Assembly: GCA_963711835.1 (NCBI GenBank)
Contig: CAVQFQ010000004.1
Coordinates: forward strand, 288,001 to 352,000
Direction of reading: 5' to 3'
DNA: 64,000 bases
Origin: an uncultured delta proteobacterium
GTDB taxonomy: Bacteria; Desulfobacterota; RBG-13-43-22
The position numbers and the translations under genes are program-made. The notes under the pieces were generated by a model. It made no database searches and was not told the origin of the DNA. It saw only the letters and a list, made by a program, of their open reading frames with translations. Positions 1-64,000 of this stretch are shown in pieces. The number at the start of each line of letters is the position of its first letter. The stretch's first letter is position 1.

Positions 1-231
1 CCAACACCAAAGTCCCGCCGAGGCGGGATGAATGCCCGGCTCCTAACCAACTTAGTCCGCCGCGGCGGACGGGCCGGGTTCTTCGCATCCAAAACAATGC
101 TCAGTCCCACTCCTGCGGAGTGGATCCCAGTTTGGGGCTACGGATTGCCTTTCGGACAACCTTGAAATCAAGACCCCTGAACCCCTCTATGAATGGGTAG
201 CTTAATAATCCCGTAACTTTGGGACAAACTC
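1..231. mobile_element. MITE family A, copy 1 (left part cut off by the window edge)
   Basis: Aligns by eye with 16761-16933 (CCAACACCAAAG...GGACAACCTTGAAATCAAGACCCCTGAA...AATCCCGTAACTTTGGGACAAACTC) and ends in the same right terminal repeat. Confidence 0.8.
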
Positions 232-402
232 AAGTCTTTTCATCCGGCCCATCCAGATTATCTTTTTTGACGCAAATCCATTTTTAAGCATGCACCATAA
301 ATGATTCACCTATTAATTAAATAAAACATAATGATTCCAATAGGTTTAAAATGACCATAATAATTCCAACACGTTACCCTAAAATATTAAAATATATAAC
401 AA

Positions 403-446
403 ATTCAATTTGTTAAAAGATGAGTATTTTTGGCATGAATCTTGGT
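403..446 (+). promoter_or_regulatory. Putative sigma54 (-24/-12) promoter with upstream IHF-like site
   Basis: TGGCAT-GAATC-TTGGT at 431-446 versus consensus TGGCAC-N5-TTGCW; ATTCAATTTGTTA at 403-415 resembles WATCAANNNNTTR; AT-rich upstream region. Confidence 0.6.
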
Positions 447-491
447 TTAGAAAGCCTCAAGAAAAATCCTGCAGGGTTAGAGGGTGACGGA

Positions 492-1460
492 ATGGGAAGC
501 TTTGTGAGGTTTTTTCAGGTAATGACCAAACAAGACATCCAGGAAGCAGGTGGGAAAGCCGCCAACTTGGGCGAGCTTACCCAAGCGGGTTTTACTGTGC
601 CTCCCGGTTTTTGTGTGACCGCCAATTCCCTTTCCCATCATATAAAAGAGAACGATCTTCAAGAAAAAATCGAAAAGATCGCAGCCGGTTTTAATTATGA
701 AGACTATGGAGAGATTGAATCTAAAACCTCCGCTATCCGATCCCTGATTACCGCAGTCCCTATTCCCGAAGATCTTGAAAAGGAATTAAAAGAGGCCATT
801 CAACAATTAACCAACCATGACCGTCATTTGGTAGCCGTGCGTTCCTCGGTGGCGGTAAAAGGAAGCCCTATTTCCTCCTTCCCGGGGATGATGGACACCT
901 TCCATTATTTGGCCGGCCAGGAGGAAATCATAGGCCACATTAAAATGTGCTGGGCTTCCCTCTGGACTTCCCGGGCCACCTACAACCGTTTTCATAAGCA
1001 TATCGACCATAACCTCGGCCTTATTGCCCCGATCGTCCAGCAGATGATCAACCCGGAAGTGGCCGGTATCCTTTTTACCGCCAACCCGATTACCAGCGCC
1101 AGAGACGAAATGGTGATCGAATCCAACTGGGGATTGGGGGAATCGGTTGTTTCGGGAAAGTCCATGAATGACTTTTTCGCCCTGGACAAGGCCACGCTGA
1201 CGATCAAGCAGAAGAAAATCGCCAAAAAAACCGTCATGGTTTGTTTCAACAAGGAAGCCGGGGTGGGGCGCAAGGAAATGGCCGTGGATCCTGAATTAAT
1301 GGACATCCCTACCCTTTCCGATGATCAGGTCCGGGGATTGGGGAAAACCGGCCTTCAGATCGAGACCCTCTTCGGCTCCCCCCAGGATATTGAGTGGGCC
1401 TATGCGCAAGAAAAGCAATATATTCTGCAGAGCAGGAATATAAGAAACCTGAAAGAATAA
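492..1460 (+). CDS. PEP/pyruvate-binding (PPDK_N, ATP-grasp) subunit of a split PEP-synthase/phenylphosphate synthase-like kinase (PpsB-like)
   Basis: GGKAANLGEL, VPPGF, VAVRSS, GILFTANP, WGLGESVVSG, PQDIEWA, ILQSR motifs; no phospho-His domain; ATG 492 follows GAGGGTG RBS (the ORF-track start at 420 overlaps the promoter). Confidence 0.85.
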   Translation: MGSFVRFFQVMTKQDIQEAGGKAANLGELTQAGFTVPPGFCVTANSLSHHIKENDLQEKIEKIAAGFNYEDYGEIESKTSAIRSLITAVPIPEDLEKELKEAIQQLTNHDRHLVAVRSSVAVKGSPISSFPGMMDTFHYLAGQEEIIGHIKMCWASLWTSRATYNRFHKHIDHNLGLIAPIVQQMINPEVAGILFTANPITSARDEMVIESNWGLGESVVSGKSMNDFFALDKATLTIKQKKIAKKTVMVCFNKEAGVGRKEMAVDPELMDIPTLSDDQVRGLGKTGLQIETLFGSPQDIEWAYAQEKQYILQSRNIRNLKE

Positions 1461-1481
1461 TCAGACAGGAGGAGCAAAACG

Positions 1482-2510
1482 ATGGCGCAAAGAACAGTCG
1501 ATGCACACAATCATTGGTACCCCAAGGAATATCTGGAATATTTGTGTAGCCGGGGGACCAAGAATTCCCCTAACGGGGTTCACGATGGCGGGACTCATTA
1601 CCGCATGTGGTATGAAGGGGTTTGTGTAGCCCATATTGATCGGGCCGGCCATTATGATTTGGATGAAAGGATAAAGGATCTGGATGCCGGGGGTCTGGAT
1701 ACCCAACTGCTCAGTGTAACCATTCCGGGGCCGGAATCCCTCGAAAAAGATGTCGGGCTTTACTGGGCAAAAAAATGCAACGACGCCTTAAAGAAGGCAA
1801 CTGAAGATTATCCGGGACGTTTTTACTTCCTGGCTTCTCTTCCTTATCAAGACCCCGATGAGGCCTGCAAGGAACTGGAACGATGCCACCAGATGGGCTG
1901 CGTCGGCATTCAGATGTTTTCCAATTTCAACTTCGAACCCATCTTTCTGGAAAAATACCACGGCATCTATGAGATTGCCAATAAGTATGAACTCCCCATG
2001 TTAATGCATCCAGCCGTTCCCATGACCAAGGATGTTATGAATACAATGCGGTTGCCCTACCAACTCTGGGGGTATACCTTAGACACCAGTATGGCCGTCA
2101 TGAGCCTTATCTTCCAGGGAGTTATGAAGAAATTCCCCAAGCTGACTATTGTGCATGGCCATTTGGGCGGCATGGTCCCTTATTTTGTACGACGGCTGCA
2201 GGACTCCTATAAGGGCTACGGCAAAGAGTGGGGGGTGGTGTTGGATGAGTCCCCCGATATTACTTATAAAAACAGGGTCTACCCGGATACCACCTCTTTT
2301 TATCACCCGGCCATGAAGTGCTGTCTGGAATGGGTCGGTCCCGAGCATATGTGCATTGGAACCGACTACGCCCACCGGGTCGGCGATCCTGAAGGGGCCA
2401 TCAAGGCGGTCAAGGAAGTAGGAGAACAAGCGGGATTGACCCAGGCCCAGGTGGATATGATCCTGGGGGGAAATCTCGAGAAACTTTTTAAACTGCCACC
2501 CCGAAAGTAA
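1482..2510 (+). CDS. Amidohydrolase_2 family protein (ACMSD/aromatic decarboxylase/hydratase-like)
   Basis: DAHNH metal motif, MHP, HGHLGG, GTDYAH, ILGGN; AGGAGG RBS. Confidence 0.85.
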   Translation: MAQRTVDAHNHWYPKEYLEYLCSRGTKNSPNGVHDGGTHYRMWYEGVCVAHIDRAGHYDLDERIKDLDAGGLDTQLLSVTIPGPESLEKDVGLYWAKKCNDALKKATEDYPGRFYFLASLPYQDPDEACKELERCHQMGCVGIQMFSNFNFEPIFLEKYHGIYEIANKYELPMLMHPAVPMTKDVMNTMRLPYQLWGYTLDTSMAVMSLIFQGVMKKFPKLTIVHGHLGGMVPYFVRRLQDSYKGYGKEWGVVLDESPDITYKNRVYPDTTSFYHPAMKCCLEWVGPEHMCIGTDYAHRVGDPEGAIKAVKEVGEQAGLTQAQVDMILGGNLEKLFKLPPRK

Positions 2511-2562
2511 AAGAACCCGTTGGAGCTTCGTTAAAAGGGGTTTACAACAGTACTGTAGGTTT

Positions 2563-2603
2563 AGGGCGGGGGTTAGCCCCCCGCCCTTGCCCTTTTCTTT
2601 TTT
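2563..2603 (+). terminator. GC hairpin with U-rich tract (terminator or mRNA-stabilising hairpin)
   Basis: AGGGCGGGGG-ttagc-CCCCCGCCCT followed by TTTTCTTTTTT. Confidence 0.6.
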
Positions 2604-2666
2604 ACCCAGGGTGGGTCGACCTGGGGATCAAACGAGCCAGTTAAACCTAACCTGAGGGAAAGAACC

Positions 2667-3401
2667 ATGTTGGAAGTCAAATGGTGCGGCTTTGACTACG
2701 GACAATGCATCATGGAACCGGGTGGGCTCAGAAATCCCCTTGTTTTTGGAGATATTTACAAGGCCCTGGGAAAGCCGGAGCTGATCTCGGAAAAGATACA
2801 CAAGTACCGGATCCTCAAGGAAAAATACGGCAGCTACGGCCGAATTAAAGAGGGCCATCGCGATGAAATTTACAGTTTTGTCCTGGACAATGACCCCAAG
2901 GCTTCAGAGCTTTTTGGCGAGAAAGAGCAGGAATACCTGGACATAGGTACCGGGCTGGAGGAGGCCCTGGCCTATCTTCACGACCAGGGAATCGAGTTGC
3001 AGGTTGTTTCAGAAATGAAAAAAACGTTGGGGGCTGTGGGAACCGACATGGTTTCCCGGTTCCTTAAAAGAAGAGGGCTGGTCAAATACTTCCAGGAACT
3101 GGTCACCCCCCAAGGCAAGATCGATTTGACCAACGACCAAATTGACTTGCGCTATAAAGGATACACTAAAGAAAGCGGAACCCTTTATGATGTCCTAGCT
3201 CAAGAATTGAAGGAAAAAGGAATCGAACCCGATGAAGCGGTCATGGTCGGAGACAAACCGGAAACCGATATCAATCCGGCTCATGACCGAGGCTTCAAAA
3301 CCATTCAATATACGGGCTTTATTGACTTGGGTCCTTCCAAAGCCGACCTGGTCATTCGTTCTTTTCAGGAATTAAAAACCATCCTGAAGAAAAAGGGGTA
3401 A
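2667..3401 (+). CDS. HAD-superfamily hydrolase
   Basis: N-terminal GFDYG (motif I variant) and C-terminal MVGDKPETDINPA motif. Confidence 0.8.
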   Translation: MLEVKWCGFDYGQCIMEPGGLRNPLVFGDIYKALGKPELISEKIHKYRILKEKYGSYGRIKEGHRDEIYSFVLDNDPKASELFGEKEQEYLDIGTGLEEALAYLHDQGIELQVVSEMKKTLGAVGTDMVSRFLKRRGLVKYFQELVTPQGKIDLTNDQIDLRYKGYTKESGTLYDVLAQELKEKGIEPDEAVMVGDKPETDINPAHDRGFKTIQYTGFIDLGPSKADLVIRSFQELKTILKKKG

Positions 3402-3405
3402 TCAC

Positions 3406-4035
3406 GTGGCCGCATTGAAGCCTTTTCACTTAACCATGGAATACGAAGATGGAACAAAAACCACCCTCCCCTTCGGTGCGCTTCCCCTGACCTTGCAAGC
3501 CGAACTTATGCGACAGCCCGCCTTTAGCCGCCCCAGTCCCGATCCGGAAAACGAAAACTTTTTACTTCTGGAATGGGAGGACGGCTGGATAGAGGTTATC
3601 AAAGTCGATAGCGACTGCCGGGAAATCAATCGGTATTACGTTATCAACCGCCCCGAGGACAGCGGCCGACTATCCCTGACCAGAAAAAACGGCTATCCGG
3701 AATTGATTGAAATCAACCGCAAACCGCTTCAACTCAAAAAAATCCATTTCATGGATTCCTTTGGACTGAACCTGAAAAAATCGGTCCGGGAAGGAAAAAA
3801 AACAGACCACTTCTTCACCCTGGAAAAATGCGAACCGGTCCTTTCGGAAATTCTGGCTCGTTTCAAAAGAATCGTCAAACAGGAAGGATTGGATCTTTCT
3901 CGTCTGAGGCCTCCATCTTCCGGACAGGAAGATGAGGATTATCAGAAGGTCTGGCAAGGGCTGGGCATCCTGGCTGGTCAGCGCCAGCAGGATGTCTTTG
4001 ATTTTATCACCTGCTTGGCCAAAAAGGCCACTTAG
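3406..4035 (+). CDS. Hypothetical protein (209 aa)
   Basis: GTG-start ORF packed tightly between the HAD and OYE genes; no recognisable motif. Confidence 0.7.
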   Translation: MAALKPFHLTMEYEDGTKTTLPFGALPLTLQAELMRQPAFSRPSPDPENENFLLLEWEDGWIEVIKVDSDCREINRYYVINRPEDSGRLSLTRKNGYPELIEINRKPLQLKKIHFMDSFGLNLKKSVREGKKTDHFFTLEKCEPVLSEILARFKRIVKQEGLDLSRLRPPSSGQEDEDYQKVWQGLGILAGQRQQDVFDFITCLAKKAT

Positions 4036-4057
4036 GTTCTAAAAAAGGGAAAAGGCC

Positions 4058-5188
4058 ATGACGCTCTTTAAACCGTATTCCATTCATAACAAACTCGCCT
4101 TGAACAATCACATCATGATGCCTCCGGTAGTCACCCGTCTGGCCACCACTGAGGGCCAAGTGACCGAGGCCTTGATCGATCGCTATGTCCTCTATGGAAA
4201 AGGAGGGGCTGGGATTGTAGTCACCGAGGCCGTATCCGTTAAGAAGCAAAAAAGCGGTCAGCTTCTGCGTCTCAGTGACGATGCCTTTGTCCCCGGCCTG
4301 AAGGAATTGACCAGCCGTTTTCATCAGGAGACCAACTCCAGGATCGCCCCCCAGATTATACACTTTCTCAAGATCGCCAAGAGCGGGTACCGCCAGAAGG
4401 TGGAGGACCTGACGCTGGAGGAGGTCCGGGAAATACCCGGTCTTTTCGCCCAGGCCGCCTACCGGGCCCGCCAGGCTGGTTTTGATGCCGTGGAACTCCA
4501 CTTTGCTCATGCCTATACCATGTCTTCGTTTCTCTCGCGTTACAATCACCGAAAGGATGAGTATGGAGGGAACCTTGAGAATCGTCTTCGTTTGGCCTTA
4601 GAGGTGGTTCAGGCCGCACGAAAGGCTGTCGGAGAGGATATCGTATTGGGTGCCCGGATGAACGGGGATGAATTCACCTTGGGGGGGAACACCCTCGAAC
4701 AAACCCGAAAGATTGCCCTCCGATTGGCTGAACTGGGTCTGGATTATCTGAGCATCTCGGCCGGCGGGAAATTTGAAGACGCCCTGCAAAAGGAAGGAGA
4801 GTCTCTGGATCCTTATACCGGTTACAGTGGCAATCGTTCCATGCCTCCCCTTTGGATGCCCGAAAAAGTGAATGTCTACCTGGCGGCGGATCTTAAACGC
4901 ACCTTGAAGCAAGCCGGCTTTTCTCCAACAGTCATCACGGCTGGACGGATCCCCACGGCCCAAGTGGCCGAGGGCATCCTGGCCAACCAGGAAGCCGACA
5001 TGGTGGCCATAGCCCGGCCTATTCTCTGTGACCCTTATTGGCCTAAAAAGCACCAGGAAGGCCGTGAAAAGGACATCGTAAAATGTATCTACTGCAACAA
5101 GTGCCGTGAGGCGGAAGGCGCCTTTGAGGAAGTAACTTGTTTTCAGTGGCAAAAGAAGGACGGAACCACCCGGATCCCTAACCCATAA
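4058..5188 (+). CDS. NADH:flavin oxidoreductase (old yellow enzyme family) with C-terminal Cys cluster
   Basis: GFDAVELHFAHAY, R.DEYGGNLENRLR, ADMVAIARPILCDP, C-terminal CIYCNKC-x11-C. Confidence 0.9.
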   Translation: MTLFKPYSIHNKLALNNHIMMPPVVTRLATTEGQVTEALIDRYVLYGKGGAGIVVTEAVSVKKQKSGQLLRLSDDAFVPGLKELTSRFHQETNSRIAPQIIHFLKIAKSGYRQKVEDLTLEEVREIPGLFAQAAYRARQAGFDAVELHFAHAYTMSSFLSRYNHRKDEYGGNLENRLRLALEVVQAARKAVGEDIVLGARMNGDEFTLGGNTLEQTRKIALRLAELGLDYLSISAGGKFEDALQKEGESLDPYTGYSGNRSMPPLWMPEKVNVYLAADLKRTLKQAGFSPTVITAGRIPTAQVAEGILANQEADMVAIARPILCDPYWPKKHQEGREKDIVKCIYCNKCREAEGAFEEVTCFQWQKKDGTTRIPNP

Positions 5189-5262
5189 TCACTAGACCGG
5201 TGCGGACTGATTCTTTTTCCCCTTTTTGAATCAGGACGTCTCCTTCGAGGAATTGGGCCATT

Positions 5263-6933
5263 ATGAATCTGGAAGGGTTTACCCCGTACGATTCAAAGGC
5301 GGTTGACCGGTACGAAAAGAAGCGCTGGTGGCTGGGCATAACCCTGGGGGATATGTTCGACAAGACCAGCGACCTTTATCCGGCCAAAGAAGCCCTGGTT
5401 GGGGAGGGCAAGCGCTACACCTATGGCCGGTTACGCCAGGTGGTGGATACGCTGGCCCACCGGTTGCTTCAAGAAGGATTCCGTCCCGGCGACCGGGTAT
5501 TGCTTCAACTGCCGAACTGGCCGGAATTTGTCATCTCCTACTTTGCCCTTCAAAAGGCCGGCCTGATTATGGTCCTGCTGACAGTAAACCATACCGCCCG
5601 TGAAGTCTCCCACCTGGCCGGCCTCACCCAGCCCAAAGGTTGGATCCTTCCCCGCCGCTACCGGAAGATTGATTTTTTGCCCCTCGTCCAGCAGGTCAGA
5701 GGGCAGAACCCCATTCTGGAAAAAATCATTTTTTTAAATCCAACCCGTCCGGAACTCGAAAAAGGGGATCTCTGGTTTGATGACCTGATCGAAATTCGGG
5801 CCGAACCGGACAGCCTGCAGAAAACCCTGGAAAAGATCCGTCCCGATCCCGGTCAGGTCTGCCAAATATTGCCTTCCGGAGGGACCACCGGACTTCCCAA
5901 AGGGGCTCCCCGGACCCATAACGATTACATCTGTAATATCGAATATAAATCTCGTGCTTGGGATATAAATGTAACGGATACCTGTTTAGTAGCCTCCACG
6001 GCAGGACACAATTTAGCCTTACTGGTGTGTGTCACCGGGCCGATTTTTCACGGGGCCAAAGTGGTCATGATGGACTCGACCTATCCCAAAGACTTCTGCC
6101 AACTGGTCCAAGATGAAAAGGTGACTTGTACAGGTATGGTGCCCACCTTGATCAGCCGCATTGTCAGTTATGAAGATCTCGGAAATTTTGATTTGACCAG
6201 TCTTAAAAAAATTTATGTCGGAGCGGCCAACAGTCCTCCCGAACTGGTTCGAAATGTAGAAGTGAAAATCGGAGCCCGCTACATAAATGCCTTCGGCATG
6301 GTCGAGGGCCCCTGCTCCCAGTCCCGCCCAGCGGACGCCATCGAGATTCGATATAACACGATCGGAAGGCCCGTCTGCCCCTACGATCAATTCATTACCC
6401 TGGACCAGGCGGGAAGTCCAACCCTTCCCGGCCTGGAAGGTGAAATGGCCGCCAAAGGCCCAGGTGTATTTACCGGCTACTTCAAAAATCCCCAAGCCAA
6501 CCAGAAAAGCTTTACACCCGATGGCTATTTTCGTACCGGTGATCTGGCCGTCATCGACCAGCAAGGCCTCATCCGAATTACGGGTCGGATAAAAGACATT
6601 ATAATCCGGGGAGGAGAAAATATTGCAGCTCGAGATGTGGAGGATCTCATTTCCTCCCATCCCAAGGTTGAATATGTGGCTGCAGTGGGAATGCCTGATC
6701 CCGACCTGGGAGAGCAGATATGCGCCTACATTAAAGTTGTGGAAGGGACCAGCCTTTCTTCAGACGAATTGCTGCAGTATTTGCTGATAATGGAGGCCCC
6801 CAAGGCCCATATCCCGGCCCGAATTGAACTGGTTTCCTCGATTCCGCTTACCGCGGCAGGCAAGGCCGACAAGAAGGTCCTTAAAAACGCTATTGAAGAA
6901 AAATTGAAAGCGGAGGGTAAGATCCAGGTCTGA
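5263..6933 (+). CDS. Aryl-acid AMP/CoA ligase, DhbE/EntE-like
   Basis: SGGTTGLPKGAPRTHNDY, GHNLAL, AFGMVEG, YFRTGDL, GRIKDIIIRGGENI, GKADKK. Confidence 0.85.
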   Translation: MNLEGFTPYDSKAVDRYEKKRWWLGITLGDMFDKTSDLYPAKEALVGEGKRYTYGRLRQVVDTLAHRLLQEGFRPGDRVLLQLPNWPEFVISYFALQKAGLIMVLLTVNHTAREVSHLAGLTQPKGWILPRRYRKIDFLPLVQQVRGQNPILEKIIFLNPTRPELEKGDLWFDDLIEIRAEPDSLQKTLEKIRPDPGQVCQILPSGGTTGLPKGAPRTHNDYICNIEYKSRAWDINVTDTCLVASTAGHNLALLVCVTGPIFHGAKVVMMDSTYPKDFCQLVQDEKVTCTGMVPTLISRIVSYEDLGNFDLTSLKKIYVGAANSPPELVRNVEVKIGARYINAFGMVEGPCSQSRPADAIEIRYNTIGRPVCPYDQFITLDQAGSPTLPGLEGEMAAKGPGVFTGYFKNPQANQKSFTPDGYFRTGDLAVIDQQGLIRITGRIKDIIIRGGENIAARDVEDLISSHPKVEYVAAVGMPDPDLGEQICAYIKVVEGTSLSSDELLQYLLIMEAPKAHIPARIELVSSIPLTAAGKADKKVLKNAIEEKLKAEGKIQV

Positions 6934-6978
6934 CTTCTATCCAGGCCAGGCTATCAACAGAAAGAAAGGAGAACCAAG

Positions 6979-7740
6979 ATGAACTTGAAGGGGAAAACCG
7001 CCATCATTACCGGAGGAGCCCGGGGAATCGGGAAGGCTATTGCCTTGCGCCTGGCCCGTGACGGAGCCAACATCGGTCTGCTGGATATCCAAAAGGAGGT
7101 TGCTGAAAAAACCAGCCTGGAGATTCAGGCCCTTGGGGTGAAGGCCTTGTCCCTGACCTGTGATGCTACCGTTTATGACCAGGTTAAGGAATCGGTGGCC
7201 AAGATGGTTCAAACCTTCGGCTCACTCGATATCCTGATCAATAACGCCGGCATGGATGTTTCCAAATTCTTTGTTGATACCGACCAGGCCCTCTGGGACC
7301 GGGTGATCAGCGTCAATTATAGAAGTTTTTTAATAACCACCCATGTCTGTCTGCCCTATATGATCCAACAGAACAGCGGCAACATTGTCAGCTTGGGATC
7401 AGACGCCGGCCGCGTTGGAAACTCCGGCGAGGTTCTTTATTGCGGCACGAAAGCGGCCATTATGGCCAGTTCCAAGGCCCTGGCCCGCGAACTGGCCCGA
7501 TACAATATCCGGGTCAATTGCGTCAGTCCGGGCCCAGTCCAAACCGACCTCTTAGCCGGGCTTCATGAAGGAGAAAAGGGGAAAAAGATCATGGAAGCCG
7601 TGGCTAAAATGATCCCCATGAGACGCCTTGGAGAACCGGAAGATGTGGCCGATGTAGTGGCTTTCTTTGTCAGCGAAGACTCCCGCTATCTCACCGGGCA
7701 GGTCTTGAGCGTGGACGGCGGTTTGACCATGATCGGCTAA
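6979..7740 (+). CDS. SDR oxidoreductase, BadH (2-hydroxycyclohexanecarboxyl-CoA dehydrogenase)-like
   Basis: TGGARGIG, NNAG, SDAGRVGNSGEVLYCGTK, SVDGGLTMIG. Confidence 0.8.
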   Translation: MNLKGKTAIITGGARGIGKAIALRLARDGANIGLLDIQKEVAEKTSLEIQALGVKALSLTCDATVYDQVKESVAKMVQTFGSLDILINNAGMDVSKFFVDTDQALWDRVISVNYRSFLITTHVCLPYMIQQNSGNIVSLGSDAGRVGNSGEVLYCGTKAAIMASSKALARELARYNIRVNCVSPGPVQTDLLAGLHEGEKGKKIMEAVAKMIPMRRLGEPEDVADVVAFFVSEDSRYLTGQVLSVDGGLTMIG

Positions 7741-7761
7741 TCCCGAAGGAAGGAGTGACCT

Positions 7762-8889
7762 ATGGACTTCAGTCTGCCGGAAGAAATACTGAAATACAAA
7801 TTAGAGGCCAAGGAATGGGTTGAAAGAGTCTTAGACCCTTTATCGGTACCTTTGGAAGAAGAGGAGCGGATCCCACCGGAACTGGTCGAGGCCCTGAGAA
7901 AAGGACGTTTTTTTGGTCTAACCATCCCCAAGGAATACGGAGGCCAGGGTTGGAAGGCTGTGGAATGGTTTACCGTCCTGGAGGAGCTGTCCAAGGCCTA
8001 TGCCACGGTACGCTTGATCGCCCATACCATGAACGGGCTCTTTTGGAGGCCCTTGCTTTATTTCGGGACGGAAGAGCAACGGAAAAAATATCTTTCCAAA
8101 TTAGCCAGCGGAGAGATCTGGGCCGCCAACAGCCTGACCGAACCGGAGGCCGGGACAGGAAAGGATATTAATTCAAAGGCCGTTCAGGACGGCAGTGATT
8201 ATATCTTAAACGGCCAAAAATGGCTGATTACCTTATTCCCAGACTACACCAAGCTGATTTACGCCTTTGCCGCTACCGAAGAAGGGGTTACCTCCTTTCT
8301 GGTGGATGTCCCCACGGAAGGATTGATTCTTAAACCCATGGCGAAAATGATGGGCTGTGTAGGGCCGCGCCATTTCAAGGTCATCTATCAGAACTGCCGG
8401 GTTCCGGCCACCAACGTCCTGGGCCAAAAAGGGAAAGGATTGGATGTGGCTTTTGGCATGCTCCATTTAAGCCGGGTTTCCATCGCCTTTTGCTGTGTCG
8501 GCTTGGCTCAACGGATGCTGGATCTGGCCGTTGATTACGCCAGGAAAAGAACCACCTTTGGAAAGCTGATTGCCCAGCGTCAGGCTATCCAAAACAACCT
8601 GGCCCAGATGGCCACTGAAATACAGGCTGCCCGTCTCCTGGCCTACGAAGCAGCCTGGAAATTCGACCAAGGTCAGGATATCGTCAAAGAAGCGGCCATG
8701 TCCAAGTTGTTTGCCGAGCAGGTCGTTACCCGGGTTTCCGAGATGGCCTTGCGGATCCACGGCGGGATCGGATATACCAAGGCCTATCCCATGGAACGCC
8801 ATTTTCGGGATGTGCGCTCCTTTCACTTCGAAGAAGGCACCGAGGAAATCCAAAAACTTTTGATTTCCCGGTTTATCTTGAGGTCGTGA
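7762..8889 (+). CDS. Acyl-CoA dehydrogenase
   Basis: SLTEPEAG, LNGQKWLIT, RTTFGKLIA, IHGGIGY, EGTEEIQK. Confidence 0.9.
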   Translation: MDFSLPEEILKYKLEAKEWVERVLDPLSVPLEEEERIPPELVEALRKGRFFGLTIPKEYGGQGWKAVEWFTVLEELSKAYATVRLIAHTMNGLFWRPLLYFGTEEQRKKYLSKLASGEIWAANSLTEPEAGTGKDINSKAVQDGSDYILNGQKWLITLFPDYTKLIYAFAATEEGVTSFLVDVPTEGLILKPMAKMMGCVGPRHFKVIYQNCRVPATNVLGQKGKGLDVAFGMLHLSRVSIAFCCVGLAQRMLDLAVDYARKRTTFGKLIAQRQAIQNNLAQMATEIQAARLLAYEAAWKFDQGQDIVKEAAMSKLFAEQVVTRVSEMALRIHGGIGYTKAYPMERHFRDVRSFHFEEGTEEIQKLLISRFILRS

Positions 8890-8964
8890 GGCAGGGGGCC
8901 GGACGATTTTTTTTGGTCCGGCCAAAATGGTAGAGGACTTTAACCAGATGAAAGGGAGGGCTTT

Positions 8965-10257
8965 ATGAGTCAAAACACATTTTGGTCAACCAAGGTTACA
9001 CGGAGAGATTTTCTAAAAACCACCGCCGCCGCCTCGCTGGTCGTTGGCGGATCATCGCTGTTGCCCCGACTCGCCCGGGCCGAGGCCAGGGACCACATTT
9101 TGATCGGCCATCCCACCCCGGCCACCGGGCCTATTGCAGCCTTCGGGGAAACTTCCGCCTGGGCCGACAAAAAACTGGTGGAAGAAATCAACAAGGGGGG
9201 GGGCATCTTTATCAAGGAGCTGAACAAAAAATTGCCGATCCGGGTTAAACCCATGGATACGGAAAGCAATCCGACCAAAGCGGCCGAGGTGGCTTCCAAA
9301 CTGATCCTCCAGGACAAAGTCGATTTGATGATCGTCCTCCATACACCCGATACGGTCAATCCGGTGGGGGCCATCTGTGAGCGCTACGAAGTCCCCTGCA
9401 TTTCCTCCGTAGCGCCCATTGAACCCTGGTTAACCGGTGGGCCCTACAAGTGGACCTTTCATTATTTCTGGTCCTTAGGACAAATCATTGATGTCTTTAG
9501 CGGGATGTGGAACGAAAATGCCGCCAAGACCAATAAGGTGGTGGGAGGGCTCTGGCCCAACGACCCTGACGGAACCGTCTGGGCCCAGGAGTTTACCAAA
9601 AAACTGCAAGGCGCGGGGTACAAGGTCATTGATGTGGGGCGCTTTCCCTACGGGATGCAAGATTTCAGCGGTTTTATCAGCACCTGGAAAAAGGAAAAAG
9701 TGGAAATTTTGACCGGCGTGCCGATTCCCCCGGACTGGGCCACTGCCTGGCGGCAATGCCATCAGCAGGGTTTTATCCCTAAAATGGCCACCATCGGCAA
9801 GGCCTGTTTGTTCCCGGCAGCCGTTGAGGCCATTGGCGGCACCCTCCCCCGTGGCCTGACCACCGAAGTCTGGTGGACCCCCGGGCATCCTTTTAAATCC
9901 TCATTAACCGGGCGCACCTGCAAAGCTCTGGCGGATGAATGGACCAAAGAGACCAAGCGGCAGTGGACCCAACCCTTGGGATTTGACTATGCCGCCTTTG
10001 AAATCGCTGCCGACGTCCTGAAAAGAGCCGGATCCCTGGATAAAAACAAAATCCGTGAGGCCCTGGTAAATACCAAATTGGATACGGTCGTCGGTCCCAT
10101 CAAGTTTAATGAAAAGAATTTTTCCACGACACCGCTGGTCGGAGGACAATGGATCAAAGGGTCCAAGTGGCCTTGGGAAATGCAGGTGGTCTACAATAAG
10201 GAATACCCGAAGATCCCGGCCACTGGAAAACTGCTCTTCCCAATCACCAAAACATAA
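8965..10257 (+). CDS. Liv-type ABC transporter substrate-binding protein with Tat signal
   Basis: TRRDFLK twin-arginine motif; TGPIAAFG, DTESNP, WTQPLG motifs. Confidence 0.9.
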   Translation: MSQNTFWSTKVTRRDFLKTTAAASLVVGGSSLLPRLARAEARDHILIGHPTPATGPIAAFGETSAWADKKLVEEINKGGGIFIKELNKKLPIRVKPMDTESNPTKAAEVASKLILQDKVDLMIVLHTPDTVNPVGAICERYEVPCISSVAPIEPWLTGGPYKWTFHYFWSLGQIIDVFSGMWNENAAKTNKVVGGLWPNDPDGTVWAQEFTKKLQGAGYKVIDVGRFPYGMQDFSGFISTWKKEKVEILTGVPIPPDWATAWRQCHQQGFIPKMATIGKACLFPAAVEAIGGTLPRGLTTEVWWTPGHPFKSSLTGRTCKALADEWTKETKRQWTQPLGFDYAAFEIAADVLKRAGSLDKNKIREALVNTKLDTVVGPIKFNEKNFSTTPLVGGQWIKGSKWPWEMQVVYNKEYPKIPATGKLLFPITKT

Positions 10258-10304
10258 TCCGGAGAAGGCCGGTATACCCTGAACCCCAAGGCCTTCTGAA
10301 TCAT

Positions 10305-10333
10305 CCGGGAGGGGCCGAAACCCCTCCCGGTTT
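10305..10333 (+). terminator. Hairpin after the substrate-binding protein gene
   Basis: CCGGGAGGGG-ccgaaa-CCCCTCCCGG then TTT. Confidence 0.55.
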
Positions 10334-10359
10334 AATAGCCCCAGGAATATCCAAAAAAA

Positions 10360-10549
10360 GGGATAGTCCCAAAGTTACGTGATTCTCAAACCGAAGGGGG
10401 TAGCGCCTTAAAATATAAAATCGCCCCAAAGGGCTTCAGGGGTCTTGATTTCAAGGATTGTCCGCCAAAACGCCGGCAGCCTGAACCCGGGCAGGAAATT
10501 TATAATATGAATGGTTAGCTTAATAATCACTTAACTTTGGGACAAACTC
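10360..10549. mobile_element. MITE family A, copy 2 (internally deleted)
   Basis: Ends GGGATAGTCCCAAAGTTA / TAACTTTGGGACAAACTC; flanks CAAAAAAA / CAACAAAA (near 8-bp TSD); left ~140 bp close to 16599-16745. Confidence 0.85.
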
Positions 10550-10598
10550 CAACAAAAAGGTTAGCTGGAACTGATACGGGATCCCCATTCGTCGGCCG

Positions 10599-11345
10599 AT
10601 GACTGAAAACTCTCAAATCCTCATTGTTGAGGAACTTTTTAAATCCTTCGGCAAACTGATGCCGATCTGTGACCTCAGCTTTGAAGTGCAACCCCGGGAG
10701 ATCCTCGGCATAATCGGCCCGAATGGAGCCGGCAAGACCACCCTCTTTAATTTGATCTCCGGCCGATTTAAACCGGATAAGGGTCGGATCATATTTAACG
10801 GGCAGGATATTACTTCCGCCTCAGGATACAAGCGTTGTCGGATAGGCATCGCCCGCACTTTCCAGGTACCCCGGCCTTTTGTCAATATGACCGTTTGGGA
10901 AAATCTTTTAGTCGGAGCTTTCTACGGATCCGGGCTAAAAAAGCAGCAACAGCGGGAACGGTGTGAAGCGGTTCTCGGGCAAACGGGCCTGATTTCAAAA
11001 CGCCATATCCTCACCGACACCCTGCCTCTGCTCGACCGAAAAAGATTGGAATTGGCCAAGGCCCTGGCTACCCAGCCGAAGGTATTATTAGTCGATGAGG
11101 TCGCCGGGGGGTTGACCGAAGCGGAAGTGGAAGAGGTGCTGCGGATCATCCACCAGATCCGGGAGGCCGGGGTGGCGGTCCTGTGGGTCGAACACATCAT
11201 GATGGCCATGCAGAAGGGCCCCGACCGGCTCCTGGTCATCAATTTTGGGGAAAAGTTATTTTGCGGACCCCCCCGGGAAGCCTTTGAGAATAAAGATGTC
11301 CAGGAAATCTATTTAGGCACCGAGGACCATGGAACCCCTGCTTGA
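10599..11345 (+). CDS. ABC transporter ATP-binding protein (LivG-like)
   Basis: GPNGAGKTT, ARTFQVPRPF, LLVDEVAGG. Confidence 0.9.
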   Translation: MTENSQILIVEELFKSFGKLMPICDLSFEVQPREILGIIGPNGAGKTTLFNLISGRFKPDKGRIIFNGQDITSASGYKRCRIGIARTFQVPRPFVNMTVWENLLVGAFYGSGLKKQQQRERCEAVLGQTGLISKRHILTDTLPLLDRKRLELAKALATQPKVLLVDEVAGGLTEAEVEEVLRIIHQIREAGVAVLWVEHIMMAMQKGPDRLLVINFGEKLFCGPPREAFENKDVQEIYLGTEDHGTPA

Positions 11346-12045
11346 AATCAAGGACCTGGATGTCTATTACGGTGAATTCAAAGTCCTGACCTCCATTTCC
11401 CTGCGTGTGGAAGAAGGGCAGATCGTTTCGATCCTGGGCGCCAATAACGCCGGAAAGTCCACATTGCTCAAGACCATTGCCGGCCTGTTAAAGAATAAAT
11501 CCGGCAGCATCCATTTTATGGGGCGACCGATCCATCGGCAGGAACCTTATGTCATTTTAGATCTTGGTTTGGCCCTGGTTCCTGAAGGGCGCAAGATATT
11601 TGCCAGCCTGACCGTGGAGGAGAACCTCCTCATGGGCTCCTTCACCCCCAGGGCCAGAAAAAAGAAGAACGAAGGGCTGGAGAACATTTACACCCTTTTC
11701 CCCAGATTGCAGGAACGAAGGCGGCAACTGGGAACCAACTTGAGCGGGGGAGAACAACAGATGCTGGCTATCGGACGGGCGCTGATGTCCCGGCCGCGTC
11801 TGGTAATTTTTGACGAGATTTCCCTGGGGCTGAGTCCGATCGTCGTCCAGGTCCTCTACCAGGCGGTGCGGCAGATCAACCAGGAAGGCATGACGGTGGT
11901 GCTGGTCGAGCAGGACGTAAAAAGAAGCCTGAAAGTGGCCCAATACAGCACTATCCTCCAGGAAGGGAAAATCACCCTTCAGGGTCATCCCTGGGATTTC
12001 TCGGAGGGGGATGTTAAAAGGGCCTATTTTGGATTAAAAACCTAA
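11329..12045 (+). CDS. ABC transporter ATP-binding protein (LivF-like)
   Basis: GANNAGKST, VPEGRKIF, LSGGEQQM. Confidence 0.9.
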   Translation: MEPLLEIKDLDVYYGEFKVLTSISLRVEEGQIVSILGANNAGKSTLLKTIAGLLKNKSGSIHFMGRPIHRQEPYVILDLGLALVPEGRKIFASLTVEENLLMGSFTPRARKKKNEGLENIYTLFPRLQERRRQLGTNLSGGEQQMLAIGRALMSRPRLVIFDEISLGLSPIVVQVLYQAVRQINQEGMTVVLVEQDVKRSLKVAQYSTILQEGKITLQGHPWDFSEGDVKRAYFGLKT

Positions 12046-12086
12046 TCATCAAACCCAAGTGCTCAGCCCATGGACCTTTTTTCCTT

Positions 12087-12950
12087 ATGATGGCCTATCT
12101 TGAACCTATCATCAACGGATTTCTCCTCGGCGGCCTCTACGCCGTCATAGGCATCGGCCTGTCCTTGATCTTCGGCATTATGCGTCAGGTCAATCTGGCC
12201 CACGGAGAACTGATGATTCTTTCCAGTTATTTCAGTCTGCTGGCCCTCACCCGGTTAGCCGGTTCCCCGCTCTGGACGCTCCTTTTGGTCCTGCCGGCCA
12301 TGTTTTTTTTCGGCTATTTCCTGCAAAGGATCCTGTTTAACCGGGTACTTCAAAAGGGCATGGAACCTTTCCTGATGATCTCTTTCGGGCTTTCCATTAT
12401 CCTTCAAAATGCCTTGTTGCTGATCTTCAGTCCCGACGCCCGGACCCTGGCCACCGATCTGGTTTTTAAAAGCATCAACGTCTATGAACACTTTTTCATT
12501 CCCGTGATTTACCTGGTCGATTTTGGATTGGCTTTTTTAATTTTGATCGGACTCCATTTGTTTCTGAAGCACACCTATCTGGGCTGGGCCATTCGGTCCT
12601 CGGCGGACGACCTTACCGCGGCTAAGTTGATGGGCGTAAACCCCCAAAAGATTTACGCCCTGGCCATGGGGATTGCAGCCGTCACCGCCGCAACCTCGGG
12701 CGTCCTGGTGGGGATGACCTTCACTTTTTATCCCCACTCCGGCACCCAGTACCTGATTATCGCCTTCGCCGTGGTCATAATCGGCGGCTTGGGCAGCTTG
12801 CCGGGGACCTTTCTGGGGGGAATCATCCTGGGGATCTCTCAGTTGTTGGGCGGCCGCCTCTTGGGTCCCGGACTTCAGCTCTTGAGCGGCTATTTTATTT
12901 TGCTGATCGTGCTGACCATTCGACCCCAGGGAATCCTGGGCAAACGGTAG
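12087..12950 (+). CDS. ABC transporter permease (LivH-like)
   Basis: GGLYA...GLSLIFG...VNLAHGE, IIGGLGS; hydrophobic. Confidence 0.9.
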   Translation: MMAYLEPIINGFLLGGLYAVIGIGLSLIFGIMRQVNLAHGELMILSSYFSLLALTRLAGSPLWTLLLVLPAMFFFGYFLQRILFNRVLQKGMEPFLMISFGLSIILQNALLLIFSPDARTLATDLVFKSINVYEHFFIPVIYLVDFGLAFLILIGLHLFLKHTYLGWAIRSSADDLTAAKLMGVNPQKIYALAMGIAAVTAATSGVLVGMTFTFYPHSGTQYLIIAFAVVIIGGLGSLPGTFLGGIILGISQLLGGRLLGPGLQLLSGYFILLIVLTIRPQGILGKR

Positions 12951-12956
12951 GTCTCC

Positions 12957-13895
12957 ATGGGCTCCTTCAATCTTCGACCGATAGCGGCCATTCTGATCTT
13001 GGGCCTGCTTGTTTCCCTGCCCTTCTGGACCTCCCGATATGTGGTGAATGTCTTGTTACTGATCTGCGTCCACGCGGCTTTGGCCTCCATGTGGAATCTT
13101 CTGGCCGGTTATTCGGGGATGATTTCCCTGGGGCAACAAATGTTTATCGGGTTGGGGGGTTATACCCTGGCCGTCTTATCCGTTTATTACCAGGTGCCTA
13201 TTTTTCTGAGCGTCTTTATCGGCGGCCTAACGTCTCTCCTCCTGGCCCTGACCATTTCCCGGCCGATTTTTCGCATGAAAGGGGTTTATTTTGCCATCGG
13301 CACCTGGGTGATTGCCGAGGCCCTCGGCATTTGCTTCAGCAATTGGGGTTACGTCCGCTATGGGATGGGGATGTTTATTCAACCGGCCTATAAGCTCTCC
13401 ATGTCCGTTATCTATTATGCCGCACTGATCCTGGGAGCCGGCTCCGTAGCCCTGATCCATTGGCTGCTCCGCTCAAAATTGGGGCTGGGCCTCATGGCTA
13501 TCCGTGACGATGATATCGCCTCCGAGGCCTTGGGGGTGAATATCTTTCGCTGTAAACTGACCTGCTTCCTGATCAGTGCCTTCTTTACCGGCATGACCGC
13601 CGGGGTGCTCTACCTGAATACCATCTTCATCCAGCCCTTTGAAGCCTTTGGGATCGGCTGGACGGTCAAGCTGCTCTTCATGGTCATCATCGGCGGCATC
13701 GGGACCATCGAAGGCCCAATTTTAGGGGCCATCCTGTTCGTCCTGCTGCAGCAGTATCTTTCCGAATACGTGGGTTATAATATGATCATTCTCGGAACCA
13801 TCACCATCGCCGTCATCCTGGTCGCCCCTAAAGGCATTATGGGCACCCTTCAGGAGAAACTCGGCTGGACTTTATTCAGAGTCCGCCGCCTATAA
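12957..13895 (+). CDS. ABC transporter permease (LivM-like)
   Basis: WNLLAGYSG.ISLG, GVYFAIGT, AIRDD..ASEALGVN. Confidence 0.9.
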   Translation: MGSFNLRPIAAILILGLLVSLPFWTSRYVVNVLLLICVHAALASMWNLLAGYSGMISLGQQMFIGLGGYTLAVLSVYYQVPIFLSVFIGGLTSLLLALTISRPIFRMKGVYFAIGTWVIAEALGICFSNWGYVRYGMGMFIQPAYKLSMSVIYYAALILGAGSVALIHWLLRSKLGLGLMAIRDDDIASEALGVNIFRCKLTCFLISAFFTGMTAGVLYLNTIFIQPFEAFGIGWTVKLLFMVIIGGIGTIEGPILGAILFVLLQQYLSEYVGYNMIILGTITIAVILVAPKGIMGTLQEKLGWTLFRVRRL

Positions 13896-13949
13896 AAATT
13901 TTCAAGCTCTCTGAAATAATGAGTTAAACCTTTAGAGGAGGCAAAAAAC

Positions 13950-15647
13950 ATGTTGGACAGGAGCATTTCTTCCTTACGGACCTTAAGGCCCGAAACGGAT
14001 TTTGACAAATCCATTTTCTGGTTTCGAGATGATCTTCATCAACCTTATGCCATTTCACCCATGGGTATGACCACCGTCCAGGTTCATCATGCCTGGGGCT
14101 ATCATGTAGCCGCCGCCCAAACCCAACTGCCTCCCTCCAAAGGAGGCCACGTCAAGATATACAAGGGCAAGGTCTATCTGGGATTTGCCCTGATAGAGGA
14201 CCCTGAGGAAATCGCCTCGCGTGCCCCCGCTTTCGAGAAACTGATCGATCACTGCATCGATCACTGGGATGCCTATTACCAGCGCCACATCAAAGAGGTG
14301 ATTTCCAACCTGGATACCCTTAATGGGGTGGACACGGACAAATTAATCCTCCCCCATCTCCTGGAACATCTGAAAAGAGCCGAAAAATTGAATCGTCGGA
14401 ATTGGGAAATTCATTTTATCCTGATGTACCCGGCTGATGCCGTCTATTTTGCCTTTGAAGATTTCTGCAAACAGCATCATCTGGAAGAAAAAGATTTTGT
14501 CATCATGCTGCGCGGCTTTGAAAGTATCGCCACCCAGACCGACGAGGAATTGTGGCAGTTAGCCCTATTCGCCGAAGAGTGCGGTCTGAAGGATCTGCTG
14601 ATCACCACCCCGGCCGATGATATCCTGGAAAAGTTGAACAAAAGCCTCGAGGCCAAACCCTGGCTGGAAAAATTCCAGCGCTTCCTTTCCATTTTCGGTA
14701 ATCGGGTGGTGGCCGCTCATCTGGATATCACCACCCCCACCTGGAAAGAAGACCCCGCTCCGGTCCTGGACACCATCAAAGGCTATTATCCAAGGATGGA
14801 AACAGGCTGGGATTTTTATCAATCCAAGAAGGGAATCCATGAGCAGCGGGAAAAGACCATTCAACAATTTGAGGGCCGGCTTACTACCGAGGAGGAAAAG
14901 AAGCAGTTTAAGCGGTTACTCAAGGCGGCCCAGGGGGTTTATGCCTTTCAGGAGGACCATGGTTTTTACATTGACCAGGGCTCAACGGCGGCCCTCCATA
15001 ACGCCGTCATGGCCTGTGGAAAACGCCTCTACCGACGAAAACTGATTGAAGGCATTGAGGACGTGTGTTTCCTGACCTTTCATGATTTGCTCGAGGTCAT
15101 GGAAGCCCTGGTTTATAATGATGAAATCGCCAGATACCATTACAGCGCCCTGATACCCAACCTGGTGCGGGAAAGAAAGGAAGACGCCCGCATGGCTGCC
15201 GAGTCTGATGCCCCTTTGACCTTCGGCAATGTCCCTGAAAAGATGACCGACCCGATTGGGATCAAGGTTTTCGGGATCATTGATGATATCCTTCATCCTA
15301 AAGGAGAACGGGAAATTGAGGAGCGGCTGGAGGGATTTCCGGGGGCCCCGGGAACTGCCGAAGGCCTGGCCCGGGTGGTCCTGGACTACAAGGATTTCCA
15401 AACGGTGAAAGCCGGGGAGATCCTGGTCTGCCCTTATACCGGCACGGCCTGGACTCCCCTGTTTATTAAAATCGCCGGTGTGGTGACCGATACCGGGGGC
15501 ATGCTGACCCATGCCGCCATCGCCGCCCGGGAATACAACATCCCGGCCGTTGTCGGGACCTGGAATGCCACCCGGTCCATCCGGGACGGGGATCTGATCA
15601 AAATCGACGGCAACATCGGAATCGTCGAGGTCATCAAAAGGGCTTAG
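13950..15647 (+). CDS. PEP-utilising enzyme with substrate-binding region and phospho-His swivel domain (PpsA / rifampicin phosphotransferase C-half-like)
   Basis: C-terminal G.PGAPG..EG.ARV, GEILVCPYT...WTPLF, TDTGGMLTHAAIAAREYNIPAVVG; N-terminal WFRDDLH.P..ISPMG; no ATP-grasp domain. Confidence 0.85.
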   Translation: MLDRSISSLRTLRPETDFDKSIFWFRDDLHQPYAISPMGMTTVQVHHAWGYHVAAAQTQLPPSKGGHVKIYKGKVYLGFALIEDPEEIASRAPAFEKLIDHCIDHWDAYYQRHIKEVISNLDTLNGVDTDKLILPHLLEHLKRAEKLNRRNWEIHFILMYPADAVYFAFEDFCKQHHLEEKDFVIMLRGFESIATQTDEELWQLALFAEECGLKDLLITTPADDILEKLNKSLEAKPWLEKFQRFLSIFGNRVVAAHLDITTPTWKEDPAPVLDTIKGYYPRMETGWDFYQSKKGIHEQREKTIQQFEGRLTTEEEKKQFKRLLKAAQGVYAFQEDHGFYIDQGSTAALHNAVMACGKRLYRRKLIEGIEDVCFLTFHDLLEVMEALVYNDEIARYHYSALIPNLVRERKEDARMAAESDAPLTFGNVPEKMTDPIGIKVFGIIDDILHPKGEREIEERLEGFPGAPGTAEGLARVVLDYKDFQTVKAGEILVCPYTGTAWTPLFIKIAGVVTDTGGMLTHAAIAAREYNIPAVVGTWNATRSIRDGDLIKIDGNIGIVEVIKRA

Positions 15648-15715
15648 GCCTCATAAGGGCGCCTTTCAATTCCTATCCGGGCTTATTAAGGGTCTCAAGA
15701 TAATAATAACCAACA

Positions 15716-15927
15716 GGGACCGGGGGGTCTTCTTTTCTGGGGTTGTCCAAAGGGTAACTCATCGCCCTATCCCGGCCCGAACGGCTAAAGGGGTTAGATG
15801 CAGGGCATTCACTCAAGTCCGTTTCGGGCATTAGTGGTGGCCTGTCTCTGAATCGATCCAATTTGGCCCGGCAACGAAGCTTTAGGCTTGAAGGTGGACA
15901 ACCCAGAAAAGAAGACCCCCCGGTCCC
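15716..15927. mobile_element. MITE-like element (family C) with ~33-bp terminal inverted repeats
   Basis: GGGACCGGGGGGTCTTCTTTTCTGGGGTTGTCCA (15716-15749) versus TGGACAACCCAGAAAAGAAGACCCCCCGGTCCC (15895-15927), one indel. Confidence 0.75.
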
Positions 15928-16009
15928 ATTTAATGCAAACTCCTCAGTTTCATGTCAAGACTATTATGAGACCCTTAGTTGACAACACCTGAAAGGATAG
16001 AACCACATT

Positions 16010-16535
16010 ATGTCCTCCTATGAATTTGAAGGTAAAAGGCCTCGGGTTGATACCGGGGCCTTCGTCCACCCCGAGGCGGTGCTGATCGGTGAGGTCATCA
16101 TCGAGGCCGGATGTTATATTGGAGCCGGGGCCGTCCTGCGGGGGGATTTTGGCTCCATTCACATCGGATCCGGTTCGAATATCCAGGAAAATTGCGTCCT
16201 CCATACCTTTCCCGGCAAAGGCCTCTTGCTCCATGGCAACACCCATATCGGCCACGGTTGTATTCTCCATGGCTGTGAGATCGAATCCCAGGTTTTAATC
16301 GGCATGGGGGCCATCATTGCGGATGGTGTCGTCATCCACGACTATTGTATCATTGGGGCGGGAAGCTTCGTCCCTTTTAACCTGGAAATTCCCAGCGGAA
16401 GTCTGGTAGTCGGTTCCCCGGCTAAGGTCCTCAAGACCATCACCCCCGAGCAGAGAGAACAGATTGTCAGAGGACTGGGCCTTTACCAAGGAATTAACAA
16501 CCCGTTATTTAAAATCCTTTAACAAAATCAGGTGA
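16010..16535 (+). CDS. Gamma-carbonic anhydrase / PaaY-like hexapeptide-repeat protein (probable 1-nt frameshift near the 3' end)
   Basis: LRGDFG.I.IG..SNIQENCVLH, IGHGCILHGC, LVVGSPAK; removing one base at ~16488 gives YQELTTRYLKSFNKIR* ending at 16535 (as assembled the ORF stops at 16522). Confidence 0.85.
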
Positions 16536-16598
16536 TCCGCAGGAAGTCTAACAAATGACCTTTTCGTCATTATAAGGCTCCGTCTCTCCTTTCTTTTT

Positions 16599-16933
16599 GG
16601 GGTAGTCCCAAGGTTACGTGATTCTCAAACCGAAGGGGTAGTCTCTTAAAATCTTAAATCACCCCAAAGGGCTTCAGGGGTTTTGATTTCAAGGATTGTC
16701 CGCCAAAACGTCGGTAGCCTCAACCCGGGCAGGAAGTTTATAAGTGGGTTTAGAAACAGGCCAACACCAAAGCAATTTATCGCCTTGGTGAATGCCCGGC
16801 TTCCAAACCAGCTTAGAAACTTCGGGCCGGGTTGGGGCTATGGATTCGCTTTGGCGGACAACCTTGAAATCAAGACCCCTGAAGCCCTCGACGAATGGAT
16901 GGCTTAAAAATCACGTAACCTTGGGACAAACTC
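16599..16933. mobile_element. MITE family A, copy 3 (apparently full length, 335 bp)
   Basis: 25-bp TIR GGGGTAGTCCCAAGGTTACGTGATT / AATCACGTAACCTTGGGACAAACTC; perfect 8-bp flanking duplication TTCTTTTT (16591-16598, 16934-16941); additional internal ~38-bp inverted repeat. Confidence 0.9.
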
Positions 16934-16998
16934 TTCTTTTTCCTTCACCGCCTGGGAACGGCCCTTTATTCATTCCACCCATTAGTGAAAAATTTTAC

Positions 16999-17043
16999 TT
17001 GACAAAACTTGCCGAATTATGGTTACTTTATAATTATAAAGTA
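16999..17043 (+). promoter_or_regulatory. Putative sigma70 promoter region with a perfect 20-bp palindromic operator
   Basis: TTGACA at 16999-17004; TACTTTATAATTATAAAGTA (17024-17043) contains TATAAT; -35/-10 spacing is not canonical. Confidence 0.55.
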
Positions 17044-17108
17044 GTTAATATGTGATTACAAGCAGCCTAAGCTTCCAATCATAATTTTCTAAAACTGGGG
17101 GGTTTTTC

Positions 17109-17861
17109 ATGCGACTTAAAGACAAAGCAGCCGTTGTCACCGGCGCCAGCCGGGGAGTGGGCAGGGCTGTAGCCTTAGCCTTTGCCCGGGAAGGAGCCGA
17201 TGTCATCGTCAATTATGCCTCCAACGAAGCAGCAGCCCGTGAAGTGGTTCAAGCCATTGAGAAAATGGGCCGGAAGGCGGTCATGGTCAGGGGGGATGTG
17301 GCCAAAAAAGAAGAGGCTCAGGCGGTCGTTGGCGCCGCCAAGGAGCATTTCGGCCGACTGGACGTCCTGGTCAATAATGCCGGCATTTCCCGCCCGGGCA
17401 TGCTCCACAAAATGACCGAGGCCCAATGGGATGAAGTGGTGGATCTCCACCTGAAGGGGGCCTTCCTTTGCACCCAGGCGGCTGCTCGGATCATGATGGA
17501 GCAAAAGAGCGGCAAGATGATCAACGTCACCTCCGTGGCCGGCCTGGTGGGAACCGTCGGCCAGATCAATTACAGCGCCGCCAAAGGAGGACTGCTCTCC
17601 TTCACCAAATCAGCGGCCCGGGAATTGGCCCGCTACAACATCTGTGTCAATGTCATCTCCCTGGGCATCGTCGCCACCGATATGACGGAAAAGATCCGCA
17701 GTGACCCCAAATTGCAAGAAATTTATATGAAGCGGATTTTATTGGAACATTTTGCCGAACCGGATGATATTACCCCGGCCTTTGTTTTTCTGGCCTCCGA
17801 TGAGGCCAATTACATTACCGGCCAGCTTCTTTGCGTCGACGGCGGCTATGGAATGATATGA
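17109..17861 (+). CDS. SDR oxidoreductase (FabG-like / 3-hydroxyacyl-CoA dehydrogenase-like)
   Basis: TGASRGVG, NNAG, GQINYSAAK; first gene before had-oah. Confidence 0.85.
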   Translation: MRLKDKAAVVTGASRGVGRAVALAFAREGADVIVNYASNEAAAREVVQAIEKMGRKAVMVRGDVAKKEEAQAVVGAAKEHFGRLDVLVNNAGISRPGMLHKMTEAQWDEVVDLHLKGAFLCTQAAARIMMEQKSGKMINVTSVAGLVGTVGQINYSAAKGGLLSFTKSAARELARYNICVNVISLGIVATDMTEKIRSDPKLQEIYMKRILLEHFAEPDDITPAFVFLASDEANYITGQLLCVDGGYGMI

Positions 17862-17947
17862 ACCAAAGGTACGGCAAGGTACAAGGCGGTATCTTTATTT
17901 CCCTGACGCCTGAACCTTGCGCCAATTTTTATAAGGAGGAATAGAAT

Positions 17948-19057
17948 ATGAGCGAAATACCGAAGACCATAAAGACCTGGCAGATGGTCCAACCCACTGT
18001 TTATAACAAAGAAACCAAGGAAACCACCCCAGGTAAATTGGCCTTGGCGGAAATCCCGGTACCGGAATTAAAGCCCGGAGAAGTCCTGGTGGAAGTGGCC
18101 GGCTGCGGCGTCTGCCATACCGACCTGGGTTATTTTTATGACGGCGTCCCGACGGTTTCCAAGCCACCCTTAACCCTGGGGCACGAAATCGCCGGCACGG
18201 TGGTGGCCGGAGATCCGGCCTGGTTGGGCAAAGAGGTCATTATCCCGGCCGTAATGCCCTGCCGCCAGTGCTATCTCTGCAAAACCGGTCGAGGGAATCG
18301 CTGCCTCAACCAAAAGATGCCCGGCAACAGCATGGGTTTATACGGAGGGTTTTCCAGCCATATCCCTGTGCCGAGTATTGATCTTTGTGCGGTAAAAAAC
18401 CGGGGGACCTTCCCCCTGGCCCATCTGGCCGTCATTGCCGATGCCGGTACCACCCCTTATCAGGCGGCCAAGCGGGCCGATCTGCAGCCGGGTGACAATG
18501 TGGTCGTGATTGGGATTACCGGAGGGGTGGGACAATATATGGGCCAGATGGCCAAGGCCTTGGGCGCCCTGACGGTAATCGGTATCGGTCGTCATGAGGA
18601 AAAATTAAAACGGGCACTTAACTACGGAGCCGACTTTGTCATCAGCTCCAAGGACAAGGATGCCGGGGCTGTTTCCAAAGAATTCAGGGAGATCTGCAAA
18701 GCCAACGGTCTTCCCAATTACGGCTGGAAGATCTTTGAGGTAACCGGATCCAAGGCCGGTCAGGAAATCGGTCTGGCCCTGCTGGGTTTTATCGGCAAAT
18801 TGATTGTGGTCGGTTTCGGCATGGCCAGGACCGAGTATGCCATAGGGCGCCTGATGGCCTTCGATGCCGAGATCATCGGGACCTGGGCCTGCCTGCCCGA
18901 ATACTACCCGGCGGTTCTGGATATGGTCCTAAAGAAAAAAATCGACATCGCCCCTTTTGTCGAGACCCGGCCCATGAGCACTATCGCTGAAACCTTCGCC
19001 GAGGTCCATAAAGCCGGTTCACCGGCCAAACGGATTGTCCTGACGCCGGATTTTTAA
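17948..19057 (+). CDS. had: 6-hydroxycyclohex-1-ene-1-carbonyl-CoA dehydrogenase (Had/BamQ)
   Basis: GCGVCHTDLGYFYDGVPT..KPPLTLGHE, QKMPGN, LMAFDAEIIGTWAC; adjacent to oah. Confidence 0.9.
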   Translation: MSEIPKTIKTWQMVQPTVYNKETKETTPGKLALAEIPVPELKPGEVLVEVAGCGVCHTDLGYFYDGVPTVSKPPLTLGHEIAGTVVAGDPAWLGKEVIIPAVMPCRQCYLCKTGRGNRCLNQKMPGNSMGLYGGFSSHIPVPSIDLCAVKNRGTFPLAHLAVIADAGTTPYQAAKRADLQPGDNVVVIGITGGVGQYMGQMAKALGALTVIGIGRHEEKLKRALNYGADFVISSKDKDAGAVSKEFREICKANGLPNYGWKIFEVTGSKAGQEIGLALLGFIGKLIVVGFGMARTEYAIGRLMAFDAEIIGTWACLPEYYPAVLDMVLKKKIDIAPFVETRPMSTIAETFAEVHKAGSPAKRIVLTPDF

Positions 19058-19190
19058 TAAAAAGGATCTCAAGGGTCCAGGGGTCCAGGAAGGGGAGCGA
19101 AGAATTTTATTTCACTTGAACGCTCGAAACGCCTGACACCTTACCCCTCTTTCGCCAACAAAATAAAAATTAATTAAGGAGGTCTTTGTT

Positions 19191-20339
19191 ATGGGAATTG
19201 AGTGGATGCCGAGAGAAAACGAAGAAAAGAACCATGATCGCTATGGTTCGGAACATTGGGGGACCAACGCCCCCTGTACGGTCTATGAGAAGAGACCCTT
19301 GAAGGACCCCAAAGGGAATGTCGTCCCGGGGCTTCATGTGGCCTGGATCACGCTGAATAACCCGGCCCAGTATAACTCGTATACCACGGAAATGGTCAAG
19401 GGCGTCATCGCCGGCATGGAGAATGCTTCCACCGACCGTTCCATCGTGGCCGTTATATTTACCGGAAGCGGTGCCTTTGCCTTCTGCACCGGCGGCAATA
19501 CCAAAGAATACTCCGAGTATTACAGCCGGCGTCCTGAAGAATACGGGGCCTATATGGAGCTGTTCAACAACATGGTCGATGCCATCCTGGCCTGCAAAAA
19601 GCCGGTGATCTGCCGGGTCAACGGCATGCGGGTGGCCGGCGGGCAGGAAATCGGCATGGCCTGCGACCTGGCCATCTCTTCCGATCTGGCCATCTACGGC
19701 CAGGCCGGACCCAGGCACGGTTCGGCCCCGGACGGCGGCTCATCCGACTTTTTGCCCTGGTTTCTGTCCATGGAAGACGCCATGTGGAACTGCGTCAGTT
19801 GCGAGATGTGGAGCGCCTATAAGATGAAGGCCAAGACGCTGATCTCCAAGTGCGTCCCGGTCCTCAAGGATGAAAAAGGAAATTGGGTCCGCAATCCCCA
19901 GATCATCACCGACCAGTATGTTGTGGACGGGGAGATCGTTTACGGCGAGTTCAAGAAGGGCGAGGAATTCAAGAAGGCCCGGGAATGGGTCAACGGCAAG
20001 CTGAAAGCCAACGATTATGACTTTGCCCTGCTCGACGCCGAAGTGGACAAAGTGGTCTGGACCTTTGCCAACCTCTTTCCCGGCTGTCTGATCAAGTCCA
20101 TCGACTCCGTCCGGGCCAAGAAGAAATTCTTCTGGGATTATTCCAAGAACTATAACCGGCACTGGCTGGCGGCCAATATGATGGGCGAGGCCTTCCTGGG
20201 CTTTGGGGCCTTTAACACCAAAAAAATCACCGGGCAGGATGTCATCAACTTCATCAAATACCGCCAGAATATCGCCGAAGGCAAATTGATGGACGAGACC
20301 TTTTTCGAGGAAGTGATGGGCAAACCGCAGACCAAGTAG
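19191..20339 (+). CDS. oah: 6-oxocyclohex-1-ene-1-carbonyl-CoA hydrolase (Oah/BamA)
   Basis: LNNPAQYNSYTTEMVK, AFCTGGNTKEY, GMRVAGGQEIGMACD, QAGPRHGSAPDGG, WLAANMMGEA. Confidence 0.95.
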   Translation: MGIEWMPRENEEKNHDRYGSEHWGTNAPCTVYEKRPLKDPKGNVVPGLHVAWITLNNPAQYNSYTTEMVKGVIAGMENASTDRSIVAVIFTGSGAFAFCTGGNTKEYSEYYSRRPEEYGAYMELFNNMVDAILACKKPVICRVNGMRVAGGQEIGMACDLAISSDLAIYGQAGPRHGSAPDGGSSDFLPWFLSMEDAMWNCVSCEMWSAYKMKAKTLISKCVPVLKDEKGNWVRNPQIITDQYVVDGEIVYGEFKKGEEFKKAREWVNGKLKANDYDFALLDAEVDKVVWTFANLFPGCLIKSIDSVRAKKKFFWDYSKNYNRHWLAANMMGEAFLGFGAFNTKKITGQDVINFIKYRQNIAEGKLMDETFFEEVMGKPQTK

Positions 20340-20380
20340 CCCTCGAAGTAACCAGGTTCAACCTCTTACATTTATCTTAT

Positions 20381-20434
20381 CTAAAAAGTCCCCCCATCCT
20401 TCTTTAGCCAAAGGAGATGGGGGGACTTTTTTAG
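20381..20434. terminator. Bidirectional terminator-like hairpin between convergent genes
   Basis: CTAAAAAGTCCCCCCATC...GATGGGGGGACTTTTTTAG. Confidence 0.7.
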
Positions 20435-20459
20435 GTCAGAGTTCCCCGGGCTGTCGCTT

Positions 20460-21539
20460 TTAAAGGCGGGTGGCCTTTATGGCCTCCCTCAAGGCCCGGC
20501 CGTCTTTGGGGGGTTCCGGGAAACCGGGTTTGTTGACCATGGTAATGGCCTCCGAGGGACAGCCGGTGGCGCATACGGCACACCCGAAACAACGGTCAAG
20601 ATCCGCTACCGGCACCTGCCCTTCCTCCAGAGTAAGCGCCTCGGCCGGACAGCGCTCCAGGCAGGTTTCACAGGCCAGACAGCGGTCCGGGTTAAAGCGC
20701 GGTTCAAAACCGGAGTTAAAAAACAATCCGGGTTTAGGTTTGGCCAGGGCATGAGTTACGGCGACACAGTGCCAGCGGTCGCAGTTGCAGATAAAACCGA
20801 TATCCTCGGTCATGTTTTGACTCATATGAATCAGGCCCGCCTCTTCGGCCCGGTCCAGCACTTCTCTGGCTTCCTGCTTGGTTACTTTTCTGGCTCCCAA
20901 TCTTTGAATGGCAAATTGGGCGCCCAGACCAAACTGCATACAGACATCGTTGGGCATCCCATGAGTGTCTTCCCCGCGTAAGGCGGCCGCGTGACGGCAG
21001 AAGCAGGTACTGACGGCTATCGGATCGTATCTGTCAATAAAGCTCTGCACCTGGTCATAGGTATGGACTTGATTGTCCACCTCCACCGTCTTAGCCACCG
21101 TGATGACCCTGTTGACGGGAAAGCTCACCTCAGTAAGGTCGGTTTTTTGGTCATAGGCCTTTTTGTAGGCGTGTATGAGCTGGGCATTCCTTTTGTCCCT
21201 TTCGCTGGTTTTCCCGGGCATGAACTGAAACTCTAATATTCCGGGCATGAACCGGGCAGACTGGTAAATCTGGGTTCCATCCATGGCCAAGGCCACGCAA
21301 AGTCCTTTGTCGGCCATGGCCTCCAGAATGGCTTCCGTTTCCCCTGCCTCCCGGCCCATTTCCATTGCCAGAGACTGCGCCGTAAAAGGGCCTCTGGGCA
21401 TGGCATTGTTGATTTCCGCTTCTTCAGGGGTGAATAAAGCCTCGACCATTTGGTAGAATTCGGGGATATCCATCCCGGCAAAATCGCCGCCCCGCTTTTT
21501 CATCACTTCCAGTAGTTTGTGGTAGACTTCTTTGGCCAT
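20460..21539 (-). CDS. 4Fe-4S binding protein (uncharacterised Fe-S family with C-terminal ferredoxin domain)
   Basis: CFCRH, CMQFG, ICNCDRWHC, CLACETCLERCP, CFGCAVCATGCP. Confidence 0.85.
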   Translation of the reverse strand: MAKEVYHKLLEVMKKRGGDFAGMDIPEFYQMVEALFTPEEAEINNAMPRGPFTAQSLAMEMGREAGETEAILEAMADKGLCVALAMDGTQIYQSARFMPGILEFQFMPGKTSERDKRNAQLIHAYKKAYDQKTDLTEVSFPVNRVITVAKTVEVDNQVHTYDQVQSFIDRYDPIAVSTCFCRHAAALRGEDTHGMPNDVCMQFGLGAQFAIQRLGARKVTKQEAREVLDRAEEAGLIHMSQNMTEDIGFICNCDRWHCVAVTHALAKPKPGLFFNSGFEPRFNPDRCLACETCLERCPAEALTLEEGQVPVADLDRCFGCAVCATGCPSEAITMVNKPGFPEPPKDGRALREAIKATRL

Positions 21540-21554
21540 GTCCTCTCCTTTGAT

Positions 21555-22079
21555 TTATTCGGGGGTATTGTAAACGGCCAGCATGCCGTCCTTTCTTTCC
21601 AGGCTGAAACCGAAGTTCATGCCCAGCTTCCCCTTCTGGGCATTAAGATAGCCCCCCTTGTCCCCCATCTGCATGATATCGGTCTGCCAGCCTTTTTTTT
21701 TCAGCATCTCGGCGTACTGATTTATCCCGTCACCTTTAAGGTCTTTATAATAGATATTGAATTTCTGCATGCCCCCTTCGTTACCCTTGCTCACCCGCTC
21801 GATCTTGGCGAAAGGGAATGGCGGGACCTCTGGAAACATATCCGCGGGCCAAACCGTCGTTTCGGCTATCTCGCTCTTGAAATCCTTGCCTTTAAATTCT
21901 ATCTTGCCCTCCTGCATCCTCACATCCACATCTTTCCCGGTGGTTTGCTTGATCATCTTCCTGGCCATGTCCTCGGCCATCTGTTCATCCGAGCTCTTTC
22001 CGCTGCAGCCGGCCATCAGAAATAAACCCAAAACCAGAACGGCCGCCATGATCCCGATCCGACGCTTATTTATTCCCAT
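21555..22079 (-). CDS. Hypothetical lipoprotein
   Basis: Signal peptide ending in lipobox MAGC. Confidence 0.75.
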   Translation of the reverse strand: MGINKRRIGIMAAVLVLGLFLMAGCSGKSSDEQMAEDMARKMIKQTTGKDVDVRMQEGKIEFKGKDFKSEIAETTVWPADMFPEVPPFPFAKIERVSKGNEGGMQKFNIYYKDLKGDGINQYAEMLKKKGWQTDIMQMGDKGGYLNAQKGKLGMNFGFSLERKDGMLAVYNTPE

Positions 22080-22225
22080 ACCCCCTCCTTTTTGATCTCA
22101 AGTGTAATATTGCTTTAGAGCTTTTAGAGGTTTGTCATTACGGGCTTGACCATCCCGGCCCGGCCCATTTATACTTGAATCCTATTTACCCCATTTCCAT
22201 TGAACGGATCAAGGGAATTATCCTA

Positions 22226-22552
22226 ATAATGCAGTTAGCGGCCGGACGGACGGGGCAGGAATACAACCAGCGAAAGGATCGCCAGGGGGCTTACTGGGAA
22301 GATCGGTATCATGCCACGCTTGTCGAAAACGGCGACCATTTGGCCAGATGCATGGTCTATACATCGACACCAATATGGTGCGTGCCGGTGTGGTCGGCCA
22401 CCCCTCGCTGTGGCCCTTTTCCGGGTACAATGAGATCCAGGAGCGCCATAAGGCATTTTTCGTGGTCAAAAACGACCATAATAACCCCTGAAATTATTTA
22501 TTTCTGGAACGTTAAACTTGAATAATCAAGAAGTTAGCGTGGCCCGACCCCA
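22226..22552 (+). pseudogene. REP-associated tyrosine transposase (RAYT/Y1) fragment plus right terminal repeat
   Basis: MQLAAGRTGQEYNQRK.RQGAYWEDRYHAT...RCMVY/IDTNMVRAGVV.HP..WPFSGYNEIQ across a frameshift; internal deletion; ends CGTGGCCCGACCCCA (22538-22552). Confidence 0.8.
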
Positions 22553-22760
22553 CGAAACAGGACCAAGAAACAGAGTAAAACTGGGAAATAGGCAGCCGAG
22601 ACAGCCAGTATTGGCATACTACGGCAGTCATCCAGATTGACCAATCGCTGGATTGGGAGTTCTACTATGGCGCGGTTAACAAGCTTCACGTAATGAAGTA
22701 TTGATAGATGTTTATGAGTGGAATTTGCAAAAGAAAGTAATGGAGAAAAGTATGAAGAAA

Positions 22761-23059
22761 TGGGGTCGGGCCACGTGAACTCGTTGATATGGTAGAGAAA
22801 GTTATTAATTCAGCCTCTAAAATAGGTCTATATCGAGTTTTTTAGGGGCAAAAAGAGAATTTTTCAAAATAAATTATGGCCCGAGCCAAACGACATTTTA
22901 TCCCAAACCAAATCTGGCAGCAAAAGATATCAGCTTCGGGAAAGTGCCGCGGACTATAAGGCACTTTTCAAGGTCAAAAACGATGATATAGCCCCTAAAA
23001 TTACCTATTTCTGGAATGTTAAATTTGGATAATCAAGAAGTTAGCGTGGCCCAACCTCA
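22761..23059 (+). mobile_element. Internally deleted mini-RAYT element (family B)
   Basis: Left end TGGGGTCGGGCCACG; ATG 22876 MARAKRHFIPNQIW joined to C-terminal YQLRESAADYKALFKVKNDDIAPKITYFWNVK; right end CGTGGCCCAACCTCA; 3' part near-identical to ~22448-22552. Confidence 0.8.
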
Positions 23060-23121
23060 AGAAAAATTTCTCAATTTGGAAGTATTTTCAGGGCAGTTCC
23101 GACATAGGACGAACTGAGAGG

Positions 23122-23184
23122 CACTAACAACGGTTTGCACTCGGACGCGGATTAGACCCACGCCGGTGAAACCGAAAGTTCGGG
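23122..23184 (+). other. Integron attC site
   Basis: CACTAAC...CGGTTTgCACtCGG / CCGGTGAAACCG...GTTCGGG: core sites and two extrahelical bases. Confidence 0.75.
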
Positions 23185-23222
23185 TGATAGGATTCATACT
23201 TTTCATTCGGTAGAGGTTAAAG

Positions 23223-23399
23223 ATGTCTGACGAAACTAAGGGTGCTGACGATGCCGCTGTGGATAAGGGATTGGTCGCCATGTTTTTAAGAATGTCGACC
23301 GAGGAGCGATTACAGGCAAACGACAACGCTTTTCGAACGATTCTGGAGTTGAGAGATGCCTACAGGCAGCAAAAAGAGAACAAGCGCAAACCTAAGTGA
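23223..23399 (+). CDS. Small protein (58 aa) overlapping the nucleotidyltransferase gene; putative TA partner
   Basis: Manual translation MSDETKGADDAAVDKGLVAMFLRMSTEERLQANDNAFRTILELRDAYRQQKENKRKPK; GAGG RBS; below the ORF-track cutoff. Confidence 0.65.
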   Translation: MSDETKGADDAAVDKGLVAMFLRMSTEERLQANDNAFRTILELRDAYRQQKENKRKPK

Positions 23400-23898
23400 A
23401 GTACTTGAGGGGCTGTTAGAGGCCGGCGTCGATTTTATTCTGGTCGGAGGTCTTGCAGCCGTAATCCAGGGCGCCCCGGTTACGACAATGGACGTGGACA
23501 TAGTTCACAGCCGATCTCACGAAAATATAGCAAAACTCCTTGCCTTTCTTAAATCGATCAATTCAGTTCAACGTCGCTTGGACGACAAGTTGATAGAACC
23601 GAGGGAGCGCGACCTGTCGGGAAAGGGCCAGGTGCTTCTTACGACACGGCTCGGCCCGCTAGATGTATTGGCCGTTATTGAGGGAGGAAGATCCTATGAA
23701 GACCTCCTGGATCACGCCATAGAAATCGAGTTCAGGAGCCATACCCTCCGAGTGCTTGACCTGAAAACGTTAATCGAGCTCAAGAAAACTTCCAAAGATC
23801 TCAAAGACAAGCAGCGACTACCTGTGCTTAGAGAAACTCTGCGGCAACTGGAGGAGGAATATGGTCGCGAGAAGGACAAGGAAGATAACGACAACTAA
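23356..23898 (+). CDS. Nucleotidyltransferase-fold protein (putative toxin/antitoxin component)
   Basis: FILVGGLAAVIQGAP.TTMDVDIV; TRLGPLDVL; L.TLIELKK...KD. Confidence 0.75.
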   Translation: MPTGSKKRTSANLSEVLEGLLEAGVDFILVGGLAAVIQGAPVTTMDVDIVHSRSHENIAKLLAFLKSINSVQRRLDDKLIEPRERDLSGKGQVLLTTRLGPLDVLAVIEGGRSYEDLLDHAIEIEFRSHTLRVLDLKTLIELKKTSKDLKDKQRLPVLRETLRQLEEEYGREKDKEDNDN

Positions 23899-23953
23899 TA
23901 CTGCCGATCAAGGGCACTCACCAGATTGCTACTCCGCCGGCGCTTCGTGGCTG

Positions 23954-23975
23954 AAATGGGGTCGGGCCACGTGAA
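23954..23975 (+). repeat. Isolated left end of a family B (RAYT) element
   Basis: AAATGGGGTCGGGCCACGTGAA identical to 22758-22779; cuts a half attC upstream. Confidence 0.8.
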
Positions 23976-23982
23976 TTCCGGA

Positions 23983-24666
23983 ATGAAGACAATCAGGTGC
24001 TTGGTAGGCTTTACATTGTTCTTTTTAGGCGTGGTTGTCTACGCTGACATGCCGAAAGGGGCGTACCTGGAAGGAAAAGATTCAACAGTGGGAGTGATTC
24101 TGGTACACGGGCAAGGGTTGGATCCTGATTCCAACGTAGTGGGGCCTCTACGCAAATCTATCAACAAGGAGCTTGGATTTCATACGCTATCCCTTCAGAT
24201 GCCTGTTGTATCCGGAGCGAAATCACCGGATAAATTCTTGGAATACGTCTCGACGTTTCCCGAAGCCTACAAGACCATCCAGGCAGGGATTGACTTCCTC
24301 AAGAAGGAAAAAGGAGTCGAGCGCATCTATCTAATGGGCTACAGTATGGGCGGGAGGATGACCACTGGTTTTCTTGCACAGACCCCCGATAGCGGGATCA
24401 TTGGCTATATCGGCGTCGGATTGTTGGGTGGAGGCCAAGAGCCACTGAATACCAATTTGAATCTCAAAAGCATAAAGCTGCCCGTGATTGATATCCACGC
24501 CGACAGTGGTCCTGACGCAAAGAGCGCCGCGTTCAGAAAGCCCTTCGTCTCCGACCGATATACACAAGTGATCATCTCTGGGGCTAAACATGACTATCGC
24601 GGCTATGACAACGAGGTTGCCACAGCAGTAATCGCTTGGCTGAAACAACAAGAATCGGCCAAATGA
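23983..24666 (+). CDS. Secreted alpha/beta hydrolase-fold protein (DUF3530-like)
   Basis: Signal peptide, ILVHGQG, GYSMG nucleophile elbow, GAKHDY. Confidence 0.75.
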   Translation: MKTIRCLVGFTLFFLGVVVYADMPKGAYLEGKDSTVGVILVHGQGLDPDSNVVGPLRKSINKELGFHTLSLQMPVVSGAKSPDKFLEYVSTFPEAYKTIQAGIDFLKKEKGVERIYLMGYSMGGRMTTGFLAQTPDSGIIGYIGVGLLGGGQEPLNTNLNLKSIKLPVIDIHADSGPDAKSAAFRKPFVSDRYTQVIISGAKHDYRGYDNEVATAVIAWLKQQESAK

Positions 24667-24720
24667 AGGCCGCGCCAAAAAGCTGCGTGCCGCGGGTCAA
24701 CGCCGCATTAGGAGGGATCT

Positions 24721-25197
24721 ATGATCAAGAGGTTTCTGATTGTTTTTGCGATTGCCCTATTTAGTCTGTCCTTGGCATCTGCTCAAAAGGAACAAATGAC
24801 TCCAAAAGCTATCTCGGATAAAAAGGCCGAGGCTAGAGCAATGGTGGAAAAGGCCGCAGCCTTTGTGAGCGAACACGGGAAAGAAAAAGGAATTGCCGAA
24901 ATGAACAAGCCGGGCGGCCTATTTGTGAAGGGGGAACTCTACGTGTTCGCATTCGACCTGAACGGCGTCATGGTCGCCCAGCCTAAAAATCCCAAAGCAA
25001 TCGGCGAGAACCTCATCGACAAGCCAGATAACAAAGGAAAACTGTTTAGAAAAGAGATAATTGAAAAAGCAAAAACTGAAGGGAGTGGATGGGTTGATTA
25101 CTTCTACCTGAATCCCCAAACAGGCAAGGAAGAAGATAAAACCACCTACCTCAAGAGGGTTGGGGACCTAGTGATTTGTTGCGGTGTTTACCGATGA
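24721..25197 (+). CDS. Periplasmic single Cache-domain protein
   Basis: Signal peptide, F.KGELYVF.FD, G.NL....D..GK.F, GSGWVDY...NP.TGK.E.KT.Y. Confidence 0.85.
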   Translation: MIKRFLIVFAIALFSLSLASAQKEQMTPKAISDKKAEARAMVEKAAAFVSEHGKEKGIAEMNKPGGLFVKGELYVFAFDLNGVMVAQPKNPKAIGENLIDKPDNKGKLFRKEIIEKAKTEGSGWVDYFYLNPQTGKEEDKTTYLKRVGDLVICCGVYR

Positions 25198-25274
25198 CAG
25201 CGTTTTCCTTTGACAGCAGGCACTATGGTCGGGCACGTCGCTCGTTTAGTCGGCGATACTTTGGAACGCGCCCG

Positions 25275-25364
25275 GCCAAACTAGTCCGTCAACCGGGCAC
25301 CAAAATGCTGCGCATTTTGGTGCCCTCCGCTGCGCTTCGGCGCCGGTTACGTCCAACGTTCGGC
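25275..25364 (+). other. Integron attC site
   Basis: GCCAAAC...GTCAACCGG-GCACCAAAATGCTGCGCATTTTGGTGC-...CCGGTTAC...GTTCGGC; nested palindromic core. Confidence 0.75.
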
Positions 25365-25417
25365 ATTGCGCTATGTGCACCGGAATACAAAATACTAACA
25401 AGAGAGAAGGCAATTCC

Positions 25418-25870
25418 ATGATGAAACAAACCATTCGAATCCTCGCAGGCCTTTACGTCATTCTTCTTCTACAGTCTGGCTGTGCCACGGTTCGAATCAG
25501 TCCGGAGGCGAACGAGGCGTCTCCAGTCGTCAAGGAACTCATTAAAACTACCCAAAGCTGGGATGGGAAGTTGTTGCCCGCGTATCCGCAAGGTCGGCCC
25601 GAGATCACTATTCTGCGGATTAGCATCCCTGCGGGAGCCCGGCTCCATACTCACAATCATCCGGTGATAAATGCCGGCGTGCTGATAAGCGGGCAACTCA
25701 TGGTCGTGACTACAGACGGGAAAACACTGCATCTCAAAGCAGGAGATCCTATCGTCGAGGTGGTGAAGACGGTACACTATGGCATTAATGAAGGAAAGGC
25801 TCCTGCGGAGATTATAGTCTTTTATGTCGGCGTTGTTGGTACGCCGATAACCGTTGTCGAGCCGCAATGA
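25418..25870 (+). CDS. Cupin-domain lipoprotein
   Basis: Lipobox-like QSGC; LHTHNHP.INAG, EVV.TVHYG.NEG. Confidence 0.8.
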   Translation: MMKQTIRILAGLYVILLLQSGCATVRISPEANEASPVVKELIKTTQSWDGKLLPAYPQGRPEITILRISIPAGARLHTHNHPVINAGVLISGQLMVVTTDGKTLHLKAGDPIVEVVKTVHYGINEGKAPAEIIVFYVGVVGTPITVVEPQ

Positions 25871-25960
25871 GAGGGTGTCGTTACAGCACCTGTAGAATGA
25901 ACTCGTAACCGAGCGGCATCGTGAAAAAGATTTGCCGAACAAGCTGGGGATTAGAAGGCC

Positions 25961-26595
25961 ATGATGGATAATCCGGTTCTCGAAATTTTTTCCGACTACA
26001 TCTGACCCTGGTGTTATTTCATTACCGGGCGTAGTGAGCGATTGCAAAAGGAATTTGATCTGACTGTCCGCTGGACCGCCTTTCCCCTCCACCCGGAAAT
26101 ACCGGAAGAGGGCATGACCCTGGAACAACTTTTTGCCGGACGGCCCATAGACTGGAATGAGGTCAAGGCTCGTTTGAAAAAGGCGGCCCGGGACGCCGGC
26201 CTGCCCTTCGCTGAACGAGAGGATGACCTATAACAGCCGTCTGGCCCAGGAGTTGGGCAAATGGGCCGAAACCCGGGGAAGCGGAGAGGCTTATCACCGG
26301 GCGGTCTTTCGGGCTTATTTTGTCCAGGGGATAAACATCGGGAAGATAGAGGAACTGGCTGCCCTGGCCAAAGATTTGGGTCTTCCGGCCGACGAAGCCA
26401 GAGCAGTCCTGGAGCGAAGGGATTTCAAGGAGGCGGTGGACCGGGACTGGGCCCGCTCCCATCAACTGGGGATCCGGGCTGTTCCGACCTTTATCCTCGG
26501 CCCTCAAATCCTGGTCGGGGCCCAGCCCTATGAAAAATTGACGGCGCTTATGGCCGCCGCCGGGATAAAAAAACGTACAGGAGAAGGCCCGATGA
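25961..26595 (+). CDS. DsbA/FrnE-like thioredoxin-fold selenoprotein (UPWC motif); two apparent 1-nt frameshifts
   Basis: ATG 25961 MMDNPVLEIFSDYI-TGA(26003)-PWCYF, in frame with ORF 26042 (AFPLHPEIP); continues as MTYNSRLAQELGKWAE...GIRAVPTF...VGAQPYE in the +1 frame. Confidence 0.8.
26018..26038 (+). promoter_or_regulatory. Bacterial SECIS-like hairpin
   Basis: TTCATTAC-CGGGC-GTAGTGAG: 8-bp stem (including G-U pairs) with G-rich loop, starting 12 nt after the UGA. Confidence 0.7.
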
Positions 26596-27518
26596 ATATC
26601 GCCGTAGTCGGGATCGGCGGGGTGGGAGGCTATTTCGGAGCTAAACTGGCCGGACGCTATAGCGGTGGAACGGAGGCCAAGGTCACCTTTATCGCCCGAG
26701 GAGCGCATTTAGAGGAAATCAGGAAAAGCGGTCTTCAACTGATTACCCCGGAAGGGACTTATGCGATCAGGCCGGATTGGGCGACCGACGACCCGGCCGG
26801 CAACGGCCCCTTCGATCTGGTTTTTTTCTGCGTCAAATCCTATGACCTGGAAGAGAGCGCCGGGTTGATGAAAAACCATCTCAGCCCGGGCGCTGTGATC
26901 ATCAGCCTCTTAAACGGGGTGGACAACGCCGAACGGTTGCGCTTTTTTTTACCGGAGGTCCAGGTCCTCAACGGCTGCGTCTATCTCAGTACCCATATCA
27001 TCCGTCCCGGCGTTGTCCGCCAGAGCGGCGGGCTGGCCCGGTTGTTTTTCGGTCCGGAGGGGGAAGCGCAGGACCGTTACCAAATAATCGAGAAAGTGCT
27101 AAGAGAAGCGGGTATCCAGGCCGAGTACCGGAAGGACATCGCCAGGGTGGTCTGGGAGAAATACCTATTCATCGAGCCCCTGGCCAGCGCCACCACCTAT
27201 CTGGATAAAACCTTTGGCCAGCTCCTGGAAAGTAGTGAGGGCCGTCAACTCCTGGAGGGCCTGCTCGAAGAGGTGGAACTGGTAGCCCGGGAAAAAGGCA
27301 TTCCCCTGCCCCGGGATATCCATCAAACCACCCTGGAGAAAATAGCCTCCTTCCCGGCCGATACCAAGTCCTCCATGCAGCTCGATTTCGAAAAAGGCAA
27401 GCACACGGAAATCGAAACCTTCACCGGCTATATCGTCCGTTTCGGCCGCAGTCAGGGTCTGTCCACCCCTCTCCATGAAAGGATCTACAAGGCCTTAGCC
27501 AGGACCCCTTCCTATTAA
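26592..27518 (+). CDS. panE: 2-dehydropantoate 2-reductase (ketopantoate reductase family)
   Basis: MNIAVVGIGGVGGYFG, CVKSYD, LLNGVD, WEKYLF, SSMQLD...GK.TEIE. Confidence 0.85.
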   Translation: MNIAVVGIGGVGGYFGAKLAGRYSGGTEAKVTFIARGAHLEEIRKSGLQLITPEGTYAIRPDWATDDPAGNGPFDLVFFCVKSYDLEESAGLMKNHLSPGAVIISLLNGVDNAERLRFFLPEVQVLNGCVYLSTHIIRPGVVRQSGGLARLFFGPEGEAQDRYQIIEKVLREAGIQAEYRKDIARVVWEKYLFIEPLASATTYLDKTFGQLLESSEGRQLLEGLLEEVELVAREKGIPLPRDIHQTTLEKIASFPADTKSSMQLDFEKGKHTEIETFTGYIVRFGRSQGLSTPLHERIYKALARTPSY

Positions 27519-27568
27519 AAAAAGTTAGACCTGATTTGGATTAGATATCCGGAGTAAGAGGCACTTAC

Positions 27569-28357
27569 ATGAACATAGAGAAAAAATACTGCCAGGAGAT
27601 TTTGCAGCCCTTTGATTACAAGGAAAAAACCGCCTTGGTCACGGGCAGCGCCCAGGGGTTGGGCCGGGAGATCGCCCTGGCCCTGGCCCGCCAGGGGGCT
27701 TCGCTCGTTCTGGCCGACATTATCCCCCCTGAAGAGACGGCTGGCGAGATAATCCGGGCCGGTTCCCAGGCCATCGCCGTGCAGACCGATATATCCGAGG
27801 AAACCGCGGTCATGGATTTGGTAAAGGAGGCGCTGACCCGCTACCGACAGTTGGATCTACTGGTTAATAATGCCGGTATTTCCCAGTTGGACTTCAACCC
27901 CACCGAAGACACGCCGATGGAGGAATGGGACCGGGTATTAGGGGTGAATTTGCGGGGGACTTTTTTGTGCTGCAAACACGTGGGCAAGCACATGATTGAA
28001 AAGGGCGGCGGCAACATCATCAACATCGCCTCCACCGCCGGCTTCAACGGGATTCCCCGGGCCTCCGCCTATTGCGCTTCCAAAGCGGGGGTTATTTCCT
28101 TGACCAAAAGCCTGGCCGTGGAGTGGGCCAGGTACAATATCAGGGTTAATGCCGTGGCCCCCCATTATTTAGAAACGGAATTGACCAGGGGGTTGAGAGA
28201 TTCCGCCAAAGTCTATGAAAGCATTATCAGGCAGATACCCCTGCAGCGCTTTGCCAGACCGGAGGAAGTTGTCGGCAGTATTCTCTTTTTAGGTTCTCCG
28301 GCCTCCAGTTACATTACGGGATCGGTTTTAGCCGTGGACGGGGGGTTTTTGGCTTAG
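27569..28357 (+). CDS. SDR oxidoreductase
   Basis: TGSAQGLG, NNAG, AYCASK, VDGG. Confidence 0.9.
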   Translation: MNIEKKYCQEILQPFDYKEKTALVTGSAQGLGREIALALARQGASLVLADIIPPEETAGEIIRAGSQAIAVQTDISEETAVMDLVKEALTRYRQLDLLVNNAGISQLDFNPTEDTPMEEWDRVLGVNLRGTFLCCKHVGKHMIEKGGGNIINIASTAGFNGIPRASAYCASKAGVISLTKSLAVEWARYNIRVNAVAPHYLETELTRGLRDSAKVYESIIRQIPLQRFARPEEVVGSILFLGSPASSYITGSVLAVDGGFLA

Positions 28358-28457
28358 CCATCGCCCCCCTGCCCTTCTCGCACTTGTCCAAAACAGATTT
28401 TGCAGCCTAGACTTTTGTACTGTGCCATTCCCTCTCCACTCAGCCTTTGTGCTGGAC

Positions 28458-29000
28458 TCAGGACCTCCAGGAGGCCAGTCCGGCCAGCAACCCCTTAACG
28501 CGGTTGTCGATGTCCAAGAGATCATGCTCGTCGGGGCGGCCTCGGATATCGCCCAGCCTGCCATAAATGTTCGGCTCTTCCTGTTTGTGGAATTCGCCTA
28601 CAATGTGCCACTCGCCCATGATCCGGCAACCCAGGTGCCCGGTAAAGGCGCTGAACCATTTGGTCAGGGGGACGGCCTCGTCCTCGCCGATGTGTGTGCC
28701 GGAGAAGGTGCAGAAACTGACGGCGAATTTTCCTGGACGAAGAGGTGCGGACGGTTGGATGTCTTTGTGATACGACCGGAGCTTTTTCATGACAAAGTCC
28801 CGCATGGAGTTGGTAGGTCCCCAGGCGATTACGGGGGAGCCCAGGAATAGAAGGTCGTAGGCGTACAGATCGAGGTCCGTATCCTCTTTTATCTTGATCA
28901 AATCGCTTTCCACACCGTTTTCGACCAGTGTGTCGTGGATCCGTTTCGCCACTTTTTCGGTATTTCCGCCCAGTGAATCGTATAAGACCAGCGCTTTCAT
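28458..29000 (-). CDS. Flavodoxin-like protein
   Basis: LYDSLGGNTEKVA, LFLGSP, FCTFSG; ATG 29000 follows GGAGG. Confidence 0.8.
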   Translation of the reverse strand: MKALVLYDSLGGNTEKVAKRIHDTLVENGVESDLIKIKEDTDLDLYAYDLLFLGSPVIAWGPTNSMRDFVMKKLRSYHKDIQPSAPLRPGKFAVSFCTFSGTHIGEDEAVPLTKWFSAFTGHLGCRIMGEWHIVGEFHKQEEPNIYGRLGDIRGRPDEHDLLDIDNRVKGLLAGLASWRS

Positions 29001-29065
29001 ATCGTGCCTCCTTGAATCGGGATAATAACGGAACAACCGAGTGCTACTTATAGCTGCGGTTTACC

Positions 29066-29455
29066 TCAGACAGTCAGACTGGCTTCCCGCTCCTCCAGCA
29101 GCTCCCTGAGAACCGAGCGATGGCATCGGTTTTCATTTTCACAGTAGCAGCCGAGGGACATATTGGTCTGGTGCGAAAGGGCGGCCAACAGATCCAGGAC
29201 CCGGCTTGCCTCCGGTTTTTTCATTTCCTCCAGGAACTTGCGCTTAAAAGCAGCCCAAGACCGGTCATCTCCTGCAATTCTTCCTTCTTTCAGCAGGTTC
29301 TCGCTGGGGGAGAGGTTCGGAAGCCAGACATCATAAAAGTCCCTTTTGGCAAATTCCGATTTTGGAACCCCGCGAGGAGGCCGGCGGACCGTACCCAGGC
29401 GAAGGCCTTCTCCTTTTTCCCGCGGTGAACCCAGTCTGACAATGCGAATGGCCAA
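29066..29455 (-). CDS. DUF488 (YeaO-like) protein
   Basis: VRRPPRGVPK, WLPNLSPS, GCYCENE.RCHRS.L. Confidence 0.85.
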   Translation of the reverse strand: MAIRIVRLGSPREKGEGLRLGTVRRPPRGVPKSEFAKRDFYDVWLPNLSPSENLLKEGRIAGDDRSWAAFKRKFLEEMKKPEASRVLDLLAALSHQTNMSLGCYCENENRCHRSVLRELLEEREASLTV

Positions 29456-29598
29456 TGTTGACTCCTTTCATCCTTCTCATTTCCCGCCCTCTTATCCTTT
29501 GACAGCTTGATAAGACCTTTGCTTTTGCATAGAGAGAGTATAAAATACAAAAAATTTGGGGGTCAAGGGAGGAAAAATAAGGGCTAAGCGGGTTAAGA

Positions 29599-30019
29599 AT
29601 GACCGGGCAGGCGTTTCCTGGGAAAAAATCAAAAGGGACATCTGAAAAATTTTTTTCAGCAGCGTGTGCTGGAGATTGTGCGGGCCATTCCACCCGGGTC
29701 CGTTCTGACCTATGGACAGGTGGCTGCCCTGGCCGATACACCGCGGGCCGCGCGGCAGGTAGGACGTATCCTCTACTTTTGCGGGCAAAGTGTGCCTTGG
29801 CAGAGGGTGATCAATTATTACGGCGGGCTTTCGACCTACAAAGTCGGCAGCGGGGAACTGCAACGGGTTTTATTGGAGGAAGAAGGCATTTCCTTCAGGG
29901 CGGACGGGACGATTGATCTGAACCGATATCAATGGCGGCCGGGCATAAGGATAATTAAAAAACTGAGGCTGCCGGAGGAGATCGCTTTCCAAATTAACCC
30001 GAAGTCGCCTAAAAATTGA
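29599..30019 (+). CDS. MGMT-family alkyltransferase-like protein (ATL/YbaZ type); probable 1-nt frameshift in a T run
   Basis: IPPG.VLTYGQVA, AARQVG, PWQRVIN (Trp in place of the active Cys); ATG 29599 joins the frame if the T7 run at 29650-29656 is T6. Confidence 0.8.
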
Positions 30020-30208
30020 TCGATTAAAGTTTTTTTATCATTAAAATGGAATGGGGACGCTTTAAGGTTTTTAACTTTCGCAATAGGATCATGAGATACC
30101 CTGGGGCGTCGAACGCCAGCAACCTGAAAACCTAACAGCGTCACTATATATACCTACACTTGAGGATTCTACCAATCACAAACAGAAAACAGGATAACGA
30201 ATTGTCAG

Positions 30209-32087
30209 ATGAATTCACTGAACCAGATTGGGATAAACTGAATGCCCATTTTCGCCGAACATCTCCGATGGGCGAATCTGTCTGTAACCATCGAAGAGAT
30301 TACAAAAGAAAACAAGTCGCTTATCCACGATCTTTCTAGATATGATCCAACCGTTGCCGTTCCCCTCCTGGCAAGTCTCTTAACACTCCCGAACTCCAGT
30401 CGCATTGTATTCGGCTTGAAATTCTCGTTGCTTTAGCCGTGGCGCACTGCCGCGGTCGGAAGAAGGCGAATATCGGCCAAGCCGTTCGCTGGTTCTTCCA
30501 GATCGGCAAATCGAAATGCGTGGCGGGTGAAGATCCGGCTGAAGATGTCTTTGTCTCCTTAGTGCAGGATAGGAACGGAGACTACCGGCTTCTCGAAGGT
30601 GTCTGGGAGGCCGCAGGCTTCTATACTCAGCGTGTTCTCGACGTAATTGCGACGATGCCCGACACCGGACAATTCGGGCAAATCAAGAAGAGCGTCCGCG
30701 CGCTGCTCGTAATCTCCGACATGGTCTGCGAGAAAGCCGGGCTGCACCGCTATCAGCTTGGCTCTGATGAACACTATTCGGCGTTATCACCGCGGATACT
30801 CCCGGGGCGCGACGCCCTAATATCTCGTGTGACGATCACCTTTGCTGAGCTCAATGAACGTGGCATCACACCCGACGATATTGAGCCATTCCTCTTGCAT
30901 CCGCAGATGCGAGAGGATTTACCTGCACAGCAGATTGGCCTCAGCTATTTGGATCGCTGTCCGCTGATCGTGTATGGCGCGAAGCGTCTAACAGTCGCGC
31001 TCCCCTCAGCACTATCCGTTGCCGTGCGGGACTATGCGATCGCAAGCTATCATCAAAGGCGGATTGGCTGAAACTTTCGATGACGTGCTTGCTCAAAATT
31101 ATTCGAAACTATTCTTCGACACGCCCTTGCTTGGCGGTCCAATACGAGCGCCGGTCCATTGGAAGAAGTCAGGTGCGCACCGATGGTCGAATTTCTACCT
31201 CAAGGTTGATGAGGGTTACTTCATCTCGTTCCACCTCTTTTTACCGTCGGTGCAGACGCATCCCGATGGTGGTTTTAAGGGCGTTTATCGACGATGAAGG
31301 CGCCCTGACCGAAGCGCTGCAAGCCTCGATCAATGAGGTTCTAAAGCATTTCGAAGGGCAGGACGATTTCAAAGAGGGGCTCGTCGTTCTCGTTGGCTGC
31401 GGCTGGGGTAAAGGCTATGTGACCCAAGTTATCGAGTCAGATCACCCGCATTGGCGTTTCGAAAGCATGTCCGCGGCTGACCTCGTGCGACTCAGTTGGC
31501 TTGGCGACATGAATCCCGGTTACTTCTGGCGCATTCAAGACGGGCTGGAGGCTGTCAGGAAGGCTGGGGTCCAGATCTTCAATCCCAATGGGATCTTGAA
31601 CCTGATCGGATGGGTACGCAGTAACAACGGCCACTTCGTGCCACATTCACAGCTACCGCAAGGCGAGATTTCGCCAGAGCGGCCCTTGATGCTCAACCCG
31701 CCCCTCAACCTTCTGCGGGAAGTGCGCGCTGACGCCGATCGTGGTTACGACCGCCACTGCGCGGTTGATAACACCGGAACTTGGCACGAAGTCCAGCATG
31801 TCTCGCCGAACCCGTTCTTCAGCAGCGAAAGCGCGCGACGCGTCTATGCCTCCATGGACGACGTTCGACGGCGGGACGCTTACGTCCGTGTACGAAGGCG
31901 CGACTCAAACTTTGGATGTCCGTTGCCACGCCCAACATTTCCGAAAGAGAAGTCGAGTACCGGCTTTGGGAAATGGCGAATGAATGGCTGCATCGCATCG
32001 GCAATGCTCTTGATAAGCGCGGCGAGGCTGCGACCAAGATGCATACTCTCAAGGTCTATGTTGAGTTCCGTTCGCAGTACTGACTGA
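30209..32087 (+). pseudogene. Fragmented, 3'-truncated large hypothetical gene
   Basis: Coding-like ORFs 30242-30436, 30439-31071, 31019-31297, 31080-32087 and 31781-32083 hand over between frames; codon style looks different from the flanking host genes. Confidence 0.6.
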
Positions 32088-32106
32088 GATCGGTCTGTGG
32101 TTGAAG

Positions 32107-32163
32107 GCGCAACAAATAAATCGAGCGGACGTACTGACGGCGCCGCTGAGTTGGTGGTGTATG
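32107..32163 (+). other. Degenerate attC-like site
   Basis: GCGCAAC...TCGAGCGGACG...CGCCGCTGA; right core site decayed. Confidence 0.45.
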
Positions 32164-32316
32164 TGGCGGAGAGTGAAAAGATCGATACATTCATAGTCGG
32201 AGATAGGGCGCGTAGTTTTGGACTACCCACGATCGGTATCGCTACTTTCAGCCTGTGTACAAACGCGGTAAAAGGGGATATTGGTGCAGGAATTGCTTGG
32301 GATGGAGTAAAATGAA

Positions 32317-33328
32317 ATGAGCTATAGACGCGTTATCATTACCGGCTTTGGCGGGCCGGAGGTACTCAAGCTGGTCGAGGAAGCCGCCTTGCCGGAACCC
32401 AAAGCCCGGCGAGGTGCGTATCAAAGTGTTGGTCACCAGCGCTGCTTTCACGGATGTGATGATCCGCAAAGGGAAGTATCCCGACGTGAAGGAGAAGCCG
32501 CTCTTCACCGCTACGATATGGTCGGTATCGTTGAAAAGTTGGGCGATGGCGCGACCCGGTTCAAAGCGGGGCACGCGAGTGGCGGATCTCACCGTCATCG
32601 GCGCTTACTCGGAGTACCTTTGTCTCCCGGAAAGCCGTTTGACACCTGTGCCCGATGGCCTCGACCCGGCGGAAGCGGTCAGCCTTGTTTTATCTTATGT
32701 GACTGCCTATCAGATGCTGCACAGGATTGCCAAAGTCAAGGGAGGCCAGCGCATCCTGGTCCACGGTGCGGGCGGGGCGGTCGGTACGGCTATGCTTCAA
32801 CTGGGCAAATTGCTCGACCTGGAAATGTACGGAACGGCTTCCAAGTCCAAGCATGAATTGGTTGCCCGGCTGGGGGCAACGCCGATTGACTACCAAAGCG
32901 GGAACTGGGTTGAGCGCCTGCGCCATCTGACAGGCGACGGGGTTGACGCGGTCTTCGATCCGATAGGCGGGAATAGTTTCGGGCGATCATTCAGTCTTCT
33001 TCGGCGGGGTGGCCTGCTGGTCGCCTATGGTTTTTACAACGCCGTGATGGGCAAAGGCGGCAGCATCCCGCTTGACTTCATCCGGCTTAAACTGTGGAAC
33101 ATGATGCCCAACGGCCGCTCGGCGACCTTCTACTCGATCGGCGCCTTGCGGAAAAAACAGCCCGATTGGTATTCCGAGGATTTGACGAAGTTGTTCGCTT
33201 TGCTGGCTCAGGGCCAGATCAAACCAGTCATCGCCGCCCGTATGCCGCTGGCCGAGGCCCGGCGGGCACATGAACTCATCGAGCAGGCAGGGGTGCAGGG
33301 CAAGATCGTGCTCTTCGTAAGTGAGTGA
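32317..33328 (+). CDS. Medium-chain (NADPH:quinone-type) dehydrogenase/reductase; probable 1-nt frameshift near 32401
   Basis: MSYRRVIITGFGGPEVL...PEP/KPGEVRIKV; YVTAYQMLHR, LVHGAGGAVGTA, GKIVL. Confidence 0.8.
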
Positions 33329-33367
33329 TGCCGATCAGAAAACCCTGACGCCTCACATGCATAAGAC

Positions 33368-33432
33368 GGGACGTTCGTGCAGAGATTGCTTGAGGGCTTA
33401 TAGGGAATGAGTAAATAGATAATTATGCCAAG
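33368..33432 (+). repeat. Family D element, left part
   Basis: GGGACGTTCGTGCAGAGATTGCTTGAGGGCTTATAGGGAAT...ATGCCAA. Confidence 0.85.
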
Positions 33433-33488
33433 ATCAGGTGACGAATTGGCGTGTCTGTCAATTGCCAAGAACCAAACGGAGGGCGGAA

Positions 33489-35435
33489 ATGAGCAAGCTG
33501 ATCCATACGAAAAAGATCTATCTTATTATTGCAATCATCCTGGTGATCGCGCTCTTGTTGCTCTATAAAAAACAAGCTAAGCAGGTAAAAGTTTCAGCCT
33601 TTGGCCAGTATCAGGGTTATTCCGAGGCGATTTTTGATGGCACCCGGCGCACTTCCGATTTCTTAACGTTAGCAGACGGAACGCGGCTGGCCTATGATCT
33701 GATCCTTCCGACGAAAAATGGGGTTCCTGCCGACAAGCCCTTACCGGTCCTTTTCAAATATACCCCTTATGGACGGGCCTGGACCATTTACGATAAGAAC
33801 GGGAAGAACAATCTTGCCGAACTGGTAACCTTACCCTGGTATTACAAGCCTATGGTCCGGATTCGATCCTGGTTCAAAGGCAATGTGATGGATGCCCTGT
33901 CCAGAGCGGAATGGCTGAAGGAGATGGTGCACTCCGGCTACGCCGTGATCGTGGTGGATCGGCCGGGAACCGGGGCCTCCTTTGGAAAGATGTCTATGGA
34001 CCCCGAGGCAGGAGCCAAAGAAACCGACGAGATCCTCAATTGGATAGCAACCCGGAGGTGGTGCGACGGCCACATCGGGATGTTTGGCGACTCCATCCAG
34101 GCCCAAATCCAGTTCCAGGCTGCCGGCACCGGCAACCCGCACCTGAAAGCCATCTTGCCCGCTACCACCTGGATGGACAACTACAGCGCGGTCGTCTTCC
34201 CCGGTGGTGTCCTGAATAAAGCCATGACCCATTTCTATGTCCGGGTCAATAAGGCTTTTGACTCTCTGGCAACACCCGTTGACCAGGACAAGGATGGGAT
34301 CTTACTGGCCCAGGCGCGCGCAGAGCGCCACCGCCTGGCGGCGCTCGCGGAATCGGTAAAAGGTGTCTCGCAAGCGCCATACCGTGACTTCCTCACACCA
34401 AAGGGCAAAAACCCCTGGATAGATTATAACGCCCTTTATCCCCTTTTGGATCGGATCAACCGGTCAGGCGTACCGGTTTACTTGATTAACGGTTGGTATG
34501 ACATCTACGCGCGCGATAATTTCATGATCTATGCCAACCTGACTGGTCCCAAGCGCCTGCTCGTCCGCCCGACGGATCATGACGGTATCGAGGCTCCCGG
34601 ATCGGATATCGACTATGCGGCGGAAGCCCATCGCTGGTTCGACTACTGGCTCAAGGGGATCGACAACGGCATTATGAAGGAACCGCCCATCCACTATTAC
34701 CTCCAAGGCGTGGGCAAAAAAGAGGCCTATAAGATCACCGATGTCTGGCCCCTGAAAAACCAGAAAATTACCCGCTATTACTTCGGAGCAGGCACAACCG
34801 GTGGAACCGCCTCCCTCAATAATGGCACGCTGGCTCCTTCCTCACCCACCACCTCCAACGGATCCGATACCTATACAGTCGACTATACCACCACCACCGG
34901 CACTAAGCCGCACTGGACGGCCCTCGCTTCAGCCCACGAATACCCCAATATGCGTTCCAATGACGCCAAAGCCTTGACCTATACCACTCCGCTGTTGGAG
35001 GCAGCCGCACAGGTCATCGGACATCCGGTCGCGCATGTCTGGTTAACCGGTAAGGCCCCGGATCTGGACCTATTCGCCTACCTGGAGGAGGTGGATGGCA
35101 AGGGAAACTCGACCTACGTCACCCAAGGCAACCTCAGGGCTTCCCATCGAGTCCTCAGCCGGGCCCCGTTTGATAACCTGGGCTTGCCCTGGCACAATCA
35201 TTTCCAAAGCGAGGTCAAGTTGATCCCGACTGGAGAGCCAGTGGAACTGGTCTTTGATCTGCTGCCCACCGCCTACCAGTTTGCCAAGGGCAAAAGCATC
35301 CGTATTACCATCGCCTTCGCCGATGCCAACAACTTCGACACTCCGGTTATCGATCCGGCGCCAAAAGTGCAATTGTTGAGGGATAAAAATCACCCATCAT
35401 TTGTCGAACTCCCGGTTGTTCAGGGGCTACGGTGA
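33489..35435 (+). CDS. CocE/NonD family hydrolase, N-terminally anchored
   Basis: DGTRLA, YTPY, DRPGTGASFG, WCDGHIGMFGDS, GWYD, RWFDYWLKG.DNG, PepX_C-like C-terminus. Confidence 0.9.
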   Translation: MSKLIHTKKIYLIIAIILVIALLLLYKKQAKQVKVSAFGQYQGYSEAIFDGTRRTSDFLTLADGTRLAYDLILPTKNGVPADKPLPVLFKYTPYGRAWTIYDKNGKNNLAELVTLPWYYKPMVRIRSWFKGNVMDALSRAEWLKEMVHSGYAVIVVDRPGTGASFGKMSMDPEAGAKETDEILNWIATRRWCDGHIGMFGDSIQAQIQFQAAGTGNPHLKAILPATTWMDNYSAVVFPGGVLNKAMTHFYVRVNKAFDSLATPVDQDKDGILLAQARAERHRLAALAESVKGVSQAPYRDFLTPKGKNPWIDYNALYPLLDRINRSGVPVYLINGWYDIYARDNFMIYANLTGPKRLLVRPTDHDGIEAPGSDIDYAAEAHRWFDYWLKGIDNGIMKEPPIHYYLQGVGKKEAYKITDVWPLKNQKITRYYFGAGTTGGTASLNNGTLAPSSPTTSNGSDTYTVDYTTTTGTKPHWTALASAHEYPNMRSNDAKALTYTTPLLEAAAQVIGHPVAHVWLTGKAPDLDLFAYLEEVDGKGNSTYVTQGNLRASHRVLSRAPFDNLGLPWHNHFQSEVKLIPTGEPVELVFDLLPTAYQFAKGKSIRITIAFADANNFDTPVIDPAPKVQLLRDKNHPSFVELPVVQGLR

Positions 35436-35513
35436 GTTACGGTGATTTAATGAAACGGCTGGACATTTTCGAATAGTATTACAGGCTCTAAACCTCAACG
35501 ACCATAATAGACC

Positions 35514-36227
35514 ATGATTCCCTGGGAATTACTCGACAGCGCCCCGGTACCTGGAACCGCTCAGGAACTGGAGTTGTATAAGCGGGGTCAGGAGTTTTCG
35601 ATCCGAATGGGTGGCCGCGAAATCATGGGCAGCCGGGCCCATGGCTCAGAAGAGGCCCTGGCCGAACGGGCCTGTGCCCGGATCGCCGGCCGGCCTCGGC
35701 CCTGTATCCTGGTTGGGGGCCTGGGCCTGGGCTACACCGTTGCCGCGGCCCTGAGGCGGCTCGGGCCCGGGGGCCGGGTGATCGTAGCCGAACTGGTGCC
35801 GGCCGTGGTCCGATGGAACCGGGGCCCCCTGGCCCATCTGGCCGGTTATCCCCTTCAGGATCGGCGGGTCACCATCCTGGAAGGCGACGTCGTCCGAATC
35901 CTGCAGGCCCAACCCCGGGCCTTTGATGCCATCCTGCTGGACGTGGATAACGGTCCCGAGGACCTGATCCGGAAAGGCAACGACCGGCTCTACGATCGGT
36001 CTGGCCTGGAGGCCATCCGGGCGGCCCTGCGGCCGGGAGGGGTGCTGGGAGTCTGGTCAGCCGGCCCCGATCGGGCCTTCGTCCAGCGTCTGGAGCGCGG
36101 GGGTTTCCGGGTCGAGGAGGTCCGGGTCCGGGGTCCCCGGGGCGGACGGCGGCACACCATCTGGCTGGCTGCGATCCCGGATCGGCCCCGGATATCGCCG
36201 CCTCCTACCCGCCGCAGCCTGAAATAA
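35514..36227 (+). CDS. Spermidine-synthase-like SAM-dependent methyltransferase
   Basis: SEEALA, LVGGLGLGYT, AELVPAVV.WN, FDAILLDVDNGP. Confidence 0.85.
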   Translation: MIPWELLDSAPVPGTAQELELYKRGQEFSIRMGGREIMGSRAHGSEEALAERACARIAGRPRPCILVGGLGLGYTVAAALRRLGPGGRVIVAELVPAVVRWNRGPLAHLAGYPLQDRRVTILEGDVVRILQAQPRAFDAILLDVDNGPEDLIRKGNDRLYDRSGLEAIRAALRPGGVLGVWSAGPDRAFVQRLERGGFRVEEVRVRGPRGGRRHTIWLAAIPDRPRISPPPTRRSLK

Positions 36228-36340
36228 ACAGCCCAATTAAGCGCGATGTTCGTGCAGAGATTGTTTGAGGGCTTATAAGAATAGGTTAAGCCGGCGTCAT
36301 GCCAAAGTTAGCAAGGTAAAATACTTCCTTGGTGTCCATG

Positions 36341-36588
36341 CGTTTTTCGAGGGCGAGCGGGTTAAGTCGTTTCAGGGGTTTGAGCGGCAAGCCATGTTAC
36401 GGCTCGAACGGCTCCACGCGGCGGACCGTCTCATGGCTCTGAACACTCCCGGAAACCGGCTTGAAGCCCTTAAGGGTGATCGCAAAGGCCGGCACAGCAT
36501 CCGCATCAATGACCAGTGGCGGATTTGTTTTGAATGGCCGGATAACTCCCCGGGGCCGCTTAATGTGGAAATTGTGGACTATCATTAG
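36341..36588 (+). pseudogene. higB: HigB/RelE-like toxin, 5'-truncated
   Basis: PGNRLEALKGDRKGRHSIRINDQWRICFEW...VEIVDYH; native N-terminus replaced by repeat sequence. Confidence 0.75.
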
Positions 36589-36599
36589 GAGGATAAACT

Positions 36600-36914
36600 A
36601 TGGCAAGGATTATCATTCATCCAGGGGAACACCTGGCCGATGAATTAAAGGCGCTTGGCATGAGTGCCAACGAGCTGGCAAAAGAACTGGGCGTACCGAC
36701 AAACCGGCTTACTCAGATCATACGGGGCAAACGCGGAATTACCGGCGACACAGCCCTGCGTCTTGGCCGGTGGTTCGGCACGGGGCCGGATATTTGGGTA
36801 AATCTGCAAAAAAATTATGAGTTGCGGCTGGCAGCGATTGAAATAGGCGACGCGCTGAAAAAAATTCCTCAGCATTACGGCAAAGTGAAGACAAACGGCG
36901 CGCTACGCCCGTGA
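36600..36914 (+). CDS. higA: HigA antitoxin (HTH)
   Basis: IHPGEHL, LA..LGVP.NR..QII.GKRGITGDTALRL...FGT....W.NLQ..YEL. Confidence 0.9.
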   Translation: MARIIIHPGEHLADELKALGMSANELAKELGVPTNRLTQIIRGKRGITGDTALRLGRWFGTGPDIWVNLQKNYELRLAAIEIGDALKKIPQHYGKVKTNGALRP

Positions 36915-37146
36915 TATCAAACGACGGGATAGGGTCGCAAGCCACCGAAAAGTTATTCCGAAGGCCATGGGACGGGTGTGTGGCCTAGTATCCCGGGGTG
37001 ACGGGTGGACGTGTCTATCGAGATCCCGCAAACAAAATCACGGGATAGACACGAAGGCGTTATTGGAAAACGAGCTATAACCACATGCACCTGCTGCACG
37101 CACGTCCATTTTTCACAGAAAGCGCTGATCGAGAAAGCGAGGCGGA

Positions 37147-37623
37147 ATGACTAAGAAGAACCTGACCTTGGTGATGGAATGGCTTCGGCCGGCCGGCATA
37201 GGGCTGGCTATTTTTTTCGCCTATTATTTGGGCAAAGATGCGATAGCGCGATTTCACATTATGGGGCCGTTCGTGGTGATGCTCATGTCCGGCACAGTGG
37301 CTTTTGAATCGCTGTTCTTGGGCGAAGCGGCCTCCGAAAAAATTGGCTATAAGCCTGATCGCGCCTATCAAATTCAATCGGGGCTGGCCAATGCGGCCAC
37401 AGCCATCACGGCCTTGCTTGTTTATCTGCTGGATTGGGGGCGCTATGCGGATGCCGCCATAGTCACCGCGATGTTGCTGTTCTTTACTTTCTCGGCCGCA
37501 AATCATGCCGCCACAGCCATCATCGAACGGAACTTCAAGCCCGTCAATTTATTGCGTCCGCTGATGGCCTTGTTATTGATTGGCTTCCTGCTCCCCCACA
37601 TGATCCAAGCGCTGAATCAATAA
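37147..37623 (+). CDS. Membrane protein of unknown function
   Basis: About 4-5 hydrophobic segments; GAGG RBS. Confidence 0.75.
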   Translation: MTKKNLTLVMEWLRPAGIGLAIFFAYYLGKDAIARFHIMGPFVVMLMSGTVAFESLFLGEAASEKIGYKPDRAYQIQSGLANAATAITALLVYLLDWGRYADAAIVTAMLLFFTFSAANHAATAIIERNFKPVNLLRPLMALLLIGFLLPHMIQALNQ

Positions 37624-37654
37624 AGCTGCTGCGCGATAGAATAGGATTCGACCC

Positions 37655-38119
37655 ATGTTACATATTTATGTAGATGCCGATGCCTGTCCGGTGAAAGAGG
37701 AAGTTTACCGGGTAGCCGAGCGCCATGGGCTTCGGGTCATCCTGGTGGCCAATTCCTGGATGCGCATCCCGGCGGAGGACTGGATTGAACTGGTCATAGT
37801 CGATGATCAGTTTGACGCGGCGGATGACTACATAGTCGATCACCTTGAAACCGATGACATCGTAATCTCCGGGGATATTCACCTGGCCGCCCGGTGCCTG
37901 GCCTCTGGGGCCTATGTGCTTCGCCCGACAGGCCGACCCTTTACCGAAACGAACATCGGCGACGCCCTGGCCACCAGGGACCTCCTTTCCCGGCTTCGGG
38001 ATGCCGGGAGCCTGGCCGGCGGACCTCCGCCCTTCAAAAAGAAAGACCGTTCCCTTTTCCTGCAGCAACTCGATGAGATCATTCAGTCGATCCGCCGGAA
38101 AAGGGTCTCTCCCTCCTGA
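37655..38119 (+). CDS. YaiI/YqxD (UPF0178) family protein
   Basis: IYVDADACPVK, DAADD.I, D..LAA, GGPPPF...DR..F...LD. Confidence 0.9.
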   Translation: MLHIYVDADACPVKEEVYRVAERHGLRVILVANSWMRIPAEDWIELVIVDDQFDAADDYIVDHLETDDIVISGDIHLAARCLASGAYVLRPTGRPFTETNIGDALATRDLLSRLRDAGSLAGGPPPFKKKDRSLFLQQLDEIIQSIRRKRVSPS

Positions 38120-38153
38120 TTGATTCAATTCGTTAGTGGAGCAGTAGCCGTTG

Positions 38154-38183
38154 AAGCCGTTCGTGCAGAGACTGCTTGAGGGC
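38154..38183 (+). repeat. Family D element, short left-end remnant
   Basis: CGTTCGTGCAGAGACTGCTTGAGGGC. Confidence 0.75.
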
Positions 38184-38194
38184 AGACTCCCGAA

Positions 38195-39502
38195 CTAATC
38201 CGCTGGGAACACCCGGTCACTGAAACTGTTGCGGAAGAGACCCTGCGGATCGCAGGTCCGCCGCAGCCGGTTGAAGGCGTCGTAAGCCGGATAAAGCGCC
38301 CGCAGCTCCGTCTGGGTCCTCGAGAAGGTCTTGCCCCAATGGGGGCGTCCCTCATAGTCGCGCATCAGGGCCTCGAATTCGGCGAAATACCCTTTCGCCC
38401 ATTTGGGGCTGCCCACGTAGGCCCCAATATAGCAACTATCGCGACCGCTGGCCGGACTCATGGGGATGTCGTCTGAGGCGACAAAACGCACCTCCAAGGG
38501 AAAATTCACCCGGTAATCCGCTTTGAGCACCATCTGTCTGGTCTCGTCAATGGCCTTGGCCGCCTTCTCGATCGGTATGGCATACTCCGCCTCCTGGTGG
38601 ATAGGAATCGAGCTGCTGACCTTGATCACCCGGTCGCTGCGATCCACCCGCCGGCGGGGATGAAAATGAATAGTCTGAACCGAATTATGTAAAAAAGGAA
38701 TGGTTTGGGGGAAGAGGCGGCCCAGCCCCATGAGTCCGGTAAACAGGAAGCCGGAGATTCCGGTCCGGTCCATAAATCCCGGGAAGCCGAAGCCGCCCCG
38801 AGGTTTATCCGTCTTGTTGAAGAAGTACACCTGGACCTTGTCGGTGTAGGCCAACCAATGAAACTTGCAGTAGTCGTTGTCCCTAAGGTACCCTTCCAGA
38901 TCGGCCAGGGCGGTGTCGAAATCCACAAGCTCCAGCCGCTCCTCCAGATCAAAGGCCTCGACGCAGTTAAAGGTGATCTCGGTGACCACCCCCAGGCAGC
39001 CGAGATTGACCCGGGCCGCTGAAAAAAGTTCCGGCTCGTGTTGGGCATCGAGTTCATGGACCTGCCCGAGACCGTCGAGCATCCGGATCTTTTCGATGGC
39101 GGTTGATAGTATCCGGGTCCTGGCCCCGGTGCCGTGGGTGCCGGTCCCGATATACCCGCCGGCGGTCTGCAGGATAATGGAGCCGAAATTATCAAAGGCC
39201 AGTCCGTGCCGGGCCAGAACTTCATTGACGTCTTTTAGACGGGCGCCGGCCTGGAGCCGGATCAGGCGCCGATCCCGGTCCACCTCCAGCACCTCGGCCA
39301 TCCGGTCGAAGCGGACGGCGATCTCCGGCGAATCGTTAATGTCCGACCATGACAAAGCCGAGCCCAGGGCCTTGATGTGTTTGCCGTCTTCAGCAGCCCG
39401 CCGAATCAGCCCGGCGATCTCCCCTTCGGACCTCGGATAATGGATCTCTTTAGGTTCCCAGGTCCGGCTGCCGTCCCAATTTCGGATAATTTTTGAACTC
39501 AT
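38195..39502 (-). CDS. FAD-linked aldonolactone oxidase family protein (ALO/GULO-like)
   Basis: NW, QT.GG...TGTHGTG, LG.LGVV, E.EYAIP, FPLEVRF, GRPHWGK, DP.G.F.N. Confidence 0.85.
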   Translation of the reverse strand: MSSKIIRNWDGSRTWEPKEIHYPRSEGEIAGLIRRAAEDGKHIKALGSALSWSDINDSPEIAVRFDRMAEVLEVDRDRRLIRLQAGARLKDVNEVLARHGLAFDNFGSIILQTAGGYIGTGTHGTGARTRILSTAIEKIRMLDGLGQVHELDAQHEPELFSAARVNLGCLGVVTEITFNCVEAFDLEERLELVDFDTALADLEGYLRDNDYCKFHWLAYTDKVQVYFFNKTDKPRGGFGFPGFMDRTGISGFLFTGLMGLGRLFPQTIPFLHNSVQTIHFHPRRRVDRSDRVIKVSSSIPIHQEAEYAIPIEKAAKAIDETRQMVLKADYRVNFPLEVRFVASDDIPMSPASGRDSCYIGAYVGSPKWAKGYFAEFEALMRDYEGRPHWGKTFSRTQTELRALYPAYDAFNRLRRTCDPQGLFRNSFSDRVFPAD

Positions 39503-39698
39503 GGCGATCTCCTTAACCCCTCCTAAAAATAAAAAACTCTATCCCTTTGAAATAGGAAACAGGGCTTTTCCTTTCTGCCAATCTTCCTCCGGTTTAGGTT
39601 AAACGGAAAAGTAAAAAGAGCTTTGCCTAGTTAGCCTTCCAAATAACATGGTGGTCGAGTGTTGTCAATAATTCAGCCATCCTGACTCGTTGATACTG

Positions 39699-40403
39699 CT
39701 ATTCCCTCTGCTTGGCCCGGCGGACAATCGCTTCGGCCAGGATCTGGGCGGAATCAAAGACCATCACGGGCACGTCGATGGCTTCCGCTATGATGGAAAG
39801 CTCCGTGCAGGCGATTACCAGCGCCTCGGCCCCCTTTCGGGTCAGCTCCTGGGCCGCCTCTTTCAGGACGGAGCTTTCCTTTACCCCGTACCGGCCGGTC
39901 TTGATAATTTTAATGGATTGCATGATCCGATCCTGGATTTCCGCTGAGGGAAACATTACCTCCACCCCCCGCCGCTTGAAGGGCCGGAGATAGATCTCAG
40001 TCAGGATGACCGCCCTGGAGGTCAGCAGACCGACGCGTTTCAGGAGGGAGTTTTTCTTGAGGACCCTTTCCACGGTCAGGTCAACCATATTAAGGACGGG
40101 AATGCCGGCGGCTGATCGGATTTCTTCATAGTAGCAATGAGCCGTATTGCAGGGCATGGCCAGGAAGTCGGCCCCGTAGGCCGCCAGGCTGCGGGCCATT
40201 TCCTGCAGGCAGGGGACCGGGCTCTCGCCGCTTCCCTCGATGATGGCTTTGATCCGGGAGGGGATTTTGGGGTTGTTGTCCACGATCAACCGGATGTGGT
40301 CCTCATCGTCCCGGGCCGGGGTGGCCCGGATCACCCGTTCCATGAGGTCCACGGTGGCTTCCGGCCCCATCCCGCCGATTATCCCGACGATTTTATCACC
40401 CAT
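39699..40403 (-). CDS. Aspartate/glutamate racemase family protein
   Basis: GIIGGMGPEAT, AMPCNTAH, IACTELS (two catalytic Cys); ATG 40403. Confidence 0.9.
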   Translation of the reverse strand: MGDKIVGIIGGMGPEATVDLMERVIRATPARDDEDHIRLIVDNNPKIPSRIKAIIEGSGESPVPCLQEMARSLAAYGADFLAMPCNTAHCYYEEIRSAAGIPVLNMVDLTVERVLKKNSLLKRVGLLTSRAVILTEIYLRPFKRRGVEVMFPSAEIQDRIMQSIKIIKTGRYGVKESSVLKEAAQELTRKGAEALVIACTELSIIAEAIDVPVMVFDSAQILAEAIVRRAKQRE

Positions 40404-40416
40404 ATGTGTTAACCCA

Positions 40417-40553
40417 AAATCCGAAATCCGAAACCAAAATCCGAAACAAACACGAAGGTCCAAAATCCAAATGATCAAAATAAAAACGTTTTGGGATTTT
40501 GAAATTTGGTCATTTGAATTTGTTTCGGATTTCGATATTCGGATTTCGAGTTT
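40417..40553. repeat. Palindromic element with heptamer-repeat arms (AAATCCG / TTTCGGA)
   Basis: AAATCCGAAATCCGAAACCAAAATCCGAAACAAA versus TTTGTTTCGGATTTCGATATTCGGATTTCGAGTTT. Confidence 0.8.
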
Positions 40554-40563
40554 AACCTATACT

Positions 40564-41580
40564 TCAAATAGGTCCGGATGTATTTCCCAGCACGGCTTCC
40601 TGATACACATACAGGGCCGGCGAGCCGCCGGTATGGACAAAAAGAATCCGGCTATCCCTGGGGAAAAATCCCTTCCGGACCAGGTCAATCAGCCCGGCCA
40701 TGGCCTTGCCGGTATAGACCGGGTCGAGCAGGATCCCTTCGGTCCGGGCCAGGAGTTTGACGGCCTCGGCCATGCCCGGTGTTGGGAGGGAATAGCCGGG
40801 TCCCACGTAATCGTCAAAACAAGTCACCGCTTCCCGGGGGATATCGAAATTGAGACCGACATGTCTGGATGTTTCCCTGACCAGCCCATAAACCAATTCC
40901 TCTTGAGAAACTTTGGATCGGCTGACATTGATCCCGATCACGGGGATATTCATATTGCAGCCATAGAGTCCGGTGACCAGCCCGGCATGGGTGCCGGCGC
41001 TGCCGCTGGCGCAAACGATATATTGGATATCCAGACCCTCTTCAAAGATCTGGGCCTCGATCTCCTGGGCGCAGGCCACATAACCGGTAGCCCCCAGGGG
41101 ATTGGACCCGCCACCGGGAATGATATAGGCCCGTCGGCCTTCGGCGGCCAGGTCACCGGAAACCTCCTGCATGGCTTTCATCATGTTTGATCCGGCTGGA
41201 ACGACGGTAACTTTTTCCACACCGAGTAATCGATACAGGAAATTATTGCCGCTGGCTTCCGGATCATAGCTACCGGGTACCCTTTCTTCCAAGACGAGCC
41301 GGCATTTTAACCCTTCCTTGACGGCCGCGGCCAAGGTAAGCCGGCAGTGGTTGGACTGGATCGCCCCGCAAGTGATAAGGGTATCTGCCCCCTGGGCCAG
41401 GGCTTCGGCCACCAGGAACTCCAGCTTCCGGGTCTTGTTTCCTCCGGCAGCCAGTCCCAGGAGGTCGTCCCGTTTGATGTAAATTTGAGGACCCCCCAAA
41501 GCAGCGGAAAATTGCGGGAGCCTTTCAATAGGCGTCGGCCCTGCAGTGTAGCGCCTCCTTGGAAAACGGGCTAAATTCAT
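40564..41580 (-). CDS. PLP-dependent D-cysteine desulfhydrase / ACC deaminase / cysteate sulfo-lyase family enzyme
   Basis: IKRDD..G...GGNKTRKLE, QSNHCR, SGSAGTHAGL, LDPVYTGKA, HTGG. Confidence 0.9.
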   Translation of the reverse strand: MNLARFPRRRYTAGPTPIERLPQFSAALGGPQIYIKRDDLLGLAAGGNKTRKLEFLVAEALAQGADTLITCGAIQSNHCRLTLAAAVKEGLKCRLVLEERVPGSYDPEASGNNFLYRLLGVEKVTVVPAGSNMMKAMQEVSGDLAAEGRRAYIIPGGGSNPLGATGYVACAQEIEAQIFEEGLDIQYIVCASGSAGTHAGLVTGLYGCNMNIPVIGINVSRSKVSQEELVYGLVRETSRHVGLNFDIPREAVTCFDDYVGPGYSLPTPGMAEAVKLLARTEGILLDPVYTGKAMAGLIDLVRKGFFPRDSRILFVHTGGSPALYVYQEAVLGNTSGPI

Positions 41581-41624
41581 CTCAACCTCCTTTCTTATAT
41601 CGCGAGTTGTTATCCAGCTTAGAG

Positions 41625-41705
41625 CATCCGTTATCTGTCATCTGTCATCCGTCATCGTTTTTCCATCCGGCATCTGGCATCCGATATCCAGTATCAAGTA
41701 TCCGC
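41625..41705. repeat. Degenerate heptamer tandem repeats (CATCTGT / CATCCGG / TATCCAG)
   Basis: TATCTGTCATCTGTCATCCGTCATC...CATCCGGCATCTGGCATCCGATATCCAGTATCAAGTATCCG. Confidence 0.65.
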
Positions 41706-41707
41706 TT

Positions 41708-42601
41708 TTAGGTCTCCTCATACCCGAAGCGCCGGATCTGCCTCGAGTCCCGGCTCCAGTTCTTCTCCACCCGGACCCACAATTCCAAAAAGACCTTCAT
41801 CCCCAATAATCGTTCCATGTCCTGCCGGGCTTGCTGGGCGATGGTCTTTAACATCCCCCCCCCCTTGCCGATCAGAATCCCCTTCTGGGAATCCCGCTCC
41901 ACATGGATGGTGGCCTGGATATGAATCAAGGGTTTATCCTGCCGCTCTTTGAATGATTCCACAGTAACGGCCACGGCATAGGGGACTTCCCGGGAAGTCA
42001 GCCGAAAAATTTTCTCGCGGACGATCTCCCCCACCAGGAATCGTTCAGACAGATCGGTCACCATCTCCTCCGGGAAATAGGGGGGACCCTCAGGCAAGAC
42101 CTCGAAAATTTTCTGCTCCAAAATAGCCAGCCCTTCATTCTTCAAGGCCGACAGGGGAATAATTTCCTGAAATGAAAACATGTTGGCCATCCGGTCTATC
42201 AGGGGCAAGAGCTCCTTTTTATCTATCAGGTCAATCTTATTGATGATCAGAAAAACCGGGGGCTTTAGTCGGATCAGTTTTTGGGCCAGACCCTCGGGGA
42301 TGGGCGCCTGCCCCATGAAGGGTTCAATCAACAGCAGGACCAGATTGACATCACTGAGGGTTTTCAAAGCCGCCTGGACCAGGGCCTGGTTTAATAATCC
42401 CTTGGGCTCCAGGATGCCGGGGGTATCCAGAAAAACAAACTGCCCGCCCGGCACATGTTTGACCCCCACGATCCGGTTGCGTGTGGTCTGGGGCCGCGAC
42501 GAGACAATGGACAGCTTCTGCCCCAATAGGGCGTTCAGCAAAGTTGATTTTCCCACATTGGGCGCCCCGATCAGGGCGATAAAACCGGATTTATAGGCCA
42601 T
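41708..42601 (-). CDS. era: GTPase Era
   Basis: KSGFIALIGAPNVGKSTL, QTTRNRI, DTPG, NKID, EVPY, KH domain QKGILIGKGG. Confidence 0.95.
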   Translation of the reverse strand: MAYKSGFIALIGAPNVGKSTLLNALLGQKLSIVSSRPQTTRNRIVGVKHVPGGQFVFLDTPGILEPKGLLNQALVQAALKTLSDVNLVLLLIEPFMGQAPIPEGLAQKLIRLKPPVFLIINKIDLIDKKELLPLIDRMANMFSFQEIIPLSALKNEGLAILEQKIFEVLPEGPPYFPEEMVTDLSERFLVGEIVREKIFRLTSREVPYAVAVTVESFKERQDKPLIHIQATIHVERDSQKGILIGKGGGMLKTIAQQARQDMERLLGMKVFLELWVRVEKNWSRDSRQIRRFGYEET

Positions 42602-43005
42602 AGTCACCATTTTATCCTTAAAGACCTTCGGAGATAGGAGTAAATACATGAAAAAAACTCCCCTCTCCATATATGAATATTACACCCTGTAATCGCCAAA
42701 TTCGGTCGCTATTATTTTTGAGAACTTGTAGGTGCTATACGTAACATATCCAGTTTTTTCTCTTATTATTAGTTAGTTACGCTTTATTTCCGTCTACCCC
42801 TTAAAGAAAAGGATCTATTGAGATGCCCTGGTGGGACCGTCGCAAGTGGCCGGGTCCCTTTTCGAAAATAACAGTGGACTTTGGGCAACCGGTTCAAATT
42901 ACCGAGGCCAACTTTAGAGCGGCCTATGATTTGATCTCAAAATAGAATTGCATTTTACGGACCTCGCCCAGACAGGTGACGAAGGTCCTATCTTATTTGG
43001 CTTTC

Positions 43006-43491
43006 TTACCCCTGGGATTTTTTCTCGCGTTGTTTTTCGGCCAGCCGCAAATCCCGCCGGGCCTGGGCTTCACGATGGCGTCGCCTCTCTTCCTCGGTTT
43101 CCAGGATCAAAGGCGGAACTTCGGTGGGATGGCCCTGATTCAGAGCCACAAAGGTCAGGTAGGCCGAGGCGGTATGGCGAACCTCGCCGGTGAGGAAGTT
43201 TTCGGCCTCCACCCTGACCCCCACCTCCAGGGAGGTCCGGCCGACCATGTTCAGGCTGGCTTTGACGGTCAGCAGATCGCCGATAAAAACCGGGCTGTGG
43301 AAATCAAGCCGTTCAATGGAGGCGGTCACTACGTTGCGGCTGGCATGCCGGGCGGCTACGATGCCGGCGGCGGTATCAATGTATTTCATGACCACCCCGC
43401 CGTGGACGTTTCCCGAAAGATTGGCATCCTGCTGGGTCATCTGGTAAACCAGGGTGACGCTGCTGTCCTGGGCCTTTTTTCCTTCCATCAT
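43006..43491 (-). CDS. Acyl-CoA thioesterase (hot-dog fold, YciA-like)
   Basis: DAN..GNVHGG...K.ID, VVTAS, GRTSLEVGV.V.AE. Confidence 0.9.
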   Translation of the reverse strand: MMEGKKAQDSSVTLVYQMTQQDANLSGNVHGGVVMKYIDTAAGIVAARHASRNVVTASIERLDFHSPVFIGDLLTVKASLNMVGRTSLEVGVRVEAENFLTGEVRHTASAYLTFVALNQGHPTEVPPLILETEEERRRHREAQARRDLRLAEKQREKKSQG

Positions 43492-44705
43492 TATGATCCT
43501 TCCAAAAGCCGGTTAAGGGCAGGCCGGTTTATTTGAAGCCAGTGATCAAGTTCGGTCTGCAGTTTTTTCAAGGGGATTTTTTTCTCTCGGCTGATTTTTT
43601 TAAGATCATCGTATTCAATCGAAAAACTGGTCCCGTTTTTGGATGGGGTTTCGGGTCGCCTAACATATTTGACGACCACCTTGCCCCAGGGAGTGGTCAC
43701 CTGTTTTAGCATTCTTTTAAGGGAATAGCGGCTGATTTCATGGATTCGGACCCCCAGGGTGCTGGTCTCGGTGAAAAGAATGTCCCGGAGCGCCACCTGA
43801 TCCCCAGGCTTGGCCAATACCTGGAGCAAGGTCCCCGGCCGATTTTTCTTCATCTGGCAGGGGATCAGGGTTACATCCAGGGCCCCGGCCTCAAAGAGTC
43901 TCTCCATGGCCAGGTCGTACCATTGAGGGTTCATGTCATCGATGTTGGTTTCCAGGACCATCAGCCTCTCCTGGTTAAGGAGCGACGGTTTCTCTCCCAG
44001 CCAGAGCCTCAGGCAATTGGGACGATCGTCCAAGGGCTGCTGGCCAAGGCCGTAGCCGACCCGGGTCAGCGTTGCTGCCGGCGGGGGGCCAAAGGAAGCG
44101 GCGAAGGTTTTTAAAATAGCGGCCCCGGTGGGCGTGACCAGTTCTTTTTCAAGACCCGAGGGTATCAGGGGAACATTTTTCAGCAGGGCCAGTGTGGCCG
44201 GGGCCGGAAGCGGCAAGAGGCCGTGCTGGCTTTTGACCCAGCCCTGGTTGACCGGGACCGGTGAGGCCGTTACCTCCTGAACCTGAAAATAATGGAATCC
44301 GAGAGCCGCTCCGACAATATCCACGATGGTATCCATGGCCCCGATTTCATGAAAATGGACCTCCTCCATTTTTTTCCCATGGATCCTGGCCTCGGCCGCC
44401 GCCAGGTCCTGCAAGGCGGTCAGGCTGTCGGCCTTGATTTTTGTCTCCAGGCCGCTTTGCTCTATCAGGTGCTTGATCTCGCGATAGGTCCGGTGCCGGT
44501 GGCTGTGGCGCCTTTCTTTGACCTGAAGGGCGACTCCGGAAAGCCCGCCCCGTTCCTCCTGCCTGACGGATAATACCAAGTCGGGCAGGCTCATTTTTTT
44601 TAAGGTTTCCCGGAGAAGTTTCTGGGGAAGGCCGAGGTCCAAGAAGGCCCCCAGGACCATGTCCCCGCTGATACCGGAAAAGCAATCGAGGTAAGCTATT
44701 TTCAT
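43491..44705 (-). CDS. larC: Nickel pincer cofactor biosynthesis protein LarC
   Basis: YLDCFSGISGDM, VHFHEIGA.D, HG.LP.PAPAT, ELVTPTGAA, ETNIDDMNP, MKKNRPG. Confidence 0.95.
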   Translation of the reverse strand: MKIAYLDCFSGISGDMVLGAFLDLGLPQKLLRETLKKMSLPDLVLSVRQEERGGLSGVALQVKERRHSHRHRTYREIKHLIEQSGLETKIKADSLTALQDLAAAEARIHGKKMEEVHFHEIGAMDTIVDIVGAALGFHYFQVQEVTASPVPVNQGWVKSQHGLLPLPAPATLALLKNVPLIPSGLEKELVTPTGAAILKTFAASFGPPPAATLTRVGYGLGQQPLDDRPNCLRLWLGEKPSLLNQERLMVLETNIDDMNPQWYDLAMERLFEAGALDVTLIPCQMKKNRPGTLLQVLAKPGDQVALRDILFTETSTLGVRIHEISRYSLKRMLKQVTTPWGKVVVKYVRRPETPSKNGTSFSIEYDDLKKISREKKIPLKKLQTELDHWLQINRPALNRLLEGS

Positions 44706-44759
44706 CCTGGCCTCTCAGTAAGATGGTTGCCGGCCGTTTTCCGATCCCCCTGCCCTGGG

Positions 44760-47201
44760 TCAGCCGGCCTTTTTCTTTAGAGACAGCTTGCCCAGCGGCA
44801 GTTTTCGGACCAGGCCTTTTCGCCTGACCAGGGCCCGTTTGATGACTTCATCGATATCCTTAACCAGGACAAATTGAAGCCGCCGGCGGATATGAGGGGG
44901 AATTTCCATCAAGTCTTTTTTATTTTGTTCAGGCAGAAGAACGGTCTTAATCTTGGCCCGGAGGGCGGCCAGGACCTTTTCCTTCAACCCGCCTATCGGA
45001 AGGACCTTGCCCCGGAGGGTGATTTCCCCGGTCATGGCCACATCCCGGTTCACGGGAATTCTGGTCAGGGCCGAAATCAGAGAGGTCACCAGGGTGACCC
45101 CGGCGGAAGGTCCGTCTTTGGGGATGGCCCCGGCCGGGATATGAATGTGGATATCCAGGGTCTCATAAAAATTATCCCGGAGATGAAGGCTTTCGGCCCG
45201 GGAGCGGGCATAACTTAAGGCGGCCTGAGCCGACTCTTTCATGACCTCCCCCAACTGGCCGGTCAGGGTAAAATTTCCCTTGCCTTTCATGAGCATGGTT
45301 TCTATGGTCAGCACTTCTCCCCCGGTCTGGGTCCAGGCCAGCCCGGTGGCCACCCCCACTTCATGCGCGGACCGTATTTCATTGGGCAGGAAGTTGGGGG
45401 CCCCTAAAAAACGGTGCAGGTTGATCCGTGAAACGGTAAAAGGCCCTTTTTCTCCTTCGGCCACTTTGCGGGCCACCTTGCGGCAGAGTTTGCCCAGTTC
45501 TTTTTCCAGATTTCGCAAGCCGGCCTCTTCGGTGTATTCGTTGATGACCTTGACGATGGTTTGCGGGCCGATTTTAAAGAGATCCGGAGTCAGGCCGTGT
45601 TCTCGAAGCCCTTTGGGCAAAAGATAATTTTGGGCGATTTTCAGCTTTTCTTCCTCGGTATAACCCGGGATTTCAATGACCTCCATACGGTCGCGGAGGG
45701 CCGAGGGGATCGGGTCGGTTGTATTGGCCGTGGTGATAAACATGACCGGCGACAAATCATAAGGGAGGTTGAGGTAATGGTCGCTGAAGCCGAAGTTCTG
45801 TTCCGGGTCCAGGACCTCCAGCAAGGCGGCCGCCGGATTTCCCCTGAAATCGGAGCCGATCTTATCGATCTCATCCAGCATAAAAACCGGGTTGTTGGTG
45901 CCCACCTGCTTCAAGCCCTGGAGGATCCGGCCCGGCAGGGCCCCGATGTAGGTGCGGCGATGCCCCCTTATTTCAGCCTCGTCCCGAATCCCTCCCAGGG
46001 AAATCCGGATAAATTTTCGACCCATAGCCCGGGCAATGGAACGTCCCAGGGAGGTCTTGCCTACCCCTGGAGGCCCCACCAGGCAGAGGATCGGCCCTTT
46101 CATCTTGGGGTTCAATTTCCGGACGCTCAGGAATTCCAGGATCCTTTCCTTAACGGGTTTTAAGTCATAATGGTCCTGATCCAGGATTTTCTGAGCGGTT
46201 TTAACCTTGATTTTGTCCCGGGTCCTTTTATTCCAGGGCAGGGAAACGATCCAGTCCAGATAGGTTCTGATGATGGAGGTTTCGGCCGAATCGGGATGCA
46301 TCTGCTCCAACCGGGAAACCTGTTTAAGGGCTTCCTCCTCGGCTTCGGGAGGCATCTTGAGTTGGGTTATCTTGGTTTTATATTCCTTAAGTTCGGTATT
46401 CCGGTCATCGAATTCACCCAATTCCCGCCGGATAGCCCGCAATTGCTCCCGAAGAAAATATTCCCGCTGCCCCCGGTTCATTTCCTCCTTGGCCTCCGAA
46501 TGGATGCGGGCCTGGACCGTTGAGACCTGCACCTCTTTGATCAGGTAGTCGTTGATTTTTTCAAGCCGCAGCAAAGGATCAAAGATTTCCAGAATCGCCT
46601 GAGCCTCCTCGACCTTGAGGCGCAAATTGCTGGCCACCAGATCGGCCAGGGGTCCGGGTTCCTCCAAACCCTGTAAAATGGCCACAACATCCTGGGAAAG
46701 CATGCCCTTGAGCGAGAGGATTTTTTCACTTTGTTCCCGCACCGTCCGCATTAAGGCTTCCATTTCAATCTGGTCCCGGGAGGGGGGCGGCTCAACGATC
46801 ATCTCGAGGTCAACCTGCCTGATGGGACGCAGGATCGGAAAGGCCTTGATCCTGGCCCGGCCCACACCCTGGACCAGGATTTTCAGGCTCAAGTCGGGCA
46901 ATTTCAACATCCGCAGGATCATGGCCACCGTCCCGATGGAATAAAGATCATCCGGCCCGGGATCCTCGATCAGGGGATCCTTCTGGGCGGTCAGAAGGAC
47001 CAGGCGGTCTTCGGCAACCGCCTTCTCTACGGCCAGCGTGGATCCCTCCCGATTTACTAATAAGGGCAAGATCATATTGGGAAAAATGACAATATCCCTG
47101 ACCGGAATGAGGGGCAGGGTAGAGGGAATGGTGAGTTCCCGAAAGGGTTCTCCCAATATCCGTTCTGTTTCAAATTCAAAGTCCTGATTGGCCATGGGCA
47201 T
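44760..47201 (-). CDS. lon: ATP-dependent protease La
   Basis: [43 protein letters not shown]. Confidence 0.97.
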
Positions 47202-47519
47202 TATTCCTTAAAGCGCGCTATTGATAGTAAAACCAATTGGTTAACAGGGAGGTAATCCTAACCAGAAGTTGAGCGGGGACTTACCCTTTCCCCTGGGGTT
47301 TTTCAGGGGAAAACTCGGTCTTGAGGTCTACTTTAAAAGGTTCCCGGGGATACGTCAAGGGATTTAGGAGGATTCATCTGAAAGGGTTTGAACAGGATCT
47401 GATTTTACTTGACATTTGTCCTTATTTCCATAATTGTAACAGAGTGAATTTATTATTATAAGGATCAGATTAAGGGTATAGGGTTAATTTAGGTTCAAAT
47501 ACTTAAGAGGAGGCCAAGT

Positions 47520-48719
47520 ATGAAATTCGGCAAAGGGATGGTTTGGGTCGGTTGTTTCTTTTTTTTAATGGCCATGATGGGCAGCCCCGGACTGGGATCG
47601 GCTGCCGACACCATCAAGGTGGGGATCATTCTCCCCTTAACCGGTGAGAAGGCCAAATTCGGAGAAATTGAGAAGAACTCCTTCAAGATGGCCCTGGATG
47701 AGATTAATAAGACCGCTATAAAAGGAAAGAAGATTGAACTCTTGATTGAAGACGATACCGGTAAACCGGATATCGCCCGGGCAGCGGTTGAAAAGCTCGT
47801 CTCCAAGGACAATGTCGTTATGCTTGGGGGGGGCTATGGAAGCTCGGAAACCTACTCTATTGCCGGAGTAGCCCAGCAGAAGAAGATCCCCTTCCTGATC
47901 AATACCGGGTCGGCCGATGACATTACCGAGAAGGGCTGGAATTTTGTCTTCCGGCTCAATCCGGCAGTCAGTGATTATGCCAACGCGGCCGAATCCTTTT
48001 ATAAGGAAATAGCCAAACCCAAGACGGCCGTCATTCTTTTTGAAAACACCCTCTTCGGCACCAGCGGTTCCAAAGACGCTGAAAAGGGATTAAAAGAAAT
48101 GGGGATCCAGATCCTTCTTAAAGAGGGTTATGAACACGGGGCCGTGGATTTCAAACCCCTCCTGATTAAAGTCAAGAACGGTAATCCGGATCTGGTCTAT
48201 ATGATCTCTTATGTAATGGATGCCGCCTTAATCATGCGGCAGGCCATGGAGCTGGATATCAATCCCAAGATGTTCGTCGGCGGAGGGGCCGGCTTCACCC
48301 TGCCTGATTTCTATCAAAATACCGGTAAAGCCGCTGAGGGGGTTTTCTCGGCCGATCTCTGGGTACCGACCCTTCCTTATCCCGGGGCCAAAGAGTATTA
48401 TAACAATTATAAAAAATTATATGGCAAGGATACTGAATATCACGGGGCGGAGGCCTATGCCGCCTTGTACGTCATTGCCGATGTCTTGAAACGTGCTAAA
48501 TCTTTATCTCCGGATGACATCCGCCAAGCCCTGGCCACCACCGACCTGATGACCGTTTTCGGACCGGTCAAGTTTGTTTCCTACGGTAAAAAAACCAACC
48601 AAAATAAACTTCCAACGTATCTGGTACAATGGATCAACGGGAAGCTGGAGTGCGTCTGGCCCAAGCAATATGCCACCGCTCCCTATATTTTTCCCCATAA
48701 ACCCTGGAAAACTCGGTAA
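47520..48719 (+). CDS. Branched-chain amino acid ABC transporter substrate-binding protein
   Basis: Signal peptide, IKVG..LPLTG, EDD.GKP, LivJ-like motifs. Confidence 0.9.
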   Translation: MKFGKGMVWVGCFFFLMAMMGSPGLGSAADTIKVGIILPLTGEKAKFGEIEKNSFKMALDEINKTAIKGKKIELLIEDDTGKPDIARAAVEKLVSKDNVVMLGGGYGSSETYSIAGVAQQKKIPFLINTGSADDITEKGWNFVFRLNPAVSDYANAAESFYKEIAKPKTAVILFENTLFGTSGSKDAEKGLKEMGIQILLKEGYEHGAVDFKPLLIKVKNGNPDLVYMISYVMDAALIMRQAMELDINPKMFVGGGAGFTLPDFYQNTGKAAEGVFSADLWVPTLPYPGAKEYYNNYKKLYGKDTEYHGAEAYAALYVIADVLKRAKSLSPDDIRQALATTDLMTVFGPVKFVSYGKKTNQNKLPTYLVQWINGKLECVWPKQYATAPYIFPHKPWKTR

Positions 48720-48735
48720 GCATCACATTAGAAAC

Positions 48736-48763
48736 GAAGGGGCAGAATTTCTTCTGCCCCTTC
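48736..48763 (+). terminator. Hairpin after the substrate-binding protein gene
   Basis: GAAGGGGCAGAA-tttc-TTCTGCCCCTTC. Confidence 0.55.
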
Positions 48764-48797
48764 TTCATCAATCCGAACTCCTTGAAGGAAAGCCGCT

Positions 48798-49673
48798 ATG
48801 GATGTTTTTACCCAAACCTTGGTTGCTGGCATTCTTATTGGAGGGCTTTACGCCCTGATTGGGATCGGTATGACTCTGATCATGGGCGTCATGGGGATCA
48901 TCAACCTGGCCCATGGGCAGATCATGATGATGGCCATGTACATCACCTTTGTCTGTTTCAAGTATTTCAGCATGGACCCCTATATTTCCCTCCTGGTAAC
49001 CATGCCGGCCCTGTTTTTATTGGGCCTTTTTATCGGCAAATACCTCCTCGATCCTTTAATCGGGAGGGAATCCATTTTACCCGAAAACCAGGTCCTGATG
49101 ACTGTGGGCATCGGTCTCTGCTTGACCGAGATCATGCGCTTTATCTTTAGCTCCGACTATCAGTCCGTTCGGATCAGCTATGGAAATAAAGTCCTTCATG
49201 CTGGGGGGTTCTCCTTTAATTTTCCCTTAACCATTGCCTTTCTTCTGGCCGTGGTTTTGACGGCCGGGTTATTTTTTTTCCTGATGAAAACCGATCTTGG
49301 GCGGGCCATTCGGGCCACGGCCCAGGACAAAGACGCGGCGACTTTGATGGGTATTCCCCAGAGGAAAATCACCTATTCCACCTATGCCCTGGGTTCGGCC
49401 CTAACTGCAGCGGCCGGCACTCTGCTCCTGCCGGTCTATTATCTTTTCCCGGATATAGGGGGTCCCTTTACCTTAAAGGCCTTTGTCATTACTATCCTGG
49501 GCGGCCTGGGAAGTACCGTGGGGGCCATCCTGGGAGGGCTGACCCTCGGCATTGCTGAGTCCATGGGTGCCACCTACATCTCCATGGGCTATAAGGATGC
49601 AGTGGGGATGGTCATTTTCCTTTTGGTCCTGATCTTTCTCCCCGGCGGTCTCAAACGACTGACTAAAATATAA
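48798..49673 (+). CDS. livH: Branched-chain amino acid ABC permease
   Basis: [33 protein letters not shown]. Confidence 0.85.
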
Positions 49674-49686
49674 GGGGGAACAAGCC

Positions 49687-50649
49687 ATGAACACTAAGAA
49701 CAGAATCTGGGTCCTGATCCTCCTTATCGCCGCGGTGCTATTGCCTTTAGTCATAAACCATGATTATTATCAGCACTTGATGATCCTGGTGTTAATCTGG
49801 GTCGTCATCGGGACTTCCTGGAATCTCTTGGCCGGCTATACCGGACAGGTCTCCTTCGGCCATGCGGCCTTTTTCGGTATAGGGGCTTACACGGCCGGTA
49901 TCCTTCATAGCAAATTAAGCCTCTCTCCCTGGTGGGGGATGCTTTTCGGAGGATTTTCAGCCGTAATTTTGGGGCTGTTGATCGGCTACCTCTGCTTCCG
50001 TCTGCGAGGCCCCTATTTTGCCCTGGCCACCCTGGCTTCGGGAGAAATCTTGAGGCTGATTGCCAACAATTGGGTGGATTTTACCGAGGGCATGGTGGGG
50101 ATCCTGACTATTCAGACCTTCGGCAGCAAGTTGCCTTATTATTACATCGTCCTGGCCGTCGCAGCCGCCTGTATCGGCGCCATCTACCTGGTGATGAAAT
50201 CCAAATGGGGGTATTACTTCGTCTCCATTCGGGAGGACCAGGATGCCGCCGAATCGCTGGGTATCAACACGACCCTCTACAAAAACGTCTCTTTAATAAT
50301 CAGTTCTTTTTTTACCGGCCTGGCTGGGGCTTTTTATATGAATTATATGGGATTCATCGATCCTTCGGTGGTTTTTTCCCTCCACAATATCTCCATTCAG
50401 GCCATTTTGGTTGGGATCATCGGAGGGGTGGCCACGATCTGGGGACCCGCCATAGGGGCCCTGGTCATGGTGGGGATACAGGAACTTTTCCGGACCTCCA
50501 TCTTCGGGCTGGCCCCCCAATGGGTCAGCCAGGGTCATGCCCTGGCCTTTGGTCTCCTGGTGGTCTTGACCATTCTTTTCCTTTCCAACGGTCTGGTGGG
50601 GGACTGGGCCAAGATCAAAGGGGTTTTCATTAAAAAGCCTTCAATATGA
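49687..50649 (+). CDS. livM: Branched-chain amino acid ABC permease
   Basis: WNLLAGYTGQVSFGHAAFFGIGAY, LRGPYFALATLA, IREDQDAAESLGIN. Confidence 0.85.
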   Translation: MNTKNRIWVLILLIAAVLLPLVINHDYYQHLMILVLIWVVIGTSWNLLAGYTGQVSFGHAAFFGIGAYTAGILHSKLSLSPWWGMLFGGFSAVILGLLIGYLCFRLRGPYFALATLASGEILRLIANNWVDFTEGMVGILTIQTFGSKLPYYYIVLAVAAACIGAIYLVMKSKWGYYFVSIREDQDAAESLGINTTLYKNVSLIISSFFTGLAGAFYMNYMGFIDPSVVFSLHNISIQAILVGIIGGVATIWGPAIGALVMVGIQELFRTSIFGLAPQWVSQGHALAFGLLVVLTILFLSNGLVGDWAKIKGVFIKKPSI

Positions 50650-50659
50650 GGATTCGGCC

Positions 50660-51388
50660 ATGGACATTTTTGAAGCCCGCAATATCGTCAAATACTTCGG
50701 CGGATTATCAGCCGTTAACGGGGTCAGTTTCCAGGTCAACCAAGGGGAAATTTTCGGCTTAATCGGGCCCAATGGCTCCGGGAAGACGACTATTTTTAAC
50801 CTAATCAACAACTATTTCCCCCTGACTTCGGGAGACCTTTTTTTTAAAGGGCGGAGCATTTCCCGAATGAAGACTCACAAGATCTGTCATTTGGGGATTG
50901 CCCGGACCTTTCAAGTCGTCAAACCCCTGGCCCGGATGAGCGTCCTGGATAATGTTATTGCCTCGGCCTTTTGCCGGGTGAATACGATCAAGGAAGCCCA
51001 GCGGTTGGCTTTGGAAATCATTGAATTCTGCGGCCTCTCAGCCTATAAAGACCAGCCGGCCAAAAGTCTGCCGATCGGCCTGCGCAAGCGTTTAGAAATA
51101 ACCAGGGCCTTAGCCACCAAGCCCGACCTCCTTTTGCTGGATGAAACGGCTGCCGGGCTGACTCCCAAGGAGTCCGATTTGGCCATTGAACTGATCAAAG
51201 AGATTAACCGCCGTGGTGTGACCATTATCATTATTGAGCATGTTATGAAGGTGATTATGACGATTTCGAATCGGATATTGGCTATCAATCATGGCCAACC
51301 CATCGCTGCGGGGACACCGGAAGAGGTTTCCCAGAATCCTCAAGTGATCGAGGCCTATTTGGGAGAAGAATATGTTAAGGGTCAATAA
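50660..51388 (+). CDS. livG: Branched-chain amino acid ABC ATPase
   Basis: FGGL.AV, GPNGSGKTT, ARTFQ, LLDE.AAGL, VIEAYLG. Confidence 0.85.
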   Translation: MDIFEARNIVKYFGGLSAVNGVSFQVNQGEIFGLIGPNGSGKTTIFNLINNYFPLTSGDLFFKGRSISRMKTHKICHLGIARTFQVVKPLARMSVLDNVIASAFCRVNTIKEAQRLALEIIEFCGLSAYKDQPAKSLPIGLRKRLEITRALATKPDLLLLDETAAGLTPKESDLAIELIKEINRRGVTIIIIEHVMKVIMTISNRILAINHGQPIAAGTPEEVSQNPQVIEAYLGEEYVKGQ

Positions 51389-52076
51389 CATTGATGTTTC
51401 CTATGGGGATGTGCAGGTCCTCTGGGATGTCTCATTCGAGGTCAAGGAAAAAGAAATTTTAGTCCTGGTCGGGGCCAACGGGGCCGGGAAATCCACCCTC
51501 CTAAAAACCATTTCGGGGTTACTGCGGCCTTCCCAAGGTACCATTGAATTTAGTGGGACCCGTTTGGATCAAGTCCCTGACAATAAGATCGTCGTATTAG
51601 GCATCGCCCATGTCCCTGAGGGCCGCCGCCTATTTCCTGAGATGACCGTGGAGGAAAACCTGATCATGGGCTCTCTGGCCCCTAAGGCCAAGGCTAAAAG
51701 AAAAGAGACCATGAAATGGGTCTATCAATTGTTCCCCCGGTTGGAAGAAAGAAGGAAGCAGTACGCCCGGACCCTGAGCGGTGGGGAACAACAGATGTGC
51801 GCCATTGGTAGAGGGCTAATGGCTCTCCCCCGACTACTCCTCTGTGATGAACCTTCCCTGGGCTTGTCGCCTATTCTGGTCCAGGATATTTTCAAAATTG
51901 TCAAACGGGTTAATGAGGAGGGGGTGACCGTTCTTCTGGTCGAACAGAATGTCAAACAGACCCTGTCCATTTGCAATCGAGCCTATGTCTTGGAAAACGG
52001 GCGAATTGTCCTGACCGGGACCGGCCAGGAACTGCTTAACAATCCGCATGTCAAAGAGGCCTATCTGGGGATTTAA
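51372..52076 (+). CDS. livF: Branched-chain amino acid ABC ATPase
   Basis: GANGAGKST, VPEGRRLF, LSGGEQQM, DEPSLGL. Confidence 0.85.
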   Translation: MLRVNNIDVSYGDVQVLWDVSFEVKEKEILVLVGANGAGKSTLLKTISGLLRPSQGTIEFSGTRLDQVPDNKIVVLGIAHVPEGRRLFPEMTVEENLIMGSLAPKAKAKRKETMKWVYQLFPRLEERRKQYARTLSGGEQQMCAIGRGLMALPRLLLCDEPSLGLSPILVQDIFKIVKRVNEEGVTVLLVEQNVKQTLSICNRAYVLENGRIVLTGTGQELLNNPHVKEAYLGI

Positions 52077-52230
52077 AAATCCTAAATCCGAAATCCGAAG
52101 CACGAAATTCGAAACAAGTTGAACTGTAGAAAATTCGAAACAAGGCGGAAAAAGGTAAAAATGTTTTGAACATTTGTTATTTGAATTTCATATTAATTGT
52201 TTCGGATTTCGATATTCGAATTTCGAATTT
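52077..52230. repeat. Palindromic element with heptamer-repeat arms (same family as 40417-40553)
   Basis: AAATCCGAAATCCGAAGCACGAAATTCGAAACAA versus TTGTTTCGGATTTCGATATTCGAATTTCGAATTT. Confidence 0.8.
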
Positions 52231-52240
52231 TATTGATTAA

Positions 52241-53290
52241 ATGGAAGCCATGATCCTGGCAGCCGGTGAAGGTACCCGGCTCAGGCCCTTGACCCATAAA
52301 CGTCCCAAGCCCCTCATCCCCGTCCTAAATACCCCGCTGCTGGAAATTACCCTTTCTTATTTAAAGGATTTCTCGTTCAAGCGGATCCTGATAAACAGCC
52401 ACCACCTGGCCGATCAAATCACCGATTTTATAGCGGGCCAGAAAAAAAGATGGGGGTTGGAACTTGAGGTTCAGTTTGAACCTGAAATCCTGGGAACCGG
52501 TGGGGGGATTGCCCGGAGCCGGGATTTTTGGCATTCCCGGACCTTCCTGGTCATCAATGGCGATATCCTGATCGACATCAATCTGACCAAGGTCCTGGAA
52601 TTTCACCTGAGCCATGGCGGACCGGTTACCCTGGTTATCCATGACTACCCGGCCTTCAATCAGATTACGGTGGATGCCCGGGGCCGTATTGAAGGCTTTC
52701 GAAGCGAGCCGGGGAAAGGGTTGGCTTTTACCGGGATTCATATCTTGAACCAAGAGATCTTCCACTATCTACCCCTCTCTGGGACATTTGATATTATTCC
52801 CGTCTATCAACAAATGATCGAAGAAGGTCAACCCGTCTGGGCTTTTATCAGCCGGGGGCATTACTGGCGGGATTTGGGCACTCCCACCTCTTATCTTAAG
52901 GTCCATGAGGAGATACTGACGAATGCCTTGGCAGCCACCTCCGGCCCTTCCTTCCCCCCTCTGTGGAAGAGATTTCGGCGAGACTTGTCGGCGAGCTCAA
53001 GACGCGTCGCTCAGTTGAGCCGGGGGAGGGAGGGGGGGAAGATTAATAAAACGTCGTTGGCAAATGGCTGGAGGGTCCTGATCCATCCTGAGGCAGAGGT
53101 TGAAGAAGGGGTGAAATTTACCGGATGGGCGGTAATTGGAAAAGGCTGCCGGCTAAAAAAAGGCTGCCGGATTGCCGATTCCATATTGTGGGAGAAGGTG
53201 GTCCTGGAAGAAGGGGTTTCCGTTGCGAATTCCATCGTGGGAGAAGGGGTTCGGGTGGATCACGATCTGATGAACAAGGTACTGGTCTAA
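52241..53290 (+). CDS. NDP-sugar synthase / MurNAc-1-P uridylyltransferase-like nucleotidyltransferase with an in-frame repeat insertion
   Basis: AMILAAGEGTRLRPLT...PKPL, ILGTGGG, INGD, WRDLGT; C-terminal hexapeptide repeats; abuts an AmgK-like kinase gene. Confidence 0.85.
   Translation: MEAMILAAGEGTRLRPLTHKRPKPLIPVLNTPLLEITLSYLKDFSFKRILINSHHLADQITDFIAGQKKRWGLELEVQFEPEILGTGGGIARSRDFWHSRTFLVINGDILIDINLTKVLEFHLSHGGPVTLVIHDYPAFNQITVDARGRIEGFRSEPGKGLAFTGIHILNQEIFHYLPLSGTFDIIPVYQQMIEEGQPVWAFISRGHYWRDLGTPTSYLKVHEEILTNALAATSGPSFPPLWKRFRRDLSASSRRVAQLSRGREGGKINKTSLANGWRVLIHPEAEVEEGVKFTGWAVIGKGCRLKKGCRIADSILWEKVVLEEGVSVANSIVGEGVRVDHDLMNKVLV
52945..53040. repeat. Nested palindromic insertion inside the CDS
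   Basis: CCCTTCCTTCCCCCCT...GGGGGAGGGAGGGGGGG arms enclosing two TCGGCGAG...CTCA units. Confidence 0.7.
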
Positions 53291-54295
53291 ATGCGCTTGC
53301 TTTATTCATTTTTGCAGAGAAACCTCCCCGAGGCCGCCGGCTTTACGGGACGATTTCGGATACGGGCACTGAAAGGAGATGGTTCGGATCGAAAAGTATT
53401 TCGGGTCTTCACCGGCAAAAAGACCCATATTGCTGTGGCCCATCCCCAAGGCCGCCAAGGCCGGCCGTCGGAAAACGCTTCTTTTTTTTATATCGGGACC
53501 CACTTGCGCTCCAAAGGCCTGCCCGCCCCGGCCATCCTGGCCTTTGACCGCCGCCGGGGGTTTTTTTTACTGGAAGACTTTGGAGACCTCTCCCTTGAAA
53601 CCCGGGTAAAAGGATTGAAAGATCCGGAACAGGTCAAAGGTCTTTATCAGCAACTGATCACCCTCCTGATCAGGATCCAAAGGGAAGGGGCTGAAGGTTT
53701 TGACAGCCGCCGCTGTTACGATACCCCCTTATACAACAGCCGGTTTTCCTGGGAGCGGGAGTCGCGCTATTTTCTCGAGGCCTTTCTCAAAGACCATCGC
53801 CAATGGAAAAAACCCCTCCCGGGATTGGCAGAGGAACTCAGCCGCCTGGCCGCCCTGGTGGATGAGGAGAGATCCCGGGTTTTTCTCTACCGGGACTTTC
53901 AATCCCGCAATATCATGATGGCCGGGAACGGCTTCGGTCTGATTGACTTCCAGGCCGGTCGTCTGGGGCCGCCCCAGTACGACCTGGCCTCCTTGTTGAT
54001 CGATCCCTATGTAGATCTTTCCGAAGAACTTCAGGAAGAATTGTTGGATTTTTATATCAGCTCTTGGTCTCAAAAGATTTCCCTTGATCCTCCGGCATTT
54101 CGCCGCCATTATGAGATCATGGCCTTCCAGAGAAACCTGCAGATACTGGGGGCCTTTGCCGTCCTGAGCCGGGTCAAGGGCAAGGTTTATTTTGAAGCCT
54201 CGATACCGCCGGCCTTAAGCGGTCTTAAAAAGCGGGTCCAAGGAGACCTTTTTAAACCCTTCGTTGCCTTAAAACGTCTGCTGGAAGAATTATAA
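53291..54295 (+). CDS. APH-family phosphotransferase, AmgK (MurNAc/GlcNAc kinase)-like
   Basis: GDGSDR, LEDFGD, YRDFQSRNIM, IDFQ..RLGP..YDLASLL.DPY, QRNLQILGAF. Confidence 0.85.
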   Translation: MRLLYSFLQRNLPEAAGFTGRFRIRALKGDGSDRKVFRVFTGKKTHIAVAHPQGRQGRPSENASFFYIGTHLRSKGLPAPAILAFDRRRGFFLLEDFGDLSLETRVKGLKDPEQVKGLYQQLITLLIRIQREGAEGFDSRRCYDTPLYNSRFSWERESRYFLEAFLKDHRQWKKPLPGLAEELSRLAALVDEERSRVFLYRDFQSRNIMMAGNGFGLIDFQAGRLGPPQYDLASLLIDPYVDLSEELQEELLDFYISSWSQKISLDPPAFRRHYEIMAFQRNLQILGAFAVLSRVKGKVYFEASIPPALSGLKKRVQGDLFKPFVALKRLLEEL

Positions 54296-54312
54296 AAGGA
54301 AAAGGAGCCCCC

Positions 54313-55635
54313 TTGGGATATCTGGTAGCCATAGTCGGTGCCCCGAATGTGGGAAAGTCCACCCTCTTTAATCGCCTGATTCGAAGGAAAAAGGCCATTG
54401 TGGACGATCAGCCGGGGGTGACCAGGGATCGCAACTTTCAAGACGTAACCTGGGAAGGCAGACCCATCACCCTGGTCGATACCGGCGGCTTTGAATGGGA
54501 TGCCCACGGGCCGGTGGAAGAGGGGATGCGGGAGCAGATCGAACTGGCCCTGGAAGAGGCCGACCTGATCCTCTTTGTCGGGGATGGCCGAAGAGGACTC
54601 ACCCCCACCGATGAACAGGTAGTCCAGCGCCTTCGCCGGACCTCCAAGCCGGTACTCTATACGGTCAATAAAATCGATAGCCTCAAATTAGAGGAAGGGC
54701 TATCCGATTATTATCGTCTCGGGCTGGAGACCATCCTGCCCATTTCGGCTCTCCATGGAGCAGGGATAGAGGACCTGAAGGAGTCCATTGTCGAGAGACT
54801 GCCTCTTCCGGAAGCAGAACCGCAAGGAAAAGAGTCTCTACATTTGGCCGTCATCGGGCGGCCCAATGTAGGCAAGTCCTCCCTGGTCAATGCCATCTTA
54901 GGCTATGATCGGGTCTTGGTCAGTGCGATCCCGGGAACCACCCGGGATGCCATCGACACCCCCTTTGAATACCAGGGACAGGAGTATGTCCTGATTGACA
55001 CGGCCGGGATTCGGAGAAAATCCCGGATCGGCCAGCGCCTGGAGAAATTTGCCGTGGTGGAAGCCTTAAAAGGGCTGGACCGATGCGATCTGGCCGTCAT
55101 CCTGCTCGATGCCGCTCAGGGGGTAACGGATCAGGATGCCCACATTGCCGGCTTTGCCTATGAGAAGGGAAAGGGATGTATTATCGGTCTGAACAAGTGG
55201 GATCTGGTAGCCAAGACCATTAAGAATAAAAATAAATTTCTGGAAGAGGTCCGCTACCAGCTCAAGTATCTTTCTTTTGCTCCCATTATCCCTCTTTCGG
55301 CCACCACCGGCCTGGGCCGGGGAAACCTCATGAGGACTATCCGGGAGGTCTACCGCCAATACACCCAGAGGGTCGGGACCGGGCCTTTAAATCAGGCCCT
55401 GAAGACCATTCTGGCCGGACATTCTTTGCCCCTGGCGGGCGGGCAGCGGGTCAAGATCTATTATGGGACCCAGGTAGGGGTGAAACCGCCGACCTTTCTG
55501 TTTTTTGCCAATTATCCGGAAAAGATTCATTTTTCCTATCAACGGTATATGACTAATCAATTGCGGGAACATTTCGGCTTTGACCAGAGTCCGATCCGGA
55601 TTGTTTTTCGAAAACGGGAAAAAACGAACGGGTGA
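54313..55635 (+). CDS. der: Ribosome biogenesis GTPase Der (EngA)
   Basis: Two G domains (GAPNVGKS/GVTRD/DTGG and GRPNVGKS/GTTRD/DTAG), PPTF; TTG start after AAGGAG. Confidence 0.95.
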   Translation: MGYLVAIVGAPNVGKSTLFNRLIRRKKAIVDDQPGVTRDRNFQDVTWEGRPITLVDTGGFEWDAHGPVEEGMREQIELALEEADLILFVGDGRRGLTPTDEQVVQRLRRTSKPVLYTVNKIDSLKLEEGLSDYYRLGLETILPISALHGAGIEDLKESIVERLPLPEAEPQGKESLHLAVIGRPNVGKSSLVNAILGYDRVLVSAIPGTTRDAIDTPFEYQGQEYVLIDTAGIRRKSRIGQRLEKFAVVEALKGLDRCDLAVILLDAAQGVTDQDAHIAGFAYEKGKGCIIGLNKWDLVAKTIKNKNKFLEEVRYQLKYLSFAPIIPLSATTGLGRGNLMRTIREVYRQYTQRVGTGPLNQALKTILAGHSLPLAGGQRVKIYYGTQVGVKPPTFLFFANYPEKIHFSYQRYMTNQLREHFGFDQSPIRIVFRKREKTNG

Positions 55636-55639
55636 ACTT

Positions 55640-55920
55640 TTTTAGCCACAGACACACACGGACAAAGGCGGACTATTTTTTAGCCGGGCGACCAAGGTTC
55701 AGAACTGTCACCGGGGCAGGCTTGCCCGGCTAAAACCGCCAAGGCTGGCGAGAACAGATTTTTCCGCCATTAATTATCGGATTATTTGAATTAATGTTAA
55801 TAAAAAGGCCTTAAAAAAACTTTTTTACCACAGACAAAGACAGGATCCCGCTTATAGCGGGACGGGGACCTGCCGCCGCCCTAATCGTCCGCCTTTGTCC
55901 GTATGGTTCTGTGGCTAAAA
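55640..55920. repeat. Long palindromic element (family E) with nested hairpins
   Basis: TTTTAGCCACAGACACACACGGACAAAGGCGGAC versus GTCCGCCTTTGTCCGTATGGTTCTGTGGCTAAAA; inner TAGCCGGGC/GCCCGGCTA and GATCCCGCTTATAGCGGGAC. Confidence 0.8.
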
Positions 55921-55995
55921 CGCCTTTAAAATTTTTTCCGAATTTTTCGGGTTGGGATATAGAAGCTGGAAAAATACAAGGGAGAGGAGCCTAAC

Positions 55996-57126
55996 TTGAG
56001 AGCAAGAATGAGGGCGATTATCTGGGGAGTGGCATTATTATTTTGTCTTCCGGCAATGGCCTGGGCTCAGGATGCCATTCGGATAGGGGTTTACCTGCCG
56101 ATGACCGGCGGAGTGGCCTCCTTCGGGCAGATGGAATGGGCCGGGATTCAGACGGCCCATTCCCTGAAGCCGACCCTGATGGGGAGAAAGGTGGAGCTGT
56201 TTCTGGTGGATACCAAAAGCGACAAGATCGAGGCCGCCAATGCCGTCAGCCGATTGATTGAAAAGAACAAGGTCCAGGCCATCATCGGTGAGGCCATCAG
56301 CGGCAATACCCTGGCCGGAGGACCGATTGCCGAAAAAGCCAAAATTCCCATGGTTTCCCCAACGGCCACGAACCCCCTGGTTACCCAGGGGAAAAAATAC
56401 GTCTTCCGGGTCTGCTTCGTTGATACCTTCCAGGGAGAGGCCGCAGCCAAGTTTGCCTTCCATAATTTCAAGGCCCGCCGGGCGGCTGTTTTAACCGACA
56501 AGTCTCAGGATTACTGTGTCGGCCTGGCCGAATATTTTAAGAAGGCCTTTATCAGAATGGGGGGCAAAATCGTAGCCGAGACCTTTTGTCAAAGCGGGGA
56601 TCAGGATTTTTCAGCCCAGCTTTCCGTGATCATGGCCGCCAAGCCCGATGTCCTCTTTGTGCCGAATTACTATACCGAAGATGCTTTAATGGCCCGCCAG
56701 GCCAAAGAACTGGGACTTAAGGTGCCCATCTTTGCCTCCGACGGGGCCCAGACCCCGGAACTGATCCAGATCGGCGGCGAGGCGGTGGAAGGCATCCACT
56801 TTATCGGGCACTTCCACAGCAAAGGGGCAACCACGCCCCTGTCTCGGGAATTCCTGAAGGCCTTTCAGAAAAAATATCCCAAAGAAAAAGAGGTCAATGC
56901 CTTTCACGCCCTGGGGGCCGATGCCTATTTTGTCCTGGTTGACGCCATGGAGCGGGCCAAGTCCCCTGAAGGCCAAAAAGTACGCCAGGCCCTGGCCGGC
57001 ACCAAACAATTCAAGGCCGTTTCCGGGACGATGGATATCGGGGAAGACGGCAATGCCGTCAAGAGCGCCGTGATCCTGATCGTAAACAAAGGGGAATTCG
57101 GTTATTTGACCACCATCAATCCATAG
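55996..57126 (+). CDS. Orphan LivJ/LivK-like substrate-binding protein
   Basis: Signal peptide, IRIGVYLPMTG, SPTATNP.VT, FRVCFVD.FQG. Confidence 0.9.
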   Translation: MRARMRAIIWGVALLFCLPAMAWAQDAIRIGVYLPMTGGVASFGQMEWAGIQTAHSLKPTLMGRKVELFLVDTKSDKIEAANAVSRLIEKNKVQAIIGEAISGNTLAGGPIAEKAKIPMVSPTATNPLVTQGKKYVFRVCFVDTFQGEAAAKFAFHNFKARRAAVLTDKSQDYCVGLAEYFKKAFIRMGGKIVAETFCQSGDQDFSAQLSVIMAAKPDVLFVPNYYTEDALMARQAKELGLKVPIFASDGAQTPELIQIGGEAVEGIHFIGHFHSKGATTPLSREFLKAFQKKYPKEKEVNAFHALGADAYFVLVDAMERAKSPEGQKVRQALAGTKQFKAVSGTMDIGEDGNAVKSAVILIVNKGEFGYLTTINP

Positions 57127-57130
57127 GCTT

Positions 57131-57319
57131 TTTTAGCCACCGACCCACACGGACCCCGCCTCGGTTTCCTCCGCGGGGCAGGCAGTCATCGCTGGCGTGA
57201 GAAAGATACTCACTATTTTCATAGCTCTTGGCAAGGCACTGTTTTTAACGCCCGAAGGGCCTGCCGGGAGCATGGCGGCAGGTCGCCGCCATGCGGTCTG
57301 TGTGTGTCGGTGGCAAAAA
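57131..57319. repeat. Palindromic element (family E), second copy
   Basis: TTTTAGCCACCGACCCACACGGACC versus GGTCTGTGTGTGTCGGTGGCAAAAA. Confidence 0.75.
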
Positions 57320-57347
57320 TCTTTTCCGAATTTTTAGGGTTAGGAAA

Positions 57348-59600
57348 ATGGAAGAAGAAAAAAACAAGGAATTGGAACAGGCCAGCCTGTCCGTAGGCGG
57401 CATGAGCTGTGCCGCCTGCGTGGTCCGGGTGGAAAAGGCCCTGGGAGGGCTGGAGGGGGTAGAGAAGGCCGCGGTGAACTTTGCCACCGAAAAGGCCCAG
57501 ATAACCTATGACCCGAAGCGGGTCGACTTGGAAAAATTCAGGCAGGCCATCGAGGAGGCCGGCTACCAGTTTCGGGGAGTGGCCCGGGCCGAGCTTCGGG
57601 ACCAGGAGCGGGAAGAGCGCCAAAAAGAATTAAGCCTGCTCAGAAAAAAATTGGTCTTCAGCATTATCCTGGGCGCGGTGATTATGGTCCTCTCCATGCC
57701 CCACTTCATCCCCTATTTAAAGGACGTTCCCCATCAGATTCTTTTTTACCTCCTGTTTGTTTTGACCACGCCGGTCCAGTTCTGGGCCGGCAGACAATTT
57801 CTAACCGGGGCCTGGGGGGCGGCCCGTCACGGCAGCGCGGATATGAATACCCTGATCGCCGTGGGCACTCTGTCGGCCTATCTCTACTCTACCATAGCAA
57901 CCTTTGCCCCGGCCTTCTTCCATCAAAGCGGCCTCACCCCGACAGTTTATTTCGACAGCGCGGCCATGATCATTGCCTTGATCCTCTTGGGCCGTTTGCT
58001 GGAAGCCCGGGCCAAAGGGCAGACTTCGGAGGCCATTCGAAAATTAATGGGCCTGGCGCCCAAAACAGCCCGGGTGGTCCGGGAGGGCCAGGAAAAGGAT
58101 GTTCCCATAGAAGCGGTTCAGAAAGGCGATCTGATCCGGGTCAGGCCCGGGGAAAAGATCCCCGTGGACGGCCGGATCCGGGAAGGCCATTCGGCCGTCG
58201 ATGAATCCATGCTGACCGGAGAGAGCCTGCCGGTGGACAAGAACCCCGGCGATGAAGTCATCGGGGCCACCTTGAATAAGAGTGGCAGCTTCCTCTTTGA
58301 AGCCACCCGGGTGGGGGAAGAAACGGCCCTGGCCCAGATTATCCGCCTGGTGGAGCAGGCCCAGGGCAGCAAAGCCCCTATCCAGCGCCTGGCCGATAAG
58401 GTGGCCGGCATCTTTGTGCCGGTGGTCATGGGGATCGCCGTGCTGACCTTCCTGGTCTGGTATTTCTGGGGACCTTCCCCGGCTTTTACCTTCAGCCTCT
58501 TGAATTTTGTGGCCGTCATGATCATTGCCTGTCCCTGCGCGCTGGGTCTGGCTACCCCGACGGCCATTATGGTTGGAACCGGCAAAGGGGCCGAGAACGG
58601 CATTCTGATCAAGGGCGGCGAGAGCCTGGAATCGGTTCATCGGTTAACGACCATCGTCTTTGATAAAACCGGCACCCTGACCCGGGGCCAGTTAACGGTA
58701 ACCGACATCGTTCCCGGAAAAAGCGTTTCACCGGAGGAGCTCTTGTCTCTGGCCGCCGGGGTGGAAAGATACTCCGAACATCCCTTGGGGGAAGCCATTG
58801 TGCGCCAGGCTAAAGAAAAGAATCTGGACCTCAAGGGCGTGGAAAATTTTCAGGCCATCGCGGGCCAGGGCGTCAGGGCTGACCTGGAAGGAAAAACCCT
58901 TTGGATCGGCAATCGGCGACTGATGGAAAATCAGGGATTTGATCTTAGCCCTTTTCTGGAATCGGCTGAAGGTTTGGCCGCCCAAGGCAAGACCTTGATG
59001 TTTGCGGCCCGGGAAGGGACGGTCATCGGCCTGCTGGCCCTGGCCGATACCCTGAAGGATTATTCCAAAGAAGCCGTGGCCGACCTGAAACAAATGGGGC
59101 TGGAAGTGATCATGCTGACCGGGGACAACCGGCAGACCGCCCAGGCCATCGGCAGTCAATTGCAGGTTGACCGGGTCATCGCCGAAGTGCTGCCCCAGGA
59201 CAAGACCGAGCAGATCAAAAAACTTCAAGGGGAAGGCAAAAAAGTGGCCATGGTCGGGGACGGCATCAACGATGCGCCGGCCCTGGCCCAGGCCGATGTG
59301 GGGATCGCCATCGGCTCCGGCACCGATGTGGCCATGGAAGCCTCGGACATTACCCTGATCCGGGACGACCTGCGGGTGATTGTAACGGCCATCAAGCTGT
59401 CCAAAAGGACCATTCGAACCATCCGCCAGAATCTTTTCTGGGCCTTTTTTTACAATATCCTGGGCATTCCGATCGCCGCCGGAGTGCTCTATCCCTTCTG
59501 GGGGATCCTGCTCAATCCCATCCTGGCCTCGGCGGCCATGGCCTTCAGCTCCGTGTCCGTGGTCAGCAATTCCCTACGCCTTCGGCGGTTTAAGGCTTGA
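57348..59600 (+). CDS. copA: Copper-exporting P1B-1 ATPase
   Basis: [40 protein letters not shown]. Confidence 0.95.
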
Positions 59601-59766
59601 TTTGCAGTCAGTTAATTCGAACTTTTAGGCCAATGACCAGCGATCCTGAATTTAAGGCTGTAGAAAAATTGGTTCCCGTGCAATGGATAACCGGCCGGAA
59701 AAAATAATCAGAGTTTTTGCCACCCTTGTCGATTATGACAAATTCGTGTCGAAGAGGTCAAACCCC

Positions 59767-59829
59767 ACCTAACGAGCGCGTCCAGCCAATCGCCGAAAAA
59801 ACCGGCTCTGGCTGACGCCCGTGTTGCGC
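59767..59829 (+). other. Integron attC site
   Basis: ACCTAAC...GCGTcCAGCCA / TGGCTGACGC...GTTGCGC. Confidence 0.75.
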
Positions 59830-59855
59830 GTTGAATAGCCAACCAATAATAACGC

Positions 59856-59884
59856 TTGACAATAATAACGTCTCCCGTTAACAT
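59856..59884 (+). promoter_or_regulatory. higBA sigma70 promoter with operator; probably leaderless mRNA
   Basis: TTGACA-17-TAACAT; inverted repeat TAACG-N5-CGTTA in the spacer; ATG 6 nt after the -10 with no RBS. Confidence 0.7.
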
Positions 59885-59890
59885 CTATTC

Positions 59891-60172
59891 ATGCTAAAGA
59901 GCTTTCGTTGCAAAGAAACTGAGAAGGTCTTTCTACGGCAACGGTCAACTCGATTCCCTACTAATGTTTACCGCATCGCTCTACGGAAGCTACTCTTGCT
60001 TGATGCCGCGGAGAAATTGGAAGACTTACGTATTCCACCAGGGAATCGCTTGGAGAAACTTACAGGCAATCGCCAAGGGCAACATAGCATTCGCATCAAT
60101 GACCAGTGGCGTATCTGTTTTCGCTGGTCAGAGGGGGATGCCTATGAAGTTGAAATCGTAGATTACCATTAG
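59891..60172 (+). CDS. higB: HigB/RelE-family toxin
   Basis: MLKSFRCKETEK, DLRIPPGNRLEKL.G.R.GQHSIRINDQWRICF, VEIVDYH. Confidence 0.92.
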   Translation: MLKSFRCKETEKVFLRQRSTRFPTNVYRIALRKLLLLDAAEKLEDLRIPPGNRLEKLTGNRQGQHSIRINDQWRICFRWSEGDAYEVEIVDYH

Positions 60173-60184
60173 GAGGTCATCACT

Positions 60185-60493
60185 ATGAAGACAAAAATAC
60201 TCGCGCCTATCCACCCAGGTGAAATTCTTATGGAAGAATTTTTGAAACCGCTGGGGATCAGTCAGTATAAATTGGCTAAAAACATCAATGTCCCAGCCCG
60301 TCGTATAAACGAGATCGTTCATGGCAAACGTTCCATTAGTGCCGATACGGCTTTGAGGCTATCTCGTTATTTTAACCTTTCAGAACGGTTTTGGTTGAAC
60401 CTCCAGGCACGATACGATCTAGAGATGGAAAAGGACAAATTTAAGGGGCGCATCGAATCTGAGGTAAAAGTACTTGAACTGCAAAGCGCCTAA
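60185..60493 (+). CDS. higA: HigA antitoxin
   Basis: PIHPGEILMEEFLKP, RRINEIVHGKRSISADTALRL, FWLNLQ.RYDL. Confidence 0.92.
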   Translation: MKTKILAPIHPGEILMEEFLKPLGISQYKLAKNINVPARRINEIVHGKRSISADTALRLSRYFNLSERFWLNLQARYDLEMEKDKFKGRIESEVKVLELQSA

Positions 60494-60552
60494 CGAGTCG
60501 CTCAAGAGGAATGCGGCAAAAAGCCGCCGCTCCCCTTAGCCTTGTCTTATAT
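60488..60552 (+). other. Integron attC site (right core mutated)
   Basis: GCCTAAC contains the higA stop codon; GCTcAAGAGGA...TCCCCTTAGC stem; CTTATAT in place of GTTRRRY. Confidence 0.65.
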
Positions 60553-60570
60553 GACGAGGAGGTTGTCCAA

Positions 60571-60717
60571 ATGGACACATTTATAAGCTATTCATCTGAC
60601 ATCAAGAAAACGGCTGGAAAAGTAAAGGCTTTCCTGGCTACCTACGGATTCAATTGTTTCTTAGCTCACGAGGATATCCCACCCCAGACTGTCTGGCCAG
60701 CTGAAATCCTGGGGTGA
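60571..60717 (+). pseudogene. TIR-domain protein, truncated after ~47 aa
   Basis: MDTFISYSSD....AGKVK..L..YGF.CFLAHEDIPP...WP.EI then family D sequence. Confidence 0.75.
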
Positions 60718-60825
60718 CCGATGGGCGGGTCTGTCGAGGTCCCGCAAACAAAATCATGGAATAGACACAAAGGCGTTACTATAAATAGCGGGCTATATCC
60801 CATGCACGTTCTGCACGAACGTCCC
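60706..60825 (+). repeat. Family D element, right part
   Basis: GGGGTGAC...TCCCGCAAACAAAATCA...TAGACAC.AAGGCGTTA...CTGCACGAACGTCCC; last 15 bp are the exact reverse complement of 33368-33382. Confidence 0.85.
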
Positions 60826-60854
60826 TTTTTTCATGGAAATGGAGGTATTGAAAA

Positions 60855-62036
60855 TTGATGAAAAAAAAATTCACTTTCCCCTGTTATTTTTTTAAGACAA
60901 ATTATGCCGGTATAATAAGCGAGAGGGTAACGATTTTATTATTAACAATAGTATTAATATTATCATCTTCGATACCATTACCTTTTATTAGTCCCGTTAA
61001 TGTCCATGCCGAAGTTTCTTTTGTCAAGCTACCCGATCCGGCATCCTTACCGCCGGACCCTGGAGTTGGCGTCGCCTTCAGTCCCGATTCCCAATACATG
61101 GCAGTAGCCCATTTTACTTATACTACCTCCACCAATATCACCATATACAAGAGAAGCGGCGATACATTCACCAAGCTGCCCGACCCCTCGGATCTGCCCG
61201 CTGGCAATGGACTTGGTGTGGCCTTCAGCCCCGACTCCACCTATCTGGCGTTGGCTCATGCCGAGAGCCCCTTTGTTACCATATTCAAAAGGAGTGGTGA
61301 TACATTCACCAAGCTGACCAACCCCATGGACATACTGCCGGATGGCTATGGGTATGGAATTGCCTTTAGCCCCAACTCCGCCTACCTGGCGGTAATTCCC
61401 TGGAACGGTACCTATATAAATATTTACAAGATTGGGGCCGGAGACACATTCACCAAATTGATTAACCAGCCAGATATACTGCCTAGTTCCAATGGACGTT
61501 ACATAGCTTTTAGTCACGACTCCACGTATATGGCGGTAACCCTTGAGAGCAATCCCAATATCACCATGTACAAAAGGGCCGGTGATTCCTTTACCAGACT
61601 GCCCATACCGGCACTGGGCGGTCGTGGACAAGGTGTAACCTTTAACCACGATTCCATCTACCTGGCAGTAGGAAGTGATAGTGAATATGGTAGTCCCGTG
61701 ATTACTGTATACAAGAGAGACGGCGACTCCTTCACCACGCTGCCCGGTCCGGCATATCAGCCTCCTGGCACTGTTGAGGGTGTTTCTTTTAACCCCGACT
61801 CCAGCTATTTGGCAGCTTCACATAGTGGCATACCTTCTATCTCTATATACAAAAGAAGTGGAGACACCTTCACCAAGTTGGCAGACCCGGCGGGGTCATT
61901 GACCTCTAACACCGGAACTGGCATAGCCTTCAGTCCTTTATCTCAGTACCTGGCAGTGGCTCTATATTTCACCCCATATATCAACATATACAAATACTAT
62001 GTTGAGATGTTTCTCCCGCTGGTTCTCAGGAATTGA
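60855..62036 (+). CDS. Secreted beta-propeller repeat protein with C-terminal FLPLVLRN motif
   Basis: About 7 repeats of ~46 aa (YKRSGDTFTKL.DP..LP...G.GVAFSPDS.YLA); N-terminal hydrophobic segment. Confidence 0.8.
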   Translation: MMKKKFTFPCYFFKTNYAGIISERVTILLLTIVLILSSSIPLPFISPVNVHAEVSFVKLPDPASLPPDPGVGVAFSPDSQYMAVAHFTYTTSTNITIYKRSGDTFTKLPDPSDLPAGNGLGVAFSPDSTYLALAHAESPFVTIFKRSGDTFTKLTNPMDILPDGYGYGIAFSPNSAYLAVIPWNGTYINIYKIGAGDTFTKLINQPDILPSSNGRYIAFSHDSTYMAVTLESNPNITMYKRAGDSFTRLPIPALGGRGQGVTFNHDSIYLAVGSDSEYGSPVITVYKRDGDSFTTLPGPAYQPPGTVEGVSFNPDSSYLAASHSGIPSISIYKRSGDTFTKLADPAGSLTSNTGTGIAFSPLSQYLAVALYFTPYINIYKYYVEMFLPLVLRN

Positions 62037-62118
62037 GCGAGTGATTTAGGCAAAACTGCTGATATCAGTAAAGCTGATCTGCATCGACCTCGTTGAATGA
62101 TAGAGAAGGAGGATTGCC

Positions 62119-62892
62119 ATGAGTGAATACCGAGGGGTTGCCATCGTGACCGGATCATCAAGGGGGGTTGGGTCGGCAACGGCAAGATTGCTTGCCAAGG
62201 AAGGCTTTGATGTCGTCGTAAATTATTCGAAGAGCGAAGGAGGAGCGAAGGAAACGATTGCCGCCTGCGAAGCCCTTGGAGCAAAGACCCTGCTCTGTCA
62301 GGCAGATGTCTCGCAGGACGCTGATTGTCGCCGCATGGTCGCGGAAGTGGTAAAAAAGTGGGGAGGCGTTGATGCCCTGGTGAACAACGCCGGGATCACG
62401 AAATTCTGTGCTGCTGATAATCTCGAAGGTCTCAGCAAGGAGGATTTTCTCAATATATATGCCGTCAATCTGGTTGGCCCTTATCAGATGATAAGGGCGG
62501 TAGCCCCCCACATGAAAGAGAAGGGGAAAGGGGTTGTCGTCAATGTCGCATCCGTCGCCGGGGTGACTGCGATCGGAAGTTCAGTTGCCTATGTCGCCTC
62601 GAAGGCAGCCCTGATCGCCATGACGAAAGCCCTTGCCCGGGCCCTCGGCCCGGAAATCCGCATAAACGCCGTCTGCCCGGGTTTCATCCAGGGTGAATGG
62701 CTGAAGGAGGGCATGGGCGAGGCGTTCTATGAGACTGTAAAGAATTACCTGGAAAGCACCTTACCGTTACGCGCCACATGTACATCGGAGAAGGTAGCGG
62801 AAGCCATCTTCTTTTTTATACGGGGAGCCGATCTCGTCACCGGTGAAACCCTGCTCTTCGACGGTGGTCAACACCTGGGAAAGCTTATGTAG
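62119..62892 (+). CDS. SDR oxidoreductase
   Basis: TGSSRGVG, NNAG, GSSVAYVASK, DGG. Confidence 0.9.
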   Translation: MSEYRGVAIVTGSSRGVGSATARLLAKEGFDVVVNYSKSEGGAKETIAACEALGAKTLLCQADVSQDADCRRMVAEVVKKWGGVDALVNNAGITKFCAADNLEGLSKEDFLNIYAVNLVGPYQMIRAVAPHMKEKGKGVVVNVASVAGVTAIGSSVAYVASKAALIAMTKALARALGPEIRINAVCPGFIQGEWLKEGMGEAFYETVKNYLESTLPLRATCTSEKVAEAIFFFIRGADLVTGETLLFDGGQHLGKLM

Positions 62893-62902
62893 AAAATAAT
62901 AG

Positions 62903-62943
62903 GGGACATTCGTGCAGGGATTGCTTGGGAGCCTATAAGAAAT
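62903..62943 (+). repeat. Family D element, left part
   Basis: GGGACATTCGTGCAGGGATTGCTTGGGAGCCTATAAGAAAT. Confidence 0.8.
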
Positions 62944-63005
62944 GTTCACATGGCAAGTGCTGCGGCTGCGTTGCTGGCCTTGCTATCTGAATGGAAATAG
63001 AAGAC

Positions 63006-63070
63006 CGATAACCAGCGGTTGCACCGGATCGGCCATGAAGCGGGCCTCCCGGCGACCCGCGATGTTGAGC
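63006..63070 (+). other. Integron attC site
   Basis: CGATAAC...GCGGTTgCACCGG / CCGGCGACCCGC...GTTGAGC, just after the 3' end of a truncated ORF (...ALLSEWK*). Confidence 0.7.
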
Positions 63071-63118
63071 TCAAGACGGATTGGGTTCACCTGCCCTCGT
63101 TGCTGGTCAGGTTTACTA

Positions 63119-63156
63119 TTGACATCGCCTGGTGCTACACGTATAGTACACGTATA
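63119..63156 (+). promoter_or_regulatory. TA operon sigma70 promoter with tandem operator
   Basis: TTGACA-17-TATAGT; TACACGTATA twice (63136-63145, 63147-63156). Confidence 0.75.
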
Positions 63157-63168
63157 AGGAGGCATGCG

Positions 63169-63399
63169 ATGCAGAAAAAGCTAACCATAACCGTGGATGA
63201 AGTAGTCTATGAGGGGCTCCACAAGACAATCGGTCCTCGCAAAATAAGCAAGTTCATTCAGGAATTGGTCCGGCCTCACGTCATACGGCCCGATCTCGAG
63301 TCGGCTTATGCCGAAATGGCTAAGGACAAGAAGCGGGAGAAAGAGGCCATGGAATGGGCTGAGGTTACCTTCAAGGACATAGTTCATGAAAAGGTGTGA
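63169..63399 (+). CDS. Antitoxin (ribbon-helix-helix-like)
   Basis: [16 protein letters not shown]...IG.RKISKFI, YAEMA.D..RE.EA.EW; AAGGAGG RBS; overlaps the toxin gene. Confidence 0.8.
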
Positions 63400-63709
63400 G
63401 GTTTGGTGGGTTAACTTTGACCCTTCAATTGGTGGTGAGATCAGAAAGAAGCGGCCTGCCGTAATTGTAAGTAATGACACGTCTAATAGGTTCCTTAACC
63501 GAGTTCAGGTCGTCCCTCTAACCAGTAATGTAGATCGCCTCTATCCCAGCGAGGCAGCGGTCGTCTTTGAAGGGAAAGAAAGCAAGGCTATGGCAGATCA
63601 GTTGGCGACTGTTAGCAAGGAAAGGCTTTTCCAACGAGCCGGCGTTCTGTCCCAGAAGGATATGTGTAAGATCGAGGAAGCCATCAAGGTCCAACTGGAT
63701 ATTCATTAG
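63386..63709 (+). CDS. PemK/MazF family toxin
   Basis: [43 protein letters not shown]. Confidence 0.92.
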
Positions 63710-63722
63710 AAAACCGTAAAAG

Positions 63723-63868
63723 GGCACGTTGGTGCAGGAAGTGCTTGCGGGCTTATAGGGAATAGTTAATTGCCAACCATGCCAAAGTGAGCAAGGTTAA
63801 ACACTTCGTGGGGGCCATGGGACAGGTTGAGAGGCGTGTTATCCCGGGGTGACCGATGGGCGTTTCGA
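63723..63868 (+). repeat. Family D element, left ~60%
   Basis: GGCACGTTGGTGCAG...CATGCCAAAG...GCCATGGGAC...TATCCCGGGGTGAC; bridges the two halves at 36243-36340 and 36965-37108. Confidence 0.8.
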
Positions 63869-63918
63869 CCCAACAAACTCGTGGCAGGGGTCAACGCCGC
63901 ATTATGCGAGGATGAGGA

Positions 63919-64000
63919 ATGGAATTCGACAAAATCAACCTTTTGGAAAAGTTCGCAAAGCTGCCCGCTGGCGACTATGCAGTGGGGCTGATCGCCAAGA
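63919..64000 (+). CDS. Partial CDS running off the window (possibly cupin-like)
   Basis: MEFDKINLLEKFAKLPAGDYAVGLIAK after GAGG RBS. Confidence 0.5.
   Translation, partial: MEFDKINLLEKFAKLPAGDYAVGLIAK

Follow-up and report, generated by a model that had tools for sequence, protein, structure and literature searches.

To our knowledge, neither a substrate nor a mechanism is known for TnpA-Y1 enzymes of subclass 2.1. As described in the relevant passages of Quentin et al. (2018, PMC6006769), these enzymes are without REP, occur in about 15% of strains, carry the class-2 signature Y---NP with an HTH or DnaA-C domain in 2.1.2, and are equated with TIRYT. The corresponding passages of Di Nocera, De Gregorio and Rocco (2013, PMC3733652) define the TIRtron/TIRYT type as a RAYT-like Y1 gene between terminal inverted repeats (TIRs) instead of REPs, with a GGGGWSAS motif common to some TIRs only; neither 'target site' nor 'TSD' is used anywhere in that paper. 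For TnpA-REP, the sections concerned in Ton-Hoang et al. (2012, PMC3333891) report that single-stranded DNA is nicked away from the bound site and that the 5' end, held on the tyrosine, is transferred to a 3'-OH, and they propose nick-extend-rejoin for BIME amplification. Passages of Ngan et al. (2024, PMC11708052) place the ends of IS elements at rearrangement joints without duplication and propose insertion into existing breaks, HUH enzymes included; missing duplications, adjacent deletions and insertion into breaks are accordingly known in print for IS elements. Clustering of attC sites with IS200/605 elements has been noted and left as speculation in a passage of PMC7923331. A literature search that had most subscription journals outside its scope returned no publication dealing with RAYT, integron and attC together, and found the term TIRYT in just two relevant ones.

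We analysed a locus within a stretch of 64,000 nucleotides (contig C4, positions 288001-352000, of genome G000), the whole of which is called the window here. We lean towards a joint reading in which a TIR-flanked Y1 (HUH) transposase element has left piled-up remnants in an integrase-less cassette row, and in which the element's enzyme made the junctions of the locus by nicking a few bases outside an element end and re-joining the tip to the 3' end of other DNA. Being dead, the locus contributes natural alleles and not a new system. In the features listed below, tip denotes the few nucleotides directly outside an element end, stutter a 7-mer repeated at the tip, and X1 and X2 two public sequencing runs.

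21555..22079, minus strand: host gene of 174 aa with a weak PepSY_2 match; fixed left flank of the locus, common to runs X1 and X2
22229..22521, plus strand: dead remnant of a Y1/HUH transposase that retains residues 78-148 (frameshifted) and 243-263 but neither the left end nor the HUH motif
22445..22552, plus strand: right end 1, a long imperfect TIR with its 15-nt core at 22538-22552
22553..22587, plus strand: tip of right end 1 and worn stutter; first 5 nt also in the X2 allele, then divergence
22588..22704, plus strand: 3' end of an Avs3a-like anti-phage gene, 38 codons with the stop, 79-84% identity (coding match 22588-22701)
22705..22760, plus strand: 56 nt of DNA with a worn stutter and the GAAA tip of left end 2
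22761..23059, plus strand: mini-element of 299 bp, left end and codons 1-15 fused to codons 231-263 and right end 2
23060..23121, plus strand: probable 3' remnant of a gene cassette, judged from sequence (21 codons); open frames stop at or in the attC core
23122..23184, plus strand: complete attC (fold z = -3.6; covariance-model seed), crossover G at 23178
23223..23898, plus strand: two overlapping ORFs, of 58 aa and 180 aa, nucleotidyltransferase-like
23893..23952, plus strand: attC-like 5' arm without 3' arm, a candidate half-attC by position and core motif
23953..23978, plus strand: left end 3, tip and 22 nt of TIR; three tip variants across three strains
23983..24666, plus strand: gene for an alpha/beta-hydrolase (DUF3530-like), joined 5 nt downstream of left end 3; a contig of run X1 crosses this junction
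24680..24712, plus strand: attC-like repeat, 3' arm only; longer copies on contigs C10 and C12
24721..25870, plus strand: remaining cassette row, with a Cache-domain gene, an attC at 25275-25364 and a cupin gene
22538-22552 (minus), 22761-22775 (plus), 23045-23059 (minus, two mismatches) and 23957-23971 (plus): 15-mer end motif

Within two mismatches, the 15-mer end motif occurs at these four positions only, where 0.28 occurrences in the window would be expected by chance. The original prediction proved right on the four ends, which lie at the coordinates first given, and likewise on the dead Y1 fragment, on the 299-bp mini-element and on the attC. The GAAA that had been reported directly before both left ends was seen as well, together with an NGAAA directly after both right ends that had been missed. 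Right ends 1 and 2 are 86% identical over 105 nt, and left ends 2 and 3 have 23 nt in common, including the GAAA outside the motif; no exact repeat at the locus exceeds 23 nt. The seven bases after left end 3 (window 23978-23985) equal the tip behind a right end elsewhere in the genome that carries the locus (G000:C8:122262-122270). Left end 3 may represent the remainder of a complete element that has shrunk to 22 nt and a right tip, and a chance match is also conceivable. Solo left ends of varying length are found at G000:C17:51109-52355, 496236-496357 and 620091-626429, at C6:59335 and at C5:190070-190225, often just 3' of a stop codon and 5' of small toxin-antitoxin-like or accessory genes; they outnumber solo right ends and may supply a putative promoter.

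Relatives were collected with a 234-aa query, which gave at least 605 related stretches among 610 candidates, and the best 80 loci were retained. Intact ORFs of 253-282 aa were present in 66 of these best 80 loci, with sources mostly in Desulfobacterota, and both ends were found in 55 of the 80 (loci with enough flank). All 61 aligned relatives have H60, H62 and Y121, and all 61 proteins contain PF01797 (Y1_Tnp) with no other Pfam domain and no DnaA-C or HTH. The tyrosine motif reads Y-x-x-x-N-M in most of the 66 intact ORFs, with M126 nearly invariant, and a conserved C-terminal extension is present. E. coli TnpA-REP (4ER8; 23% identical) was the top match both by sequence (E 0.0046) and by fold (E 7e-8). 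The end core, GGGGTCGG, lies in an imperfect repeat of about 110 nt and has one mismatch to the published GGGGWSAS, fitting seven of its eight positions; the seventh position of the end motif is G in 127 of 133 ends. A GTAG tag is absent from the end consensus, and left end 2 does not fold (z = 1.0).

The label RAYT given in the original prediction did not hold, since the element ends are the terminal inverted repeats of TIRYT, without GTAG-REP. Assignment to REPtron/RAYT (TnpA-REP) was rejected, there being no GTAG-tagged REP hairpins and the 234-aa relative scoring 67.6 against NF047646, below the cut-off of 80. IS200/IS605 was likewise rejected in view of the long TIRs and an NF033573 score of 22 against a cut-off of 55. 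The window element is of the TIRtron/TIRYT type, its own copy being a fragment without the HUH motif. By their sequences the relatives would be TnpA-Y1 subclass 2.1.1-like at best, an assignment made outside the authors' own tree and profiles.

Residues of the window copies are numbered after the intact relative in locus L014. PF01797 matches in G000, which is 89% complete, numbered 13, and none of them was an intact gene of the window subfamily; several intact TIR-flanked Y1 genes of other subfamilies are present. Because no intact copy of the window subfamily was found in G000, the enzyme would have acted earlier or in trans. The search for an intact transposase suggested with the original prediction yielded none of the window subfamily in this genome; among the relatives, HUH and tyrosine are intact. 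As to the mini-element, AGAAA stands on both of its sides and a true 5-nt duplication is possible. Simple insertion with such a duplication into one gene was rejected, as the left frame is the tip of Avs3a and stops at 22702; removing the mini-element in silico gives an open frame that ends in the attC core. Elsewhere in G000, a 304-codon open frame (C18:32719-33633) has two tandem Y1 domains, and an intact TIR-flanked Y1 gene of another subfamily (C5:297795-299072, locus L133) adjoins a C-terminal integron-integrase-like fragment that stops at the TIR.

The 208-bp spacer between right end 1 and left end 2 had been described as coding-like and unrelated to the element, which was borne out and can be made more specific: it holds the last 38 codons of Avs3a. 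Its 41-codon frame had four relatives among five candidates, at 81-84% identity and with the same C-terminus in all. The longest of these is the C-terminal third of Avs3a (PADLOC E 2e-70; NCBIfam E 1e-83), and one relative sits in a 2155-aa frame. The rest of Avs3a was not found in G000 (89% complete), where the query matched 22588-22701 only. A PADLOC Avs3a search of G000 also gave no match, but its controls were silent too, and the query-based search is the better test. Short repeated words that resemble worn stutters flank the Avs3a scrap on either side.

In the 897-bp spacer, the larger ORF of the two-gene cassette gave weak nucleotidyltransferase matches below the cut-off, and 23223..23898 is likely to be a toxin-antitoxin-type cassette. 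The candidate half-attC at 23893..23952 was not detected by the covariance model and does not fold (z = 0.5). No full copy of it was present in viral contigs (one match, inside coding sequence), in 300 other genomes of the phylum, in plasmids or in the sequences gathered for the present analysis. That the spacer starts mid-gene, as first described, fits a stop codon directly ahead of or within the attC core; that it ends mid-attC is a tentative reading from position and core motif. Two complete attC sites lie between co-oriented genes in the window, the one at 25275-25364 folding at z = -3.9, and both were seeds of the home-made covariance model. For a full integron integrase, TIGR02249 gave seven matches in G000 (89% complete), none over the cut-off and none at the window locus.

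Several further arrangements of attC-like repeats were noted. The lone 3' arm of one repeat family occurs at window 24680-24712, L122:6850-6884, L124:7224-7253 and L009:2082-2144, fused to the end of the hydrolase gene in the window and to element sequence in the three other genomes. The breakpoints, 55-60 positions into a repeat of about 93, lie directly beyond the loop of the hairpin, a possible preferred joining point. At G000:C10:46415-46510, an attC-like repeat has the end of another TIR type, together with a short tip, joined into its 5' part. Two weaker attC-like matches in the window (59767-59829 and 60488-60552), 0.7 kb from each other and in one orientation, suggest that another small cassette row lies at 59767-60552. 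Two long ORFs at window 17948-20339 appear to resemble ring-cleavage genes of the benzoyl-CoA pathway, which may point to an aromatic-degrading anaerobe.

We then turned to the junctions of the relatives. Of the 133 ends for which sufficient flanking sequence was available, 63 carry stutters; at seven control offsets the figure is 1-9 of 122-133. The stutter units start in a cluster 7-12 nt before the anchor G, and 54 of the 63 end in or beyond the terminal Gs. Direct repeats between the flanks of 55 two-ended elements followed the shuffled distribution, and none reached 5 nt. After three overlapping loci had been left out, 27 end pairs were near-identical over the 45 inner bases. Twenty-two of these share 6-13 nt outward from the anchor, three of which are the terminal Gs, while the remaining five share at most 4 nt and none shares more than 13. 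A tip of 3-10 nt travels with each end. The complete chromosome of Desulfosarcina alkanivorans shows this arrangement in an isolate: two copies separated by 13 kb do not differ over 945 nt, both tips included, and have different flanks and no duplication. One of these copies cuts a cassette ORF after 44 codons, and beyond it the sequence resumes just before an attC-like arm (by eye). On the same chromosome, one and the same tip is found on left ends that adjoin five different points, of which three lie within transposase genes.

Stop-free frames of at least 60 codons reach the tip at 77 of 123 ends. Pfam matches were obtained for 18 of 111 flank frames, with the domain cut at the tip in eight (six foreign genes and two of the element's own). 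For none of ten cut or probably cut genes was the missing half found across the element: of the 17 further far-side frames scanned for them, none continues the gene and five match other families, one of them being a second cut gene. The claim that ends are joined to mid-gene breaks whose flanks do not rejoin was thus upheld, with the Avs3a tip having its own stop and no continuation in the ten cut genes. Joins of half-attC sites at element junctions gave three cross-matches among 354 junction segments and none among 600 controls, too few to claim. At L114:6008-9050 (D. alkanivorans), a longer non-coding element starting with the same TIR is present in three copies of one direction; each copy has its own stutter, and the copies stand between toxin-antitoxin-like gene pairs, which they separate at a spacing of 1.2-1.4 kb. 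The right ends of L049 and L052, from one genome, have a common tip and distal flank, one with about 18 extra bases at the tip boundary that may be a small insertion at the inferred nick.

Proximity to attC was examined with a covariance model of 11 hand-picked sites (two from the window, seven from relatives' loci), which replaced a first detector that was insensitive (nine calls in 7 of 80 loci) and noisy. The model gave 52 matches in 23 of the best 80 loci, 51 of them on the transposase strand (45 of 45 without seeds). Co-orientation is less strong for flanking ORFs (304 against 120), and 54 of 70 loci show positive GC skew, so a common direction of replication or transcription explains part of the attC co-orientation. 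An attC lay within 1.5 kb in 19 of 80 element loci (17 without seeds) and in none of 30 IS200/605 loci (Fisher p = 0.0015), a comparison limited by the dependence among kin and by a control set in which two genomes supply 20 of the 30 loci. In G000, the 2.4% of sequence no more than 4 kb from an end accounts for 10 of 17 attC matches, every one co-oriented; none of six DDE, IS110 and rve loci lies within 3.5 kb of an attC match, a number too small to weigh. The association is weaker across 11 family genomes with complete lists, where 5 of 53 attC matches are within 5 kb of a TIR core (by eye). Among the 14 closest junctions listed, an ORF or attC-like arm runs into the tip in nine (by eye), as in the window. 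IS1111-attC elements are known for attC-specific targeting. Such targeting was rejected here, given joints at varied points and 57 of 80 loci without an attC match.

Alleles were compared on contigs (not reads) of four of 13 listed runs, X1 and X2 in detail, and no public run covers half of the stretch. The X2 contig of 2178 nt contains the host flank, the transposase remnant, right end 1 with 5 nt of tip and 927 other bases, and continues with 23178-23957, the tip once more and a degenerate left end. One X1 contig, of 1456 nt, passes from right end 1 through 1112 other bases into 23178-23454; a second covers the end of the cassette, left end 3 and the hydrolase but lacks 5 nt at 23949; a third has the host flank joined at 22213 to a left end (short side 32 letters). 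The locus is present in other strains, and the DNA behind right end 1 has turned over: both alleles keep nothing of 22558-23177, the attC beside the common cassette included, and the tip of left end 3 is different in all three strains. Both regain identity at 23178, the G of the attC crossover, which indicates that integrase-type exchange also took part. Runs X3 and X4 gave scattered pieces only, and X3-X9 cover small shares of the stretch; two exact-pattern scans of metagenome contigs gave no match to further alleles, and 20 family genomes contained no orthologous locus. Support for the predicted junctions is accordingly divided: the joint of candidate half-attC, left end 3 and hydrolase recurs in an independent run, whereas no contig from another run reaches across those at the Avs3a scrap and at the mini-element.

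If tips were re-joined as proposed, the nick would leave the tip 5'-phosphotyrosine-linked, by analogy with the TnpA-REP chemistry in the passages of PMC3333891, and with inverted ends each tip would be the 5' end of one strand. The free 3'-OH could be extended by a few bases and then re-joined, giving a stutter with fixed start and variable end; use of a distant 3'-OH would give an insertion accompanied by loss, a deletion next to the element, or the carrying along of former flank DNA. Flank carriage would account for the Avs3a scrap, and tip-rejoining for both joints of the scrap and for the turnover of tips. IntI, of which only fragments are left in G000, would have moved whole cassettes separately, and the shared direction of element and cassettes would reflect a dependence of both on single-stranded DNA at the fork or on transcription direction. 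Tip-rejoining is favoured by fold and motifs, stutters, travelling tips, the two identical copies and the variously joined left ends in D. alkanivorans, missing duplication, the ten cut genes without continuation across the element, and the three alleles with three tip variants. Against it, the chemistry is borrowed from a protein of 23% identity and every catalytic step is inferred; 70 of 133 ends have no stutter, 5 of 27 pairs share at most 4 nt, AGAAA may be a duplication at the mini-element, and with Pfam matches in 18 of 111 flank frames most junctions are unclassified. Furthermore, many solo left ends precede foreign DNA, and the inner joint of left end 3, after 22 nt of TIR, is a gene start and not another tip. 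This joint and the internal deletions lie outside the model, so host repair or further nicks are needed.

Other explanations have to be weighed against tip-rejoining. That the locus is a chimeric assembly at short repeats in a metagenome-assembled genome is very improbable, even with a genome contamination of 6.4%, no run covering half of the stretch and no contig across the Avs3a-scrap or mini-element joints: independent contigs show host flank, right end 1 and cassette in succession, and likewise half-attC, left end 3 and hydrolase, exact repeats are at most 23 nt, worn stutters stand at both spacer ends, and the same junction types occur in a complete isolate chromosome. We regard as unlikely that ordinary insertions into a pre-existing defence or cassette island were followed by host-mediated (microhomology or repair) deletions up to the ends, with no particular role for the tips and nothing brought in. 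Adjacent deletions and missing duplications are known for many IS elements (passages of PMC11708052), both window copies carry internal deletions that end-nicking leaves unexplained, 2-4 nt microhomologies stand at some inner joints, and the cassette row continues on both sides of the element in several relatives; yet host deletion predicts neither fixed-start stutters nor travelling tips nor one tip remodelled in three strains, and the X1 and X2 alleles, which keep nothing of 22558-23177, are not simple trims of the window allele.

A dedicated acquisition array, in which the ends are reiterated sites that add foreign fragments successively without IntI, seems still more doubtful. Different DNA follows the same right-end tip in three strains, no parent of the Avs3a scrap was found in G000, relatives have same-direction end clusters, and attC rows are enriched and co-oriented near the element. 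However, identity between the alleles resumes at the crossover base of attC, the 'repeats' differ from one another (86% identity between the right ends, divergence after 22 nt between the left ends), and the captured pieces are gene scraps with neither acquisition order nor benefit shown; in addition, 5 of 53 attC matches in 11 family genomes lie within 5 kb of a TIR core, and 57 of 80 elements have no attC nearby. A CRISPR-like array was rejected, as the ends alternate left and right, are diverged and differ in length, and the spacers measure 208 and 897 nt. Ligation of ends to broken DNA thus survives from the original prediction, while its IntI-independent repeat-spacer array does not fit the rejoining at the crossover and the four ends that are not one repeat; nor does anything set an outside origin of the pieces apart from leftovers of a larger island. 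The locus is likely a scar pile where tip-joining and integrase activity both acted. It is rather unlikely, in our estimate, that TIRtron ends act as sticky tips, activated by the enzyme and ligated to nearly any DNA that is broken or single-stranded, with the elements grafting and reshuffling cassettes independently of IntI, homing on integron rows in one orientation, cutting cassettes and attC arms and pulling in outside fragments such as the Avs3a scrap.

The preferred reading, tip-rejoining at the ends, predicts from the junctions a nick 3-10 nt outside the terminal Gs, with the tip kept and joined to a 3'-OH. If true, it would provide a second route beside IntI for cutting and rebuilding cassette rows and defence islands, would explain many orphan CALINs and gene scraps, and would make a sequence-tolerant single-strand joining enzyme a possible tool.

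Compared with known systems, the elements resemble IS200/IS605 in having no target duplication (55 elements match shuffled flanks). Co-oriented small genes with attC, and alleles that differ at the G|TT crossover, are shared with integrons and CALINs, whereas here there is no full intI and the element joints lie inside cassettes and attC arms, not at the crossover. Rolling-circle capture by IS91/ISCR is one-ended. The present elements differ from it in having a Y1 enzyme and two similar inverted ends with the same junction pattern at both; an HUH enzyme near integrons that is able to carry flank DNA is the common feature (passages of PMC7923331). In IS adjacent deletion, the passages of PMC11708052 treat loss of the duplication as an exception for DDE elements, whereas here it is the rule and the tips stutter. 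E. coli TnpA-REP/BIME agrees in fold (4ER8), and its nick-extend-rejoin model, in the sections concerned, fits the stutters seen here; it differs in the GTAG hairpin, absent here, and REPtrons are said not to move as a unit (PMC3333891), unlike the identical whole element copies in D. alkanivorans. Subclass 2.1, in the passages of PMC6006769, is similar in the absence of REP, the long protein (253-282 aa) and the conserved C-terminal extension, and different in that the tyrosine motif here has NM instead of NP and there is no DnaA-C or HTH. The closest match is with TIRtron/TIRYT, through the Y1 gene with TIRs, the G-rich end motif and the solo and clustered TIRs; the tips, stutters, mid-gene joins and attC co-orientation are features seen here that the corresponding passages of PMC3733652 do not contain.
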